A DNA stretch of 64,000 nt, taken from NCBI GenBank assembly GCA_950097015.1, contig CATNEN010000003.1, forward strand, positions 8,494,001-8,558,000, given 5' to 3'. This document shows, piece after piece, positions 1 to 64,000 of this stretch (position 1 is the first letter of the stretch; each line of letters starts with the position of its first letter). This DNA is from Macrostomum hystrix. Taxonomy: Eukaryota > Animalia > Platyhelminthes. The notes under the pieces were generated by a model, which did not search any database, was not told the DNA's origin, and saw only the letters and a list, made by a program, of their open reading frames with translations. The translations under genes and the position numbers were made by a program.

Positions 1-107
1 CCACGTCAAGGCCGGATTATTATAGACCGATGGTAAAGAAGGCCCAGACAGGAACACTGTGGAGTGATTACAGTTTTACGTAAAATCGATACCATAAAAC
101 CTATAGT

Positions 108-155
108 GTAGTGTGTGCTCAGGAGTCAGCGGAATGGGCAGAATTGCCTCCCGCT
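108..155 (+). mobile_element. Short fragment of SINE family A (3' body)
   Basis: GTGTGCTCAGGAGTCAGCGGAATGGGCAGAATTGC matches 25740-25775 and 32337-32370. Confidence 0.7.
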
Positions 156-959
156 GTTTGCAGGTTATTGTTAATAAAGTTATCGAAAAATCTCACGTGT
201 GGCACAGACGTTCAGGATTGCAACAGCACATACAATGGCTGTTACGAACACGGTAGTTCCGCGAAGCATATCAAGATACACGTATTCGTATTCGAGCAGT
301 GATAGACGGACACCTAGGACCAACCTTGCTCTTTTTATGTCTGCTGCTTCTCAAATAAATTAGCAGGAAAGCTATGCTTGTCCTCGCAGAAAATCATTAA
401 TTTGTGGATATTCTTCAAGAGGCATATTGCAGTGTTTGCTTTCAACAAAAACTGGAGTGACGTACTAGACAAAAATTGAATGCGAACGATGCGTTATTGA
501 AGTGCGGGAATTATATCCACGCTAATTAAACTTGAATACAGTCAGTTAGTTGAGACGACTAGATCCACTTCCCTCGCTGCTATAGAACTCAATTATCCAG
601 ATCATAATTTGGCAAGCTTAACAAGCTGTCTAACTCGAGACAGACGTCGGACCATTGACCCGAGACCCACTCATTCATCATGTCAATTCTAAAATCTGAT
701 GAAAAGCTTTCATACGCTGCTCTGAAAAGGATAGTCTGAGGTGCAAGTTAAAATTAGTCGCCACGCATAAGTATCGCTTGTTAGCTATCATGGTCTGCTA
801 ACACGTTTACACATAAAACGTATTCTTTATTACACAATTAGTTTCTCAGTTCGATACCCGTTGGAGACAAAGGACACAGAACTCAAGCAAGCTAAGTCAC
901 TTCTATTACTCCTTTAAGCAATATTATTCGGACGAAAAATATTTACAACAAATATGCAA

Positions 960-1500
960 ACCGGAGTTGAGACGCACCATATCCTCGTTTAGACTTGGAA
1001 ACCATAAGCTTGCGAAACATTGCGAACTGCGAAAATTCCGTATGAGAATATATTATGTAGTAAGTGCAAAACGGAAGTTGAAAACGAGGTCCACTTCCTT
1101 TTTAAGTGCAGTTGGAATATGTATAGCGCCGCACGTTCGAATTTTGAAAATAACATTTCTGGGAAAACTCCCAATTTCGCACCCTTAACAGCAGAAGAGA
1201 AATCTAACTGACATAATGGCACAATACGAAAGGGAAACCACTGAAGCTTTAGCGAAGTACATCATAGAAATCTCGAAAATAATTAAGGGAACAGCTGCCC
1301 TAAAAAGCTTCGAGCTCGTGTTAACATTTAACAATATTTACATTTATTTTTTTATTCCTGGTGTCCCTTGTGTTTTTATTGTTTTTATTTTTAATACATT
1401 TGCTTTTCCCTTCCCAGCTCGTCCAAAATTCCTATATTCCTACAATACTTTGCTTTTTATGTTTTTGTTGTCGAGTAAAATATTGTGAAATATATATATA
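960..1500 (+). mobile_element. Degenerate 3' end of a non-LTR retrotransposon (LINE ORF2 C-terminus)
   Basis: Frameshifted peptides RRTISSFRLGNHKL and CSKCKTEVENEVHFLFKC (CxxC...E..HFL..C zinc-binding C-terminal motif of LINE ORF2), followed by an AT-rich (TA)n tail near 1490. Confidence 0.7.
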
Positions 1501-2222
1501 AAAGAAAAAATCAGCACCCATAGATGGCTTGCGCGTTTTATTAATAATTAATAATAACATAAATTAAAAAAACAGCTGAACTCAATCGAGTCGGCAGTAT
1601 GCACGTATGTTCGATGTATTCGATGTATAGTATCACTATAAAGTACTTTGCATCACTTGACAGAAATGTTTTCGAGAATGCATAGTCTTTGGACAAAACC
1701 ATCTACGAGTCATGACTAAAATTATGGTCTTACCCACAGACAACTGTAACTTATCCATATCGCATCCATAACTTAGTCTGAGCGTGCAGTAATACACCAT
1801 AGACTCAAAATGTCTATGGCCTATTGTCTATGGGCGCACTCGTGGACTAGACATTGAAGCACTCAAACCGACTGTTATACCCCTCATTCTCTCGTAACAT
1901 ATATTGAACCTTTTAATAATTTTTATGGGACACTGGAACTGCTACACACAATCTTGTTTTCGAACTTTTCAACACTTCTAAAAATGTACCATACTTTAAG
2001 CTATATTTGATGTATAAGCTTTAGACCAATTGAATACTTCAAGTCACATATAAAAAGACACGATGCAGGCAAATATAAATAGCTGTAAAAGCTAAACAGT
2101 TCAAATTTTGGAATAATAAACTTTTCGTTAGTCTAGTGATGATTTTTGTGACTAAAAATAATCAGCAATTCAATCGCGTTCTTCGAAAATAGGTCGAAAA
2201 TTCCCGGCTCGCACGGCGTCCA

Positions 2223-2975
2223 TCAGTCTAACGGAGACACGCATTCGCACAGCACGCCGAACGATGTCGAAACAGACCCCGTGTAGTCAACCAGGCCCGC
2301 AATGCCGCTGTACATTGCAACCTCATTTTCGAAGCTACCAGAATTGTCTGGCTGATTCAAACCCCACAGCCTGCCGTCGAGAGTGATGTCGCAGCCGACC
2401 CAGTACCAGCCGCCACTTGGTTCCGGACTGCCGGGTCTCTGCAAGCCGCCCAACCAAAAGTGACCTCCTGGGCTGAGGGCTTTAACTTGGTCCATTTCGG
2501 TCGAGTTCAGCACATCGGCCATGATCACCAGACCGCTCTCCGACTCGCACTTCTGCCTGCTCATCGACCAGTTCCCAGTGCCAGAGTACAGCTTGTACTT
2601 CACTCCGCACAGGTCGTCTCCGTAGCCAGTCGGACACAGCTGGCCAGCCTCAAGTCCCGGCTGCTGTTTCACAAACACCTGGCCTCTCCTGGAGCAGCTG
2701 CAGTCCCTCACCGACTTGCTGCACTTGTCGAACACGAACAGCTGACATGGACCGTCAGCCATGGTGAAGGCCTGGCAGCGCGGGTCGCGGCTGCAGTGGG
2801 CTGCGCAAATGATTTCGCTTAATCTATTTTCGATGATCTGGATAAAAAAATTATGTTGAATACAGAGGCTGGCCTGAATTGCGGTGTAGGCTTGCATGTT
2901 GGCGCTCAGAAACAAACAAAGAATGACCAGTGAGGCCAGGAGCTCTGAGCTGCCGATGTCTACCTTGAAACGCAT
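2223..2975 (-). CDS. Secreted PAN/apple-like + C-type lectin domain protein, copy 1 (single exon)
   Basis: 250-aa ORF with a hydrophobic signal, CAAHCSRDPRCQAF (PAN-like), and CTLD motifs W...RQKC, FWLGG, WYW, QPDN, VLCEC. Confidence 0.85.
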   Translation of the reverse strand: MRFKVDIGSSELLASLVILCLFLSANMQAYTAIQASLCIQHNFFIQIIENRLSEIICAAHCSRDPRCQAFTMADGPCQLFVFDKCSKSVRDCSCSRRGQVFVKQQPGLEAGQLCPTGYGDDLCGVKYKLYSGTGNWSMSRQKCESESGLVIMADVLNSTEMDQVKALSPGGHFWLGGLQRPGSPEPSGGWYWVGCDITLDGRLWGLNQPDNSGSFENEVAMYSGIAGLVDYTGSVSTSFGVLCECVSPLD

Positions 2976-3636
2976 TCCGAGTTGTAATTAAAAACTCAGA
3001 ACTCTTGGATAAAACTGTTGAAATGTGTAGAAAATTCAAATAAAAGTAGCATTATTTTAACTGCACCTTGAAAGCTTAAATAGTTTTACTTTCTACCTCC
3101 TTCCCTCCCAATGTTTCATTCGAGATTTCATTGTAGAGAAGCATTGAAAAAGTCTAAATTTAAATGTAACATTATTGGGACTTAAGCAGACTTTAATACG
3201 CATTTTTTAGAAGACTGACACGCTTAAAATGCTTTAAGTATAGATATTTTCTTGCTTTCAAGCACAAAAACATTCATTTCTCATTTTTAGCGTCTTCTCA
3301 ATGTCTATCCAGAGGAAGGTTGATGCATTTTCAGGACCCCATTAAATGGCTGCATTTAGTGTATTTACACCGCTTCAGTCAATAAACTGGGGGCAGCCGC
3401 AAACAACTCCTGGAAAACACATTAAAATCCTTTTTTAAGAGGCACAACAATAAATTCATTATTTCTTCACATGAGAAGTATCGTATTGCTTGCTTGTCAG
3501 CGAGCATCACTAGTTTATTTTTTAACAACTACTGACTTCTCAGTAGTGTATCACGAATTTCGACGATTCAAAATATAACTGTCTGATAAGTGATAATGTA
3601 AATTACTTTCCATAAATAATTCCTTGACGACCAGGC

Positions 3637-4386
3637 TCAAAGAAGCGGAGACACGCACTCGCACAGGACACTTGAGACATAGTTCTCATATCCGTTGAAG
3701 TCATTCAGCAAGTTCGATCCTGACCAGCGGCCCAACACATTCTCGTCATCCATGAAGTTATCGAATCCGCTGGTCAGGCCGCTGTCAAGGTCGATGTTGC
3801 AAATTGGCCAGAACCAGCCGCCTGACGGCTCCTGACTGCCTTGACTTTGCATGCCGCCCAGCCAGAATGATTGGTCATAGCTTCTGATGCTGTAAATCAT
3901 GTTCACGTGGTCCAACTCAACTTGGTCCATCACATCGGCCATGATCACCAGACCGCTCTCCGATTCACACTTATAAAAGCCATCCAACCATTCCTGGGTG
4001 TTGTTGTAAAACCTATACTTCACTCCGCACAGGTCGTCTCCGTAGCCAGTCGGACACAGCTGGCCAGCCTCGAGTCCCGGCTGCTGCTTCACAAACACCT
4101 GGCCTCTCCTGGAGCAGCTGCAGTCCCTCACCGATTTGCTGCACTTGTCGAACACGAACAGCTGACACGGACCGTCAGCAATGGTGAAGGCCTGGCAAAG
4201 CTTGTTAATCACGCATTGTAGCGAACAGCCACTGGTACTTCTCTCGCCTAAATAGCTCTGCACGAATTCATTTCTGATACAAAGTTTTCCATCTATAGCA
4301 TGGAAATTATTAGAGTAAAAGAAACTGTAGCAGAGGCCGAAGGATGCAATCACTAACAGGACTGCGTACGTGAGTTTTGTTGCCAT
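3637..4386 (-). CDS. Secreted PAN/apple-like + C-type lectin domain protein, copy 2 (single exon)
   Basis: 249-aa ORF with a signal peptide, CSLQCVINKLCQAF, FWLGG, LNDF, VLCEC; tandem paralogue of 2223-2975. Confidence 0.85.
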   Translation of the reverse strand: MATKLTYAVLLVIASFGLCYSFFYSNNFHAIDGKLCIRNEFVQSYLGERSTSGCSLQCVINKLCQAFTIADGPCQLFVFDKCSKSVRDCSCSRRGQVFVKQQPGLEAGQLCPTGYGDDLCGVKYRFYNNTQEWLDGFYKCESESGLVIMADVMDQVELDHVNMIYSIRSYDQSFWLGGMQSQGSQEPSGGWFWPICNIDLDSGLTSGFDNFMDDENVLGRWSGSNLLNDFNGYENYVSSVLCECVSPLL

Positions 4387-4746
4387 GCTCTTCTAGGAAG
4401 CAATTTAACAATCTAGCTTTTCTCTCTCAATCGATCACTGACTTTTATAGTCGTTGCTTCGACGATTGACAACCAATGATGTTTCGAGTTCCAGTGTAAA
4501 TTAAATGGCATCTTGTATTTTAAATTGCTTAGATTTTTACGCGAGAATGTAATTTTACAGGAACCTGCTTTGTATTCCTCGCTTTTATGGCTCCCTAGTA
4601 ACTAGCCCATAAAAGAATTAAAACAATCCGAGTGCTTGTAAACTTTTGCCTAATTTGATTAAAATTGTCTCGTAGAAGCGGCAACATCAAAGACATTTCC
4701 GGCTAGACATCCTGCGCCTGACTTAAGCGCAATTGTACCTATACTT

Positions 4747-5330
4747 ACTTACTTACTTTGCAGGGGGGCCTGGGGCACTTGACGCACAAACACATGAACG
4801 GCATGCCCCCAGGCCGGCGAACTAGGCGAGAGCCGCCCATCGCGCCGCCTCCCCTGAGCAGGCACCTCACACACACAGTAGCAAGCCAAGCGGGGAAGGG
4901 GGCGGCAGCCGGAGTGCCTCTCACCCCAGGCCCGCACACGCACAGAGCAGACCAAGCCGGGGCGGAAGGCTGATAGAAATCAGTCCTCAGGGGGGGGCGG
5001 GTGACGAGTGTACACTTTATCCAATCGCGCTGACGGAAATCCAGATGAGCGCGCGGCGGTGTACACCCGCCCCCCAGCCACCCCCCGCAAGGTCTAACGC
5101 CCCAGCGCCAACGCACACAACTCACACAACGCAGAACAGGCACACAGAAAGGTAGGAGCGAAGCTATTTTTCAAGCTTTGATTGCACGAAATATGGTGCA
5201 CCTCCGCCGGTCGCTACTGTCCAACCCCCCCCAACAAGTACCGAAATTAATCGTGACCTGAAGGGTGAATCGAACTAGCGTCCTTTGGAGTGCGAGGCAG
5301 CGACGTTAGCCGCTGACCCCCCTCGCCCCT
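4747..5330 (-). mobile_element. Full-length tRNA-derived SINE (family B), ~584 bp
   Basis: Perfect 18-bp TSD GCAATTGTACCTATACTT at 4729-4746 and 5331-5348. The minus-strand head is tRNA-like with B-box GTTCGATTC, the body is GC-rich, and the tail is (AAGT)n. Confidence 0.9.
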
Positions 5331-5863
5331 GCAATTGTACCTATACTTGTATGAAATTTCTATGCGGATTATTATTTTTTATGCAACTTACAGGTTTTAT
5401 ACAGCTTTTCTGTCTCATCTACAGCGCTAACAAAACGTAGATTTTTAGTCGATTGAATAATTTTTTAGTTGGTTCAAAAAATACACTCGACATCGTTACA
5501 CGATGGAATTTTGTGAGCTAACAAATAAAGCAATATATGCAGATGGTTTTCGCCAGCAGAAAACCGGACGACAATCGTAGAATATCTCGAATTTCAGCCT
5601 GTGTTCTAAATTTTCATGATGGTTTTTTTTGGAGATACAGAAAGAAATGGATATTTGAAATACTCAGTGGTCTTTCTAGTCTGAATTAGTGAAATGATCG
5701 TTATTTTAATTGCGTTTTCACTTACAGTTTGCAAACCTTTCTGCGACGATGTGCTAAAGTTTCTATTTAAAGGCTGTCTAAATATTTTAGTTAATTCATG
5801 GACCCGAGACAAGACATTATAGAGAACTGAAAATATGCAGGGAATGCGTGCAGTAAGACTGGC

Positions 5864-7168
5864 TCTCTGTTGCTGCGGGGACATTAGTTCTCTGTTGCTG
5901 CGGGGACATTAGTTCTCTGTTGCTGCGGGGACATTAGTTCTCTGTTGCTGCGGGGACATTAGTTCTCTGTTGCTGCGGGGACATTAGTTCTCTGTTGCTG
6001 CGGGGACATTAGTTCTCTGTTGCTGCGGGGACATTAGTTCTCTGTTGCTGCGGGGACATTAGTTCTCTGTTGCTGCGGGGACATTAGTTCTCTGTTGCTG
6101 CGGGGACATTAGTTCTCTGTTGCTGCGGGGACATTAGTTCTCTGTTGCTGCGGGGACATTAGTTCTCTGTTGCTGCGGGGACATTAGTTCTCTGTTGCTG
6201 CGAAGAGCATTTTCTTAGTTGCTATGGGGACTTTAGTTTTTAATTGCTAGGGGGGGAATTAGTGCTTGGTTGCTAGGGAGCATTAGGTTTTTGCTACTGA
6301 GGGGCATTAGTTCCCAGTTGCTGGGGCATTAGTTCCAATTTGCTTGGGGGCATTAGTTCTGAGTTGCTAGGGGCATTAGTTCTTAGTTGCTAGGGGCATT
6401 AGTTCTTAGTTGCTAGGGGGCATTAGTTCTTAGTTGCTAGGGGGCATTAGTTCTTAGTTGCTAGGGGGCATTAGTTCTTAGTTGCTAGGTTGCATTAGTT
6501 CTTAGTTGCTAGGGGGCATTAGTTCTTAGTTGCTAGGGGGCATTAGTTCTTAGTTGCTAGGGGGCATTAGTTCTTAGTTGCTAGGGGGCATTAGTTCTTA
6601 GTTGCTAGGGGGCATTAGTTCTTAGTTGCTAGGTTGCATTAGTTCTTAGTTGCTAGGGGGCATTAGTTCTTAGTTGCTAGGGGGCATTAGTTCTTAGTTG
6701 CTAGGGGGCATTAGTTCTTAGTTGCTAGGGGGCATTAGTTCTTAGTTGCTAGGTTGCATTAGTTCTTAGTTGCTAGGGGGCATTAGTTCTTAGTTGCTAG
6801 GGGGCATTAGTTCTGTGCTGCTGCTGGGGAGTTCTTTGCGGTTCCCCATTCCAGACTTCTGATCCCCATTCCAGACTTCTGATCCCCATTCCAGACTTCT
6901 AATCCCCATTCCAGACTTCTGATCCCCATTCCAGACTTCTGATTCCCATTCCAGACTTCTGATCCCCATTCCAGACTTCTGGTCCCCATTCCAGACTTCT
7001 GATCCCCATTACAGACTTCTGATCCCCATTCCAGACTTCTGGTCCCCATTCCAGACTTCTGATCCCCATTACAGACTTCTGGTCCCCATTCCAGACAATT
7101 CTGATCCCCATTACAGACTTCTGATCCCCATTACAGACTTCTGGTCCCCATTCCAGACTTCTGATCCC
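5864..7168. repeat. Compound minisatellite: 25-mer TTAGTTCTCTGTTGCTGCGGGGACA, then 24-mer TTAGTTCTTAGTTGCTAGGGGGCA, then 20-mer GATCCCCATTCCAGACTTCT
   Basis: Tandem units read directly from the sequence. Confidence 0.95.
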
Positions 7169-7782
7169 TTCAGTACGGTACAGTCTTGTTAATCTTATTA
7201 CATAGAAGCCACCAGAGGGGCCAAGGGCTCGTAAAGTATACTATATTCTACTATAGACATTGCTGCCAGAACATTGAAGCTAACTTTTGGCATCTTGTTT
7301 GCTTCTGTCACCCGGATTTCTGGGTGAGTCTTGAGCAGTGCACGAAGAGTGCTGGAGAAAGTTACGAGGATGAAGTGAGAACTTAGGAAGCACCCACGCA
7401 AGATAAGTGTTATTGCGCGAGATTGTGCTCCAAACAATCAAGGGGCTTCAGCTGCTGTCGCGTGTGATGTTACCTCAAGGCAGTGCTACTACTGTGAAGG
7501 CACAGCAGTAGCATGTATAGGGTTTCCAAATGTTTTCAATACATCTACCCTGAATTTTTAATCGTCTTTTGGTTTGGCCACCATGGGCGCGAATTCCATG
7601 AAAAACGCCCAAGCCTTGTTTCTATAGGACCTCGGTGCGAGAGTGGGACGCGTTACTGCTCAAACCGCTCATCCCTTTTGTGAGTAGAAGATGCTATTCT
7701 CCAATCTGTTGCCAACTCAGTCAATAAAATTTAATCATTCGCACTAAGAAAGAAAAAACGAACCATTAAAATCTACATTAAT

Positions 7783-8025
7783 TGTGAGAGATACAATTCA
7801 GACTACTTACAACAGTAGAAAAGCAAAGATTTGGCTGCAAAACTCTCACATAACACTAAAAAAATATCGCCATAAAAATAGCAAGCTTAAAAGATACTTC
7901 TGGGCACACTGAGAGTGGTTTCTGGCTTGTTTGCCTTCGTCAGTCAGCCATAGCCACACGCCATCCTCTCCCACCGGTCTCGGTCTGCCAGCGCGAGGTT
8001 CGTTCCCCACTTTTAGTGTGTTACA
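7783..8025 (+). mobile_element. Solo-LTR-like element, copy 1 (hammerhead core inverted)
   Basis: TGT...ACA termini with flanks TTAAT/TGAAT (5-bp TSD, 1 mismatch). Reverse-complement homologue of 44633-44873, except that 7920-7972 is inverted. Confidence 0.8.
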
Positions 8026-8404
8026 TGAATGATTAAAAATGGTTTGCTTGGAGGCAAAGAACGTATCCCGCTTCCGTATAGCTTAACGGTGAAAAAAAGC
8101 TTTTAATGGACAATTAAGCATGGATGTTAAGCAAATAATGAAAGCTAACCGCACAGACGAGGGCCAAATTCAACAGAGCACATGTGCTCACAGTAAAGAC
8201 TTGCTTCAGTCTGAAAAAAATCGCTTCCGTACGAGTTTAAAATTGCCGAGGTAAATGATTTAAATTCGAATTTATCTTGCTCAGCATAACAAAACAAAGA
8301 AAATATAGATGAGAAGATAAAAATGCGTCTATATAATGCAAAGACACACTTTTAGTCGATAAATGTACACTCTAACTATACATTTTTAATCATCCGGTAG
8401 CAAC

Positions 8405-8549
8405 ATACGCCTCCCAGAATGAATTTCCAGCACTGTAGCTTGAGTAGATCTAGTCCACACGGCTCATCTCGGTAGCGTCGGTCACATCGGCCATGATCAC
8501 CAGACCGCTCTCGGACTTGCACTTCTGCCTGCGACCAGTTCCCAGTGCC
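8405..8549 (-). pseudogene. C-type lectin pseudogene fragment
   Basis: Reads GTGNWS-(5-nt deletion)-RQKCKSESGLVIMADVTDATEMSRVD*IYSSYSAGNSFW; near-identical to 2511-2582 over its 5' part. Confidence 0.85.
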
Positions 8550-9365
8550 TCAGTTCCTCAGCCGCCTGCCCGCAAGGCAACGCAGGAAGCGTTCAGCTCG
8601 AAGCCGAGACAGCATAGCGGTGGCGCGGCTCTCGCTACGCGGTGGGTGACGCCGTGGGGATCGGCCGCCTGCGTACGTCTCGTAAACCCTAGTCTTTGTC
8701 GCCTGTTCAATGGCCCAGTGCGTCTCCTGGAGGCTCACATTGGTGTCTATCTTGACGACCAGCTGCGGTAGTTCAGCTGCAACCTGCTCGTTGCTTCGCA
8801 GCCCGCAACGGCCCGGCGCTAACTGGACACACAACGGCCCGGCGACAGCCGTGGTCGCAGCGCAGCCTGGAGAACGAGCGCACGTTGGGCCGCCATCGAA
8901 GGCATGGATGAGAAACTTGTCTACGGCTGCCACTTTTCGGCGGCGGACCTGTTCGGCTTTGGCCGACATAGTGCAGCCACCATGCACCGAAGTCTTTGCA
9001 AGGAAGCTCCTCATCAATGACTGTCGCGTTCTCCGCGGCCATCGACCACCCCCCTCCAACGACGCGTCTGTAGTGCTATCGAACCGTGCCGCAAGGGCCA
9101 ACCGAATTGAGCACCGGAGTAAAAACTGCCTCGCCAAGTACGTCACGAATGCGTGCTTTCAGCTCGTCGTGGCGTCGATGCCGCTCGACGCCGCGATTAC
9201 AGGTCGTAGGGCGCGTTCGCCGAGTTCGTCCAGCTTTTCTCGGCATTCGCTGACTCTCGGAGCCTCGACCGGCTGGCAGAGCCGCAAGCTGGTGGTCGTT
9301 GACAGCATTGTTTGTTCGGCAAGCGTGTGCCCCCACCAGGCTGCAAGGAATTGCACTACGAAACT
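8550..9365 (-). other. GC-rich, coding-like degenerate segment of unknown origin
   Basis: High GC with several overlapping frameshifted ORFs and no recognisable motif; abuts the truncated lectin fragment. Confidence 0.3.
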
Positions 9366-9740
9366 CCCTTAATGTCTTGTTTTGTGACACAATGTGTAAG
9401 TCTTCTTTAGTCGTATCGTCAATTGAATAAGTTGGCGGAGCAGCAAAAAAGCACAAAAGGCCGATGGATTTTGTGCTGCCATTAAGAAACAGAGAGGCCG
9501 GAAAAAGTAACCAAACATTTTCTGCAATTCAGGGCGCAATCCAGCAGTGAATTCTGAGAATAAAAAAGAATTGGCTAAAACTGTCTGACATAAATTTTGA
9601 ACCAATATCAACTCTCGTGTATTGTGGCTGGGTAGATGTTGATAGCAGTGATTAAGATACACAAATCAAAGTGACGCTCAGCCTGACAATCAACTCTTAT
9701 CACTCCGAGTTTTCAGGGTCTTTTTCAATTCCATGTCGAA

Positions 9741-10769
9741 CTAGTTGGTGCCTTGGTGGGCTTTCTCCTCGTATTGTGGAGGCAGCTGGCCAACTTCAAA
9801 CGCAGATAGCAGCTCAACGGTGGCATCGGAGAGCCAGTACACAGCCGGGCTGGACTTGTTCAGCCCAATTTCGATGCTATTCTCACCGATGCGATAGAAG
9901 CTGGAGTCGATGCAGAACTCCTGCCAGCCAAAGTTGTCTCTGGGTGTCAGAGCGTATGCCTGCGCGGTTGGGTTCGAGTTTTATTGAGAACTTGGTCCTA
10001 TAGTCCTTTTTTGTTCATTACACACTAGTACGAACTGCTGGGATACGACACAGGAAAGCACAGACGGAATAGATCAGACATTGAAGAATTTGGAGAGATA
10101 ATGTATGTGAGACATTAGCATTGGAAAGTTGAGACTAGTGTCTTTGAAGACATTGGATAAGACATGTCCAATCCTTAACAAGACATTGGGTGGATAAGAC
10201 ATTGGGGGGTGAGAAATTGTGGGGATGAGACATTTTTACAGACCAGAGAGTAAAGAAATGATTCAGTAGAGAGATAAGAACGTAGATGAATGAAAGGAGA
10301 GAGATGAGACACGAGAGAGATAAAACAGAAGAGCGGTATAAAAGGAGGGAGACGAGACGGCGTAAGAGATGAGGTACTACATGGAGAGATAAGAAAAGGA
10401 AATTTGACGGTTAGAAGGGCCGAGGACTGATATAAGAGCTTTTCAGGCCTTTATGCAACATATAGTTCAGCAATCTATATTACATGTGGAACGAACAGAT
10501 CTCACCTTCATCAGAGTTTTGCCATTTATAGCTATGTTAATCAGCGCGTGGGACGTTGTACGACAATGATGCAGGCGTAAGGCAACTAGACAAAATTCTT
10601 TGCCCGAAGGAATCGTGAGCTTTAGCGTTGCCATGCTCGATCCTGGAGTGCCGAGAATCGTGTACGGTCGCTCCGGACGATAATAGCTGGTTTGGGTTGC
10701 ATTGTTAAGAATTGCACCCTCTATGGTGGCTTGGCTGAAGTCAAAGCAGGCAATTTGAATTCTCGACAT
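9741..10769 (-). CDS. Two-exon 160-aa protein of unknown function, predicted beta-sandwich
   Basis: Exon1 10769-10506 (donor AAG|GTGAG) and exon2 9959-9741 (acceptor CGCAG|) join in phase 0 with no internal stop: ...INIAINGKTLMK|AYALTPRDNFGWQEFCIDSSFYRIGENSIEIGL... Confidence 0.7.
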
Positions 10770-12877
10770 TGTGCGCAGTAACTTTGTAAAATGTTTAACG
10801 GGGGGCTGAATTCTCGTCTGAGACGCAGTCGTGACTCCAGAGTTTACACCCAGAGTCAGGAAATTTTGGAAACAGAAAGCTTGTATAAGCTGAGGTCAGT
10901 ATAGTAGAAGTGAGAGCCATCGCTTAAATAATGAATCTTATTTCGTGGACACACAACTATGTACTTGCTATTTAAGTCTTAATACATTCAATTCGTATCA
11001 GCGCAATATATAAACTAGCCCTTCCTTCCTCAGGTCTGTACATAATTTTTTTGTGTACAATTTTGTACATGCGCGTTTATAGTTTTTTAAGAGTTTTGTG
11101 CAGTTTTAGAGTTATTGGTTAACCATGCAGAAGTGCATTATAAGGTCTGGTCTCTCAGTGCACTCAGCAACAGCACAATATTAGCAGCTATAGCCAACAA
11201 ATGGGGCTTGCTACTGGACGACGGAAAAATTGTACCAAATATACTCAAAGTAGTTAGAGCTGAATTAGCATAATTCTAATTCGCCAACACGACTAGTCGG
11301 ATCGAATCATAAATCTGCATGCCTTTGATCTTAGCAATTGTATCGCTTAGGTGCAAATTTCAGCAGTTGAGTTTCAACTTATGGATACAACAGCAGCAAC
11401 AGGAAACTACGAAACAGGAAACTCGTATACTGCAGTCAGCAAGAAAGTCAAAAACCATGCGGCAAGAGATACAACGTATTAATCTGCACTGCAGTAAAAT
11501 ACGATTCATGAACTGAAGGTCAAGTTATGAGTTGAGTTACAGTAAGAGTAAAAGTTTAAACTCATCGTGTATCGTTGGAGAACTTTGATAACAAAAGACA
11601 ACTTACTGCTGCTGGGAGAGTAGGCAAGCTTCGAAAGTCGCTTATGCCTGTCAAAGGCCGTGTATAAAGAGAAGGACGTTGGTAATTTATGCGATGGTAA
11701 AGTGCCTTGCGTCGTTTAGCGCTACCAATGTATCTGACATTGTCATGGGGGTCGTTGGGGTCAATCTACCAAACTTCCCTTTCACATTATATAATTAAAA
11801 ACGTCAATTATATTTGTATATTTCAAAAATCGTGCACACAAAGTGGGTGTTGATTTTCTGTTAACTTAAAAGTAGTTAGCACATGCATTCATGATCTTGC
11901 TGTTAGCAATGTCTCGCAAGCCAATTTTTTTGTTTCCCAGATTAAAACAAGGTTATGGGATTTGCCTGTGTTCGGCTTTTGATTCTTGATGTCAAAGCGC
12001 AAAAGTACAAGGCGCACCACAGCTTACAAAATGCTTCAGATATAAACTGCTATCGGATATTTATTTTAGGATAAACGAAATGTTTTTGTACCGAAACCAA
12101 AAAATTCTACACTTAATTGCATATACCTTCAACTTTCAATCAAACAACCAGGTTTGGAAATGGCGTGTCTTTCGCGTGTGCAACGCGTGTATGGCGTGTA
12201 CAATGCTCCAGCCATGCACTTTAAATTAGGCCCACTCTTCAAAACTTTCTTCTTTGCAAGAAAGTATAGAGAAAGAAGTGAATTCTCATTGTTTTCGCTG
12301 CGAAGTTGCTTTCACTTGTCTATTGCCTGTGCAACTGCTTGTACCATGCGCTAAGGCATCATTTGAAAATTAGATACACCACAACCTATACCTGTGTTCT
12401 ATAGTCTGCCTCATCAATTAAATCCTAAACTACTGCACGTCAGAGTCAGAATATCAAGTATTCTGTGTACTATGCTTAAAATGTTTCGCTTCTCTGGTGC
12501 AATGGCACATACTGACTGGCGCGCGCACATCATTACGCCGACTTTCGGCGAAGGGCCCCACAATCCCTTCACTCATGCGGCGCGAAAGTCACAGAGCAGG
12601 GCGGCTGAAAAAAGTTGAAAGCCAGGTGAAATAAGCTGGCGTACAGTATAACTAAAACATCAAGTCTGACGAATCACGAATAGAATGCAAGAAAGCACCA
12701 TTTCTGCAGGAGCTTTAGGAGATCTCAGAACCTAAAAACATTATAGGTCACTTAAATCTCTTCCCATGAAAGAGATTGTATCGACTAATTCATAAGTCAG
12801 TAGCGTCTAACGGTGCTTTTGAAGGCTTATTGAAACTGATATTGTAACGAAATTGAGTCCCTACTCGCGTTTCAATC

Positions 12878-15800
12878 ACTAAATCCATGGTGATTCTCTC
12901 TAAATCCATGGTGATTCTCTCTGAATCCATGGTGACACTCTCTAAATCCATTGTGACACTCTCTAAATCCATGGTGACACTCTCTAAATCCATGGTGATT
13001 CTCTCTAAATCCATGGTGACACTCTCTAAATCCATGGTGACACTCTCTAAATCCATGGTGACACTCTAAATCCATGGTGATTCTCTCTAAATCCATGGTG
13101 ATTCTCTCTAAATCCATGGTGACACTCTCTAAATCCATGGTGACACTCTCTAGATCCATGGTGACGCTCTCTTAATCCATGGTGATTCTCTCTAAATCCA
13201 TGGTGACACTCTCTAAATCCATGGTGACACTCTCTAAATCCATGGTGATTCTCTCTAAATCCATGGTGATTCTCTCTAAATCCATGGTGACACTCTCTAA
13301 ATCCATTGGGACACTCTCTAAATCCATGGTGATGCTCTCTAAATCCATGGTGACACTCTCTAAATCCATGGTGACGCTCTCTAAATCCATGGTGATGCTC
13401 TCTAAATCCATGGTGACGCTCTCCAAATCCATGGTGATGCTCTCTAAATCCATGGTGACACTCTCTAAATCCATGGTGACACTCTCTAAATCCATGGTGA
13501 CACTCTCTAAATCCATGGTGACGCTCTCTAAATCCATGGCGACACTCTCTAAATCCATGGTGACACTCTCTAAATCCATGGTGACACTCTCTAAATCCAT
13601 GGTGACACTCTCTAAATCCATGGTGACACTCTCTAAATCCATGGTGACACTCTCTCAATCCATGGTGACACTCTCTAAATCCATGGTGACACTCTCTAAA
13701 TCCATGGTGACGCTCTCTAAATCCATGGTGACGCTCTCTAAATCCATGGTGACGCTCTCTAAATCCATGGTGACACTCTCTAAATCCATGGTGACGCTCT
13801 CTAAATCCATGGTGACGCTCTCTAAATCCATTGTGACACTCTCTAAATCCATGGTGACGTTCTCTAAATCCATGGTGACACTCTCTAAATCCATGGTGAC
13901 ACTCTCTAAATCCATGGTGACACTCTCTAAATCCATGGTGACGCTCTCTAAATCCATGGTGACGCTCTTTAAATCCATGGTGATTCTCTCTAAATCCATG
14001 GTGACGCTCTCTAAATCCATGGTGACACTCTAAATCCATGGTGACACTCTCTAAATCCATGGTGACACTCTCTAAATCCATGGTGACGCTCTCTAAATCC
14101 ATGGTGACACTCTCTAAATCCATGGTGACACTCTCTAAATCCATGGTGATTCTCTCTAAATCCATGGTGACACTCTCTAAATCCATGGTGACACTCTCTA
14201 AATCCATGGTGACACTCTCTAAATCCATGGTGACACTCTCTAAATCCATGGTGACACTCTCTAAATCCATGGTGACACTCTCTAAATCCATGGTGACACT
14301 CTCTAAATCCATGGTGACACTCTCTAAATCCATGGTGATTCTCTCTAAATCCATGGTGACACTCTCTAAATCCATGGTGACACTCTCTAAATCCATGGTG
14401 ACACTCTCTAAATCCATGGTGACACTCTCTAAATCCATGGTGATTCTCTCTAAATCCATGGTGACACTCTCTAAATCCATGGTGACACTCTCTAAATCCA
14501 TGGTGACACTCTCTAAATCCATGGTGACACTCTCTAAATCCATGGTGATCATCGTGACGCTCTCCAAATCCATGGTGACACTCTCTAAATCCATGGTGAT
14601 TCTCTCTAAATCCATGGTGACACTCTCTAAATCCATGGTGACGCTCTCTAAATCCATGGTGACACTCTCTAAATCCATGGTGATTCTCTCTAAATCAATG
14701 GTGACACTCTCTAAATCCATGGTGATTCTCTCTAAATCCATGGTGACACTCTCTAAATCCATGGTGACGCTCTCTAAATCCATGGTGACGCTCTCTAAAT
14801 CCATTGTGACACTCTCTAAATCCATGGTGACGTTCTCTAAATCCATGGTGACACTCTCTAAATCCATGGTGACACTCTCTAAATCCATGGTGACACTCTC
14901 TAAATCCATGGTGACGCTCTCTAAATCCATGGTGACGCTCTTTAAATCCATGGTGATTCTCTCTAAATCCATGGTGACGCTCTCTAAATCCATGGTGACA
15001 CTCTAAATCCATGGTGACACTCTCTAAATCCATGGTGACACTCTCTAAATCCATGGTGACGCTCTCTAAATCCATGGTGACACTCTCTAAATCCATGGTG
15101 ATTCTCTCTAAATCCATGGTGACACTCTCTAAATCCATGGTGACACTCTCTAAATCCATGGTGACACTCTCTAAATCCATGGTGACACTCTCTAAATCCA
15201 TGGTGACACTCTCTAAATCCATGGTGACACTCTCTAAATCCATGGTGACACTCTCTAAATCCATGGTGACACTCTCTAAATCCATGGTGATTCTCTCTAA
15301 ATCCATGGTGACACTCTCTAAATCCATGGTGACACTCTCTAAATCCATGGTGACACTCTCTAAATCCATGGTGACACTCTCTAAATCCATGGTGATTCTC
15401 TCTAAATCCATGGTGACACTCTCTAAATCCATGGTGATTCTCTCTAAATCCATGGTGACACTCTAAATCCATGGTGACACTCTCTAAATCCATGGTGACA
15501 CTCTCTAAATCCATGGTGACACTCTCTAAATCTATGGTGACGCTCTCTAAATCCATGGTGACACTCTCTAAATCCATGGTGACGCTCTCTAAATCCATGG
15601 TGACACTCTCTAAATCCATGGTGACGCTCTCTAAATCCATGGTGACACTCTCTAAATCCATGGTGACACTCTCTAAATCCATGGTGACACTCTCTAAATC
15701 CATGGTGACACTCTCTAAATCCATGGTGACACTCTCTAAATCCATGGTGATTCTCTCTAAATCCATGGTGACACTCTCTAAATCCATGGTGATTCTCTCT

Positions 15801-16271
15801 AAATCCATGGTGACACTCTCTAAATCCATGGTGACACTCTCTAAATCCATGGTGACACTCTCTAAATCCATGGTGATTCTCTCTAAATCCATGGTGACAC
15901 TCTCTAAATCCATGGTGACACTCTCTAAATCCATGGTGACACTCTCTTAATTCATGGTGACGCTCTCTAAATCCATGGTGACACTCTCTAAATCCATGGT
16001 GACACTCTCTAAATCCATGGTGATTCTCTCTAAATCCATGGTGACACTCTCTAAATCCATGGTGATTCTCTCTAAATCCATGGTGACACTCTCTAAATCC
16101 ATGGTGACACTCTCTAAATCCATGGTGACACTCTCTAAATCCATGGTGATTCTCTCTAAATCCATGGTGACACTCTCTAAATCCATGGTGACACTCTCTA
16201 AATCCATGGTGACACTCTCTTAATTCATGGTGACGCTCTCTAAATCCATGGTGATTCTCTCTGAATCCATG
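12878..16271. repeat. 3.4-kb minisatellite, 21-bp unit CTAAATCCATGGTGACACTCT
   Basis: About 160 tandem units with recurring variants. Confidence 0.97.
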
Positions 16272-17254
16272 GGGCCGCCCCACTTGGATGCCCCATTGAA
16301 AAAGTCTGGCCAATGAATATCAAGTAAAATGTGAAACGCAAACTCTCGAAACTATTCGAATACAACGATGACAGAGAAAGTTATTGTTTAGACCGTATAT
16401 TTTTATTAATGCTAGCTGCATTATCCTTTTAAAATGTTTTATAGTGCTCTTTTGCCAAAGACCTGTAGATTTAAGGAAAAGAAGTAAGTACAAAAATACT
16501 AAAATAAATATCAGCCTTTGTACGTGGTGCTTCAGTCAATCCTATAGCAACACAAGAATTGTTCAGCGATTCCGCGATTGTAAGGAAAATGTACATCAAC
16601 GAATCTCCTTGACAACAAATGCTTGAAGAAACTTTGATTTCAGATTCAATCAGCAGTTTTATGAAAACTACTTGTCGGGGGAAGAATTTTGGTAACCATG
16701 ATCAAAGACTTGAGGTAAAGGACAGGTAAAATTGGAGAAAGCTATATACTCAAACTTAGTGAAACCAACTGAATGTATCAGCATGGCTGGCAAAAAGTTC
16801 TCATCTGTTTCTTTCACCGTGAATTTTTGTAGATTCCTACGAACATTATACGAATTGCCACAGTGTAACTGCCTCACTAAAAAAGGAATTCGGATTGCCA
16901 GAATCTCCCTCACTTCAATCGATTTCATATTTCAGTTTGAAAACTGCCTGAAAAGTGTAATTAGCTGCTTTCATCTTAGAAAGACTAGACAGTGATTTTG
17001 CAAAGTGCACAAAATATTCTTAAATTCCTATTCACATTTCTTACACATACTTAATTTTACCTACATGTACTTGCAGTGAAGAGCCAGATTTCATGCTAGT
17101 AGCAAGAAAGCAATCGGTTTTTCTTAAATTTACAGCTTGTTACTGTTATAGTAACGGTACGTACTGAAATACACACGAGCGACAAATATTCGCACAAGAA
17201 AAATCCAAGAATGACGAATGCTTACAAATGGTCGATTTCAAAAGTAGAAATATT

Positions 17255-17755
17255 TCAACGATCTAGGTGCAGTCCACCACTGCCTATGCCACTGGTTGCA
17301 CCAGAGAGTCCCCCCATGTTAGTAGCACCAGCAGCTCCGCTACCGACGTTGCTAAGGCCTCGGCCGCCACCGCTGAAAATGACATTGAAACCAGCGGGAC
17401 CTTGGCTGAGAGCTCGATGAGCGCGGCCAGGCCTTGACGGCGCCCCAGCTCCGCCAATCCCACCGCTGCCACCACCGAAGCTGCTGCTGCCGAAAGCGGC
17501 CTCGCCCCAGTCCCGTTCGTGCTGAAGGAATCCGGTGTGCCGCTGTTGTGGACATTGCTGGTGCTGAATGTGCGCTCGTTGGTGATGATGATGCTGCAGC
17601 TTCTGATTGTGCTGCTGCTGAAAACTGCGCGCCATGGTTAAACCGCCGCGCTCGCATCGACTCCTCCGGCGTTTGCAGTGGTAGCAGACAAAGGAACCAA
17701 TGAGTAATGCTATGAAAAGCAAACCTATTGACAAATGAATCGGCCACACTAACAT
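17255..17755 (-). CDS. Putative small single-pass membrane protein with Q/H-rich and Gly-rich tail
   Basis: 166-aa ORF: N-terminal hydrophobic helix followed by CYHCKRRRSRC (juxtamembrane Cys/basic cluster); GC-rich relative to its flanks. Confidence 0.5.
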   Translation of the reverse strand: MLVWPIHLSIGLLFIALLIGSFVCYHCKRRRSRCERGGLTMARSFQQQHNQKLQHHHHQRAHIQHQQCPQQRHTGFLQHERDWGEAAFGSSSFGGGSGGIGGAGAPSRPGRAHRALSQGPAGFNVIFSGGGRGLSNVGSGAAGATNMGGLSGATSGIGSGGLHLDR

Positions 17756-20700
17756 TTTTGTCTGTCGCCGTGGTTTACGGTTCTCGAAAGCTGTCAGTTG
17801 AAATTTACCTCTTCTCGCTATCTTATTGCTGATTTGCCTTGATAGAAAGTGATGGCCTGGGAAAGAGAAAGTTTCCTTTGTTCTGTTAGAATCCTTTAAA
17901 CACTTTCTGACGTCAGTTGGTCGCCTTAGATGCCTATTTATTCGTTGAAGAACACCACGTCAATTGAAGTCAATTACTGCAGAACGTGCGTTTCCTTATT
18001 GTTTCTGTAGTCGACAAAAAGTTATACTAAATCAATTTAATTTTAATAGATCATTGTGCACTTTGTTAGAATTTGCCTTTCCGTAACTGGCGCCCGTTGA
18101 CTTTCCGTTCTATTCATGCCACTTTTCTGCTTTGCTGTGCAGATGTCCAATTCCAACAAGCTTCTTAAGATCGTTGGAAAGAATCTCGAACGGCTAATTC
18201 TCTCTCCGCAACTCTCTCTCCGGTTGGCCCGACCCAATCCCCATCAAGAACCGCTCGCTCAGCCCCAGAAGGAGGGATTAGCCGGGCAAGAACCGGCGAG
18301 GCCTTAAGCTGCATCGGGTATGGCGGAGCAATAGCGCGACAAAAGATCCTCATGCGTCTCGCATTACCGCGGGGCAGTCGCGGCTGAGAATGAATGGCTC
18401 CCGGAGGCTTTGAATGGCTTTGCCTAGGCTAAACTGCAGTGGCCAACAAATCCTGCTGGGCCGAAGGCATAGCCGGGGACCTCCAGCTGCATACGCGCGT
18501 CGTTGACATCCTCCTTTTCGGCCTTCTATTCCTCGCGCAGCTTTCTCATTTGCATGATCCCGCTACCAACGAAGAGAAAAAGAGGGAGAGAGCGAAAAGG
18601 CAGTGGCAACAGCGTTAGTGAGGCCAATGTTCTGTCATGAATAGGCAGACTTTGACCGGGCGCGCGCAGCTAGCTCACACCGAATAGATCGCAGTGAGTC
18701 TCTAGCGTATTCCGCATGCTAGCCGATGGGGGTAGATAAGTGAACAAGAAATCCCCCTCGCTTCTATAGTCTAGCGGCTCGATGTATTTTTTGCCTTCCT
18801 CCGCTCTATTGAAGCGGCAATCGCTCAACCGATTTCTTAACCCCAAGTGTCCATTCTATTTTCAGGTTCCAATGCCCAGTCCGTACGTGCGGCCGCCCTT
18901 GACTAGCTAGGGCCTACGAGTATAACTAACTATAGGCTTGTGTCAATATTGACTCAACAGGCTCTGGATACTTAAGCTGCTGCATATAATATTCTATTCT
19001 TTAAAAGAAAATGCGATTAAGCTATAACACTGCGACTTCTATAGAAGCCGATTTGATTTTTTACAGTTTCAGATTAAAATCAAATTTTTGATTGCGGTCG
19101 CATTGTAGTCACGATCTTCATCTTTCAGCTGATTAATCCTGAGATAAAAATCTATGATTTAGCTTGCAGAGCTCGAAGTATGCCATTTCTGTTGAATGAA
19201 CCCGCTAATCTTCTTCATTTATCAGACTCAACTCCAATCCGCAAAGAAAAATATATATGAACCTTAATCCCATGGCAGTCATATGTAGCTAAAAAGCCAT
19301 TGGGGATCCCTGAGCCTTTGAGGATCAGAGCACTCCGACCCTGGGTTTAAGATTGCTCCGCGGCAGCGCGGCGGTGGGGTGGTGAAGGAATCAATCTCCA
19401 GAGAGCTGCATCATGGAAACTGCGCAGGCCGCAGCTGCTACTGCTGAAGCTGCACAGCTCCCCATTACACAACCGAACGGCCCCTGTGAAATTCCTGCAA
19501 GTATTACCTGAATCCCGGGGCGATATAAGAGGAGTGAAAAAAATATGCAGAATCAGATTTAAATAAGTGATTTTGCTTGGAATATCTCTTCAAAACAAAG
19601 ACATGTACTTGAAATTTTAATTCATCTTTTATTTGAATTTTATATCAAATCATTCATTGATTAACAAATTACCTCATTGAATCAACATCAATTCATTCAG
19701 TGCTCAAACGGATTGAGGATCAGTGCTTATAAATAGACTGACGGATTGCTTAATGGCGGAATGGAAGACGTTCAGCGAGGGACGTGTCTTTTGTCATTCC
19801 GCACCATTTTGAAATGAAAATCGACACCGTACAGTCGAAGATTCAACCGCAGAGAGAAATATGCATGTCCACGATGACGGGGGCTCAAATAAATCAGAAA
19901 ATAAATTTTAAAAATAAATAAATGAATGAAAAACTACTTTTGACGAAGCTTGTTTTCAAGGTCAATTTAAAGAATTAAAGAATAATTAGGACTGAGGATA
20001 ATCTTATCAAAAAGACTATGCTAAAGGCTATTATTGTTGACTGTATTGTACTGATTGTACTGTTATAGTTATTATATTATTGAACCAAAATGGATTCGCC
20101 ATAGAGGTTTATACAGAGCAATGTTAGATGTCAGTGTCAACAGCAGGATCTTTGACAAGAATCGCTGCAGAATATCCCGACGAAACTGCAGACTCGAACG
20201 GCTAAGAAGGTTAGTTCTTTGAAAAAGGCGAAAAGCTTTGATCGATATGGTCGATTTTCACGAAAAGCTATCATTTGGTTCGGGAGCTTTTGTGAGGTAC
20301 GCTATTCAAAATGCCTCCCCATGGTCGTTCCCCATGGAGAAATAATGTGAATCGTTTTAATTTTCCTTAAAATCGTTCCTAATATTCGCAAAACAAAAGT
20401 CACTAAGCCAAAAAAACAAATATATTGAACTTATATTAGCTGAACTTAATATTATTTACTTTACACTTAGCTGGATGTATGCTTATAAACCACTAGCATT
20501 TTTGTTTTAGATATTTTACACCGGAAAATATATTTAACTGATAAAAAATGCGTCCAAATCAACTTGACTGATTTGCTAAGATACAACAATAGGCCTAACA
20601 TAACAATGTCACGCAAAGTCGCAAACGTGCACATCTCGACGTCTGGACATTATGGTTGTCATACGTTAACTACTAGCTAGCATTTCAAGCAAGGAATTAT

Positions 20701-22965
20701 ATAGTGTTTAATTTAATTAGACTAGACAACTCGACTAGCTTTAGCCTAACCCTAACATTCTAGTTAGGGGGCCTAACATATACTTTAACAAAATAGTAAC
20801 TCTCGCCCTACCTTACACTACAGATTTATGCAACATAGCACATTGGAGGCCACGATGTAGAATATAAGTATTGTATTCTTATTCTCATTATATTACCTGT
20901 ATCTTATGTTGTATGATATTATACAAGATTAGGCCTAGCAGTATTTAGTTGTTAATGTTATCCTTTATTCTAGACTTAGAGAAGTACTGCTTGCAAAGAC
21001 TGACACTGAAAAGCTAACTTGGATGCCATTGGCCTATGCCATTGCTATAATTCCATAATTTTTATTACCAATAAAATAAATTTAGCAAAAAGTGGTTAAT
21101 AGGGGCCTATCATTATGTATAAAGTATAAAGATTAATAAAGTCATTCCTTGAAAAATGCTATTAGTAATTAGGCCTAGTCACTAATTAAAAATAGCTTTG
21201 CATCAGAGGAACATAGAAAGTTCAGGGCAGTGTCCTAGTTTGTTGGGAACTACATTATTTTGCTTTTAACATATAAAGAAGGGTAGGCTATTATATTTTA
21301 TATATATAAGTTAATAATAGGCTATAGCAAGTATAGGAAATAGCCAAATGTATTCTGGGTGAAGTCTTTGCTGCCATACATACATGTGCAACTCCCAAAT
21401 CTTAGCCAGCTGTGCGACTTAGTTTTTGCTCTATTTACAACTTAGTTTGCTCTCATTTGCTCTATTTTTCTCTCCCCTTTTTCCTCTTCTTCATGTCTTC
21501 CTTATTTGTCCCTTGGTCCCCCCTTTGATTTTTTTGCACTTGGTTGATTGGTTTTTGCAACTTACCTTGCTTGGCCCTCATTTCACCTGGCCGGGTCGGC
21601 TGGGTGTTGCGCATGTATGTTGCCATAGATATTTGTTGAGAACTTGAGATGGCTCTCAAACAAGGCATTGAATTACAAGTGCCATCCTACGCATGGTCTT
21701 GAATTAAATTTGGCTTTTTAGGGTTGTTAGGCCATAGTCCAGATCATGCTGGGTGCATGCCAGAATGAAGAAAATTTTCATTTGCACATCAACACATGCC
21801 AAAAAAGTGCTTTTACACTGATGTACACTAAGAATTTTTACTATAAATTTCTAGATAGTGGCTATTTGTATGGTAGTCCATCCCATTGGTCAATGTAAAT
21901 TGCATGGCATTTTAACAAAAGTTAACCAGATTATTAGTGTAAAAGTTTAGTTCTAAATAAGAGTTTTAATATTCTTCTGATTACTAGATTTATTTTACAT
22001 TTTTCTAAAGGGATTACTTTATTCTAAAGCATGTAATTGCAATTATTTAATTTAAACTCTACTGCACAAATAGCCACAACGAAATTTATATGACTGTGTA
22101 CACCAAGAATACAGGCAAGATTAGCAAGGCGAGACTGAAAGCACACATTTTTAGTTCAAATTTTGCTCTTGTTCGAGGCAATATATTTTATATTAAAACA
22201 AAACTACTGTCCAATATTTTTGAGACAAATGGGCTCCTTGAAGCTCATGAAGAAATACATTTAAAAAAAATGCTTAACTTTGTTTGAATGTTTGTTTGGA
22301 GTATGTTTGAAGCTGCACAATTTTTGAAAGATTTGAATCACTTTTAGATGAAAATGGGAAATTTCAGCTTTAGCACTCTGAGAGCAGCTTAGTTAGACTT
22401 TAGCTAACAAATTTTTTTATTTCAATTTATTGTTGTATATTTTTTGCCACTCTGACATTCTCCCATGTGCTACTGCATGTGGACATGGACATGACGCAAA
22501 CATAAATGCGAAGCACCTTATTGCACGTGGAGTATGCCAATTGGAAGCTTGTGCATGTTGAGTGCATGCCGATATATACCAACTGCACAAATGTATGCCG
22601 GAAATTTCTGGTGAAAACTACATGATCTAAACTATGGTTGTTAGGGTCCATAAATTATGGCCTGTGGCATTGTTTTGCTGTTCAACCATTGCAAGCACTC
22701 AGTGACCATATCGCAATTTTCAGAATTTTTAGAAACATGTTTTTTGGGGCTGTAATTCACATTGCCATAGAATAATTTAACATCACCTAGCATTAAGTCT
22801 AGCTATGGTAGACTGGTTAGATAATGCATCTGGTTTAACTAGGCAACCTGCAATTAATTTTTTTTTTGGTTTCTTATTTGTTTAGTACTTAGAAAACAAT
22901 ACTCTAATGTTAATTCATCCATAAACAATTTGCAGTCATCAAAGTTTATAAGCCTTCAATCTGCA

Positions 22966-23433
22966 ATGGCATCTGCCCTATCTACCACAATCTCGTGCTG
23001 CATAATTGGCCTGCTATTCATTGTGCCAGGTATTGTTAAAACTGTGTACATTAATCAGCGCATCACCAAGGACATGCTGAAACTGTACAAGAATTACACC
23101 GAAGTGTTTCCATTGGCTCCTCTGGGCATAAATCCGCCACAGAAATTGTACATGGAAACTGTGGGCGTATCCGAAATCATTCTGGGCACAATGCTTTCAT
23201 TTGGCAACCCGTCTGCTCGTAGAGCTTCAATTGTGCTTCTAATGCTGCTAACCTGCTTGGCTGTGTACACCCACATCATGCTGAAGGATTATCGCGGCTG
23301 CACAGTGCCTGCTGGCTACATGGGCCTACTGCTGTGGCTGTTTGTTGGCCTTGGTCGACATTTTGGTTTTCGCGAGTCGTCAAAGCCAGCGAGTGATAAT
23401 AATGCCGCCACTGCCAAGGCCAAGGCTCAATAA
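22966..23433 (+). CDS. TMEM35: TMEM35/NACHO-like (DoxX-related) multi-pass membrane protein
   Basis: MAS...GLLFIVPGIVK...MLKLYKNYTEVFPL...VGVSEIILG...AVYTH pattern matches TMEM35A/B from memory; single coding exon from ATG 22966. Confidence 0.8.
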   Translation: MASALSTTISCCIIGLLFIVPGIVKTVYINQRITKDMLKLYKNYTEVFPLAPLGINPPQKLYMETVGVSEIILGTMLSFGNPSARRASIVLLMLLTCLAVYTHIMLKDYRGCTVPAGYMGLLLWLFVGLGRHFGFRESSKPASDNNAATAKAKAQ

Positions 23434-24077
23434 GAGTTATGATTGCTTGCAGTGTCTTATTAAGGGTCCTAAAATCGTCTGTTCAAGCAAGTCTTTAACT
23501 GTTTTTCTGTTGTTTTTTAGTGGGACTTACTAAAAGTAGTCCATTGAATTTTTTGCATATTGCAATTGTATTTGCAAAATAATAATAAATAACTCTAGTC
23601 ATTTTGTAGCCTAAAAATCATGTTCCAGCCAAAAAGACTGCTGTTAATCAGAGTTGTTAGTTTAATAAAAAAAATCGTGTTATTTTTTCTATGGTAGTTG
23701 GGTTAGCACATACATTTGCATGCTTTTCTTCTATTGTTTTGGTGTCTTTGACGTATGGATTTTTTTAGACTGAGATGAATCGATTATTTAGAAATTTTCA
23801 TTGACAAAGTGTGTGGGATCTTACTAGACCCTACCTATCTCCTTACTTGTGACATGATGTTGGCTCATATAACACCTTTTGGGGCCAAGAAGGCATGCTG
23901 CTTTTTTTCAAAGCATCTAGATCTGTCACACAATACCTTTGTGTGTCTACTAACGACTGCTAAAATTTAGGGCACGAATTACATTTTACTAGTCGTCTCT
24001 CTGTCAACTGATACATCAGTTAGATTCTTCTCACGTTTTTCATTTGTATGCCGTTAAGACGAGCCTTTTCACTGAGC

Positions 24078-24302
24078 GAATGTACACTAGACCAACCCCA
24101 GTAAGGCTTTCCTACCCCTCAATGTACACTCCCTCTAGACCAACCCCAATAAGGCTTTGCTACTCCTCAATCTATGTACACTTCCTCTAGGGTCTAGACT
24201 AACCTCATTAGGCTTTCCTACCCCTCAATCGATGTACACTCACTCTAGCCCAACCCCAATAAGGCTAACCAATGTACACTCGCTGTTTAACAACCCCTAC
24301 CC
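24078..24302. repeat. Degenerate tandem repeat, ~4 copies of ~45-60 bp (ATGTACAC...CTAGACCAACCCC..TAAGGCTTTCCTACCCCTC)
   Basis: Recurrent motifs visible in the sequence. Confidence 0.75.
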
Positions 24303-25033
24303 CAGAAAAATTAATTCTACGGAGTTTTTTGGTATGTTTTATAATATATGAAGTTTGCTAATTATGAGTTTTATTAAAAAACTGCAAATATATGGCTAAC
24401 TATTTTCTCACAGTCTCTTTTATATATCTATTTACTTTTACTCTCCTTGTTATTTAAGAATGTTTAAAACTGCAAATACTTAAATGCAATCTTTGAAAAG
24501 GAACTGTTCAAATCATGACCATCTTGAACAAATAAACACGCAGGGCAAGTTTCATGTGTTGCGCAATCTGTTTTAGTTTTATTTGTCTTAGTATTTTAAT
24601 ATCTATGCAGCTTATCAAATGCATTATTGACTCGCATATTAATTAAACAGTTGTTTGTTAACTGACCTAAAGTCTTGACATTACTTATGACTTCTGACTT
24701 GTTTTATTATTTATCACTTATTCTATTGATGCTTGAATCAATGCTTTAACTTCCTTTTTCTATTGACATATTATTGACTGTCATATTTCGCCGTGACTTC
24801 TGTCCCTTTTTACTGGCATAGTACGTTTTTGATATTCTCAAAAAGCATACTTGATACAAGAAATACATCTGTCTGTTTCCTACGGCCTTGCAGTAATATA
24901 AAATAGATTTTTTACTATCAACAGTTCTAGTTGAGTTGTGGTTTTTATTTCATAGTTTTATTTGAATAAGGTCAATTTGTTGGGGCTTAACTCCCCAGGT
25001 ACAGTGAGAGTAGCTTTGCTTGGCGCTGAGATA

Positions 25034-26950
25034 ATGTCAGATGTACACAACACACCTTATGTGGTTAGTTCCTTTGCACGTACCTATGTTCAGAATATAC
25101 ACAAATTGGTTCTTTAAATAGGGATTAGTAGATTTAAATTACAGATAGGTGTCTTTCGAAATGAAGACTAGTTGATTTTGAATGAGATGGATTTAGGATT
25201 AGGATTATTCGTTTCGTTAATTAAAATGGGATTATAAGAAGTGTTCAGTTTTATTTTTTCATTCATCTGATTTCAGTGTTCAATTGCTAAGTGTTTTTCT
25301 AAACAGTCAGCCGCCAATGCAGCAACAGCAGCAGCAGCAGCAACAAGAACAACAAGACACTGAATCTAGTCCTGGGATCAGTTCAAAATTTCAGCCTCAG
25401 GGTCCTGTGAAAATATTAAAGAGGCCAGCTAGCCAACCCAGTCACATGTGCCAAGAGGTGAGACTTCTGCAAAGCCAGACAGTTATGGGTGGTGAGTGGC
25501 AGAGCGGTTAACGCGTTTTCCTCTCGCACCAAGGTCCCTGAGCTCGATTCTACGGCGAGGCCACATTCATTTGAGGCGCAGCCTCGGAGACAAGGCTTGG
25601 GGGGCTTGTCGTGCAATTTACGCCCCTGAGGACCAGCCTCCAATGCACAGTGAGAGTGTACACTGCCTGACGACGAAAAAGTGAGGGCAGATGTACACAC
25701 CTGTGTGAGCGTGTGACTGCGTACTGTATCTGTGTGCGTGTGTGCTCAGGAGTCAGCGGAATGGGCAGAATTGCTTCCCCGCTGGCTGCGAGTCTAGTGT
25801 CACCAAATGATGTGCTATTGCCCGCAGCTCTCCTGCAATTATTATATTATTATATCAAGACAGTTACAGCTACAGTCAAGACAGTTGCAGCTACAGTCAA
25901 GGCAGTTACAGCTACAGTCAAGGCAGTTACAGCCACAGTCAAGGCAGTTACAGCTACAGTCAAGGCAGTTACAGCTACAGTCAAGGCAGTTACAGCCACA
26001 GTCAAGACAGTTACAGCTACAGTCAAGGCAGTTACAGCCACAGTCAAGACAGTTGCAGCTACAGTCAAGGCAGTTACAGCTACAGTCAAGGCAGTTACAG
26101 CCACAGTCAAGGCAGTTGCAGCTACAGTCAAGGCAGTTACAGCTACAGTCAAGGCAGTTACAGCCACAGTCAAGGCAGTTACAGCTACAGTCAAGGCAGT
26201 TACAGCTACAGTCAAGGCAGTTACAGCCACAGTCAAGACAGTTACAGCTACAGTCAAGGCAGTTACAGCCACAGTCAAGGCAGTTACAGCTACAGTCAAG
26301 GCAGTTACAGCCACAGTCAAGGCAGTTACAGCCACAGTCAAGGCAGTTACAGCTACAGTCAAGGCATACAGCTACAGTCAAGGCAGTTACAGCTACAGTC
26401 AAAACATTTACAGCTACAGTTAACACAGTTACAGTATAATTGAAGAGATCGAATAAACTTTAGTTATGAAATTAGCTTTTTTTCCGTACGTCAAGTAAAA
26501 GTGACATTTTTCAATTTCTCAAAATTGGCCCACACCTCGCCATCGCAGGGACGCCAGCAGCTGCAGTCGCAGCCGTCCCCGCTCCCTTACCATCACCCGT
26601 CAGCTTCTGACCTGCTTCAGTCAGCTAAGAATTCTAGTCAGCAGCAGCAGCAGTCTCGCACACTGGCCGAGCGTCAGGCCGACTATACCGAAGCTCGACT
26701 GAGGATCCTGGGCCCAGATTATCCCAGCAGCGAAGCTCTAGAGGCAAATCCCGACTTACTCCCAGATCCTGCTGTTGCCTCATCTGCTTCTAGTGTAACT
26801 ACTGGCAACCAGAAGCAGCAGCAGCAGTCCTTCTCTTCACCTTCGGCTGTGTCATCCACCGTACTCAGACCGGACAGTGAGCCCTTTATTCCGCGCAGAT
26901 CTGCTGTCTTTGGAGGCAGAGACTCAAAGACATCAGCCAGTCAGTCATAG
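25034..26950 (+). CDS. SZRD1: SUZ domain-containing RNA-binding protein (SZRD1-like), 3 exons
   Basis: Exons 25034-25063 (tentative), 25311-25457 and 26549-26950 give 192 aa. Motifs VKILKRP and RTLAERQADYTEARLRILG form the SUZ signature. Confidence 0.75.
25488..25852 (+). mobile_element. tRNA-derived SINE family A, in SZRD1 intron 2
   Basis: A-box-like TGGCAGAGCGG, B-box-like GCTCGATTC and an (ATT)n tail; homologous copies at 32119 and 33065. Confidence 0.85.
25853..26435. repeat. 21-bp intronic minisatellite CAGTCAAGGCAGTTACAGCTA
   Basis: Tandem units start immediately after the SINE tail. Confidence 0.95.
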
Positions 26951-28084
26951 CCAAATTTGGACTTGTTGCTTTTGTTCAGAATATTGTTTATTTACTGTCT
27001 ACTACAATCGTAAACAATGCGACTCATATAATTATGTTGGACGTATTGATTTTTGGTTGTTAAATATTTTTGTAGGTCTTTACTTTTCGGGAAAAAATCT
27101 GTGCTAAGAAATCAACTGGGTATTTTACAATCTGTGCAATCATCTGAATATTTTAGAGATAATCTGAGGACTTTTTTAAAGGTTTGCAGATCGACTGGTA
27201 ATTAAGGGATTTTGATGATAGCCTGTGAATTTTAGGCATTTAGGGATCTGATGACTCTGGTATTTTAGGGAAAATGTCTTTGGTGTAATATGAGGATTTT
27301 AGCATAAATTGGTATTTTGTGGATAAAAAACTATAGTTATAAATTTTGCATACAATACAACTGTTGGCATATCTTTGTACAACCTTTTCTGTAAATGTAC
27401 ATTTATGCTTTCTATCGTTATCATTATTTCATTTCTTTTTTTACTTTGTCCGTTGTTAGTTGTTTATCTAGAATAAAAATCGCACGTTACTACTTAGATC
27501 TCGACAGTTTTACAGTAGTTGATTCATTTCAAGTATTTTCTGTTGTGCAAGTTGAAAAAATAAATAATTGTAGATATGATCTATAAGGATTAACCAATGG
27601 TTGTTGTTTTCAGTAATGGAAAACAAACTAAAAAACAGAAGAGTTAGGTAAAATTCTATTACAATAGTAACTAGCTATTTGTAGTTGTGAAGATTTCCTG
27701 CTTATTGTGTTACTTTTCTACAACGCCTAATGGAAAAGTTTGTGCATCTATTTAATTATTTTTTGTTTTAGCACTTAGTACGCCTAAACTACTGCCAGTT
27801 AATGTTCTATAGTAGCATGTGGTGCGCTTTTGAAGTACATTGCGCACTGACTACTGTATAAAGCAGCAGGATAAGCTGAACTTTTGCTTATATAAGATGA
27901 TTAATGTTTTTTCTTCTTAAAGTGCAAAAATGCCAGCTATGCTTTACTAAGTAAAATGTATTGAAGTCTTGAATACAAACTAGTTCACGTTGATGAACAT
28001 AAATGTCAATTTGTTCTTAATAAACAAAACAAGTTTTATGTCATTATATTTTTTCACCCTTCAATATCTCTTCATTCACTATTG

Positions 28085-28592
28085 ATCAAGACAGACAGCT
28101 CACAGAACTTTTGATGAAGGATAAAGACAGGCAGCTCACAGAAGTCTTGATAGATAAAAACAGGCAGCTCACAGAACTCTTGATGGATAAAGACAGGCGG
28201 CTCACAGAAGTCTTGATGGATAAAGACAGGCAGCTCACAGAAGTCTTGATGGATAAAGACAGGCAGCTCACAGAAGTCTTGATGGATAAAGACAGGCAGC
28301 TCACAGAAGTCTTGATGGATAAAGACAGGCAGCTCACAGAAGTCTTGATGGATAAAGACAGGCAGCTCACAGAAGTCTTGTTGGATAAAGACAGGCAGCT
28401 CACAGAAGTCCTTGATGGATAAAGACAGGCAGCTCACAGAAGTCTTGATGGATAAAGACAGGCAGCTCACAGAAGTCTTGATGGATAAAGACAGGCAGCT
28501 CACAGAAGTCTTGATGGATAAAGACAGGCAGCTCACGGAAGTCTTGTTGGATAAAGACAGGCAGCTCAGTGAACTCTTGATGGATAAAGACG
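28085..28592. repeat. 33-bp minisatellite GATGGATAAAGACAGGCAGCTCACAGAAGTCTT
   Basis: About 15 tandem units. Confidence 0.95.
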
Positions 28593-29362
28593 TGCTTCTA
28601 AATTGAGTTAATTGCGACCTAAAAGTATGGAGCACTTAAAAAGTGCTTAAAGTGGTTAAACATATTTTATCATTCGTATATTAAGTTGAACTTGATGAGG
28701 ATTTAAGTTTTTGGAGTGCAAACGCATTTTCAAATACAAAGGACCCCTCCATAGAGAGTACTTGTTGCCAGGGCTAAATGCTATTTTCCTGATCCACAAT
28801 CAGGTCGCTGGGAGTGTTTGAAGTACTTTCCATCGGCCTTGAAACAGCACTGAATCACGTGAGCAGTCAATTTGCTTACCCCTTATAGTTTTAATGAGAA
28901 ATTTTGGCTAAAGAGAGCCAGTTTCATAAAAAAATTCGCGCACTGCTCACATGTGCTCAAATCTCATTTCGAGTTGCTCATAATCGTCTTCGGTGCATGC
29001 ACAGTCAAGCTAGATTTCTTTCTAACCCTGACTAAAACTGTAATCCTCAGCGGATGAATAGAGATACAAGCTGATGAAATTAATTCCGGCACTTGTTTCA
29101 CCTCTACTCGTTACCTGTGCCAAGGGCCTAACGATTGGATTAGACACACATTGCCGTTCTTTCATTCGCCCCAAACTCGCTGCCTTTCGCAGGGCCACAT
29201 TTTCAGCTGCATTTCTTTCGCATTTCCAGCAGGCATGCACCGGCAAGTCTGCAGGCAAAAAGACTGTTCATAAATTTCAGATACAGCTGACACAGTCAGA
29301 CTGAAAACTTTTGTTTTTTAGGAATTTACTGCAATAGAATAACAGTTTTGTATCACCTTGAA

Positions 29363-32300
29363 ATGGTAAGTGAATAAAAAGGACATTAGATTCTTCTGAA
29401 ATATTTTTGCGCAGTTCGTAAATTTGCATTCATCCGCATTTTAGTACGGCCATATTCATGTCAACTTCAAGGAGATGATCCTGAGACTGCTGCCAGCTGA
29501 TGCTTGGGTCCGCATTCAGTAAGGCGGGTGATATTTTACATAGAAATACTCAGTGCAATACAAGTCATTGTCGGGCTTCTTCAGTCTTCTATTTAAGGTC
29601 CTCATGATCATCAGGCCACCATCCTGTAAGGTCCTCATGATCATCAGGCCACCATCCTGTAAGATCCTCATGATCATCAGGCCACCATCCTGTAAGGTCC
29701 TCATGATCATCAGGCCACCATCCTGTAAGGTCCTCATGATCATCAGGCCACCATCCTGTAAGATCCCCATGATCATCAGGCCACCATACTGTAAGATCCC
29801 CATGATCATTAGACCACCATCCTGTAAGATCCTCATGATCATCAGGCCACCATCCTGTAAGATCCTCATGATCATCAGGCCACCATCCTGTAAGATCCTC
29901 ATGATCATCAGGCCACCATCCTGTAAGATCCTCATGATCATCAGGCCACCATCCTGTAAGATCCCCATGATCATCAGGCCACCATCCTGTAAGATCCTCA
30001 TGATCATTAGACCACCATCCTGTAAGATCCTCATGATCATCAGACCACCATCCTGTAAGATCCCCATGATTATTAGACCACCATCCTGTAAGATCACCAT
30101 GATCATTAGACCACCATCCTGTAAGATCCCCATTATGATTAGGCCACCATCTTGTAAGATCCCCATTATCATTAGGCCACCATCGTGTAAGATCCTCGTG
30201 ATCATCAGACCACCATCTTGTAAGATCCTCATGATCATTAGGCCACAATCCTCTAAAATACCCATGATCATTAGACCACCATCCTCTAAAATCCCGATGA
30301 TCATTAGACTACGACCATGTAAGATATTCATTACCATTCGAGCAGCATTCTCTACTATCTTCATGAACAATAGTCTACTATCCTCAAAAACTCTCAAAGT
30401 CACTACGCTCGTACACTACCGCTTCCTCCAAGACCTTCAGGAGCTAAAGATCCCCATTATAGTGAACTTGTCTTCTAAAAACGTCTTTAGGAAGGCTTGC
30501 AACCTTGATGAGACTCGCGATTTTCAAGTGTTTCACAGCTATCCCGACGAAATGTTCTACAATATGATGGAAACTGCTCGACTGGAGTTCAAAGGTAGAC
30601 TACTATTGACAATAACTGAGAACCAACAGAACAGTAGCAGATTTGCATTCCTTCAACCCAACAGGCAAATCCATGGAAGACATGTTTGAAATGTTCGGCT
30701 GTCACCTGTTCCTCTATTTTAAAAAGCACGGCTTTGACAAGATGATCTACACTCTGGGCCAAGATCTGAAGAAATTCATCGGCAGTCTGGACTCACTGCA
30801 TGACTATTTGCAGATCGACAATAAAGAAATGGTGCCGCCTTCATTCAGGTATTGTTGTTGATCAGTTTTGGTGGACAGGGAGCCTGTTGGCGCAGTGGTC
30901 AGAGCTTTGGACTTTTTACCGAGAAGTCGGAAGTTCGATTCTCATCCTAAGTGAAAAATTTGTGTCCTTGAGGAAGACCCTTCCATAGTGTTTCAGTTCC
31001 AATGTACTCAAGCAGTTTACTACAGAACTATGATCAAATATACTATACAGAGCAGAGGCTGTAAATTTTTTAAGAGTAGAAAGACCTCGCTATTTTTTCC
31101 CCTGGGGAAAAACCGTTGGGTAATTTCAAATACCCACTGCCTATTTCACAAAAGCTCCCAAACAGAATGACAGATGTTCGTGATAGTCCACCATCTGAAT
31201 CTAAATTTTCCGCCTTTTGCGATGAACTTACTTTCAAAGCCGCTATTGTCTCTGTTGTTCCTATGGATGTTTTCACTTCAATTATTAAAAGTAATCCAAT
31301 TGCAGTTATACCTACGACGAATCTGGTGAAATGATACTGAACTGTTACAGTTCCAGACAAGGTCTTGCTGGTTGGGTCAAAGGTAAAACAGCTTTGAGTA
31401 GTGTAAACTCATATAGAACAGTTGAACTGTACTCCCTGTACTGTACTGTACTCCCGCTTCGCTTCAACACTGTTGCAGGCATGCTGACCACTGTAGCTAG
31501 GGAGATATTCGCCACGGAGATCCGCATGACTCCGCTAGAGGATGACCAGTCTGGATCCAAGGCGTCGGACCTGCCGCAGGACAGTCGATTCCACAGCCTA
31601 GTGAGACTTCGTGTCACTTTCCTGTCCAGCGCCTCTCTGGCTGTGAACACTGGCGACTATTTTCAGCCGTCCCACCCTGACTGCAGCCTAGTCAGCACTG
31701 AAGCCTTTGTGCAGTGCTTCCCGTATCACGTGATGTTCGACCAGTTCATGTTGGTGCGCCAGTGTGGCGCGGCCGTGCAAGAGTTCTGTCCATTGTTGCG
31801 CGATCGCAATCAGCTGGTGAAACTGACTGAAGCTTTCGACCTTGTGAATCCCCCGATCAAATTTACTCCGAGGCATATTAAACGATTTTTAAATTCGTCC
31901 TTCACTCTGTTGCTAAGGAAGCGACAGAACAGTCGGGAGCCAGAGAACTCGCTGCTATTGAAAGGTGATTTTTAGCCTGTTTACAAAGCAATAAAGTACA
32001 TGTGGGGGTTCGAATCTATGACATCCTCTCCGAAATCTCGGAAATTCTCAAAATTTCAGCTCGGGTAGAAATTAGGGTCGAGAAAATGCGGCTGCATGTA
32101 CCACTGGCTCGGTCTGTGGGGTTGGTGGCAGAGCAGTTAACGCGCTGTCTCTCGCCCCAAGGTCCCTGAGCTCGATTCCACGGCGAGGCCACATTCATTT
32201 TGGGCGCAGCCGCGGAGAAAATGCTTGGGGGCTTGTCGTGCAATTTACGCCCTTGAGGGCCAACCTCCATGGCACAGTGAGAGTGTACACTGCCTGACGA

Positions 32301-35300
32301 CGAGAAAGTCAGAGCAGATGCACACCTGTGTGCGTGCGTGCTCAGGAGTCGGCGAAATGGGCAGAATTGCCACTTTTCTGGCTGCGGGTCTAGTGTCACT
32401 AAATGATGTGCCATTGCCTGCAGCCCTGCTGCAATAATAATTAGTATTATTAGCACCACTGGTTGTCTTCTGGGTAAGGTGTAAATTCAGTTTCTGTAAC
32501 TCGCATCTCTAGGCCAGATGATCTACCTGGAGGACACGCAATTCTTTCTATTCATCTCATCGCCACGAGTGCTCACCCTAGGCGAGATGATGGAGAAGCG
32601 GCTGTGCATGTCGGACCTGCCGATTCACGATGTGACTCGCGAGCTGCTCCAGGTTAATCAGCAGCGTGTCTCCGAGATGCAGGTCTCCAAGCGGCTTGAC
32701 GAGCTCACCGGCGAGATGCGTCGAATGGCGGCCGCTCTGGAGGAGGAGAAACAAAAAACTCGTCGATTGCTGACGCAGCTGCTGCCAGATCGAGTCGCCG
32801 ATCAACTGCTGCAGGGCAAGAGGGTCGGGGCAGGTTGGTAACTAAAATTAATTCACTCACGAATTGAAGGTCGGGGATTCGATTCCAGACTTCGCTCGAG
32901 CAATTATTTCCTTTAGCAAGACACTTAATCTAAGCATTGCTTCAGTTTAACTAGCTGTTTAATTCGTGCCAGCATTAGTTGGGGCATCTTTTACTTTAAT
33001 TGCTTTAGGAAAAAAATACCTTTTTATTTTACAGTTTACTGATAGTTAATAAAAAAAATAATGCTTGCAAGAGGGCTGTGGGCACCTTGGTGGTAGTGGC
33101 CCATCATTTGGTGACACTAGACCCACAGCCAGCGAGGAGGCAATTCTGCCCATTTCGCTGACTCCTGAGCACACAGATATCGTACGCAGGCACACGCTCA
33201 CACAGGTGTGTTCATGTGCCCTGACTTTCTCATCGTCAGGCAGCGTACACTCTCACTGTGCCTTGGAGGTTGGCCCTCAAGGGCGTAAATCGCACGACAA
33301 GCCCCCAAGCCTTCTCTCCGCGGCTGCACCACAAATTAATGTGGCCTCGCCGCGGAATCGAGCTCAGGGACCTCGCCTCAAACGCGTTAAACCGCTGTGC
33401 CACTCACCGTCCTCACTGATGGTTTTTGTTAATATTTTTATGGTTAGGTACTCGTTGCTTTCTGTCGTTGGTTTGTCGTGTCCTTGATAATTCTGTCGCT
33501 AATAGTGTTGTTGTTGCATAACCAATAAACTTCGTGGTTGTTATCTTCGTCGTTGATGACTTCGTCGTTGGTATCTTCGTCGTTAGTATCTTCGTCGTTG
33601 GTATCTTCGTCGTTGGTATCTTCGTCGTTAGTATCTTCGTCGTTAATAACTTCGTCGTTGATGACCTTGTCGTTGGTATCTTCGTCGTTGATGACTTCGT
33701 CGTTGGTATCTTCGTCGTTAGTCTCTTCATCGTTGATAATTTCGTCGTTGGTATCTTCGTCGTTGATGACTTCGTCGTTAGTATCTTCGTCGTTAGTATC
33801 TTCGTCGTTAGTATCTTCGTCGTTAATAACTTCGTCGTTGATGACTTCGTCGTTAGTATCTTCGTCGTTGATAATTTCGTCGTTGGTATCTTCGTCGTTG
33901 ATGACTTCGTCGTTGATGACTTCGTCGTTGATGACTTCGTCGTTGGTATCTTCGTCGTTGATAACTTCGTCGTTGATGACTTCGTCGTTGATTCTCAAAG
34001 AATCAGAGCCCAGAATCAGAGTTCCAGTAGCTCTGTAGCTCAAAGATTTTTCCAACGCTTTAAAAAACCAACTGAAATAACAATTGTAGAAAAGTTCGAC
34101 AACTGCACAGTCCTATTCTCGGACATCGTCTCCTTCACTGTACTAGCCGGCCAGTGCTCTCCAATGCAAGTGGTGGAACTGCTCAACTGTCTGTTCTCCC
34201 GATTCGACGCCGCCACGGAAGCCAACTCAGTCTACAAGGTGGAGACGATCGGTGACGCCTACATGGTGGCGGCTGGGGTCCCAGATCCCACTCCTGAGCA
34301 CGCCAGTCGTGTTGCTGAGCAGTCCATGGACATGATGAGCGCCGTGGGTCAGGTCTGCTCACCTGTGCCTCAGTGGCAGCTGCAGGTTAGCCGTACTTTC
34401 ACTGTCTTTCCTTCTATCAGCTACGAGTTCATATTTCTTATTTCTCATTCAACTGATATTTTTTACCTTAACATATTTGATATCTAACCTCACACTGACA
34501 ACTAAAATGGCAGATCCGAGTCGGTCTTCACACGGGTCCCGTCGTGGCCGGCGTTGTTGGCGACAAGATGCCCCGATTCTGCCTGTTTGGCGCCACGGTC
34601 AGCGTGGCCTCCCAGATGGAAGGTCAGGGAGTTCCGGGCCGGATCCATGTCAGTCCAACTTCACACGAGTGAGTAGCTTCATTCCAACTTCACCCGATTC
34701 TTCAGGGAACTGAATCTACCTCCCTTCGTCAGATTCTTCAGGGAACTGAATCTACCTCCCTTCGTCAAATTCTTCAAGGAACTGAATCTACCTGCCTTCA
34801 TCAGATTCTTCAGGGAACTGAATCTACCTCCCTTCGTCAAATTCTTCAAGGAACTGAATCTACCTGCCTTCATCAGATTCTTCAGGGAACTGAATCTACC
34901 TGCCTTCATCAGATTCTTCAGGGAACTGAATCTACCTGCCTTCATCAGATTCTTCAGGGAACTGAATCTACCTGCCTTCATCAGATTCTTCAGGGAACTA
35001 AATCTACCTCCCTTCATCAGATTCTTCAGGGAACTGAATCTACCTCCCTTCATCAGATTCTTCAGAGAACTGAATCTACCTGCCTTCATCAGATTCTTCA
35101 TGGAACTGAATCCACCTCCCTTCATCGGATTCTTCAGGGAACTGAATCTACCTCCCTTCACCCGATTCTTCAGGGAACTGAATCTACCTCCCTTCACCCG
35201 ATTCTTCAGGGAACTGAATCTACCTCCCTTCGTCAAATTCTTCAAGGAACTGAATCTACCTCCCTTCATCAGATTATTCAGGGAACTGAATCTACCTCCT

Positions 35301-36100
35301 TCGTCAGATTCTTCATGGAACTGAATCTACCTCCTTCGTCAGATTCTTCAGGGAACTGAATCCAACTCCTTTCATCAGATTCTTCAGGGAACTGAATCTA
35401 CCTCCCTTCATCAGATTATTCAGGGAACTGAATCTACCTCCCTTCATCCGATTCTTCAGGGAACTGAATCTACCTCCCTCCATCAGATTCTTCAGGGAAC
35501 TGAATCTACCTCCCTTCATCAGATTCTTCAGGGAACTGAATCTACCTCCCTTCATCCGATTCTTCAGGGAACTGAATCTACCTCCCTCCATCAGATTCTT
35601 CAGGGAACTGAATCTACCTCCCTTCATCAGATTATTCAGGGAACTGAATCTACCTCCCTTCATCCGATTCTTCAGGGAACTGAATCTACCTCCCTCCATC
35701 AGATTCTTCAGGGAACTGAATCTACCTCCCTTCATCAGATTCTTCAGGGAACTGAATCTACCTGCCTTTATCAGATTCTTCAGGGAACTGAATCCAACTC
35801 CTTTCATCAGATTCTTCAGGGAACTGAATCTACCTCCCTTCATCAGATTCTTCATGGAACTGAATCCAACTCCCTTCATCAGATTTTTCAGGGAACTGAA
35901 TCCAACTCCCTTCATCAGATTCTTCAGGGAACTGAATGTGCCAACTGCCTAATCCCCACAGTGCACTACTGAGCCACGGTTACAAGTTCGAGGGTCGCGG
36001 AGAAGTTCAGATCAAAGGTCGCGGGCTGATGTCCACCTACTTTCTGCTTGGCAGGACCGGGCGAACAGTTGCCACTGAGCCTCTTAAGAAGCGACGTTGA
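29363..36100 (+). CDS. Atypical soluble guanylate cyclase subunit (H-NOX, PAS/HNOBA, coiled coil, cyclase), 10 exons, 612 aa
   Basis: Exons 29363-29365, 29445-29518, 30491-30594, 30665-30848, 31306-31382, 31479-31964, 32513-32833, 34090-34385, 34514-34668 and 35962-36100; all GT-AG, total 1839 nt in frame. Motifs [52 protein letters not shown]. Confidence 0.92.
29594..30330. repeat. 33-bp intronic minisatellite ATGATCATCAGGCCACCATCCTGTAAGATCCTC (sGC intron 2)
   Basis: Tandem units that decay toward the 3' edge. Confidence 0.95.
30878..31020 (+). mobile_element. Old tRNA-derived SINE (family C) remnant
   Basis: TGGCGCAGTGG A-box, AGTTCGATTC B-box, then a TGTGTCCTTGAGGAAGAC core-like motif. 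Confidence 0.6.
32119..32455 (+). mobile_element. SINE family A copy (sGC intron 6)
   Basis: Colinear homology to 25488-25852. Confidence 0.85.
32865..32985 (+). mobile_element. SINE family C remnant
   Basis: GATTCGATTCC, GCAAGACACTTAA and GCCAGCATTAG shared with the 54440-54630 and 63620-63770 copies. Confidence 0.6.
33065..33408 (-). mobile_element. SINE family A copy, antisense (sGC intron 7)
   Basis: Reverse-complement homology to 25488-25852. Confidence 0.85.
33528..33992. repeat. 15-bp intronic minisatellite TTCGTCGTTGGTATC / TTCGTCGTTGATGAC
   Basis: Tandem units read directly from the sequence. Confidence 0.95.
34682..35938. repeat. 36-bp minisatellite filling sGC intron 9 (TTCTTCAGGGAACTGAATCTACCTCCCTTCATCAGA)
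   Basis: Tandem units run from ~14 nt after the donor to ~25 nt before the acceptor. Confidence 0.95.
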
Positions 36101-36217
36101 GTACGTGACAATGTGCTCGATATTTTATGAGATATTTATCCAGGCTGTATATTTTATGTCCCATTTAATATTAATTATTTTATATATTTTTTTAAAACTT
36201 CATCTTACATTGAACTT

Positions 36218-37040
36218 TCCCTATATCTCCATTCATCTCTACTGTCCCTTCATCTCCATTATCCCTTCATCTCTACTGTCCCTTCATCTCTACTGCCCCT
36301 TCATCTCTTCTGTCCCTTCATCTCTACTGTCCCTTCATCTATTCTGTCCCTTCATCTCTACTGTCCCTTCATCTCTACTGTCCCTTCATCTCTACTGTCC
36401 CTTCATCTCTTCTGTCCCTTCATCTCTAATGTCCCTTCATCTCTTCTGTCCCTTCATCTCTACTGTCCCATCATCTCTTCTGTCCCTTCATCTCTACTGT
36501 CCCATTATCTCTTCTGTCCCTTCATCTCCACTATCCCTTCTTCTCTACTGTCCCTTCATCTCCATTATCCCTTCGTCTCTATTGTCCCTTCATTTCTACT
36601 GTCCCTTCATCTCTACCGTCCCTTCATCTCCATTATCCCTTCATCTATACTGTCCCTTCATCTCTACCGTCCCTTCATCTCCATTATCCCTTCATCTATA
36701 CTGTCCCTTCATCTCTACTGTCCCTTCATCTCCATTATCCCTTCATCTCCATTATCCCTTCATCTCCATTATCCTTTCATCTATACTGTCCCTTCATCTC
36801 CATTATCCCTTCATCTCCATTATCCTTTCATCTATACTGTCCCTTCATCTCCATTATCCCTTCATCTCCATTATCCCTTCATCTCTACTGTCCCTTCATC
36901 TCCATTATCCCTTCATCTTCATTATCCCTTCATCTCCATTATCCCTTCATCTCTACTGTCCCTTCATCTCCATTATCCCTTCATCTCCATTATCCCTTCA
37001 TCTATACTGTCCCTTCATCTCTAATGTCCCTTCATCTCTG
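36218..37040. repeat. 17-bp pyrimidine-rich minisatellite TCCCTTCATCTCTACTG
   Basis: Tandem units read directly from the sequence. Confidence 0.93.
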
Positions 37041-37525
37041 GTCTCCTGCACCCGTTTTCACTATCTGACTCTCGTGTATTTTTTTAGTTTTTATCTGCAA
37101 TTTTGCAATGTTGATCGGTCGCTTGGCTATTCGTCTTGCAGCATTGTTTTGCTAGATACATCTTGGGATCGTATATCTTTTTCTTTATTTGGACAATAAC
37201 TTTTGTGTAATTTTTTAAAGAAATTCTTGATTTTTTTAAAAGAGCTACATTTTCGCATATTCGTTACTACGAGTACTAATAGCAAATTTAGTATTTTAAT
37301 TAAAAATTAAAACCAAAATATGCAGAATGTAGAAATCTGTTAAAACAAAAAAAGCAGTTTTACGTCTGTTATATTCAAACAAACTTTTGTGCATAATCAG
37401 TTTCCGTGATTTTTCTAACAATATTTACATGCCCTGTCTATTTTACATGTTGCTGACGAAAAATGTACAATTTATAACTCTGTAATAAGAAAACAGCGAA
37501 AAAAACAAAAAATTGACAAAATTGG

Positions 37526-38538
37526 AGGTAGAGAGAACCCATCAATCACTCGGGTTGAGAATCTATCAATCACTCAGGTGGAGAACCCATCAATCACTCA
37601 GGTAGAGAACCCATCAATCACTCAGGTGGAGAACCCATCAATCACTCAGGTAGAGAACCCATCAATCACTCAGGTGGAGAACCCATCAATCACTCAGGTG
37701 GAGAACCCATCAATCACTCAGGTGGAGAACCCATCAATCACTCAGGTGTAGAACCCATCAATCACTCAGGTAGAGAACCCATCAATCAATTAGGTAGGGA
37801 ACCCATCAATCACTCAGGTGGAGAACCCATCAATCACTCAGGTGGAGAACCCATCAATCACTCAGGTGGAGAACCCATCAATCACTCAGGTGTAGAACCC
37901 ATCAATCACTCAGGTAGGGAACCCATCAATCACTCAAGTAGGGAACCCATCAATCACTCAAGTAGGGAACCCATCAATCACTCAGGTAGGGAACCCATCA
38001 ATCAATTAGGTAGGGAACCCATCAATCACTCAGGTGGAGAACCCATCAATCACTCAGGTGGAGAACCCATCAATCACTCAGGTGTAGAACCCATCAATCA
38101 CTCAGGTGTAGAACCCATCAATCACTCAGGTAGGGAACCCATCAATCAATTAGGTAGGGAACCCATCAATCACTCAAGTAGGGAACCCATCAATCAATTA
38201 GGTAGGGAACCCATCAATCACTCAGGTAGGGAACCCATCAATCACTCAGGTAGGGAACCCATCAATCACTCAGGTAGGGAACCCATCAATCACTCAGGTA
38301 GGGAACCCATCAATCACTCAGGTAGGGAACCCATCAATCACTCAGGTAGGGAACCCATCAATCAATTAGGTAGGGAACCCATCAATCACTCAGGTAGGGA
38401 ACCCATCAATCAATTAGGTAGGGAACCCATCAATCAATTAGGTAGGGAACCCATCAATCACTCAGGTGAAGAACCCATCGATCACTCAGGTGAAGAACCC
38501 ATCAATCACTCAGGTGAAGAACCCATCAATCACTCAGG
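37526..38538. repeat. 24-bp minisatellite GAACCCATCAATCACTCAGGTGGA
   Basis: About 42 tandem units. Confidence 0.95.
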
Positions 38539-38682
38539 CAAAAAATTCATCGCTGGCTTAAAGAGATATGTACAAATGAAAAATACACATTTTTCGAAGC
38601 TTCTCAAAATTAGCTTTCCAATCAAAGTCGGTTGAATGAAACAAAATGAGTTGCAATTTAAATTGGAGATCTACCCACTTCG

Positions 38683-41600
38683 TTACCAATCATTCAAGAT
38701 CATCTCAGACACCCGCTTCACCCGGACCTCCAAGTCCTTCTCCGGCAGATCAAATCTTCTAACATGCTGACCATCTAGGAGTTCTCGAAGATTCTTTGTG
38801 TAGCTCAGCAGCTCGGGTAGCACCGGTGGAAGTCGTACATTGTCGTTCACCATGAATTCAGTTTGAGGGTCAATCACTATCATTGTGATCCTGTCATTGC
38901 TGGCGTACCTGAATGGGACATTGAAGACAATCTGTGATTCTGTGATTCTGTGAATCTGTGAATCTGTGATGATTCTGTGAATATTTGATTCTGTGATTCT
39001 GTGATTCTGTGAATCTGTGATGATTCTGTGAATATTTGATTCTGTGATTCTGTGATTCTGTGAATCTGTGATGATTCTGTGAATATTTGATTCTGTGATT
39101 CTGTGATTCTGTGAATCTGTGATGATTCTGTGAATATTTGATTCTGTGATTCTGTGATTCTGTGAATCTGTGATTCTGTGATTCTGTGATTCTGTGAATC
39201 TGTGATTCTGTGATTCTGTGAATCTGTGATTCTGTGAATCTGTGAATCTGTGATTCTGTGATTCTGTGATTCTGTGAATCTGTGATTCTGTGAATCTGTG
39301 ATTCTGTGATTCTGTGATTCTGTGATTCTGTGATTCTGTGATTCTGTGATTCTGTGATTCTGTGAATCTGTGATTCTGTGATTCTGTGATTCTGTGATTC
39401 TGTGATTCTGTGAATCTGTGATTCTGTGATTCTGTGATTCTGTGATTCTGTAATTCTGTGAATCTGTGATTCTGTGATTCTGTGATTCTGTGATTCTGTG
39501 AATCTGTGATTCTGTGAATCTGTGATTCTGTGAATCTGTGATTCTGTGAATCTGTGATTCTGTGAATCTGTGATTCTGTGAATCTGTGAGTCTGTGAATC
39601 TGTGATTCTGTGAATCTGTGATTCTGTGAATCTGTGATTCTGTGAATCTGTGATTCTGTGAATCTGTGATTCTGTGAATCTGTGATTCTGTGAATCTGTG
39701 ATTCTGTGAATCTGTGAATCTGTGATTCTGTGAATCTGTGATTCTGTGAATCTGTGAATCTGTGATTCTGTGATTCTGTGAATCTGTGATTCTGTGATTC
39801 TGTGATGATTCTGTGATTCTGTGATTCTGTGATTCTGTGATTCTGTGATTCTGTGAATCTGTGATTCTGTGATTCTGTGAATCTGTGATTCTGTGATTCT
39901 GTGAATCTGTGATTCTGTGAATCTGTGATTCTGTGAATCTGTGATTCTGTGAATCTGTGATTCTGTGATTCTGTGATTCTGTGAATCTGTGATTCTGTGA
40001 ATCTGTGATTCTGTGATTCTGTGAATCTGTGATTCTGTGAATCTGTGATTCTGTGATTCTGTGAATCTGTGATTCTGTGAATCTGTGAATCTGTGATTCT
40101 GTGATTCTGTGATTCTGTGAATCTGTGAATCTGTGAATCTGTGATTCTGTGATTCTGTGAATCTGTGAATCTTTGATTCTGTGATTCTGTGAATCTGTGA
40201 ATCTGTGAATCTGTGAATGAACTCACTCATTCAGCAGCTCTTGAACCTCAGTCTCCGCTAGCATCCTCTCCTTCAGGTGCGGCAGGTAAGTGACAATGTA
40301 GCAGACGGCGTCAACTCCGGATCTGTCGTAGAGTTTCACCGATCGCCTAACAGATTTTCGAATCCGATCGTGCTTAGCCATTTCCAAGTATCGACGGACC
40401 AGTTTTAGCTGTGGGTTGGTTAGTTCACTGTTCATACTCTTCTACTTGCTAACTCACTTACTCAGTCACTCAGTCACTCACTCACTTACTCAGTCACTCC
40501 CTGACTTTCTCAGTCACTCACTCGCTCAGTCACTCACTCACTTACTCACTCACTCACTCACTCACTTACTCACTCGCTCGCTCACTCACTCACTCACTCA
40601 CTCACTTACTCACTCACTCACTCACTCACTCAATCACTCACTCACTCACTCGCTCGCTCACTCACTCACTCACTCGCTCACTCACTCACTCACTCACTCA
40701 CTCACTCACTCACTCAATCACTCACTCACTCAATCACTCACTTACTCACTCACTCACTCACTCACTCAATCACTCACTCACTCACTCGCTTACTCACTCA
40801 CTCACTCACTCACTCACTCACTCACTCACTCAATCACTCACTCACTCACTCACTCACTCGCTCGCTCACTCACTCACTCACTCGCTCACTCACTCACTCA
40901 CTCACTCACTCACTCACTCACTCAATCACTCACTCACTCAATCACTCACTTACTCACTCACTCACTCACTCACTCAATCACTAACTCACTCACTCACTCA
41001 ATCACTCACTCACTCAATCACTCACTTACTCACTCAATCACTCACTTACTCACTCAATCACTCACTTACTCACTCAATCACTCACTCACTCAATCACTCA
41101 CTCACTCACTCACTCAATCACTCACTCACTCAATCACTCACTCACTCACTCACTCACTCACTCACTCACTCACTCAATCACTCACTTACTCACTCACTCA
41201 CTCACTCACTCACTCACTCACTCACTCACTCGCTCACTCACTCACTCACTCACTCACTCACTCACTCACTCACTCACTCACTCACTCACTCACTCACTCA
41301 ATCACTCACTCACTCACTCACTCACTCACTCACTTACTCACTCACTCACTCACTCACTCACTCACTCACTCACTCACTCGCTCGCTCACTCACTCACTCA
41401 CTCGCTCACTCACTCACTCACTCACTCACTAACTCACTCACTCACTCACTCACTCACTCACTCACTCACTCACTCACTCACTCACTCACTCACTCACTCA
41501 CTCACTTACTCACTAACTCACTCACTCACTCACCCACTCACTTACTCACTCACTCACTCACTCAGTCACTCACTCACTTACTCACTAACTCACTCACTCA

Positions 41601-42129
41601 CTCACTCACCCACTCACTCACTCACTCACTCACTCACTCAATCACTCACTCACTCAATCACTCACTCACTCACTCACTCACTCACTCACTCAATCACTCA
41701 CTCACTCACTCGCTTACTCACTCACTCACTCACTCACTCACTCACTAACATACTCACTCGCTCGCTCACTCACTCACTCACTCGCTCACTCACTCACTCG
41801 CTCACTCACTCACTCACTCACTCACTCACTTACTCACTCACTCACTCACTCACTCACTCACTTACTCACTCACTCACTCACTCACTCACTTACTCACTCA
41901 CTCACTCACTCACTCACTCACTCACATTAAACTGATAAAACTCCTCCTGATGATTGTGGTAGTCCTGAAACACCACGAATTCGACGCCATCCTCCTTGAT
42001 CAGATTTCTCGCCACTTCTTCGACCACTTCAATCGAGCCGTCAAGTTTTAGGAGTTCAGGCAACAGTCTGAGCCGACTGATCAATGTTGTCTTGCCGGCA
42101 CTTTGAGCACCACAAATGTAGTGTTGCAT
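38683..42129 (-). CDS. AAA_28 / NadR-Ttd14-like P-loop NTPase (nucleoside-kinase-like), 3 exons, 203 aa
   Basis: Exons 42129-41926, 40408-40227 and 38908-38683 (612 nt, in frame). Walker A GAQSAGKTT, EEVAR, YDRSGVD, DNVR, DLEVRV. Confidence 0.8.
38930..40217. repeat. 8-bp satellite TCTGTGAW filling NTPase intron 2
   Basis: Tandem units; the sense strand reads WTCACAGA. Confidence 0.97.
40450..41925. repeat. (ACTC)n tetranucleotide array filling NTPase intron 1
   Basis: The sense strand is (GAGT)n and begins exactly at the donor GTGAGT. Confidence 0.97.
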
Positions 42130-42584
42130 TCTCTGCTTACAAAAGGAACTTCAAAGCATTAGAAGCTTCAAAGCTTCAAATTCCTAGAAACTCTGCGCAT
42201 ATTATAAGCTCGAATGATAAAATAGAAACTAACTATAGAAATGATGCATTCTTTCTTGCTTGGATTCGTACGAGTACAATGCTTCTGTTTTGCCAGATGT
42301 ACATAAATTTACACTCGTAGTACAATTTGCATGAAAAAGACGCCTGGTGTACTATTGAAATGACAGTCTATTGTATTGTGTACATTGGCACAAGAGAACT
42401 AAATGAGTACTTATAAGAACATGAGCTGCTCACCAATATAAAAGTGTACATTTAGCACCGTGTTGTTGCTAGAGAAATGGGACTGCTATTTTCTTGGAAA
42501 CTATTCTGCTAAGCGGCTAAGTACACTATTTTTACATTCTTTTATTGGCAAAAATCAAGTCCCACATTCAATGCCGCTTCATTA

Positions 42585-44341
42585 ACCAATCCTGCTCTAT
42601 TCCATTCACAATCATGTTCTATTCCGTTCACAATCATGTTCTATTCCATTCACAATCATGTTCTATTCCGTTCACCAATCATGTTCTATCCCATTCACAA
42701 TCATGTTCTATTCCATTCACCATCATGTTCTATTCTATTCACAATCATGTTCTATTCCATTCACAATCATGTTCTATCCCATTCACAATCATGTTCTATT
42801 CTATTCACAATCATGTTCTATTCCATTCACAATCATGTTCTATCCCATTCACAATCATGTTCTATTCTATTCACAATCATGTTCTATTCCATTCACAATC
42901 ATTTTCTATTCCATTCACAATCATGTTCTATTCCATTCACAATCATGTTCTATTCTATTCACAATCATGTTCTATTCCATTCACAATCATTTTCTATTCC
43001 ATTCACAATCATGTTCTATTCCATTCACAATCATGTTCTATTCCATTCACAATCATGTTCTATTCCATTCACAATCATGTTCTATTCCATTCACCATCAT
43101 GTTTTATTCCATTCACCATCATGTTCTATTCCATTCACCATCATGTTCTATTCCATTCACAATCATGTTCTATTCCGTTCACCAATCATGTTCTATCCCA
43201 TTCACAATCATGTTCTATTCATTTCACAATCATGTTCTATTCCGTTCACAATCATGTTCTATTCCATTCACCATCATGTTCTATTCCATTCACCATCATG
43301 TTCTATTCCATTCACCATCATGTTATATTCCATTCACCATCATGTTCTATTCTATTCAGAATCATGTTCTATTCCGTTCACCAATCCTGTTCTATTCCGT
43401 TCACCAATCCTGTTCTAGCTATTCCGTTCACCAATCCTGTTCTATTCCGTTCACCAATCCTGTTCTATTCCGTTCACCAATCCTGTTCTATTCCGTTCAC
43501 CAATCCTGTTCTAGCTATTCCGTTCACCAATCCTGTTCTAGCTATTCCGTTCACCAATCCTGTTCTAGCTATTCCGTTCACCAATCCTGTTCTATTCCGT
43601 TCACCAATCCTGTTCTAGCTATTCCGTTCACCAATCCTGTTCTAGCTATTCCGTTCACCAATCCTGTTCTATTCCGTTCACCAATCCTGTTCTATTCCGT
43701 TCACCAATCCTGTTCTATTCCGTTCACCAATCCTGTTCTATTCCGTTCACCAATCCTGTTCTATTCCATTCACCAATCCTGTTCTAGCTATTCCGTTCAC
43801 CAATCCTGTTCTAGCTATTCCATTCACCAATCCTGTTCTAGCTATTCCGTTCACCAATCCTGTTCTAGCTATTCCATTCACCAATCCTGTTCTAGCTATT
43901 CCGTTCACCAATCCTGTTCTAGCTATTCCGTTCACCAATCCTGTTCTATTCCGTTCACCAATCCTGTTCTATTCCGTTCACCAATCCTGTTCTAGCTATT
44001 CCGTTCACCAATCCTGTTCTAGCTATTCCGTTCACCAATCCTGTTCTATTCCGTTCACCAATCCTGTTCTAGCTATTCCGTTCACCAATCCTGTTCTAGC
44101 TATTCCGTTCACCAATCCTGTTCTATTCCGTTCACCAATCCTGTTCTATTCCGTTCACCAATCCTGTTCTATTCCGTTCACCAATCCTGTTCTATTCCGT
44201 TCACCAATCCTGTTCTAGCTATTCCGTTCACCAATCCTGTTCTAGCTATTCCGTTCACCAATCCTGTTCTATTCCATTCACCAATCCTGTTCTATTCCAT
44301 TCACCAATCCTGTTCTATTCCGTTCACCAATCCTGTTCTAT
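42585..44341. repeat. 22-27-bp minisatellite grading from TCACAATCATGTTCTATTCCAT to TCACCAATCCTGTTCT(AGCT)ATTCCGT
   Basis: Tandem units read directly from the sequence. Confidence 0.95.
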
Positions 44342-44632
44342 CTTATTCCCCGGATTCAGTTTTGCTGTTTATCCTGTGCTAAAAATAGTTTTTACTTTAA
44401 CTTGGAACTTCATAGGATTATTCGGAGGATAGTTGACACATGGCCGAAAGTACTGGTACTATGATTTCAGCAATCTTTTATATTCTGTGCTAAAATTAGT
44501 CAGTTCGATATATAAACTGCAGCAAAAATACACAAATATTTTTGCTGCAATTTTTTTAAACAAATGACAATGTAAAATGTATCAAATCCAATATATATAT
44601 AACAGTTCTGAGAACATAAACTACATCATAAC

Positions 44633-44873
44633 TGTAACATACTAAAAGTGGGGAACGAACCTCGCGCTGGCAGACCGAGACCGGTTTCTGGCTTGTTTGC
44701 CTTCGTCAGTCAGCCATAGCCACACGCAGTCCTCTCCCACCACTCTCAGTGTGCACAGAAGTCTCTTTTAACCTTGCCATTTTTTGGCGATACTTTTTAG
44801 TGTTATGTGAGAGTTTTGCAGCCAAGTCTTTGCTTTTCTACTGTTGTCAGTAGTCTGAATTGTATCTCTCACA
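44633..44873 (-). mobile_element. Solo-LTR-like element, copy 2, with an intact hammerhead ribozyme
   Basis: 241 bp, TGT...ACA termini, perfect 5-bp TSD ATAAC at 44628-44632 and 44874-44878. Confidence 0.85.
44673..44715 (-). ncRNA. Minimal type I hammerhead ribozyme (predicted)
   Basis: GGCUGA-CUGACGA-A-GGC AAACAA GCC-A-GAAAC-CG-GUC^-UCGGUC. Stem I is 6 bp (two G-U), the core CUGANGA/GAAA is present, stem III is the palindrome ACCGGU, and the cleavage triplet is GUC. Confidence 0.7.
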
Positions 44874-45087
44874 ATAACTTTGATAATTGAGAAAATAAAC
44901 AAAAAATAAAAAGCGAATTCACGAGGTCGATAGTCTTTCTAAAATCGCTTTTGATTTCCTGATATGACTACTGCCGATCGGACAGTAGTAAGTATAGATT
45001 AAGACAGGAAGATCTGTAATTCATTATATCATTTGTATGTCTAGTAGCATATATATATATACATACTAAAATAAGGATGTGTCTTTG

Positions 45088-45140
45088 GGACTTTCTCATT
45101 GTAAGGCAGCGTACACTTTCTGTCCCTCAAGGGCGAAAAC
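45088..45140 (-). mobile_element. Deleted fragment of SINE family A
   Basis: GACTTTCTCAT.GT.AGGCAGCGTACACT...CCCTCAAGGGCG matches 33223-33290. Confidence 0.65.
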
Positions 45141-45142
45141 AC

Positions 45143-48100
45143 TCCCTATACTACTATTCTCGCACCCTTCACTCCCTATTCTCACACCCTTCACTACCTA
45201 TTCTCACACCCTTCACTACCTATTCTCGCACCCTTCACTCCCTATTCTCGCACCCTTCACTCCCTATTCTCACACCCTTCACTACCTATTCTCACACCCT
45301 TCACTACCTATTCTCACACCCTTCACTACCTATTCTCGAACCCTTCACTCCCTATTCTCACACCCTTCACTCCCTATTCTCACACCCTTCACTTCCTATT
45401 CTCACACCCTTCACTACCTATTCTCAAACCCTTCACTACCTATTCTCACACCCTTCACTACCTATTCTCAAACCCTTCACTCCCTATTCTCACACCCTTC
45501 ACTACCTATTCTCACACCCTTCACTCCCTATTCTCACACCCTTCACTACCTATTCTCACACCCTTCACTCCCTATTCTCACACCCTTCACTTCCTATTCT
45601 CACACCCTTCACTACCTATTCTCAAACCCTTCACTACCTATTCTCACACCCTTCACTACCTATTCTCAAACCCTTCACTCCCTATTCTCACACCCTTCAC
45701 TACCTATTCTCACACCCTTCACTCCCTATTCTCACACCCTTCACTTCCTATTCTCACACCCTTCACTACCGGCCTATTCTCACACTCACTTCACTACCTA
45801 TTCTCACACCCTTCACTACCGGCCTATTCTCACACCATTCACTCCCTATTCTCACACCATTTACTCCCTATTCTCACACCATTCACTCCCTATTCTCACA
45901 CCCTTCACTCCCTATTCTCGCACCCTTCACTCCCTATTCTCACACCCTTCACTACCTATTCTCACACCCTTCACTACCTATTCTCACACCCTTCACTACC
46001 TATTCTCACACCCTTCACTCCCTATTCTCACACCCTTCACTCCCTATTCTCACACCCTTCACTTCCTATTCTCACACCCTTCACTATCGGGCTATTCTCA
46101 CACTCACTTCACTACCTATTCTCACACACTTCACTCCCTATTCTCACACCATTCACTATAGGGCTATTCTCACACTCACTTCACTACCTATTCTCACACC
46201 CTTCACTACCGACCTATTCTCACACCCTTCACTACCGGCCTATTCTCACACTCACTTCACTACCTATTCTCACACCCTTCACTACCGGCCTATTCTCACA
46301 CTCACTTCACTACCTATTCTCTCACCCTTCACTACCGGCCTATTCTCACACTCACTTCACTACCTATTCTCACACCCTTCACTACCGGCCTATTCTCACA
46401 CCATTCACTCCCTATTCTCACACCATTTACTCCCTATTCTCACACCATTCACTCCCAATTCTCACACCCTTCACTACCTATTCTCACACCCTTCACTACC
46501 TTTTCTCACACCCTTCACTACCTATTCTCACACCCTTCACTCCCTATTCTCACACCCTTCACTTCCTATTCTCACACCCTTCACTATCGGGCTATTCTCA
46601 CACTCACTTCACTACCTATTCTCACACACTTCACTCCCTATTCTCACACCATTCACTATAGGGCTATTCTCACACTCACTTCACTACCTATTCTCACACC
46701 CTTCACTACCGACCTATTCTCACACCCTTCACTACCGGCCTATTCTCACACTCACTTCACTACCTATTCTCACACCCTTCACTACCGGCCTATTCTCACA
46801 CTCACTTCACTACCTATTCTCTCACCCTTCACTACCGGCCTATTCTCACACTCACTTCACTACCTATTCTCACACCCTTCACTACCGGCCTATTCTCACA
46901 CCATTCACTCCCTATTCTCACACCATTTACTCCCTATTCTCACACCATTCACTCCCTATTCTCACACCCTTCACTCCCTATTCTCACACCCTTCACTACC
47001 TATTCTCACACCCTTCACTACCTATTCTCACACCCTTCACTCCCTATTCTCACACCATTCACTCCCTATTCTCACACCATTTACTCCCTATTCTCACACC
47101 ATTCACTCCCTATTCTCACACCCTTCACTACCTATTCTCACACCCTTCACTACCTATTCTCACACCCTTCACTACCTATTCTCACACCCTTCACTCCCTA
47201 TTCTCACACCCTTCACTCCCTATTCTCACACCCTTCACTTCCTATTCTCACACCCTTCACTATCGGGCTATTCTCACACTCACTTCACTACCTATTCTCA
47301 CACACTTCACTCCCTATTCTCACACCATTCACTATAGGGCTATTCTCACACTCACTTCACTACCTATTCTCACACCCTTCACTACCGACCTATTCTCACA
47401 CCCTTCACTACCGGCCTATTCTCACACTCACTTCACTACCTATTCTCACACCCTTCACTACCGGCCTATTCTCACACTCACTTCACTACCTATTCTCTCA
47501 CCCTTCACTACCGGCCTATTCTCACACTCACTTCACTACCTATTCTCACACCCTTCACTACCGGCCTATTCTCACACCATTCACTCCCTATTCTCACACC
47601 ATTTACTCCCTATTCTCACACCATTCACTCCCTATTCTCACACCCTTCACTACCTATTCTCACACCCTTCACTACCTTTTCTCACACCCTTCACTACCTA
47701 TTCTCACACCCTTCACTCCCTATTCTCACACCCTTCACTTCCTATTCTCACACCCTTCACTATCGGGCTATTCTCACACTCACTTCACTACCTATTCTCA
47801 CACACTTCACTCCCTATTCTCACACCATTCACTATAGGGCTATTCTCACACTCACTTCACTACCTATTCTCACACCCTTCACTACCGACCTATTCTCACA
47901 CCCTTCACTACCGGCCTATTCTCACACTCACTTCACTACCTATTCTCACACCCTTCACTACCGGCCTATTCTCACACTCACTTCACTACCTATTCTCTCA
48001 CCCTTCACTACCGGCCTATTCTCACACTCACTTCACTACCTATTCTCACACCCTTCACTACCGGCCTATTCTCACACCATTCACTCCCTATTCTCACACC

Positions 48101-48295
48101 ATTTACTCCCTATTCTCACACCATTCACTCCCTATTCTCACACCCTTCACTACCTATTCTCACACCCTTCACTACCTTTTCTCACACCCTTCACTACCTA
48201 TTCTCACACCCTTCACTCCCTATTCTCACACCCTTCACTACCTATTCTCACACCATCACTTCCTGTTCTCTCACCATTCACTCCGTTCTCTCACA
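45143..48295. repeat. 3.1-kb 22-bp minisatellite CTATTCTCACACCCTTCACTAC with higher-order blocks
   Basis: Tandem units; the rare variant TATCGGG recurs at 46085, 46585, 47261 and 47761. Confidence 0.97.
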
Positions 48296-48492
48296 TTTTA
48301 CTCCCTATTCTTACAAATTATCAATTATGTTTGTAAATACTTAAATTTGCTTTTACTTTCCGCAACTCTATTGAAACCCTTTTAACTACGTAAATTGAGT
48401 TTAAATACTTGATGCTCGAGTTAGTTTTACTAGTACGAGGGTAGAAGTACGGAGCGCATCACAACAATAATAGTGTAAAATAATTACGAGTA

Positions 48493-49260
48493 CCGGGTGG
48501 CCCATGCGTTTAAGGACAACTTAAAAATAATAAAATGTATATACATTTTTATTATAAAAACAACCAACAAACGAAAACTTTAACATTTTAACTGACCGCC
48601 ATAATGTCTAGATGGCAACTAAAAATAACATTTACTCAGTGTAGCCCCCCTCCGCTGCATACACGGCTTCAATGCGAGACCGAAACTTGGTACAGGCACC
48701 TCTGATGACGGCAGGGCCCTGAGCTGACCAGGCAGCACTAACAGCAACTTGGAGAGTCTCCACGGTAGCATAAGTTGTTAAACATGCAACGCGGGCCACG
48801 TTGTTCCACACAAAGTAATCGAGAGGGGAACAGTCTGGACTCGATGGTGGCCAAGTGGTCGCATCCCAGAAGTCCTCGCCGAGCTCCCGGCGAAGAAATT
48901 CTTGAGTAGCGACAGCCGTGTGGGCAGGAGCGCCGTCCTGCTGAAAAACAAACGTACCTGGGGCAAAGTTGTGTCGAATCCATGGCAGTACATGATCCTG
49001 CAGCATGCGGATGTACTCGGCTGAGTTAATTTTCACTCCAGCTGGTACCTGTGCTGGGCTTATACCCCGCGCGAGCTGGTCTACCACCATCAAACGTTTA
49101 GCGCGATTCATGGCTAATGCTAAGTTGCCGAAAATTTTCGCGGCAGCTACAGACTATATAGATACTATTTTGTCTATGACCAAAACTATTATGCTCTAGC
49201 TACCGCTGGCTTTGCTTTCTTCTATTTTTAAGGTTGTCCTTAAACGCATGGGCCACCCGG
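48493..49260 (-). mobile_element. Internally deleted Tc1/mariner (maT-like) DNA transposon
   Basis: 28-bp perfect TIRs CCGGGTGGCCCATGCGTTTAAGGACAAC, TA TSD, and ORF 48632-49111 with QQDGAPAH and WPPSSPDCSPLDYFVW. Confidence 0.93.
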
Positions 49261-49821
49261 TACCGGTATAAACAGCTGTCAATCTGTCAATTTGGCAGAT
49301 TTAAGGACTGATTCGCAATAAAACTAGCTAATTAATAGATAAAGCTAAATGAGGTTTTCTACCGCGATAACAGTTCTGCTTACACCAGCCCTGATTTCGA
49401 AAGGCACATTTGACAACTGTTATGGTCTCACATGAAAAAAACCTTACATGAGACCAATTCAGGCATTAATATTGCAAGAAATTGGCATGAGGAAATGCTA
49501 ATAATCGGGACAGTTTGTTGTGTTGGCCCGCATTTCTGACGGACGCGCCAGTCAAAGTCGCTTTCCAGATGTTTCTATTTAGGCTCTTGTATCGATTTTT
49601 GAGCTCTTATACGACTTATAGGGTCCGTTTGGAATATTTTTTGTGAACAGCCAAATAAACTCCTACACTCCTCATTGCTGGCACAGGGACTTCTATAAAT
49701 AGCAATCAATGCTAATATTCTAGGAGTCCATGGCTGGCATTAATCCTGAAGGCCCAGCTTTTTTAAGGCAATCTATAACTAATAAGTTTCATAACGAAGA
49801 AAACAATGGGAAAAAAGCATT

Positions 49822-50835
49822 AAGGGGAGGAAGGGAGGGAGAGCTAGGGATGAGAGGAAGGGAGGGAGAGCTAGGGATTAGAGGAAGGGAAGGGAGAGCT
49901 AGTGATGAGAGGAAGGGAGGGAGAGCTAGGGATTAGAGGAAGGGAAGGGAGAGCTAGGGATGAGAGGAAGGGAGGGAGGGCTAGGGATTAGAGGAAGGGA
50001 AGGGAGAGCTAGGGATGAGAGGAAGGGAGGGAGAGCTAGGGATGAGAGGAAGGGAGGGAGAGCTAGGGATTAGAGGAAGGGAAGGGAGAGCTAGGGATGA
50101 GAGGAAGGGAGGGAGAGCTAGGGATGAGAGGAAGGGAGGGAGAGCTAGGGATTAGAGGAAGGGAAGGGAGAGCTAGGGATGAGAGGAAGGGAGGGAGAGC
50201 TAGGGATGAGAAGGGAGGGAAAGCTAGGGATGAGAGGAAGGGAGGGAGAGCTAGGGATTAGAGGAAGGGAAGGGAGAGCTAGGGATTAGAGGAAGGGAAG
50301 GGAGAGCTAGGGATAAGAGGAAGGGAAGGGAGAGCTAGGGATGAGAGGAATGGAGGGAGAGATTTATGAATAAGAGGAAGGGAGAGATTTATGGATAAGA
50401 GGAAGGGAGAGATTTATGGATAAGAGGAAGGGAGAGATTTATGGATGAGAGGAAGGGAGAGATTTATGGATAAGGGGAAGGGAGAGATTTATGGATAAGA
50501 GGAAGGGAGAGATTTATGGATAAGAGGAAGGGAGAGATTTATGGATAAGGGGAAGGGAGAGATTTATGGATAAGGGGAAGGGAGAGATTTATGGATAAGG
50601 GGAAGGGAGAGATTTATGGATAAGGGGAAGGGAGAGATTTATGGATAAGGGGAAGGGAGAGATTTATGGATAAGGGGAAGGGAGAGATTTATGGATAAGG
50701 GGAAGGGAGAGATTTATGGATAAGGGGAAGGGAGAGATTTATGGATAAGGGGAAGGGAGAGATTTATGGATAAGGGGAAGGGAGATTTATGGATAAGGGG
50801 AAGGGAGATTTATGGATAAGAGGAGGGGAGAGAGT
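49822..50835. repeat. Purine-rich minisatellites: 27-mer GAGAGGAAGGGAGGGAGAGCTAGGGAT, then 25-mer AAGGGAGAGATTTATGGATAAGGGG
   Basis: Tandem units read directly from the sequence. Confidence 0.95.
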
Positions 50836-52174
50836 TTGGATAAGAGGACAATTAGACAAGTTTGAGTTTGTAGGCAGGCTGAAAGGCAACAATGCAACAA
50901 AGACTAAACTTACAATTAGGTAAACGGATGCGTTAAAATAAATGTCAGCTGGGTTATCGCGGGTGCAGTGCAAGGCATGCAAATAAATCGGATTAGTAGG
51001 TGCATTATAAGATCTACGAGCACTATATTAATGTGCGTACCGTGTTAGTAAACTAAATTATCATGCCCTCTTATATAACTATAGCAGCCGTTATAAGCTT
51101 AACTGAGATTAATTCTATATACGTTACGCTTATTAGGTTAATAATTATAAGCAAAAATCACAACAACAGATTATATAAAGAGTTGGTTTTCATAGCGTGA
51201 ACTAATTTATAGCCAGCCAATTTTGTTTTCAGTTTTAATTGAAATGGCATGCTTTTGGATAGATTGCATAAATATTCACTTTACCACTACTAATAGTAGT
51301 ACCAGTATTTAACAAAAGCAATTAAGAAGGTTTTCAGGTTAGTCAGGCATTTAGGAGGCAATGCAAATGAAAAACAGGGAGGAATTATTCTAGTTTTTTA
51401 TGCTTAATTGATATGTGATTTGAACATGCATTCACACAGAAAACAATTCGGTTATTACAAAATAAATAAACAATTATAACGGTGCGCGCGCTATGTACTT
51501 GAGTTGGCAATCGTGGAATCTGCTAGCTAAAAAAAGTTTTTTTTCACAATTTTTCTACCGACCGACCCAAAGTGGCACAGCAACAATAAGCAAATCAATA
51601 AGTTCGAAAACAGAAAAATGTCAACAATAGAAGAAACACTAAATCAATGTTCTATTCTCTGATTTAACTAACAATCAACTGAATCAGCAATCTGTTTTAT
51701 ATAAAAACCTATCTGCATTTTTTAATCGCTTTTATTTCTTCAGCTTTTTTGTTTTCTCAAAATTTTCATCAGCAACAATGAAACACACTGGGACTGGGGC
51801 AAGGTGTGTGTGTGAGAGAGTGAGAGAGAAAAACAAAAAGCAAAACAAAATGCACCAATAAACTAGAAAAAACAAACTCGAACACTGAAACTGAATAGAA
51901 TCGAAGGAAAACAAACCGAACGCGGAGGAAAAACAATGCGGAATTTCATTAGTCTAGAACAAAGTTCAATAAATTAATGACTTATTGCTTTACTGATGAA
52001 TCTAAATGAAATTCTATTAAATATGATCTATTGAGTTTTGATTAATCGATTGATTGATTAGATTGCAAACTTATGGCGACAAGGAACAGTGGCTAGATGT
52101 AAATTTGAGCACACCAAAATTGGCTCAAAATATCTATCTCGAGTCCCGCAGGCGTCAGTGAAACTGTGGCATTT

Positions 52175-55100
52175 TTATAGTTCGGTTTTCTGCAATTGGA
52201 AACCATTTGGGAGAATAATATAATTTTAATAATATGGCGTACTGCGTGCGAACACTTGGAAATCTTTTATTTTTATTTGTAGAAATATCAAGTTAACCTA
52301 AACACAATATATATCAGGTAAATTTTAAATAGATACTTGTAACCTGAATATTGATACTGAGTTACAAACATTATCAATTTATTCTAGTAAATCCTAGATA
52401 TATCTTTGTTATATACAAGTTACGAGTGTATATCTACCAGTTACGAGTAATTATACACGTGTCTACGAGTTATGCATACACTAGTAACTCGTAGATCTAC
52501 ACTAGCAACTCGTAGATCAACACTAGTAACTCGTAGATCTACACTAGTAACTCGTAGATCTACACTAGTAACTCGTAGATCTACACTAGTAACTCGTAGA
52601 TCTACACTAGCAACTCGTAGATCTACACTAGTAACTCGTAGATCTACACTAGTAACTCGTAGATCTACACTAGTAACTCGTAGATCTACACTAGTAACTC
52701 GTAGATCTACACTAGTAACTCGTAGATCTACACTAGCAACTCGTAGATCTACACTAGTAACTCGTAGATCTACACTAGTAACTCGTAGATCTACACTAGT
52801 AACTCGTAGATCTACACTAGTAACTCGTAGATCTACACTAGTAACTCGTAGATCTACACTAGTAACTCGTAGATCTACACTAGCAACTCGTAGATCTACA
52901 CTAGCAACTCGTCGATCTACACTAGTAACTCGTAGATCTACATTAGTAACTCGTAGATCTACACTAGTAACTCGTCTGCCCATAAAAAAGAGGTATGCTC
53001 AGGTGCACTCACCGCCGCAGTCTCGTCAGGTTTGGCCTCCTGAACAGCCGGTGGCTCACTACTAGTAGACGAGCTGGCAGTCGCTTCGTTAGCTTCCTCA
53101 TCGTCCTCATCGACAGTCTCGGACTCGGGTATGTTGACAGATCGTCTGAGCATAGTCTCAAGGCGTTCGGCAAAGCCGGAAGAATCCTCGAGGGCGTAGC
53201 CGCTGCGAAGTGTGGCGGCCTCGTAAAGAATGGTGGCCAACTGGACGGCGGTTTTGTCGTCTGGCGCATCCGCGCTGCGTCTTTTCAGCTCTTTGATTAG
53301 CGGATGACGCGGATTAATCTCGAGGATCTTCTTCTGCGAGGCGAAGTGCACCTGCGAGTTTGGGGGATGTAGATTGGGATCAGTGTGAGGTTAGTTGGGA
53401 TAGCTAATGAGATAATCTGATATTAAAGCGGCGATACTTTACCGAGAAGTTGGGATAATTTACTGTGAATGTGGGATAATTTACTGAGAATGTGGGATAG
53501 TTTACTGTGAAAGTGGGATAATTTACTGAGAATGTGGGATAATTTACTGTAAATGAGGGATAATTTACTGTGAAAGTGGGATAATTTACTGAGAATGTGG
53601 GATAATTTACTGTAAATGAGGGATAATTTACTGTGAATGTGGGATAATTTACTGAGAATGTGGGATAATTTACTGTAAATGAGGGATAATTTACTGTGAA
53701 TGTGGGATAATTTACTGAGAATGTGGGATAATTTACTGTGAAAGTGGGATAATTTACTGAGAATGTGGGATAATTTACTGAGAATATGGGATAATTTACT
53801 GTAAATGAGGGATAATTTACTGTGAATGTGGGATAATTTACTGAGAATGTGGGATAATTTACTGAGAATGTGGGATAATTTACTGTGAATGTGGGATAAT
53901 TTACTGAGAATATGGGATAATTTACTGAGAATGTGGGATAATTTACTGTGAAAGTGCGATAATTTACTGAGAATGTGGGATAGTTTACTGTGAAAGTGGG
54001 ATAATTTACTGAGAATGTGGGATAATTTACTGTGAATGTGGGATAATTTACTGAGAATGTGGGATAATTTACTGTGAAAGTAAGATAATTTACTGAGAAT
54101 GTGGGATAATTTACTGTGATAGTAAGATAATTTACTGAGAATGTGGGATAAGTTACTGAGAATGTGGGATAATTTACTGTGAAAGTGGGATAATTTACTG
54201 TGATAGTAAGATAATTTACTGAGAATGTGGGATAAGTTACTGAGAATGTTGGATAATTTACTGTGAATGTGGAAGAATGTATTGACAAGTTTTGACTACT
54301 GAATAATAGAATAACAAAATTATTAAATTTACTACACCAGCCCAGCCCCTATTAAGCAAAATGTGCAGCCGACAGCACAGCCGCAACTATTGCGCAGCGC
54401 ATCTGAAGCGTGCGTACGGCTGTTCAGTCCATGGACTGAAGGGATGACACCCCCACCCTCAATTACCAAATGCTAATGCTGGTACCCATTACCCATTAAA
54501 TAGTTAAGGCGAATTAAAGCAATGCAGAGTTAAGTGTCTTGCATATTGACACAGATTGTTCCAGTGGAGTACGGAAATCGAACCCCCGACCTTCAAGTCG
54601 TAAGTCCGACACTCTAATCACTAAGCTACAATCCCCATTGACTGAAAACAAAAATAGATTAATAATCTAATCCCTACTCGAAATTCTTACCTGAGAGGGA
54701 TCGCTAGCCTTCTGGTAGGCCTGAGCTCGCATCACACGGTCCATAGCGGCGTCCCAACCGTACTGGGAAGCAATCAGGGCGCAGGGAGACGAAGCAAGCC
54801 GATCGGACAGCTGGGCCTTCTCGATCTTGTCCTTCAATGCGGTCTCCTGAAGCCACTTTGTCAACGGCTCGAAGTCCTTGGCCATGGCCTCGCGACGCTC
54901 CTTGACTTCGGCAGTCTCTTCGCCGATTTTCAGGCCGTCCTTGGCGGCGTTCTGAAACTTCTTGCCCTCGAACTCTGGCAGAGACTGGATGGCGTACTGA
55001 TCAATGGGCTCCAGCAGGTACAGCACCTCGTAGCCGCGTTTGAGCAGCTTCTCAACAAATGGCGAAGTTTCGACCTCTTTGCGAGACTGGCCGGAGATGA

Positions 55101-57524
55101 AGTAGATGTGCTCCTGCTTCTCCTTCATTCTGCTCACATAGTCGGCCAGGGACACCTGATCTTTGGCACTGTTGGACGACCAGAACAGCAGCAGTTTGGA
55201 TAGGCGGGTCCTGTTAGCGGCGTCGTCAGTAATGCCAACCTTGATGTTAGTGGAGTACTCCTTCCAGAACTCCTTGTACTGCTCCGGCTCGATCTTCTTG
55301 ATCATGTCGAGAGCTTTGCGGACTAGCTTCTTCTTGATAACCTTGAGCAGTTTGTGCTGCTGCAGTGTCTCGCGGCTCACATTCAACGGCAGGTCGTCTG
55401 AGTCGACGATGCCCTTGATGAAGCTGAGGTATTTAGGCATCATCTCTTCGAAGTTGTCGGTGATAAACACTCGCCGAACGTACATCTTGATGTTGTCGGT
55501 TTTGCGGCCAAAGTTAGACCAGGCGTCGAAGTCGGCAGTCTTCGGCACAAACAGAATGCTCTTGAATGTGACTTCGCCTTCGGCAACAAAGTGAGTCTTG
55601 GCCAGAGGATCATCGCTAGCCTTGGTGAAAGACTTGAAGAACTGATTGTACTCTGCGTCGGTGATTTCGGCCGGTTTGCGAGTCCAGATCGGCTTGTTCT
55701 CGTTCACCAGTCGCCAGTCCCACACTGTCTTCTCAACCTTCTTTGGCTCCACTTTCTCTTTCTCCTCCTCAACGGTGGCATCTTCGTCCTTCTTCTCCTT
55801 CTTATCCTCGGTCTTCTCTGGCGCGGCCTCCTCCACAGTCTCAGTGCGGCTCTCCCAGACGTAGATTGGGAAGTTGATGAATTGGGAATATTTGACAATC
55901 AGGTCACGAAGGCTGCTTGGCTCTAGCCAATCAAGGCCCTCCTCCTTCAAGTGCAGAATGATCTCAGTGCCACGCTTCAAGGTGTTGCCTCTGGAAAGGT
56001 GATTAAACAGGTGTTTTGAGCATAAAGTTATAATTGTTCTCGGGACTAAAGTAATCGGGAAGCAAGAACTGTATCAAGCTCCAAAGCTACCTGGGATCCT
56101 CGGTAATAGAGAAGGTGCTAGCATCGGACTCCCAGATGTACTGCTTGTCGTCGTTATGCTTAGTAATGACAGTGACCCGGTCGGCAACTAGGAAGGCGCT
56201 GTAGAATCCCACACCGAATTGACCAATGAGATCGGTCATCTCAGTCTGCGACTTGGCCTCGGTGAATTTCGATAGGAACTCCGACGTGCCAGACTTGGCT
56301 ATTGTGCCGAGATTCTTCACCAGATCCTCCTTGGTCATGCCGATTCCGGTGTCAATCACGTGCAACGTCTTAGCATCCTTGTCGGCCTTGATACGGATGG
56401 CGAGCTCGGGTGTTGCAGCTAGAACCTCCTTGTCAGTGAGGGACAGGAAGCGGATCTTGTCCAGGGCGTCGCTAGCGTTGGAGATGAGCTCGCGAAGGAA
56501 GATCTCCTTGTTCTTGTAGAGCGAGTTGATGATTAGCTTCATCATGCGATCCACCTCGGCCTGGAAGGTGAATTTCTCTGCTTTCTCGCGCAGCTCCTTG
56601 ATCTGGGCGGCATTGAGACCATCCAGCTTGATGGCCTGCTCTTCGCGCTCTACAACTTTATCGTCAGTTTTGGAGCCAACCTTGTCACTGCCAGCTGGCT
56701 CAGTGACTTTGGTGGCATCATCTGATGGCTTTGATGACTGGGCTGCTGGCACCAATGATGACAAGATGCCTGGCAAAATGGATAGTTGGTTGTAACAGTT
56801 TCATAGGCAATGCAGTTTTAACCACAGTGAAGCATATCTTTATTTCCTATAGTTGATATTTTCATACAGACAACGCTTTAGATTGCTTGAAATTATTTAA
56901 AACAAAGATTAAGAAGTATGATTCACAAAACTTTCTTACTTTACTTTTAAAGTAATTTAATATCTTCTTTTAAGATTATCTATTAGCTATGGATACTTGT
57001 AGTAATGTCAAATATAATGACAGTAGCTCAGAATTAACATTTACTAGATAAAAATATTTTTTTTAAATATTTTTATTAGCTAGATTACCACATTAACTTA
57101 TTATTGCTTATTGTTGGTTATATTCATGGACTTGAGTTTTAAATTTATACAAAAGGCAATCTATTTAACTCCAATAGCTTAGGCTCCAAGGTTAGGCTTA
57201 TGCCTAGCTATGAAAAATATTGATATATGAGTTGTATCTAGACTAGGACTAACATGATTTGAAAAATTATAATATGGGCCTATAAGCATAAATTAATAGG
57301 TAGTAGATTTACAATAAAAGATACCATTAAAAAATATAGCTGATTTTGACAATTCTCGTTTCTCATTTAGCCGCATAAAAAATCTAGAATTGCGTTAGGT
57401 AAGCAAAATTAGTAAATTGGGCTTGAACCTTAATCTAGGCCTGTAAAACAATGATTTAAGAAAGTCATGACTTACCAAAGACAAGCAGAATTGCAAATGC
57501 AAAGTAGAAGTAGCCTCTTCGCAT
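52175..57524 (-). CDS. HSP90B1: Endoplasmin / GRP94 (ER Hsp90), 5 exons, 793 aa
   Basis: Exons 57524-57476 (signal peptide), 56769-56091, 55990-54691, 53351-53013 and 52189-52175 (KTEL*); 2382 nt in frame. Motifs [49 protein letters not shown]. Confidence 0.96.
52477..52976. repeat. 21-bp intronic minisatellite ACTAGTAACTCGTAGATCTAC (HSP90B1 intron 4)
   Basis: Tandem units read directly from the sequence. Confidence 0.96.
53435..54272. repeat. 21-bp intronic minisatellite GGGATAATTTACTGAGAATGT (HSP90B1 intron 3)
   Basis: Tandem units read directly from the sequence. Confidence 0.96.
54425..54632 (-). mobile_element. SINE family C copy
   Basis: Minus strand TAGCTTAGTG (A-box) ... GGTTCGATTTCC (B-box) ... 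GCAAGACACTTAAC ... AATGGGTACCAGCATTAG. Confidence 0.7.
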
Positions 57525-57678
57525 TATTGAAAAACTTGAATTGTATCTAGGCAATGTAAATGTGAGTATAATTACTAACTAATTGAGCTCCTACAAAGCA
57601 ACGATTTTTATTAAGAAATCTTCTTTCAGCGCGGTGTTTAAATCGGCGCGGAAAGCAAGTTTTGCAGACGCAAATGGA

Positions 57679-57697
57679 TGTGGTCGCTTCCTATTGG
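57679..57697 (-). promoter_or_regulatory. ER-stress response element (ERSE) upstream of HSP90B1
   Basis: CCAAT-aggaagcga-CCACA fits CCAAT-N9-CCAC(G/A), ~155 bp upstream of the ATG. Confidence 0.7.
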
Positions 57698-57756
57698 TCG
57701 GTGCGTCTTTGTTGTCATGACATTTTAGGGTGATTCCAGCCGGAATTCCCTAAGTA

Positions 57757-57764
57757 TGACGTGG
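57757..57764 (+). promoter_or_regulatory. UPRE-like site TGACGTGG (XBP1/ATF6 type)
   Basis: Exact consensus match 60 bp from the ERSE. Confidence 0.55.
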
Positions 57765-58126
57765 TCTTCTGTAAAGTTAACACGCCTTTCTTAGTCTCTC
57801 ATTCCGGGACAGAGTGTGGAGTTGGGGCGGTGGAGACGTGCCTATGCATGCCAGCTAATTATTGGTTGAGCGGAATTGCTAACATGCCTGCCCCTTGTCG
57901 CAACAGTTCTTTCCCAGCCCAACCAAGAAAACTAACTTCGCCTGTTATAACCTATCGTCTAGCGAAACGCATTTTCTTATCGATTAAGCTTGAATTTATG
58001 GTTAATCGTGTGTATACTAATATATCTATATTTTCTCTTGAATGCATTTCGGTGTCAAAATTACTGCTCGAATCGCCAAGAAAAAATGAGTCAGCAGTCG
58101 CAAATGATTTCTTTCATTAACAAACT

Positions 58127-58139
58127 TTCTAGAAAGTTC
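58127..58139. promoter_or_regulatory. Heat-shock element TTCtaGAAagTTC
   Basis: Three alternating nGAAn pentamers. Confidence 0.45.
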
Positions 58140-58535
58140 CACAAAACAGCAACTTAGTATTTGCTAAAATTTCACTTGCTGTATCTTTAATCGTTTGTTT
58201 TACGATTTTTCTCTTTGATAACTGCACCGTGTTAAGTGAAGCTGTTTATGAAATATTTGAACATTCTTGTCGTGGTATTATTTTACATGACTTTTCACGT
58301 GCAAGCAAGTATTGCCCAGATTATTTTTAAAAAGTAGATTATAAACAGGACGTTGCCGATTTTATTCGAGCTCATAGTATGACGTCATAGTTTGCAATGA
58401 ATGTCTGCTATAATAGATTTTAATCTTTCTGGGCGATACAATATACCATTGTTGGAGCTGCTGCTGATTGTGTGTCAAGTGATGCATAACCGCCAGTTCC
58501 TTGACAATTGATTACTATTGCAATCAATCTATAAG

Positions 58536-59492
58536 CAGGGGTCGGCAAACTCCGGCCCGCGGGCCTTGCAGATACGGCCCTCGAAGCTCCCAAATCCGGC
58601 CCGTTGCCCCTTCTGACAACTACAGTATCCTGTTTCATCTCTACCCTTTCTCGTCTTTCCCGTGTCTCATCTGTCCCTTATCTCATCTTTCCGGTGTTTC
58701 ATCTCTCCCCTTTCTCGTCTTTCTCGTGTCTCATCTTTCCCTTATCTCATCTTTCCGGTGTTTCATCTCTCCCCTTTCTCGTCTTTCTTGTGTCTCATCT
58801 CTCCCTTATCTCATCTTTCCGGTGTTTCCTCTCTCCCCTTTCTCGTCTTTCCCGTGTCTCATCTCTCCCTTATCTCATCTTTCCGGTGTCTCATCTCTCC
58901 CTTATCTCATCTTTCCCGTGTCTCATCTCTCCCTTATCTCACTTTCCGGTGTCTCATCTCTCCCCTTTCTCGTCTTTCCCTTTCTCGTCTCTCCCTTATC
59001 TCATCTTTCCGGTGTTTCATCTCTCCCCCTTTCTCGTCTTTCTTGTGTCTCATCTCTCCCTTATCTCATCTTTCCGGTGTTTCCTCTCTCCCCTTTCTCG
59101 TCTTTCCCGTGTCTCATCTCTCCCTTATCTCATCTTTCCGGTGTCTCATCTCTCCCTTATCTCATCTTTCCCGTGTCTCATCTCTCCCTTATCTCACTTT
59201 CCGGTGTCTCATCTCTCCCCTTTCTCGTCTTTCCCTTTCTCGTCTCTCCCTTATCTCATCTTTCCGGTGTTTCATCTCTCCCCTTTCTCGTCTTTCTTGT
59301 GTCTCATCTCTCCCTTATCTCATCTTTCCGGTGTTTCATCTCTCCCCTTTCTCGTCTCTCCAGTGTTGTATCTCTCAGTCAACTCTTCTGTCTCATCTCT
59401 TCACTATCTCATATTTCCATAGTCAATGCGGCCCCTTTTCGTCTTTTAGTTTCTTTCTTAGACCCGCCAGCTAACAAGTTTGCCTATGCCTG
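58536..59492. mobile_element. hAT (Charlie-like) MITE with an internal minisatellite expansion
   Basis: Ends CAGGGGTCGGCAAACT...CGGCCCGCGGGCC and AGTTTGCCTATGCCTG. Flanks ATCTATAAG / ATCTATAG (8-bp TSD, one indel). Confidence 0.75.
58630..59410. repeat. ~32-bp pyrimidine-rich minisatellite inside the hAT MITE
   Basis: Units TTCCGGTGTTTCATCTCTCCCCTTTCTCGTCT and ...CTTATCTCATCT. Confidence 0.93.
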
Positions 59493-60116
59493 ATCTATAG
59501 CCACCAGTAAAAGGGATAATAATAAACACAAAAACAAATTTCTATCTTTTTTGCGCTTCTACTACTGACATACTCAATGCAATAAAAGAAATGAGCAACT
59601 TCAATGCACATAAAGACTACATTTGTATTCATAAAAATAGTCCTTACAATTTTCAAAAAGGATCGACTAATATTACACTAAACTTTCACGGGCTATTGTT
59701 TTATCGGAAATACAGAATGCTCAACAAAGGAAAACAATTAACGATGCTTGACTCACAACACAGGGGAGAAGAAGCAAATGCAGAGGTACGGTAAATTTAA
59801 TAACACCTGCTGGAACAGATCAAATTTTTATCTAATTCAAAAAGTTGACAGGTTTTAAATAGCTGCTAACTTATTATTTCTATTATTAGATTTAAAAAAT
59901 CACACTATGATAAACTAAAATTTAAAAGCCAAAAGATACTACTCATAATTTTTAGTAGCAAAGCAGGGATACTGTCGAAACAATGCGGAATTATTAGTAC
60001 TACCCAAGCTGTTGTCTATAATTAGTTAGATTCACATTACACAATAATCTATTGATCAAATCGTATTTTATTTAGTAACCACACGTTTGTTTGATCGTAG
60101 CAATAATATTAAAAGT

Positions 60117-61965
60117 TCAGGTGTACTTGACAACCCCAACCAGAGCAGGTCTCAGAGTCCGCTCTTGCAGCCGATAGCCGATTTTAGTCACCATGGCAAC
60201 TGTGCCAGGCTGGAGGCCTTCAGAGACCGGTACTTCAAACAGGGCCTCGTGCTGATTCGGGTCGAATTTTTCACCTTTAGCAGGCTCAATAGGCACGAGT
60301 TTGTGGCGTCGGAACACCTGCGATTTCGTGGGGGCACTTTTTATGACAGGGTTGAATTTTTGCTGACCAAAAATTTACTCGTATTAGCGGAACGGAAATG
60401 TACTCAAACGATACGGGAACGGATATGTATAATCTACTCAAATCACACAGGAATAGCCTCAAATCCAACGGTAATGGGATAAAAAACTGCTTAAATCACA
60501 CGGGAATGGGATCACAAAGTTCAAATTATATGGAAATGGGGTCATAGCCTCAAATCCTGCGGTAATGGAATAAAAAACTACTAAAATCATATGGGAATGG
60601 GGTCATAGCCTACTCAAATCACACGGGAATGGGATCACAAACTACTCAAATCACACGGGAATGGGATCATAGCCTACTCAAATCACACGGGAATGGGATC
60701 ATAGCCTACTCAAATCACACGGGAATGGGATCACAAACTACTCAAATCACACGGGAATGGGATCATAGCCTACTCAAATCACACGGGAATGGGATCATAG
60801 CCTACTCAAATCACACGGGAATGGGATCACAAACTACTCAAATCACACGGGAATGGGATCATAGCCTACTCAAATCACACGGGAATGGGATCACAAACTA
60901 CTCAAATCACACGGGAATGGGATCACAAACTACTCAAATCACACGGGAATGGGATCATAGCCTACTCAAATCACACGGGAATGGGATCATAGCCTACTCA
61001 AATCACACGGGAATGGGATCACAAACTACTCAAATCACACGGGAATGGGATCATAGCCTACTCAAATCACACGGGAATGGGATCATAGCCTACTCAAATC
61101 ACACGGGAATGGGATCACAAACTACTCAAATCACACGGGAATGGGATCACAAACTACTCAAATCACACGGGAATGGGATCACAAACTACTCAAATCACAC
61201 GGGAATGGGATCACAAACTACTCAAATCACACGGGAATGGGATCATAGCCTACTCAAATAACACGGGAACGTGACCTAGGCCTACTCAAATGATCTAAAT
61301 CTTGGCTTTAGAAAACAAAAGCACAGACCTGTTTCAACTGGGCCTCTGTCATACGCAAGCCCTCAACCAGGCTGGGGTCGGCTCCAGCTGGTGTGGTCTC
61401 GTTAGCCTTGGCCAATACGTCGGCTACATCCAGAAGGTCTTTGCAAAAGCTTGATATGCCGAAGATTTTGGCCTCCTCAGCTTGTTTCGTTAAACGGCGC
61501 CGAGTGTTCTCACTCTCAGCCAAGGCGCGGACGTACTTGTCCTAAGAATTAAGCAGTTTTTAATGAAATTCAATAAACTGTAACGGATATGACAAACGGA
61601 TAAACGATTAACGATTAACGGAATAAAATCTAATTAACGAAGCTAATTTAAAGTAACGGACTTTTACGGAATTAATCCGTTAAATATCATATCTTTACTC
61701 TCATGTTTATTACCTGCAATTGTTCCATCGCAGTTTGCAGTTCTGTACATCGCTTAGCAAGGGCGGCCGCCTCTTGCTGCTGCTGTTGCTGAGCATCCGA
61801 CTCCGAGCCGCTAGTTTCGGCAGCATTATTGTCTGCTTCTTTAGAAGAAGTCGAAGAGAACAGTCTAGAATTGTTGATGAAGCCTAGCTGACCATTGGTA
61901 TTTGGCGGTCGGCGAGTTGCTAAACTACTAAAGCCGCGAAGGCAGCAGTAGATGCGCTGGTACAT
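60117..61965 (-). CDS. GRPEL1: Mitochondrial GrpE nucleotide-exchange factor, 3 exons, 221 aa
   Basis: Exons 61965-61714, 61541-61329 and 60317-60117. Mitochondrial presequence; RALAESENTRRR, FCKDLLDVAD, FDPNQHEA, GYRLQERTLRPALVGV. Confidence 0.93.
60435..61290. repeat. 32-bp minisatellite TACTCAAATCACACGGGAATGGGATCA(TAGCC/CAAAC) in GrpE intron 2
   Basis: Tandem units with two interspersed variants. Confidence 0.95.
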
Positions 61966-62059
61966 CTTTACTCAGCTGGAGTGCAAGTTATTAGTGCAAC
62001 AGTTTGTGGCTGTAGCTTGACGTAGTAAAGATTTTAGAGACTATAGAGACTATGGAAGA

Positions 62060-63243
62060 AATTAGGACTGACCAAAAATTCTATTAATTTAGGAAAAAAG
62101 ACACCTAAAAATCTTTTCTTTTAGGAAATGGGTTATAATGACTAAAGTACTATTATTTTAGTAATAAAGGACTGACCTAAATCTCTATCGTTTTAGGAAT
62201 GAAGGACTCACCTAAAATACTATCATTTTAGGAATAAAGGACTGACCTAAAATACTATCATTTTAGGAATAAAGGACTGACCTAAATTACTATCATTTTA
62301 GGAATGAAGGACTGACCTAAAATACTATCATTTTAGGAATGAAGGACTCACCTAAAATACTATCATTTTAGGAATGAAGGACTGACCTAAAATACTATCA
62401 TTTTAGGAATGAAGGACTGACCTAAAATACTATCATTTTAGGAATGAAGGACTGACCTAAATTTCTATCATTTTAGGAATGAAGGACTGACCTAAATTTC
62501 TATCATTTTAGGAATAAAGGACTGACCTAAAATACTATCATTTTAGGAATGAAGGACTGACCTAAAATACTATCATTTTAGGAATGAAGGACTGACCTAA
62601 AATACTATCATTTTAGGAATGAAGGACTGACCTAAAATACTATCATTTTAGGAATGAAGGACTCACCTAAAATACTATCATTTTGGGAATGAAGGACTGA
62701 CCTAAAATACTATCATTTTAGGAATGAAGGACTCACCTAAAATACTATCATTTTAGGAATGAAGGACTGACCTAAAATACTATCATTTTAGGAATGAAGG
62801 ACTGACCTAAAATACTATCATTTTAGGAATGAAGGACTCACCTAAAATACTATCATTTTAGGAATGAAGGACTCACCTAAAATACTATCATTTTAGGAAT
62901 GAAGGACTGACCTAAAATACTATCATTTTAGGAATGAAGGACTGACCTAAAATACTATCATTTTAGGAATGAAGGACTGACCTAAAATACTATCATTTTA
63001 GGAATGAAGGACTGACCTAAAATACTATCATTTTAAGAATGAAGAACTGACCTAAAATACTATCATTTTAGGAAATGGGAACTGACCTAAAATACTATCA
63101 TTTTAGGAAATGGGAACTGACCTAAAATACCAACCATTCAAGAAATAAAGGAACTCCAAAAATGAGGACTGACCTAAATTACTATCCTTTAGAAAATAAG
63201 GATTGACCAAAAATATTATCCTTCTAGGAATTAAGGACTGACC
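62060..63243. repeat. 35-bp minisatellite TTTTAGGAATGAAGGACTGACCTAAAATACTATCA upstream of GrpE
   Basis: Tandem units, each containing the inverted repeat TTTTAGG/CCTAAAA. Confidence 0.95.
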
Positions 63244-63611
63244 AGACTCGAAAAAAAGACAAAAATAATTAAGGCTTATAAAAAAGGTATTTAAGTTTTA
63301 CTTATTTTATTAATAGCATAGCTTTAGTCGGTTAGTAGCTAACAGACAACTGGAAACATTACATACATGAGCGAGTATAAATCACCTATATAGTGAAGTA
63401 GAGAGTATTTATGCTGTACTAGTACGGAAATGCACTATTAGTAAGTAACAATAAAATGCATACGATTCAGAACTCCAATTATACTATAATATGCTAGACA
63501 ACATACTAGTATAGTAGTATAATACGCATCGCATAAAGTTATATTGATAAGCGAATATTCACTAAGTTTATGAAGTTATCAAGACAGTAACGAGTCTCAG
63601 ACAATAAACAG

Positions 63612-63770
63612 AGAGGACTGACAGGACGCCACACCCACTCTAAATTAACCCATCTAATGCTGGTGCCCATTTAACAGCTGGATGAACCGAATTAATGCCA
63701 AGTCACTAAAGTGTTGTGCTAAAAGACAAAAAATGGTTATAGTCGAGTCGAGAATCGAACCCCTGACCTT
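63612..63770 (-). mobile_element. SINE family C copy (degenerate)
   Basis: Minus strand GGTTCGATTC ... CCAGCTGTTAAATGGGCACCAGCATTAG. Confidence 0.6.
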
Positions 63771-64000
63771 TTAACTAATGGCTGTAGTATTAGTTAAAAC
63801 GGTAGCTCTGAACTTATAACACACCTATATTATTTCAAATGAAACAAGAAATAAAGTCGAAGTGAAATTTAAAACCGACTGAACACTATTGGTATGATAA
63901 ATATACACTAAAGTGCTGTCCTCATTTAGTACATACTACTTAGCATCAGCAGTATCATCGCAAGTTGGTTTACAATCATTAACAACAACAGGATGGTGTA

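What the first reader, a model, noticed from the sequence alone, without database searches (positions are those of the whole stretch)
44628..44878. Hammerhead ribozyme inside a solo-LTR-like element: candidate animal LTR-retrozyme family
Seen: a 241-bp unit with TGT...ACA ends and a perfect 5-bp TSD (ATAAC), and a second copy with the same ends at 7783-8025 (TSD TTAAT/TGAAT). Its minus strand folds as a minimal type I hammerhead: stem I GGCUGA/UCGGUC, core CUGACGA...GAAA, stem II GGC/GCC closed by an A-A mismatch, palindromic stem III ACCGGU, and a GUC site. Established: TG..CA ends with 4-6-bp TSDs indicate integrase-mediated LTR insertion. Minimal hammerheads with a palindromic stem III are typical of Penelope-like elements and work as dimers. 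LTR retrozymes are known mainly from plants. Inference: this is the solo LTR of a ribozyme-bearing LTR element in an animal, in which two LTRs on one transcript could supply the dimer partner and produce unit-length or circular RNA.
Basis: partly seen in the sequence, partly recalled or inferred. Interest (0 to 1): 0.9.

Follow-up and report, generated by a model that had tools for sequence, protein, structure and literature searches.

The report
Hammerhead ribozyme inside solo-LTR-like repeat
A 241-bp jumping-gene remnant in a flatworm-type genome was inserted by a retrovirus-style integrase and carries a self-cutting RNA motif inside a tRNA-like module, a pairing known from plants but not described in animals; no complete two-ended element and no RNA evidence were found.

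Summary
Window 44633-44873 is one copy of a young repeat family with at least about 230 dispersed copies (median 1.2% from the family majority). It has exact TGT...ACA ends and a 5-bp target duplication: 28 of 41 distinct copies have a perfect one and 9 more have one mismatch.

The minus strand carries a type I hammerhead. It aligns without gaps to this genome's canonical hammerhead family. All three helices are kept through 7 two-sided compensatory changes. The one defect is an A-A mismatch at the normally G-C 10.1/11.1 pair, and Rfam does not score the motif.

The LTR reading is only half supported. The insertion signature is integrase-type. However, none of about 150 mapped copies forms an LTR pair, no polypurine tract abuts either end genome-wide, there are no tandem junctions, and no RNA runs exist.

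Best reading (about 0.5): these are solo LTRs of a short non-autonomous LTR element of the Helenus/TRIM kind, which captured a retrozyme-type module. This is a new variant of known kinds. Other notes of this scan had already described the tRNA-like hammerhead family and the inversion.

The parts
44628..44632 (.). left copy of the 5-bp target-site duplication (ATAAC)
   Evidence: 5-bp duplications in 37 of 41 family copies
44633..44873 (-). 241-bp solo-LTR-like unit (TGT...ACA). The strand given is the hammerhead / tRNA-like strand.
   Evidence: Contigs of other public runs stop exactly at 44630/44633 and 44873.
44874..44878 (.). right copy of the target-site duplication (ATAAC)
44669..44721 (-). 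53-nt type I hammerhead with closing stem GGC/GCC, internal loop UAU/U, 6-bp stem I, CUGACGA, stem II (A-A + GGC/GCC), GAAA, and A-CCGG-U. Predicted cut after C at 44679, i.e. between 44679 and 44678.
   Evidence: 7 compensatory pairs against the canonical family; the dimer cofold forms a double hammerhead.
44652..44661 (-). B-box-like GGTTCGTTCC of the tRNA-like module
   Evidence: collinear with GGTTCGAATCC of the other hammerhead family. Helenus criterion GGTTC (PMC10886601).
44644..44647 (-). T4 run (possible Pol III terminator) directly after the tRNA-like module, 11 nt before the unit's end
   Evidence: The other family has a T6 run at the same place.
44745..44873 (-). Half of the unit without the ribozyme, with an 8-bp terminal hairpin stem TGTGAGAG/CTCTCACA. 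This is the only part also seen in contigs of a second organism.
   Evidence: (run X1 covers only 44780-44874)
7783..8025 (+). Second copy, opposite orientation, flanks TTAAT/TGAAT. The strand given is nominally the hammerhead / tRNA-like strand, as for copy 1, but the ribozyme core here is inverted and lies on the other strand. Its central segment 7919-7973 is inverted, so the hammerhead is split.

Best explanation
The unit is a solo LTR. It was left by a short non-autonomous LTR retroelement, a TRIM of the Helenus/TRIMp3 kind. That element was inserted in trans by the integrase of one of the genome's many active LTR retrotransposons and later collapsed by LTR-LTR recombination.

The LTR contains a ~100-nt module taken from, or sharing ancestry with, the genome's tRNA-like/hammerhead retrozyme family. 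The module holds a type I hammerhead at the anticodon-arm position, then a B box and a T-run.

In a two-LTR ancestor, two hammerheads on one transcript could pair through the palindromic ACCGGU. They would then cut out a unit-length RNA, as in plant LTR retrozymes. In today's solo copies there is no partner in cis. Because the 10.1/11.1 pair is A-A, the ribozyme is probably weak or idle.

Shown: family, ends, duplications, fold covariation, module homology, and absence of pairs.
Inferred: LTR origin, the TRIM ancestor, capture of the module, and any cleavage.
For: Integrase-type signature:
- TG..CA ends plus a 5-bp duplication: 28 perfect and 9 near-perfect of 41 copies.
- No terminal inverted repeat beyond TGT.A.A.A.
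- Weak G-T-N-A target preference.
- Sharp boundaries in other runs.

Family age and setting:
- Young, with subfamily-diagnostic sites.
- At least 150 integrase domains scored and 915 candidates, many in open frames of 1300-2600 aa, so helpers exist.

Hammerhead:
- Gapless 53-nt alignment to the canonical family.
- 7 two-sided changes, against 0-1 in the slid controls.
- The architecture pattern hits 207 times against 0 in controls, and only these two families match among the 100 hits listed (107 not shown).
- The dimer cofold gives a double hammerhead, -39.1 against 2 x -14.9 kcal/mol.

Precedent:
- Helenus TRIMs carry tRNA-like sequence in their LTRs.
- Some Helenus families survive only as solo LTRs with 5-bp duplications, and they are thought to arise by SINE insertion into a TRIM LTR (PMC10886601).
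- Most N. benthamiana retrozyme loci are not full length (PMC9695139 abstract).
- Other notes of this scan report many solo LTRs in this genome, and LTRs that captured host small-RNA sequence (not checked by me).
Against: - No extant two-LTR copy, PBS or PPT was found.
- No LTR family starting TGTAACAC follows a purine tract.
- The internal region is therefore purely hypothetical.
- The A box is at best partial (TGGCTATGG). A T4 run would stop Pol III inside the LTR.
- Animal Helenus elements make 4-bp duplications, not 5-bp (PMC10886601).
- The A-A at 10.1/11.1 replaces the most conserved helix pair (PMC3088659, PMC4209133), and Rfam gives no score.
- No RNA data exist.
- About 90 copies were not listed by coordinate, so a few full-length elements could still exist.
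Confidence: 0.5

Rival explanations
1. The 241-bp unit is itself the whole mobile element. It would be a non-autonomous piece that a retroviral-type DDE enzyme (LTR-retrotransposon integrase, or a Ginger/Polinton-like transposase) inserts as one unit. It never had an internal region.
For: - Zero paired copies among ~150 mapped copies, and no PPT genome-wide.
- Uniform full length of 240-245 bp.
- Master-copy-like subfamily structure.
- Both ends fold into hairpins; whole-unit z = -4.2.
Against: - No terminal inverted repeats of the kind DNA transposases need.
- No known route makes a full single-LTR cDNA with both att ends from a 241-nt RNA that lacks R repeats, a PBS and a PPT.
- Solo-only TRIM families are documented (PMC10886601).
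Confidence: 0.25
2. It is the solo LTR of an ordinary LTR retrotransposon, whether autonomous or a long non-coding derivative. The hammerhead/tRNA-like block is a dead passenger picked up from the abundant retrozyme family, with no role in the element's life cycle.
For: - A-A at 10.1/11.1, and no Rfam score.
- The D-arm/A-box part of the tRNA-like module is missing relative to the other family.
- The ribozyme-core segment is inverted in one copy and deleted in another lineage.
- Other LTRs of this genome carry captured host RNA sequence (unchecked).
Against: - Seven compensatory changes keep every other pair, which decay would not do.
- The motif is intact in the great majority of copies listed, although copies this young say little about constraint.
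Confidence: 0.2
3. It is a Penelope-like pLTR or a metazoan non-LTR retrozyme copy, made by target-primed reverse transcription.
For: Type I hammerhead with palindromic helix III, as in those elements (PMC4209133, PMC7229834). Its sister module belongs to a tandemly arranged family.
Against: - Exact ends and an exact 5-bp duplication.
- No 5' truncation series, no tail, no tandem junction.
- Metazoan retrozymes lack such features, and their duplications are longer where present (PMC7229834).
Confidence: 0.03

Closest known systems
Helenus / TRIMp3 non-autonomous LTR retrotransposons (Kojima 2024, PMC10886601)
   Same: - Short LTR carrying a tRNA-like sequence with a GGTTC B box.
- TG..CA ends and short fixed duplications.
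- Some families are known only as solo LTRs with 5-bp duplications.
- Proposed origin by SINE insertion into a TRIM LTR.
   Different: - No two-LTR copy, PBS or PPT found here.
- Animal Helenus elements make 4-bp duplications.
- Helenus was not reported from flatworms.
- No Helenus is described with a ribozyme.
- The A box here is only partial.
Plant LTR retrozymes (Cervera et al. 2016, PMC4918200)
   Same: - Hammerhead inside an LTR-type repeat.
- Integrase-type short duplication.
- Most loci are not full length.
- Logic of two ribozymes on one transcript.
   Different: - Type III hammerhead in plants, type I here.
- 4-bp duplication in plants, 5-bp here.
- Plants have PBS/PPT and 600-1000-nt circRNAs. 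None of these are shown here.
Metazoan non-LTR retrozymes / Sm-alpha-type hammerhead repeats (PMC7229834), including this genome's own tRNA-like hammerhead family
   Same: - Same hammerhead architecture, base for base in spacing.
- Dimer-dependent helix III.
- tRNA-like frame with a B box and a T-run.
   Different: - Those are tandem or partly tandem repeats of 150-450 bp without fixed ends.
- This unit is dispersed and single, with TG..CA ends and a 5-bp duplication.
- Its 10.1/11.1 pair is A-A.
Penelope-like element pLTR min-hammerheads (PMC4209133)
   Same: Hammerhead in a terminal repeat of a retroelement; works as a dimer.
   Different: - The min-HHR has no helix III, a 7-8-bp helix II, a 4-5-bp helix I and a conserved G10.1-C11.1.
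- PLE insertions lack TG..CA ends and fixed 5-bp duplications.

Membership tests
Hammerhead ribozyme, type I | Conserved core CUGANGA ... GAAA and an N-U-H cleavage site | tested here: met
   CUGACGA, GAAA and GUC read. Identical in most family copies listed.
Hammerhead ribozyme, type I | Three helices around the core, supported by covariation | tested here: met
   Against the canonical paralogue, 7 pairs changed on both sides and 31/32 cells are paired. Slid controls pair 23-37%.
Hammerhead ribozyme, type I | G10.1-C11.1 base pair | tested here: not met
   A-A in this family. Called the most conserved helix pair in PMC3088659 and PMC4209133.
Hammerhead ribozyme, type I | Scores above the Rfam Hammerhead_1 threshold | tested here: not met
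   No match even at E<=10. The paralogous family reaches 31.4 bits, also under the 34-bit cut-off.
Hammerhead ribozyme, type I | Site-specific self-cleavage | not testable with these tools
   No RNA runs. Only contigs could be laid, and they cannot show RNA ends.
LTR retrotransposon LTR (solo LTR) | TG...CA ends and a 4-6-bp target duplication | tested here: met
   28 perfect and 9 one-mismatch of 41.
LTR retrotransposon LTR (solo LTR) | Related copies occurring as direct pairs around an internal region with PBS and PPT | tested here: not met
   no pair, and only 3 purine-flanked ends against ~2 expected by chance. About 90 copies were not mapped.
LTR retrotransposon LTR (solo LTR) | Identifiable autonomous partner with matching LTR termini | tested here: inconclusive
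   Pattern tests were negative or swamped by purine satellites.
Helenus / TRIMp3 | tRNA-like sequence in the LTR with box A (TRGCY..YGG) and box B (GGTTC) | tested here: inconclusive
   Box B is present. TGGCTATGG fits TRGCY-N-YGG but is 2 nt short, and it aligns to the anticodon-arm part of the sister family. ARAGORN finds no tRNA.
Helenus / TRIMp3 | Two LTRs with PBS and PPT between them | tested here: not met
Plant-type LTR retrozyme | Hammerhead in both LTRs of a non-coding element, giving circRNA | tested here: not met
   The ribozyme is in the LTR-like unit, but there are no two-LTR copies and no joints or circles in the laid runs.
Metazoan non-LTR retrozyme | Tandem repeats of 150-450 bp carrying type I hammerheads | tested here: not met
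   No head-to-tail junction with a 0-12-nt gap anywhere in the genome. Copies are dispersed.
Penelope-like element pLTR | Variable ends and duplications, 5' truncation, adjacent RT/GIY-YIG ORF | tested here: not met
   Uniform 240-245-bp copies with a fixed 5-bp duplication.

The most novel reading that the evidence does not exclude
The 241-bp unit is a complete mobile element of a new kind: an animal 'LTR retrozyme' reduced to one LTR. Its hammerhead-processed (dimeric or circular) RNA would be reverse-transcribed, and the unit-length DNA inserted by a helper integrase. This would explain why hundreds of young copies exist with no two-LTR form.
Probability: 0.15. Interest if true: 0.85.

Novelty: new variant of a known kind. 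Interest (0 to 1): 0.55.

Why it matters
Hammerhead ribozymes in animals have so far been tied to Penelope-like elements and tandem non-LTR retrozymes. LTR-borne hammerheads are a plant feature. A flatworm family that joins a type I hammerhead/tRNA-like module to an integrase-type insertion signature would link three classes: retrozymes, SINE-like Pol III modules and TRIMs. It also offers a natural test of whether the ribozyme serves the element or is cargo. If a two-LTR form or circles are found, it would be the first animal LTR retrozyme. If not, it is a clear example of an LTR capturing a ribozyme-bearing small-RNA module.

Tried and rejected
- Rfam at gathering and at E<=10: no hammerhead match on either copy.
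- ARAGORN: no tRNA.
- RNA evidence: no RNA run on record. Four runs held only contigs. These end at the unit's borders, show no joints, and cannot show RNA ends.
- Paired LTRs: none in 30 loci. Five close pairs were resolved as independent insertions or segmental duplications whose ORFs are low-complexity, not RT or IN. A copy 3.7 kb from an integrase hit is an unrelated solo.
The purine tract plus degenerate terminus search was swamped by GA satellites, with controls as high. Purine tract plus TGTAACAC gave 13 hits against 25 and 19 on the two control strands (44 in all).
- An apparent 3.3-kb 'long form' is a unit split by a non-LTR retrotransposon.
- An apparent cluster of 3' ends is a satellite with truncated units.
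- Within-family conservation was rejected as evidence for the ribozyme, because the copies are too young.
- TRIM/SMART mini-LTR and PBS readings of the unit's own ends were rejected. The ends are not direct repeats, and the TGGGGAACGAACC stretch is the reverse complement of the tRNA-like T arm, not a match to a mature tRNA 3' end.

Full report
**1. What is there**

Window 44633-44873 is a 241-bp unit that begins TGT, ends ACA and lies between two copies of ATAAC. A second copy at 7783-8025 lies in the opposite orientation. It has the same ends and flanks TTAAT/TGAAT.

Aligning the two copies shows that the central ~55-59 nt of copy 2 (7919-7973) is inverted relative to copy 1. The junction created by that inversion occurs nowhere else in the genome.

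**2. The family**

The window's assembly is 220 Mb in 42 contigs. Earlier notes of this scan call it the flatworm Macrostomum hystrix; I did not check that.

- The 40 best matches to the unit are all full length at 97-100% identity and lie on many contigs.
- The first 29 nt occur 193 times with up to 2 mismatches. The last 24 nt occur 228 times with up to 3 mismatches. Reversed-pattern controls give 0.
- Among 41 distinct full-length copies that I could read with flanks, 28 have a perfect 5-bp duplication, 9 have one mismatch and 4 have none.
- Lengths are 240-245 bp apart from two copies with small insertions.
- Median divergence from the family majority is 1.2%.
- Duplicated sites differ from copy to copy, with a weak G-T-N-A preference.
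- At least four sites split the family roughly in half, so there are subfamilies.
- Contigs of four other public runs cover only 44630-44873 and then run into different flanks. The borders are therefore the same in other individuals.

This is an integrase-type signature. It is not the ragged, variable signature of target-primed reverse transcription.

**3. The ribozyme**

The minus strand reads: GGC UAU GGCUGA CUGACGA A-GGC AAACAA GCC-A GAAA CCGG U C | UCGGUC U GCC. The predicted cut lies between 44679 and 44678. Rfam does not score it, even at E<=10 on a 381-nt stretch.

Searching the genome with Rfam Hammerhead_1 found a different repeat family at 31.4 bits. In that family, the ribozyme ACUCUA CUGAUGA GCUC CAAAAA GAGC GAAA CGCG UC UGGAGU sits inside a tRNA-like frame. 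The frame has an A box TAGCCTAATGG, a B box GGTTCGAATCC and a T6 run. Other notes of this scan describe the same family.

The two ribozymes align over 53 nt without a gap. On the hammerhead structure:

- 31 of 32 pair cells are standard pairs.
- 7 pairs differ on both sides: 4 in stem I, 2 in stem II and 1 in the palindromic helix III.
- Sliding the partners by 1-3 columns gives 23-37% paired cells and 0-1 such pairs.
- The only unpaired cell is A-A at 10.1/11.1 in this family.

A pattern that fixes only the shared architecture matches 207 places, with 0 in the control. The 100 matches listed belong to just these two sequence types.

Cofolding two copies gives a double hammerhead with an intermolecular ACCGGU helix, at -39.1 kcal/mol against 2 x -14.9 for monomers.

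So the motif belongs to the hammerhead lineage and keeps the fold. Its architecture is what PMC4209133 calls the canonical metazoan type I, which depends on dimers. It is not the PLE 'min-HHR'.

The A-A replaces what PMC3088659 calls the most conserved helix pair. That paper notes that U-U is the best-tolerated mismatch there. Activity is therefore doubtful and untested.

**4. The tRNA-like frame**

Downstream of stem I, both families continue UGCC, then GGTTCG..CC, then a T-run. In this unit the B box is at 44661-44652 and a T4 run is at 44647-44644, 11 nt from the unit's end.

The D-arm/A-box block of the other family is absent. TGGCTATGG resembles an A box but aligns to the anticodon-arm part of the other family. 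ARAGORN calls no tRNA.

The whole minus strand folds well, with z = -4.2. It forms a long hairpin that extends stem I, plus a terminal hairpin at the other end.

It ties the ribozyme half of the unit to the genome's retrozyme/SINE-like family.

**5. Is it an LTR?**

For:
- TG..CA ends, a 5-bp duplication and no real terminal inverted repeat.
- Its size.
- A genome rich in intact LTR retrotransposons: 150 integrase matches scored out of 915 candidates, many in frames of 1300-2600 aa.

Against:
- No second copy lies within 1.5 kb in 30 loci.
- Among the ~150 copies whose coordinates were listed, five same-strand pairs lie within 10 kb.
  - Three are independent insertions, each copy with its own duplication.
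  - Two are segmental duplications with identical flanks on both sides and no RT or IN genes.
- No head-to-tail junction exists.
- Genome-wide, only 3 unit ends, in either orientation, are preceded by 8 purines. About 2 are expected by chance, and the three tracts differ.
- No LTR family that starts TGTAACAC after a purine tract stands out.

I could not fetch enough sequence to compare the termini of the autonomous families.

**6. Literature**

- Metazoan retrozymes with type I hammerheads are tandem repeats without LTR, PBS or PPT, and their duplications are longer where present (PMC7229834). A 2026 preprint derives them from PLE pLTRs.
- Plant LTR retrozymes have type III hammerheads and 4-bp duplications (PMC4918200; as cited in PMC7229834).
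  - They are probably born by SINE insertion into a TRIM LTR.
  - Some families survive only as solo LTRs with 5-bp duplications.
  - Animal Helenus elements make 4-bp duplications.
  - Flatworms are not listed, and no ribozyme is mentioned.
- I found no paper that joins a hammerhead to an integrase-type element in an animal. The library searched is incomplete.

**7. Reading**

The most economical account is a solo LTR of a short TRIM-like element whose LTR holds a retrozyme-derived tRNA-like/hammerhead module. Short internal regions favour LTR-LTR recombination, and solo-only families are documented. I put this at about 0.5.

A self-contained single-unit element moved by an integrase-type enzyme is the main rival, at 0.25. 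It fits the total lack of pairs but lacks a known copying route.

Whether the ribozyme works is a separate question. The compensatory changes argue for past selection. The A-A pair, the missing cis partner in solo copies, and the inversion and deletion of the core segment in individual copies argue that it is not needed now.

A Penelope-type origin of the insertions is contradicted by the exact ends and duplications.

**8. Verdict**

This is a new variant of known kinds (Helenus-type LTR plus retrozyme-type ribozyme module). Interest is 0.55.

No consensus of the element was built or printed.

Noticed in passing
window 7919-7973 (copy 2): The ribozyme-core segment is inverted between short inverted repeats (GAGACCGG / CCACTCTC). 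The inverted junction is unique in the genome, so the inversion most likely arose in place after insertion.
   Followed up: yes
L054:101-280 and L055:101-281 (G000:C1:17077187-17077366, C24:6708332-6708512): Two 180-bp copies lack exactly the ~58-nt segment that is inverted in copy 2. They share flanks and the duplication CTCAT, so this is one insertion carried along inside another repeat. The segment between the short inverted repeats looks structurally unstable.
   Followed up: partly
L052:234-3247 (G000:C3:9185433-9188446): A unit copy is split, next to the hammerhead cleavage-site region, by a 3-kb GC-rich 5'-truncated non-LTR retrotransposon. It has RVT_1 and RNase H ORFs and a (GAA)n tail.
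   Followed up: partly
L053 (G000:C24:1081000-1085400): A 4-kb array of an 11-bp satellite (CAGTGACTGCT; 44-bp higher order) carries three co-amplified 5'-truncated units, each the 127 nt of the half without the ribozyme.
   Followed up: partly
G000:C1:46-146 kb and G000:C5:5.967-6.071 Mb: Unit copies recur every ~23-26 kb in one orientation near a contig start and a contig end. This suggests large subterminal tandem duplications that each carry one copy.
   Followed up: no
L033 and L035 (G000:C5:6037500-6047499; C34:7513800-7523799): Tandem segmental duplications of ~4.0 kb and 6.9 kb each include a unit copy without a target duplication. The ORFs inside are low-complexity and have no retroelement domains.
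   Followed up: partly
window 44780-44874, run X1 (organism A): A second organism's contigs hold only the half of the unit without the ribozyme, at ~93% identity with the same outer border. A related family may exist elsewhere, with or without the ribozyme module.
   Followed up: no
L036-L044 (e.g. L039:1137-1728): The canonical tRNA-like hammerhead family occurs in partly tandem arrays with a ~384-nt period, often next to CT-rich simple repeats.
   Followed up: partly
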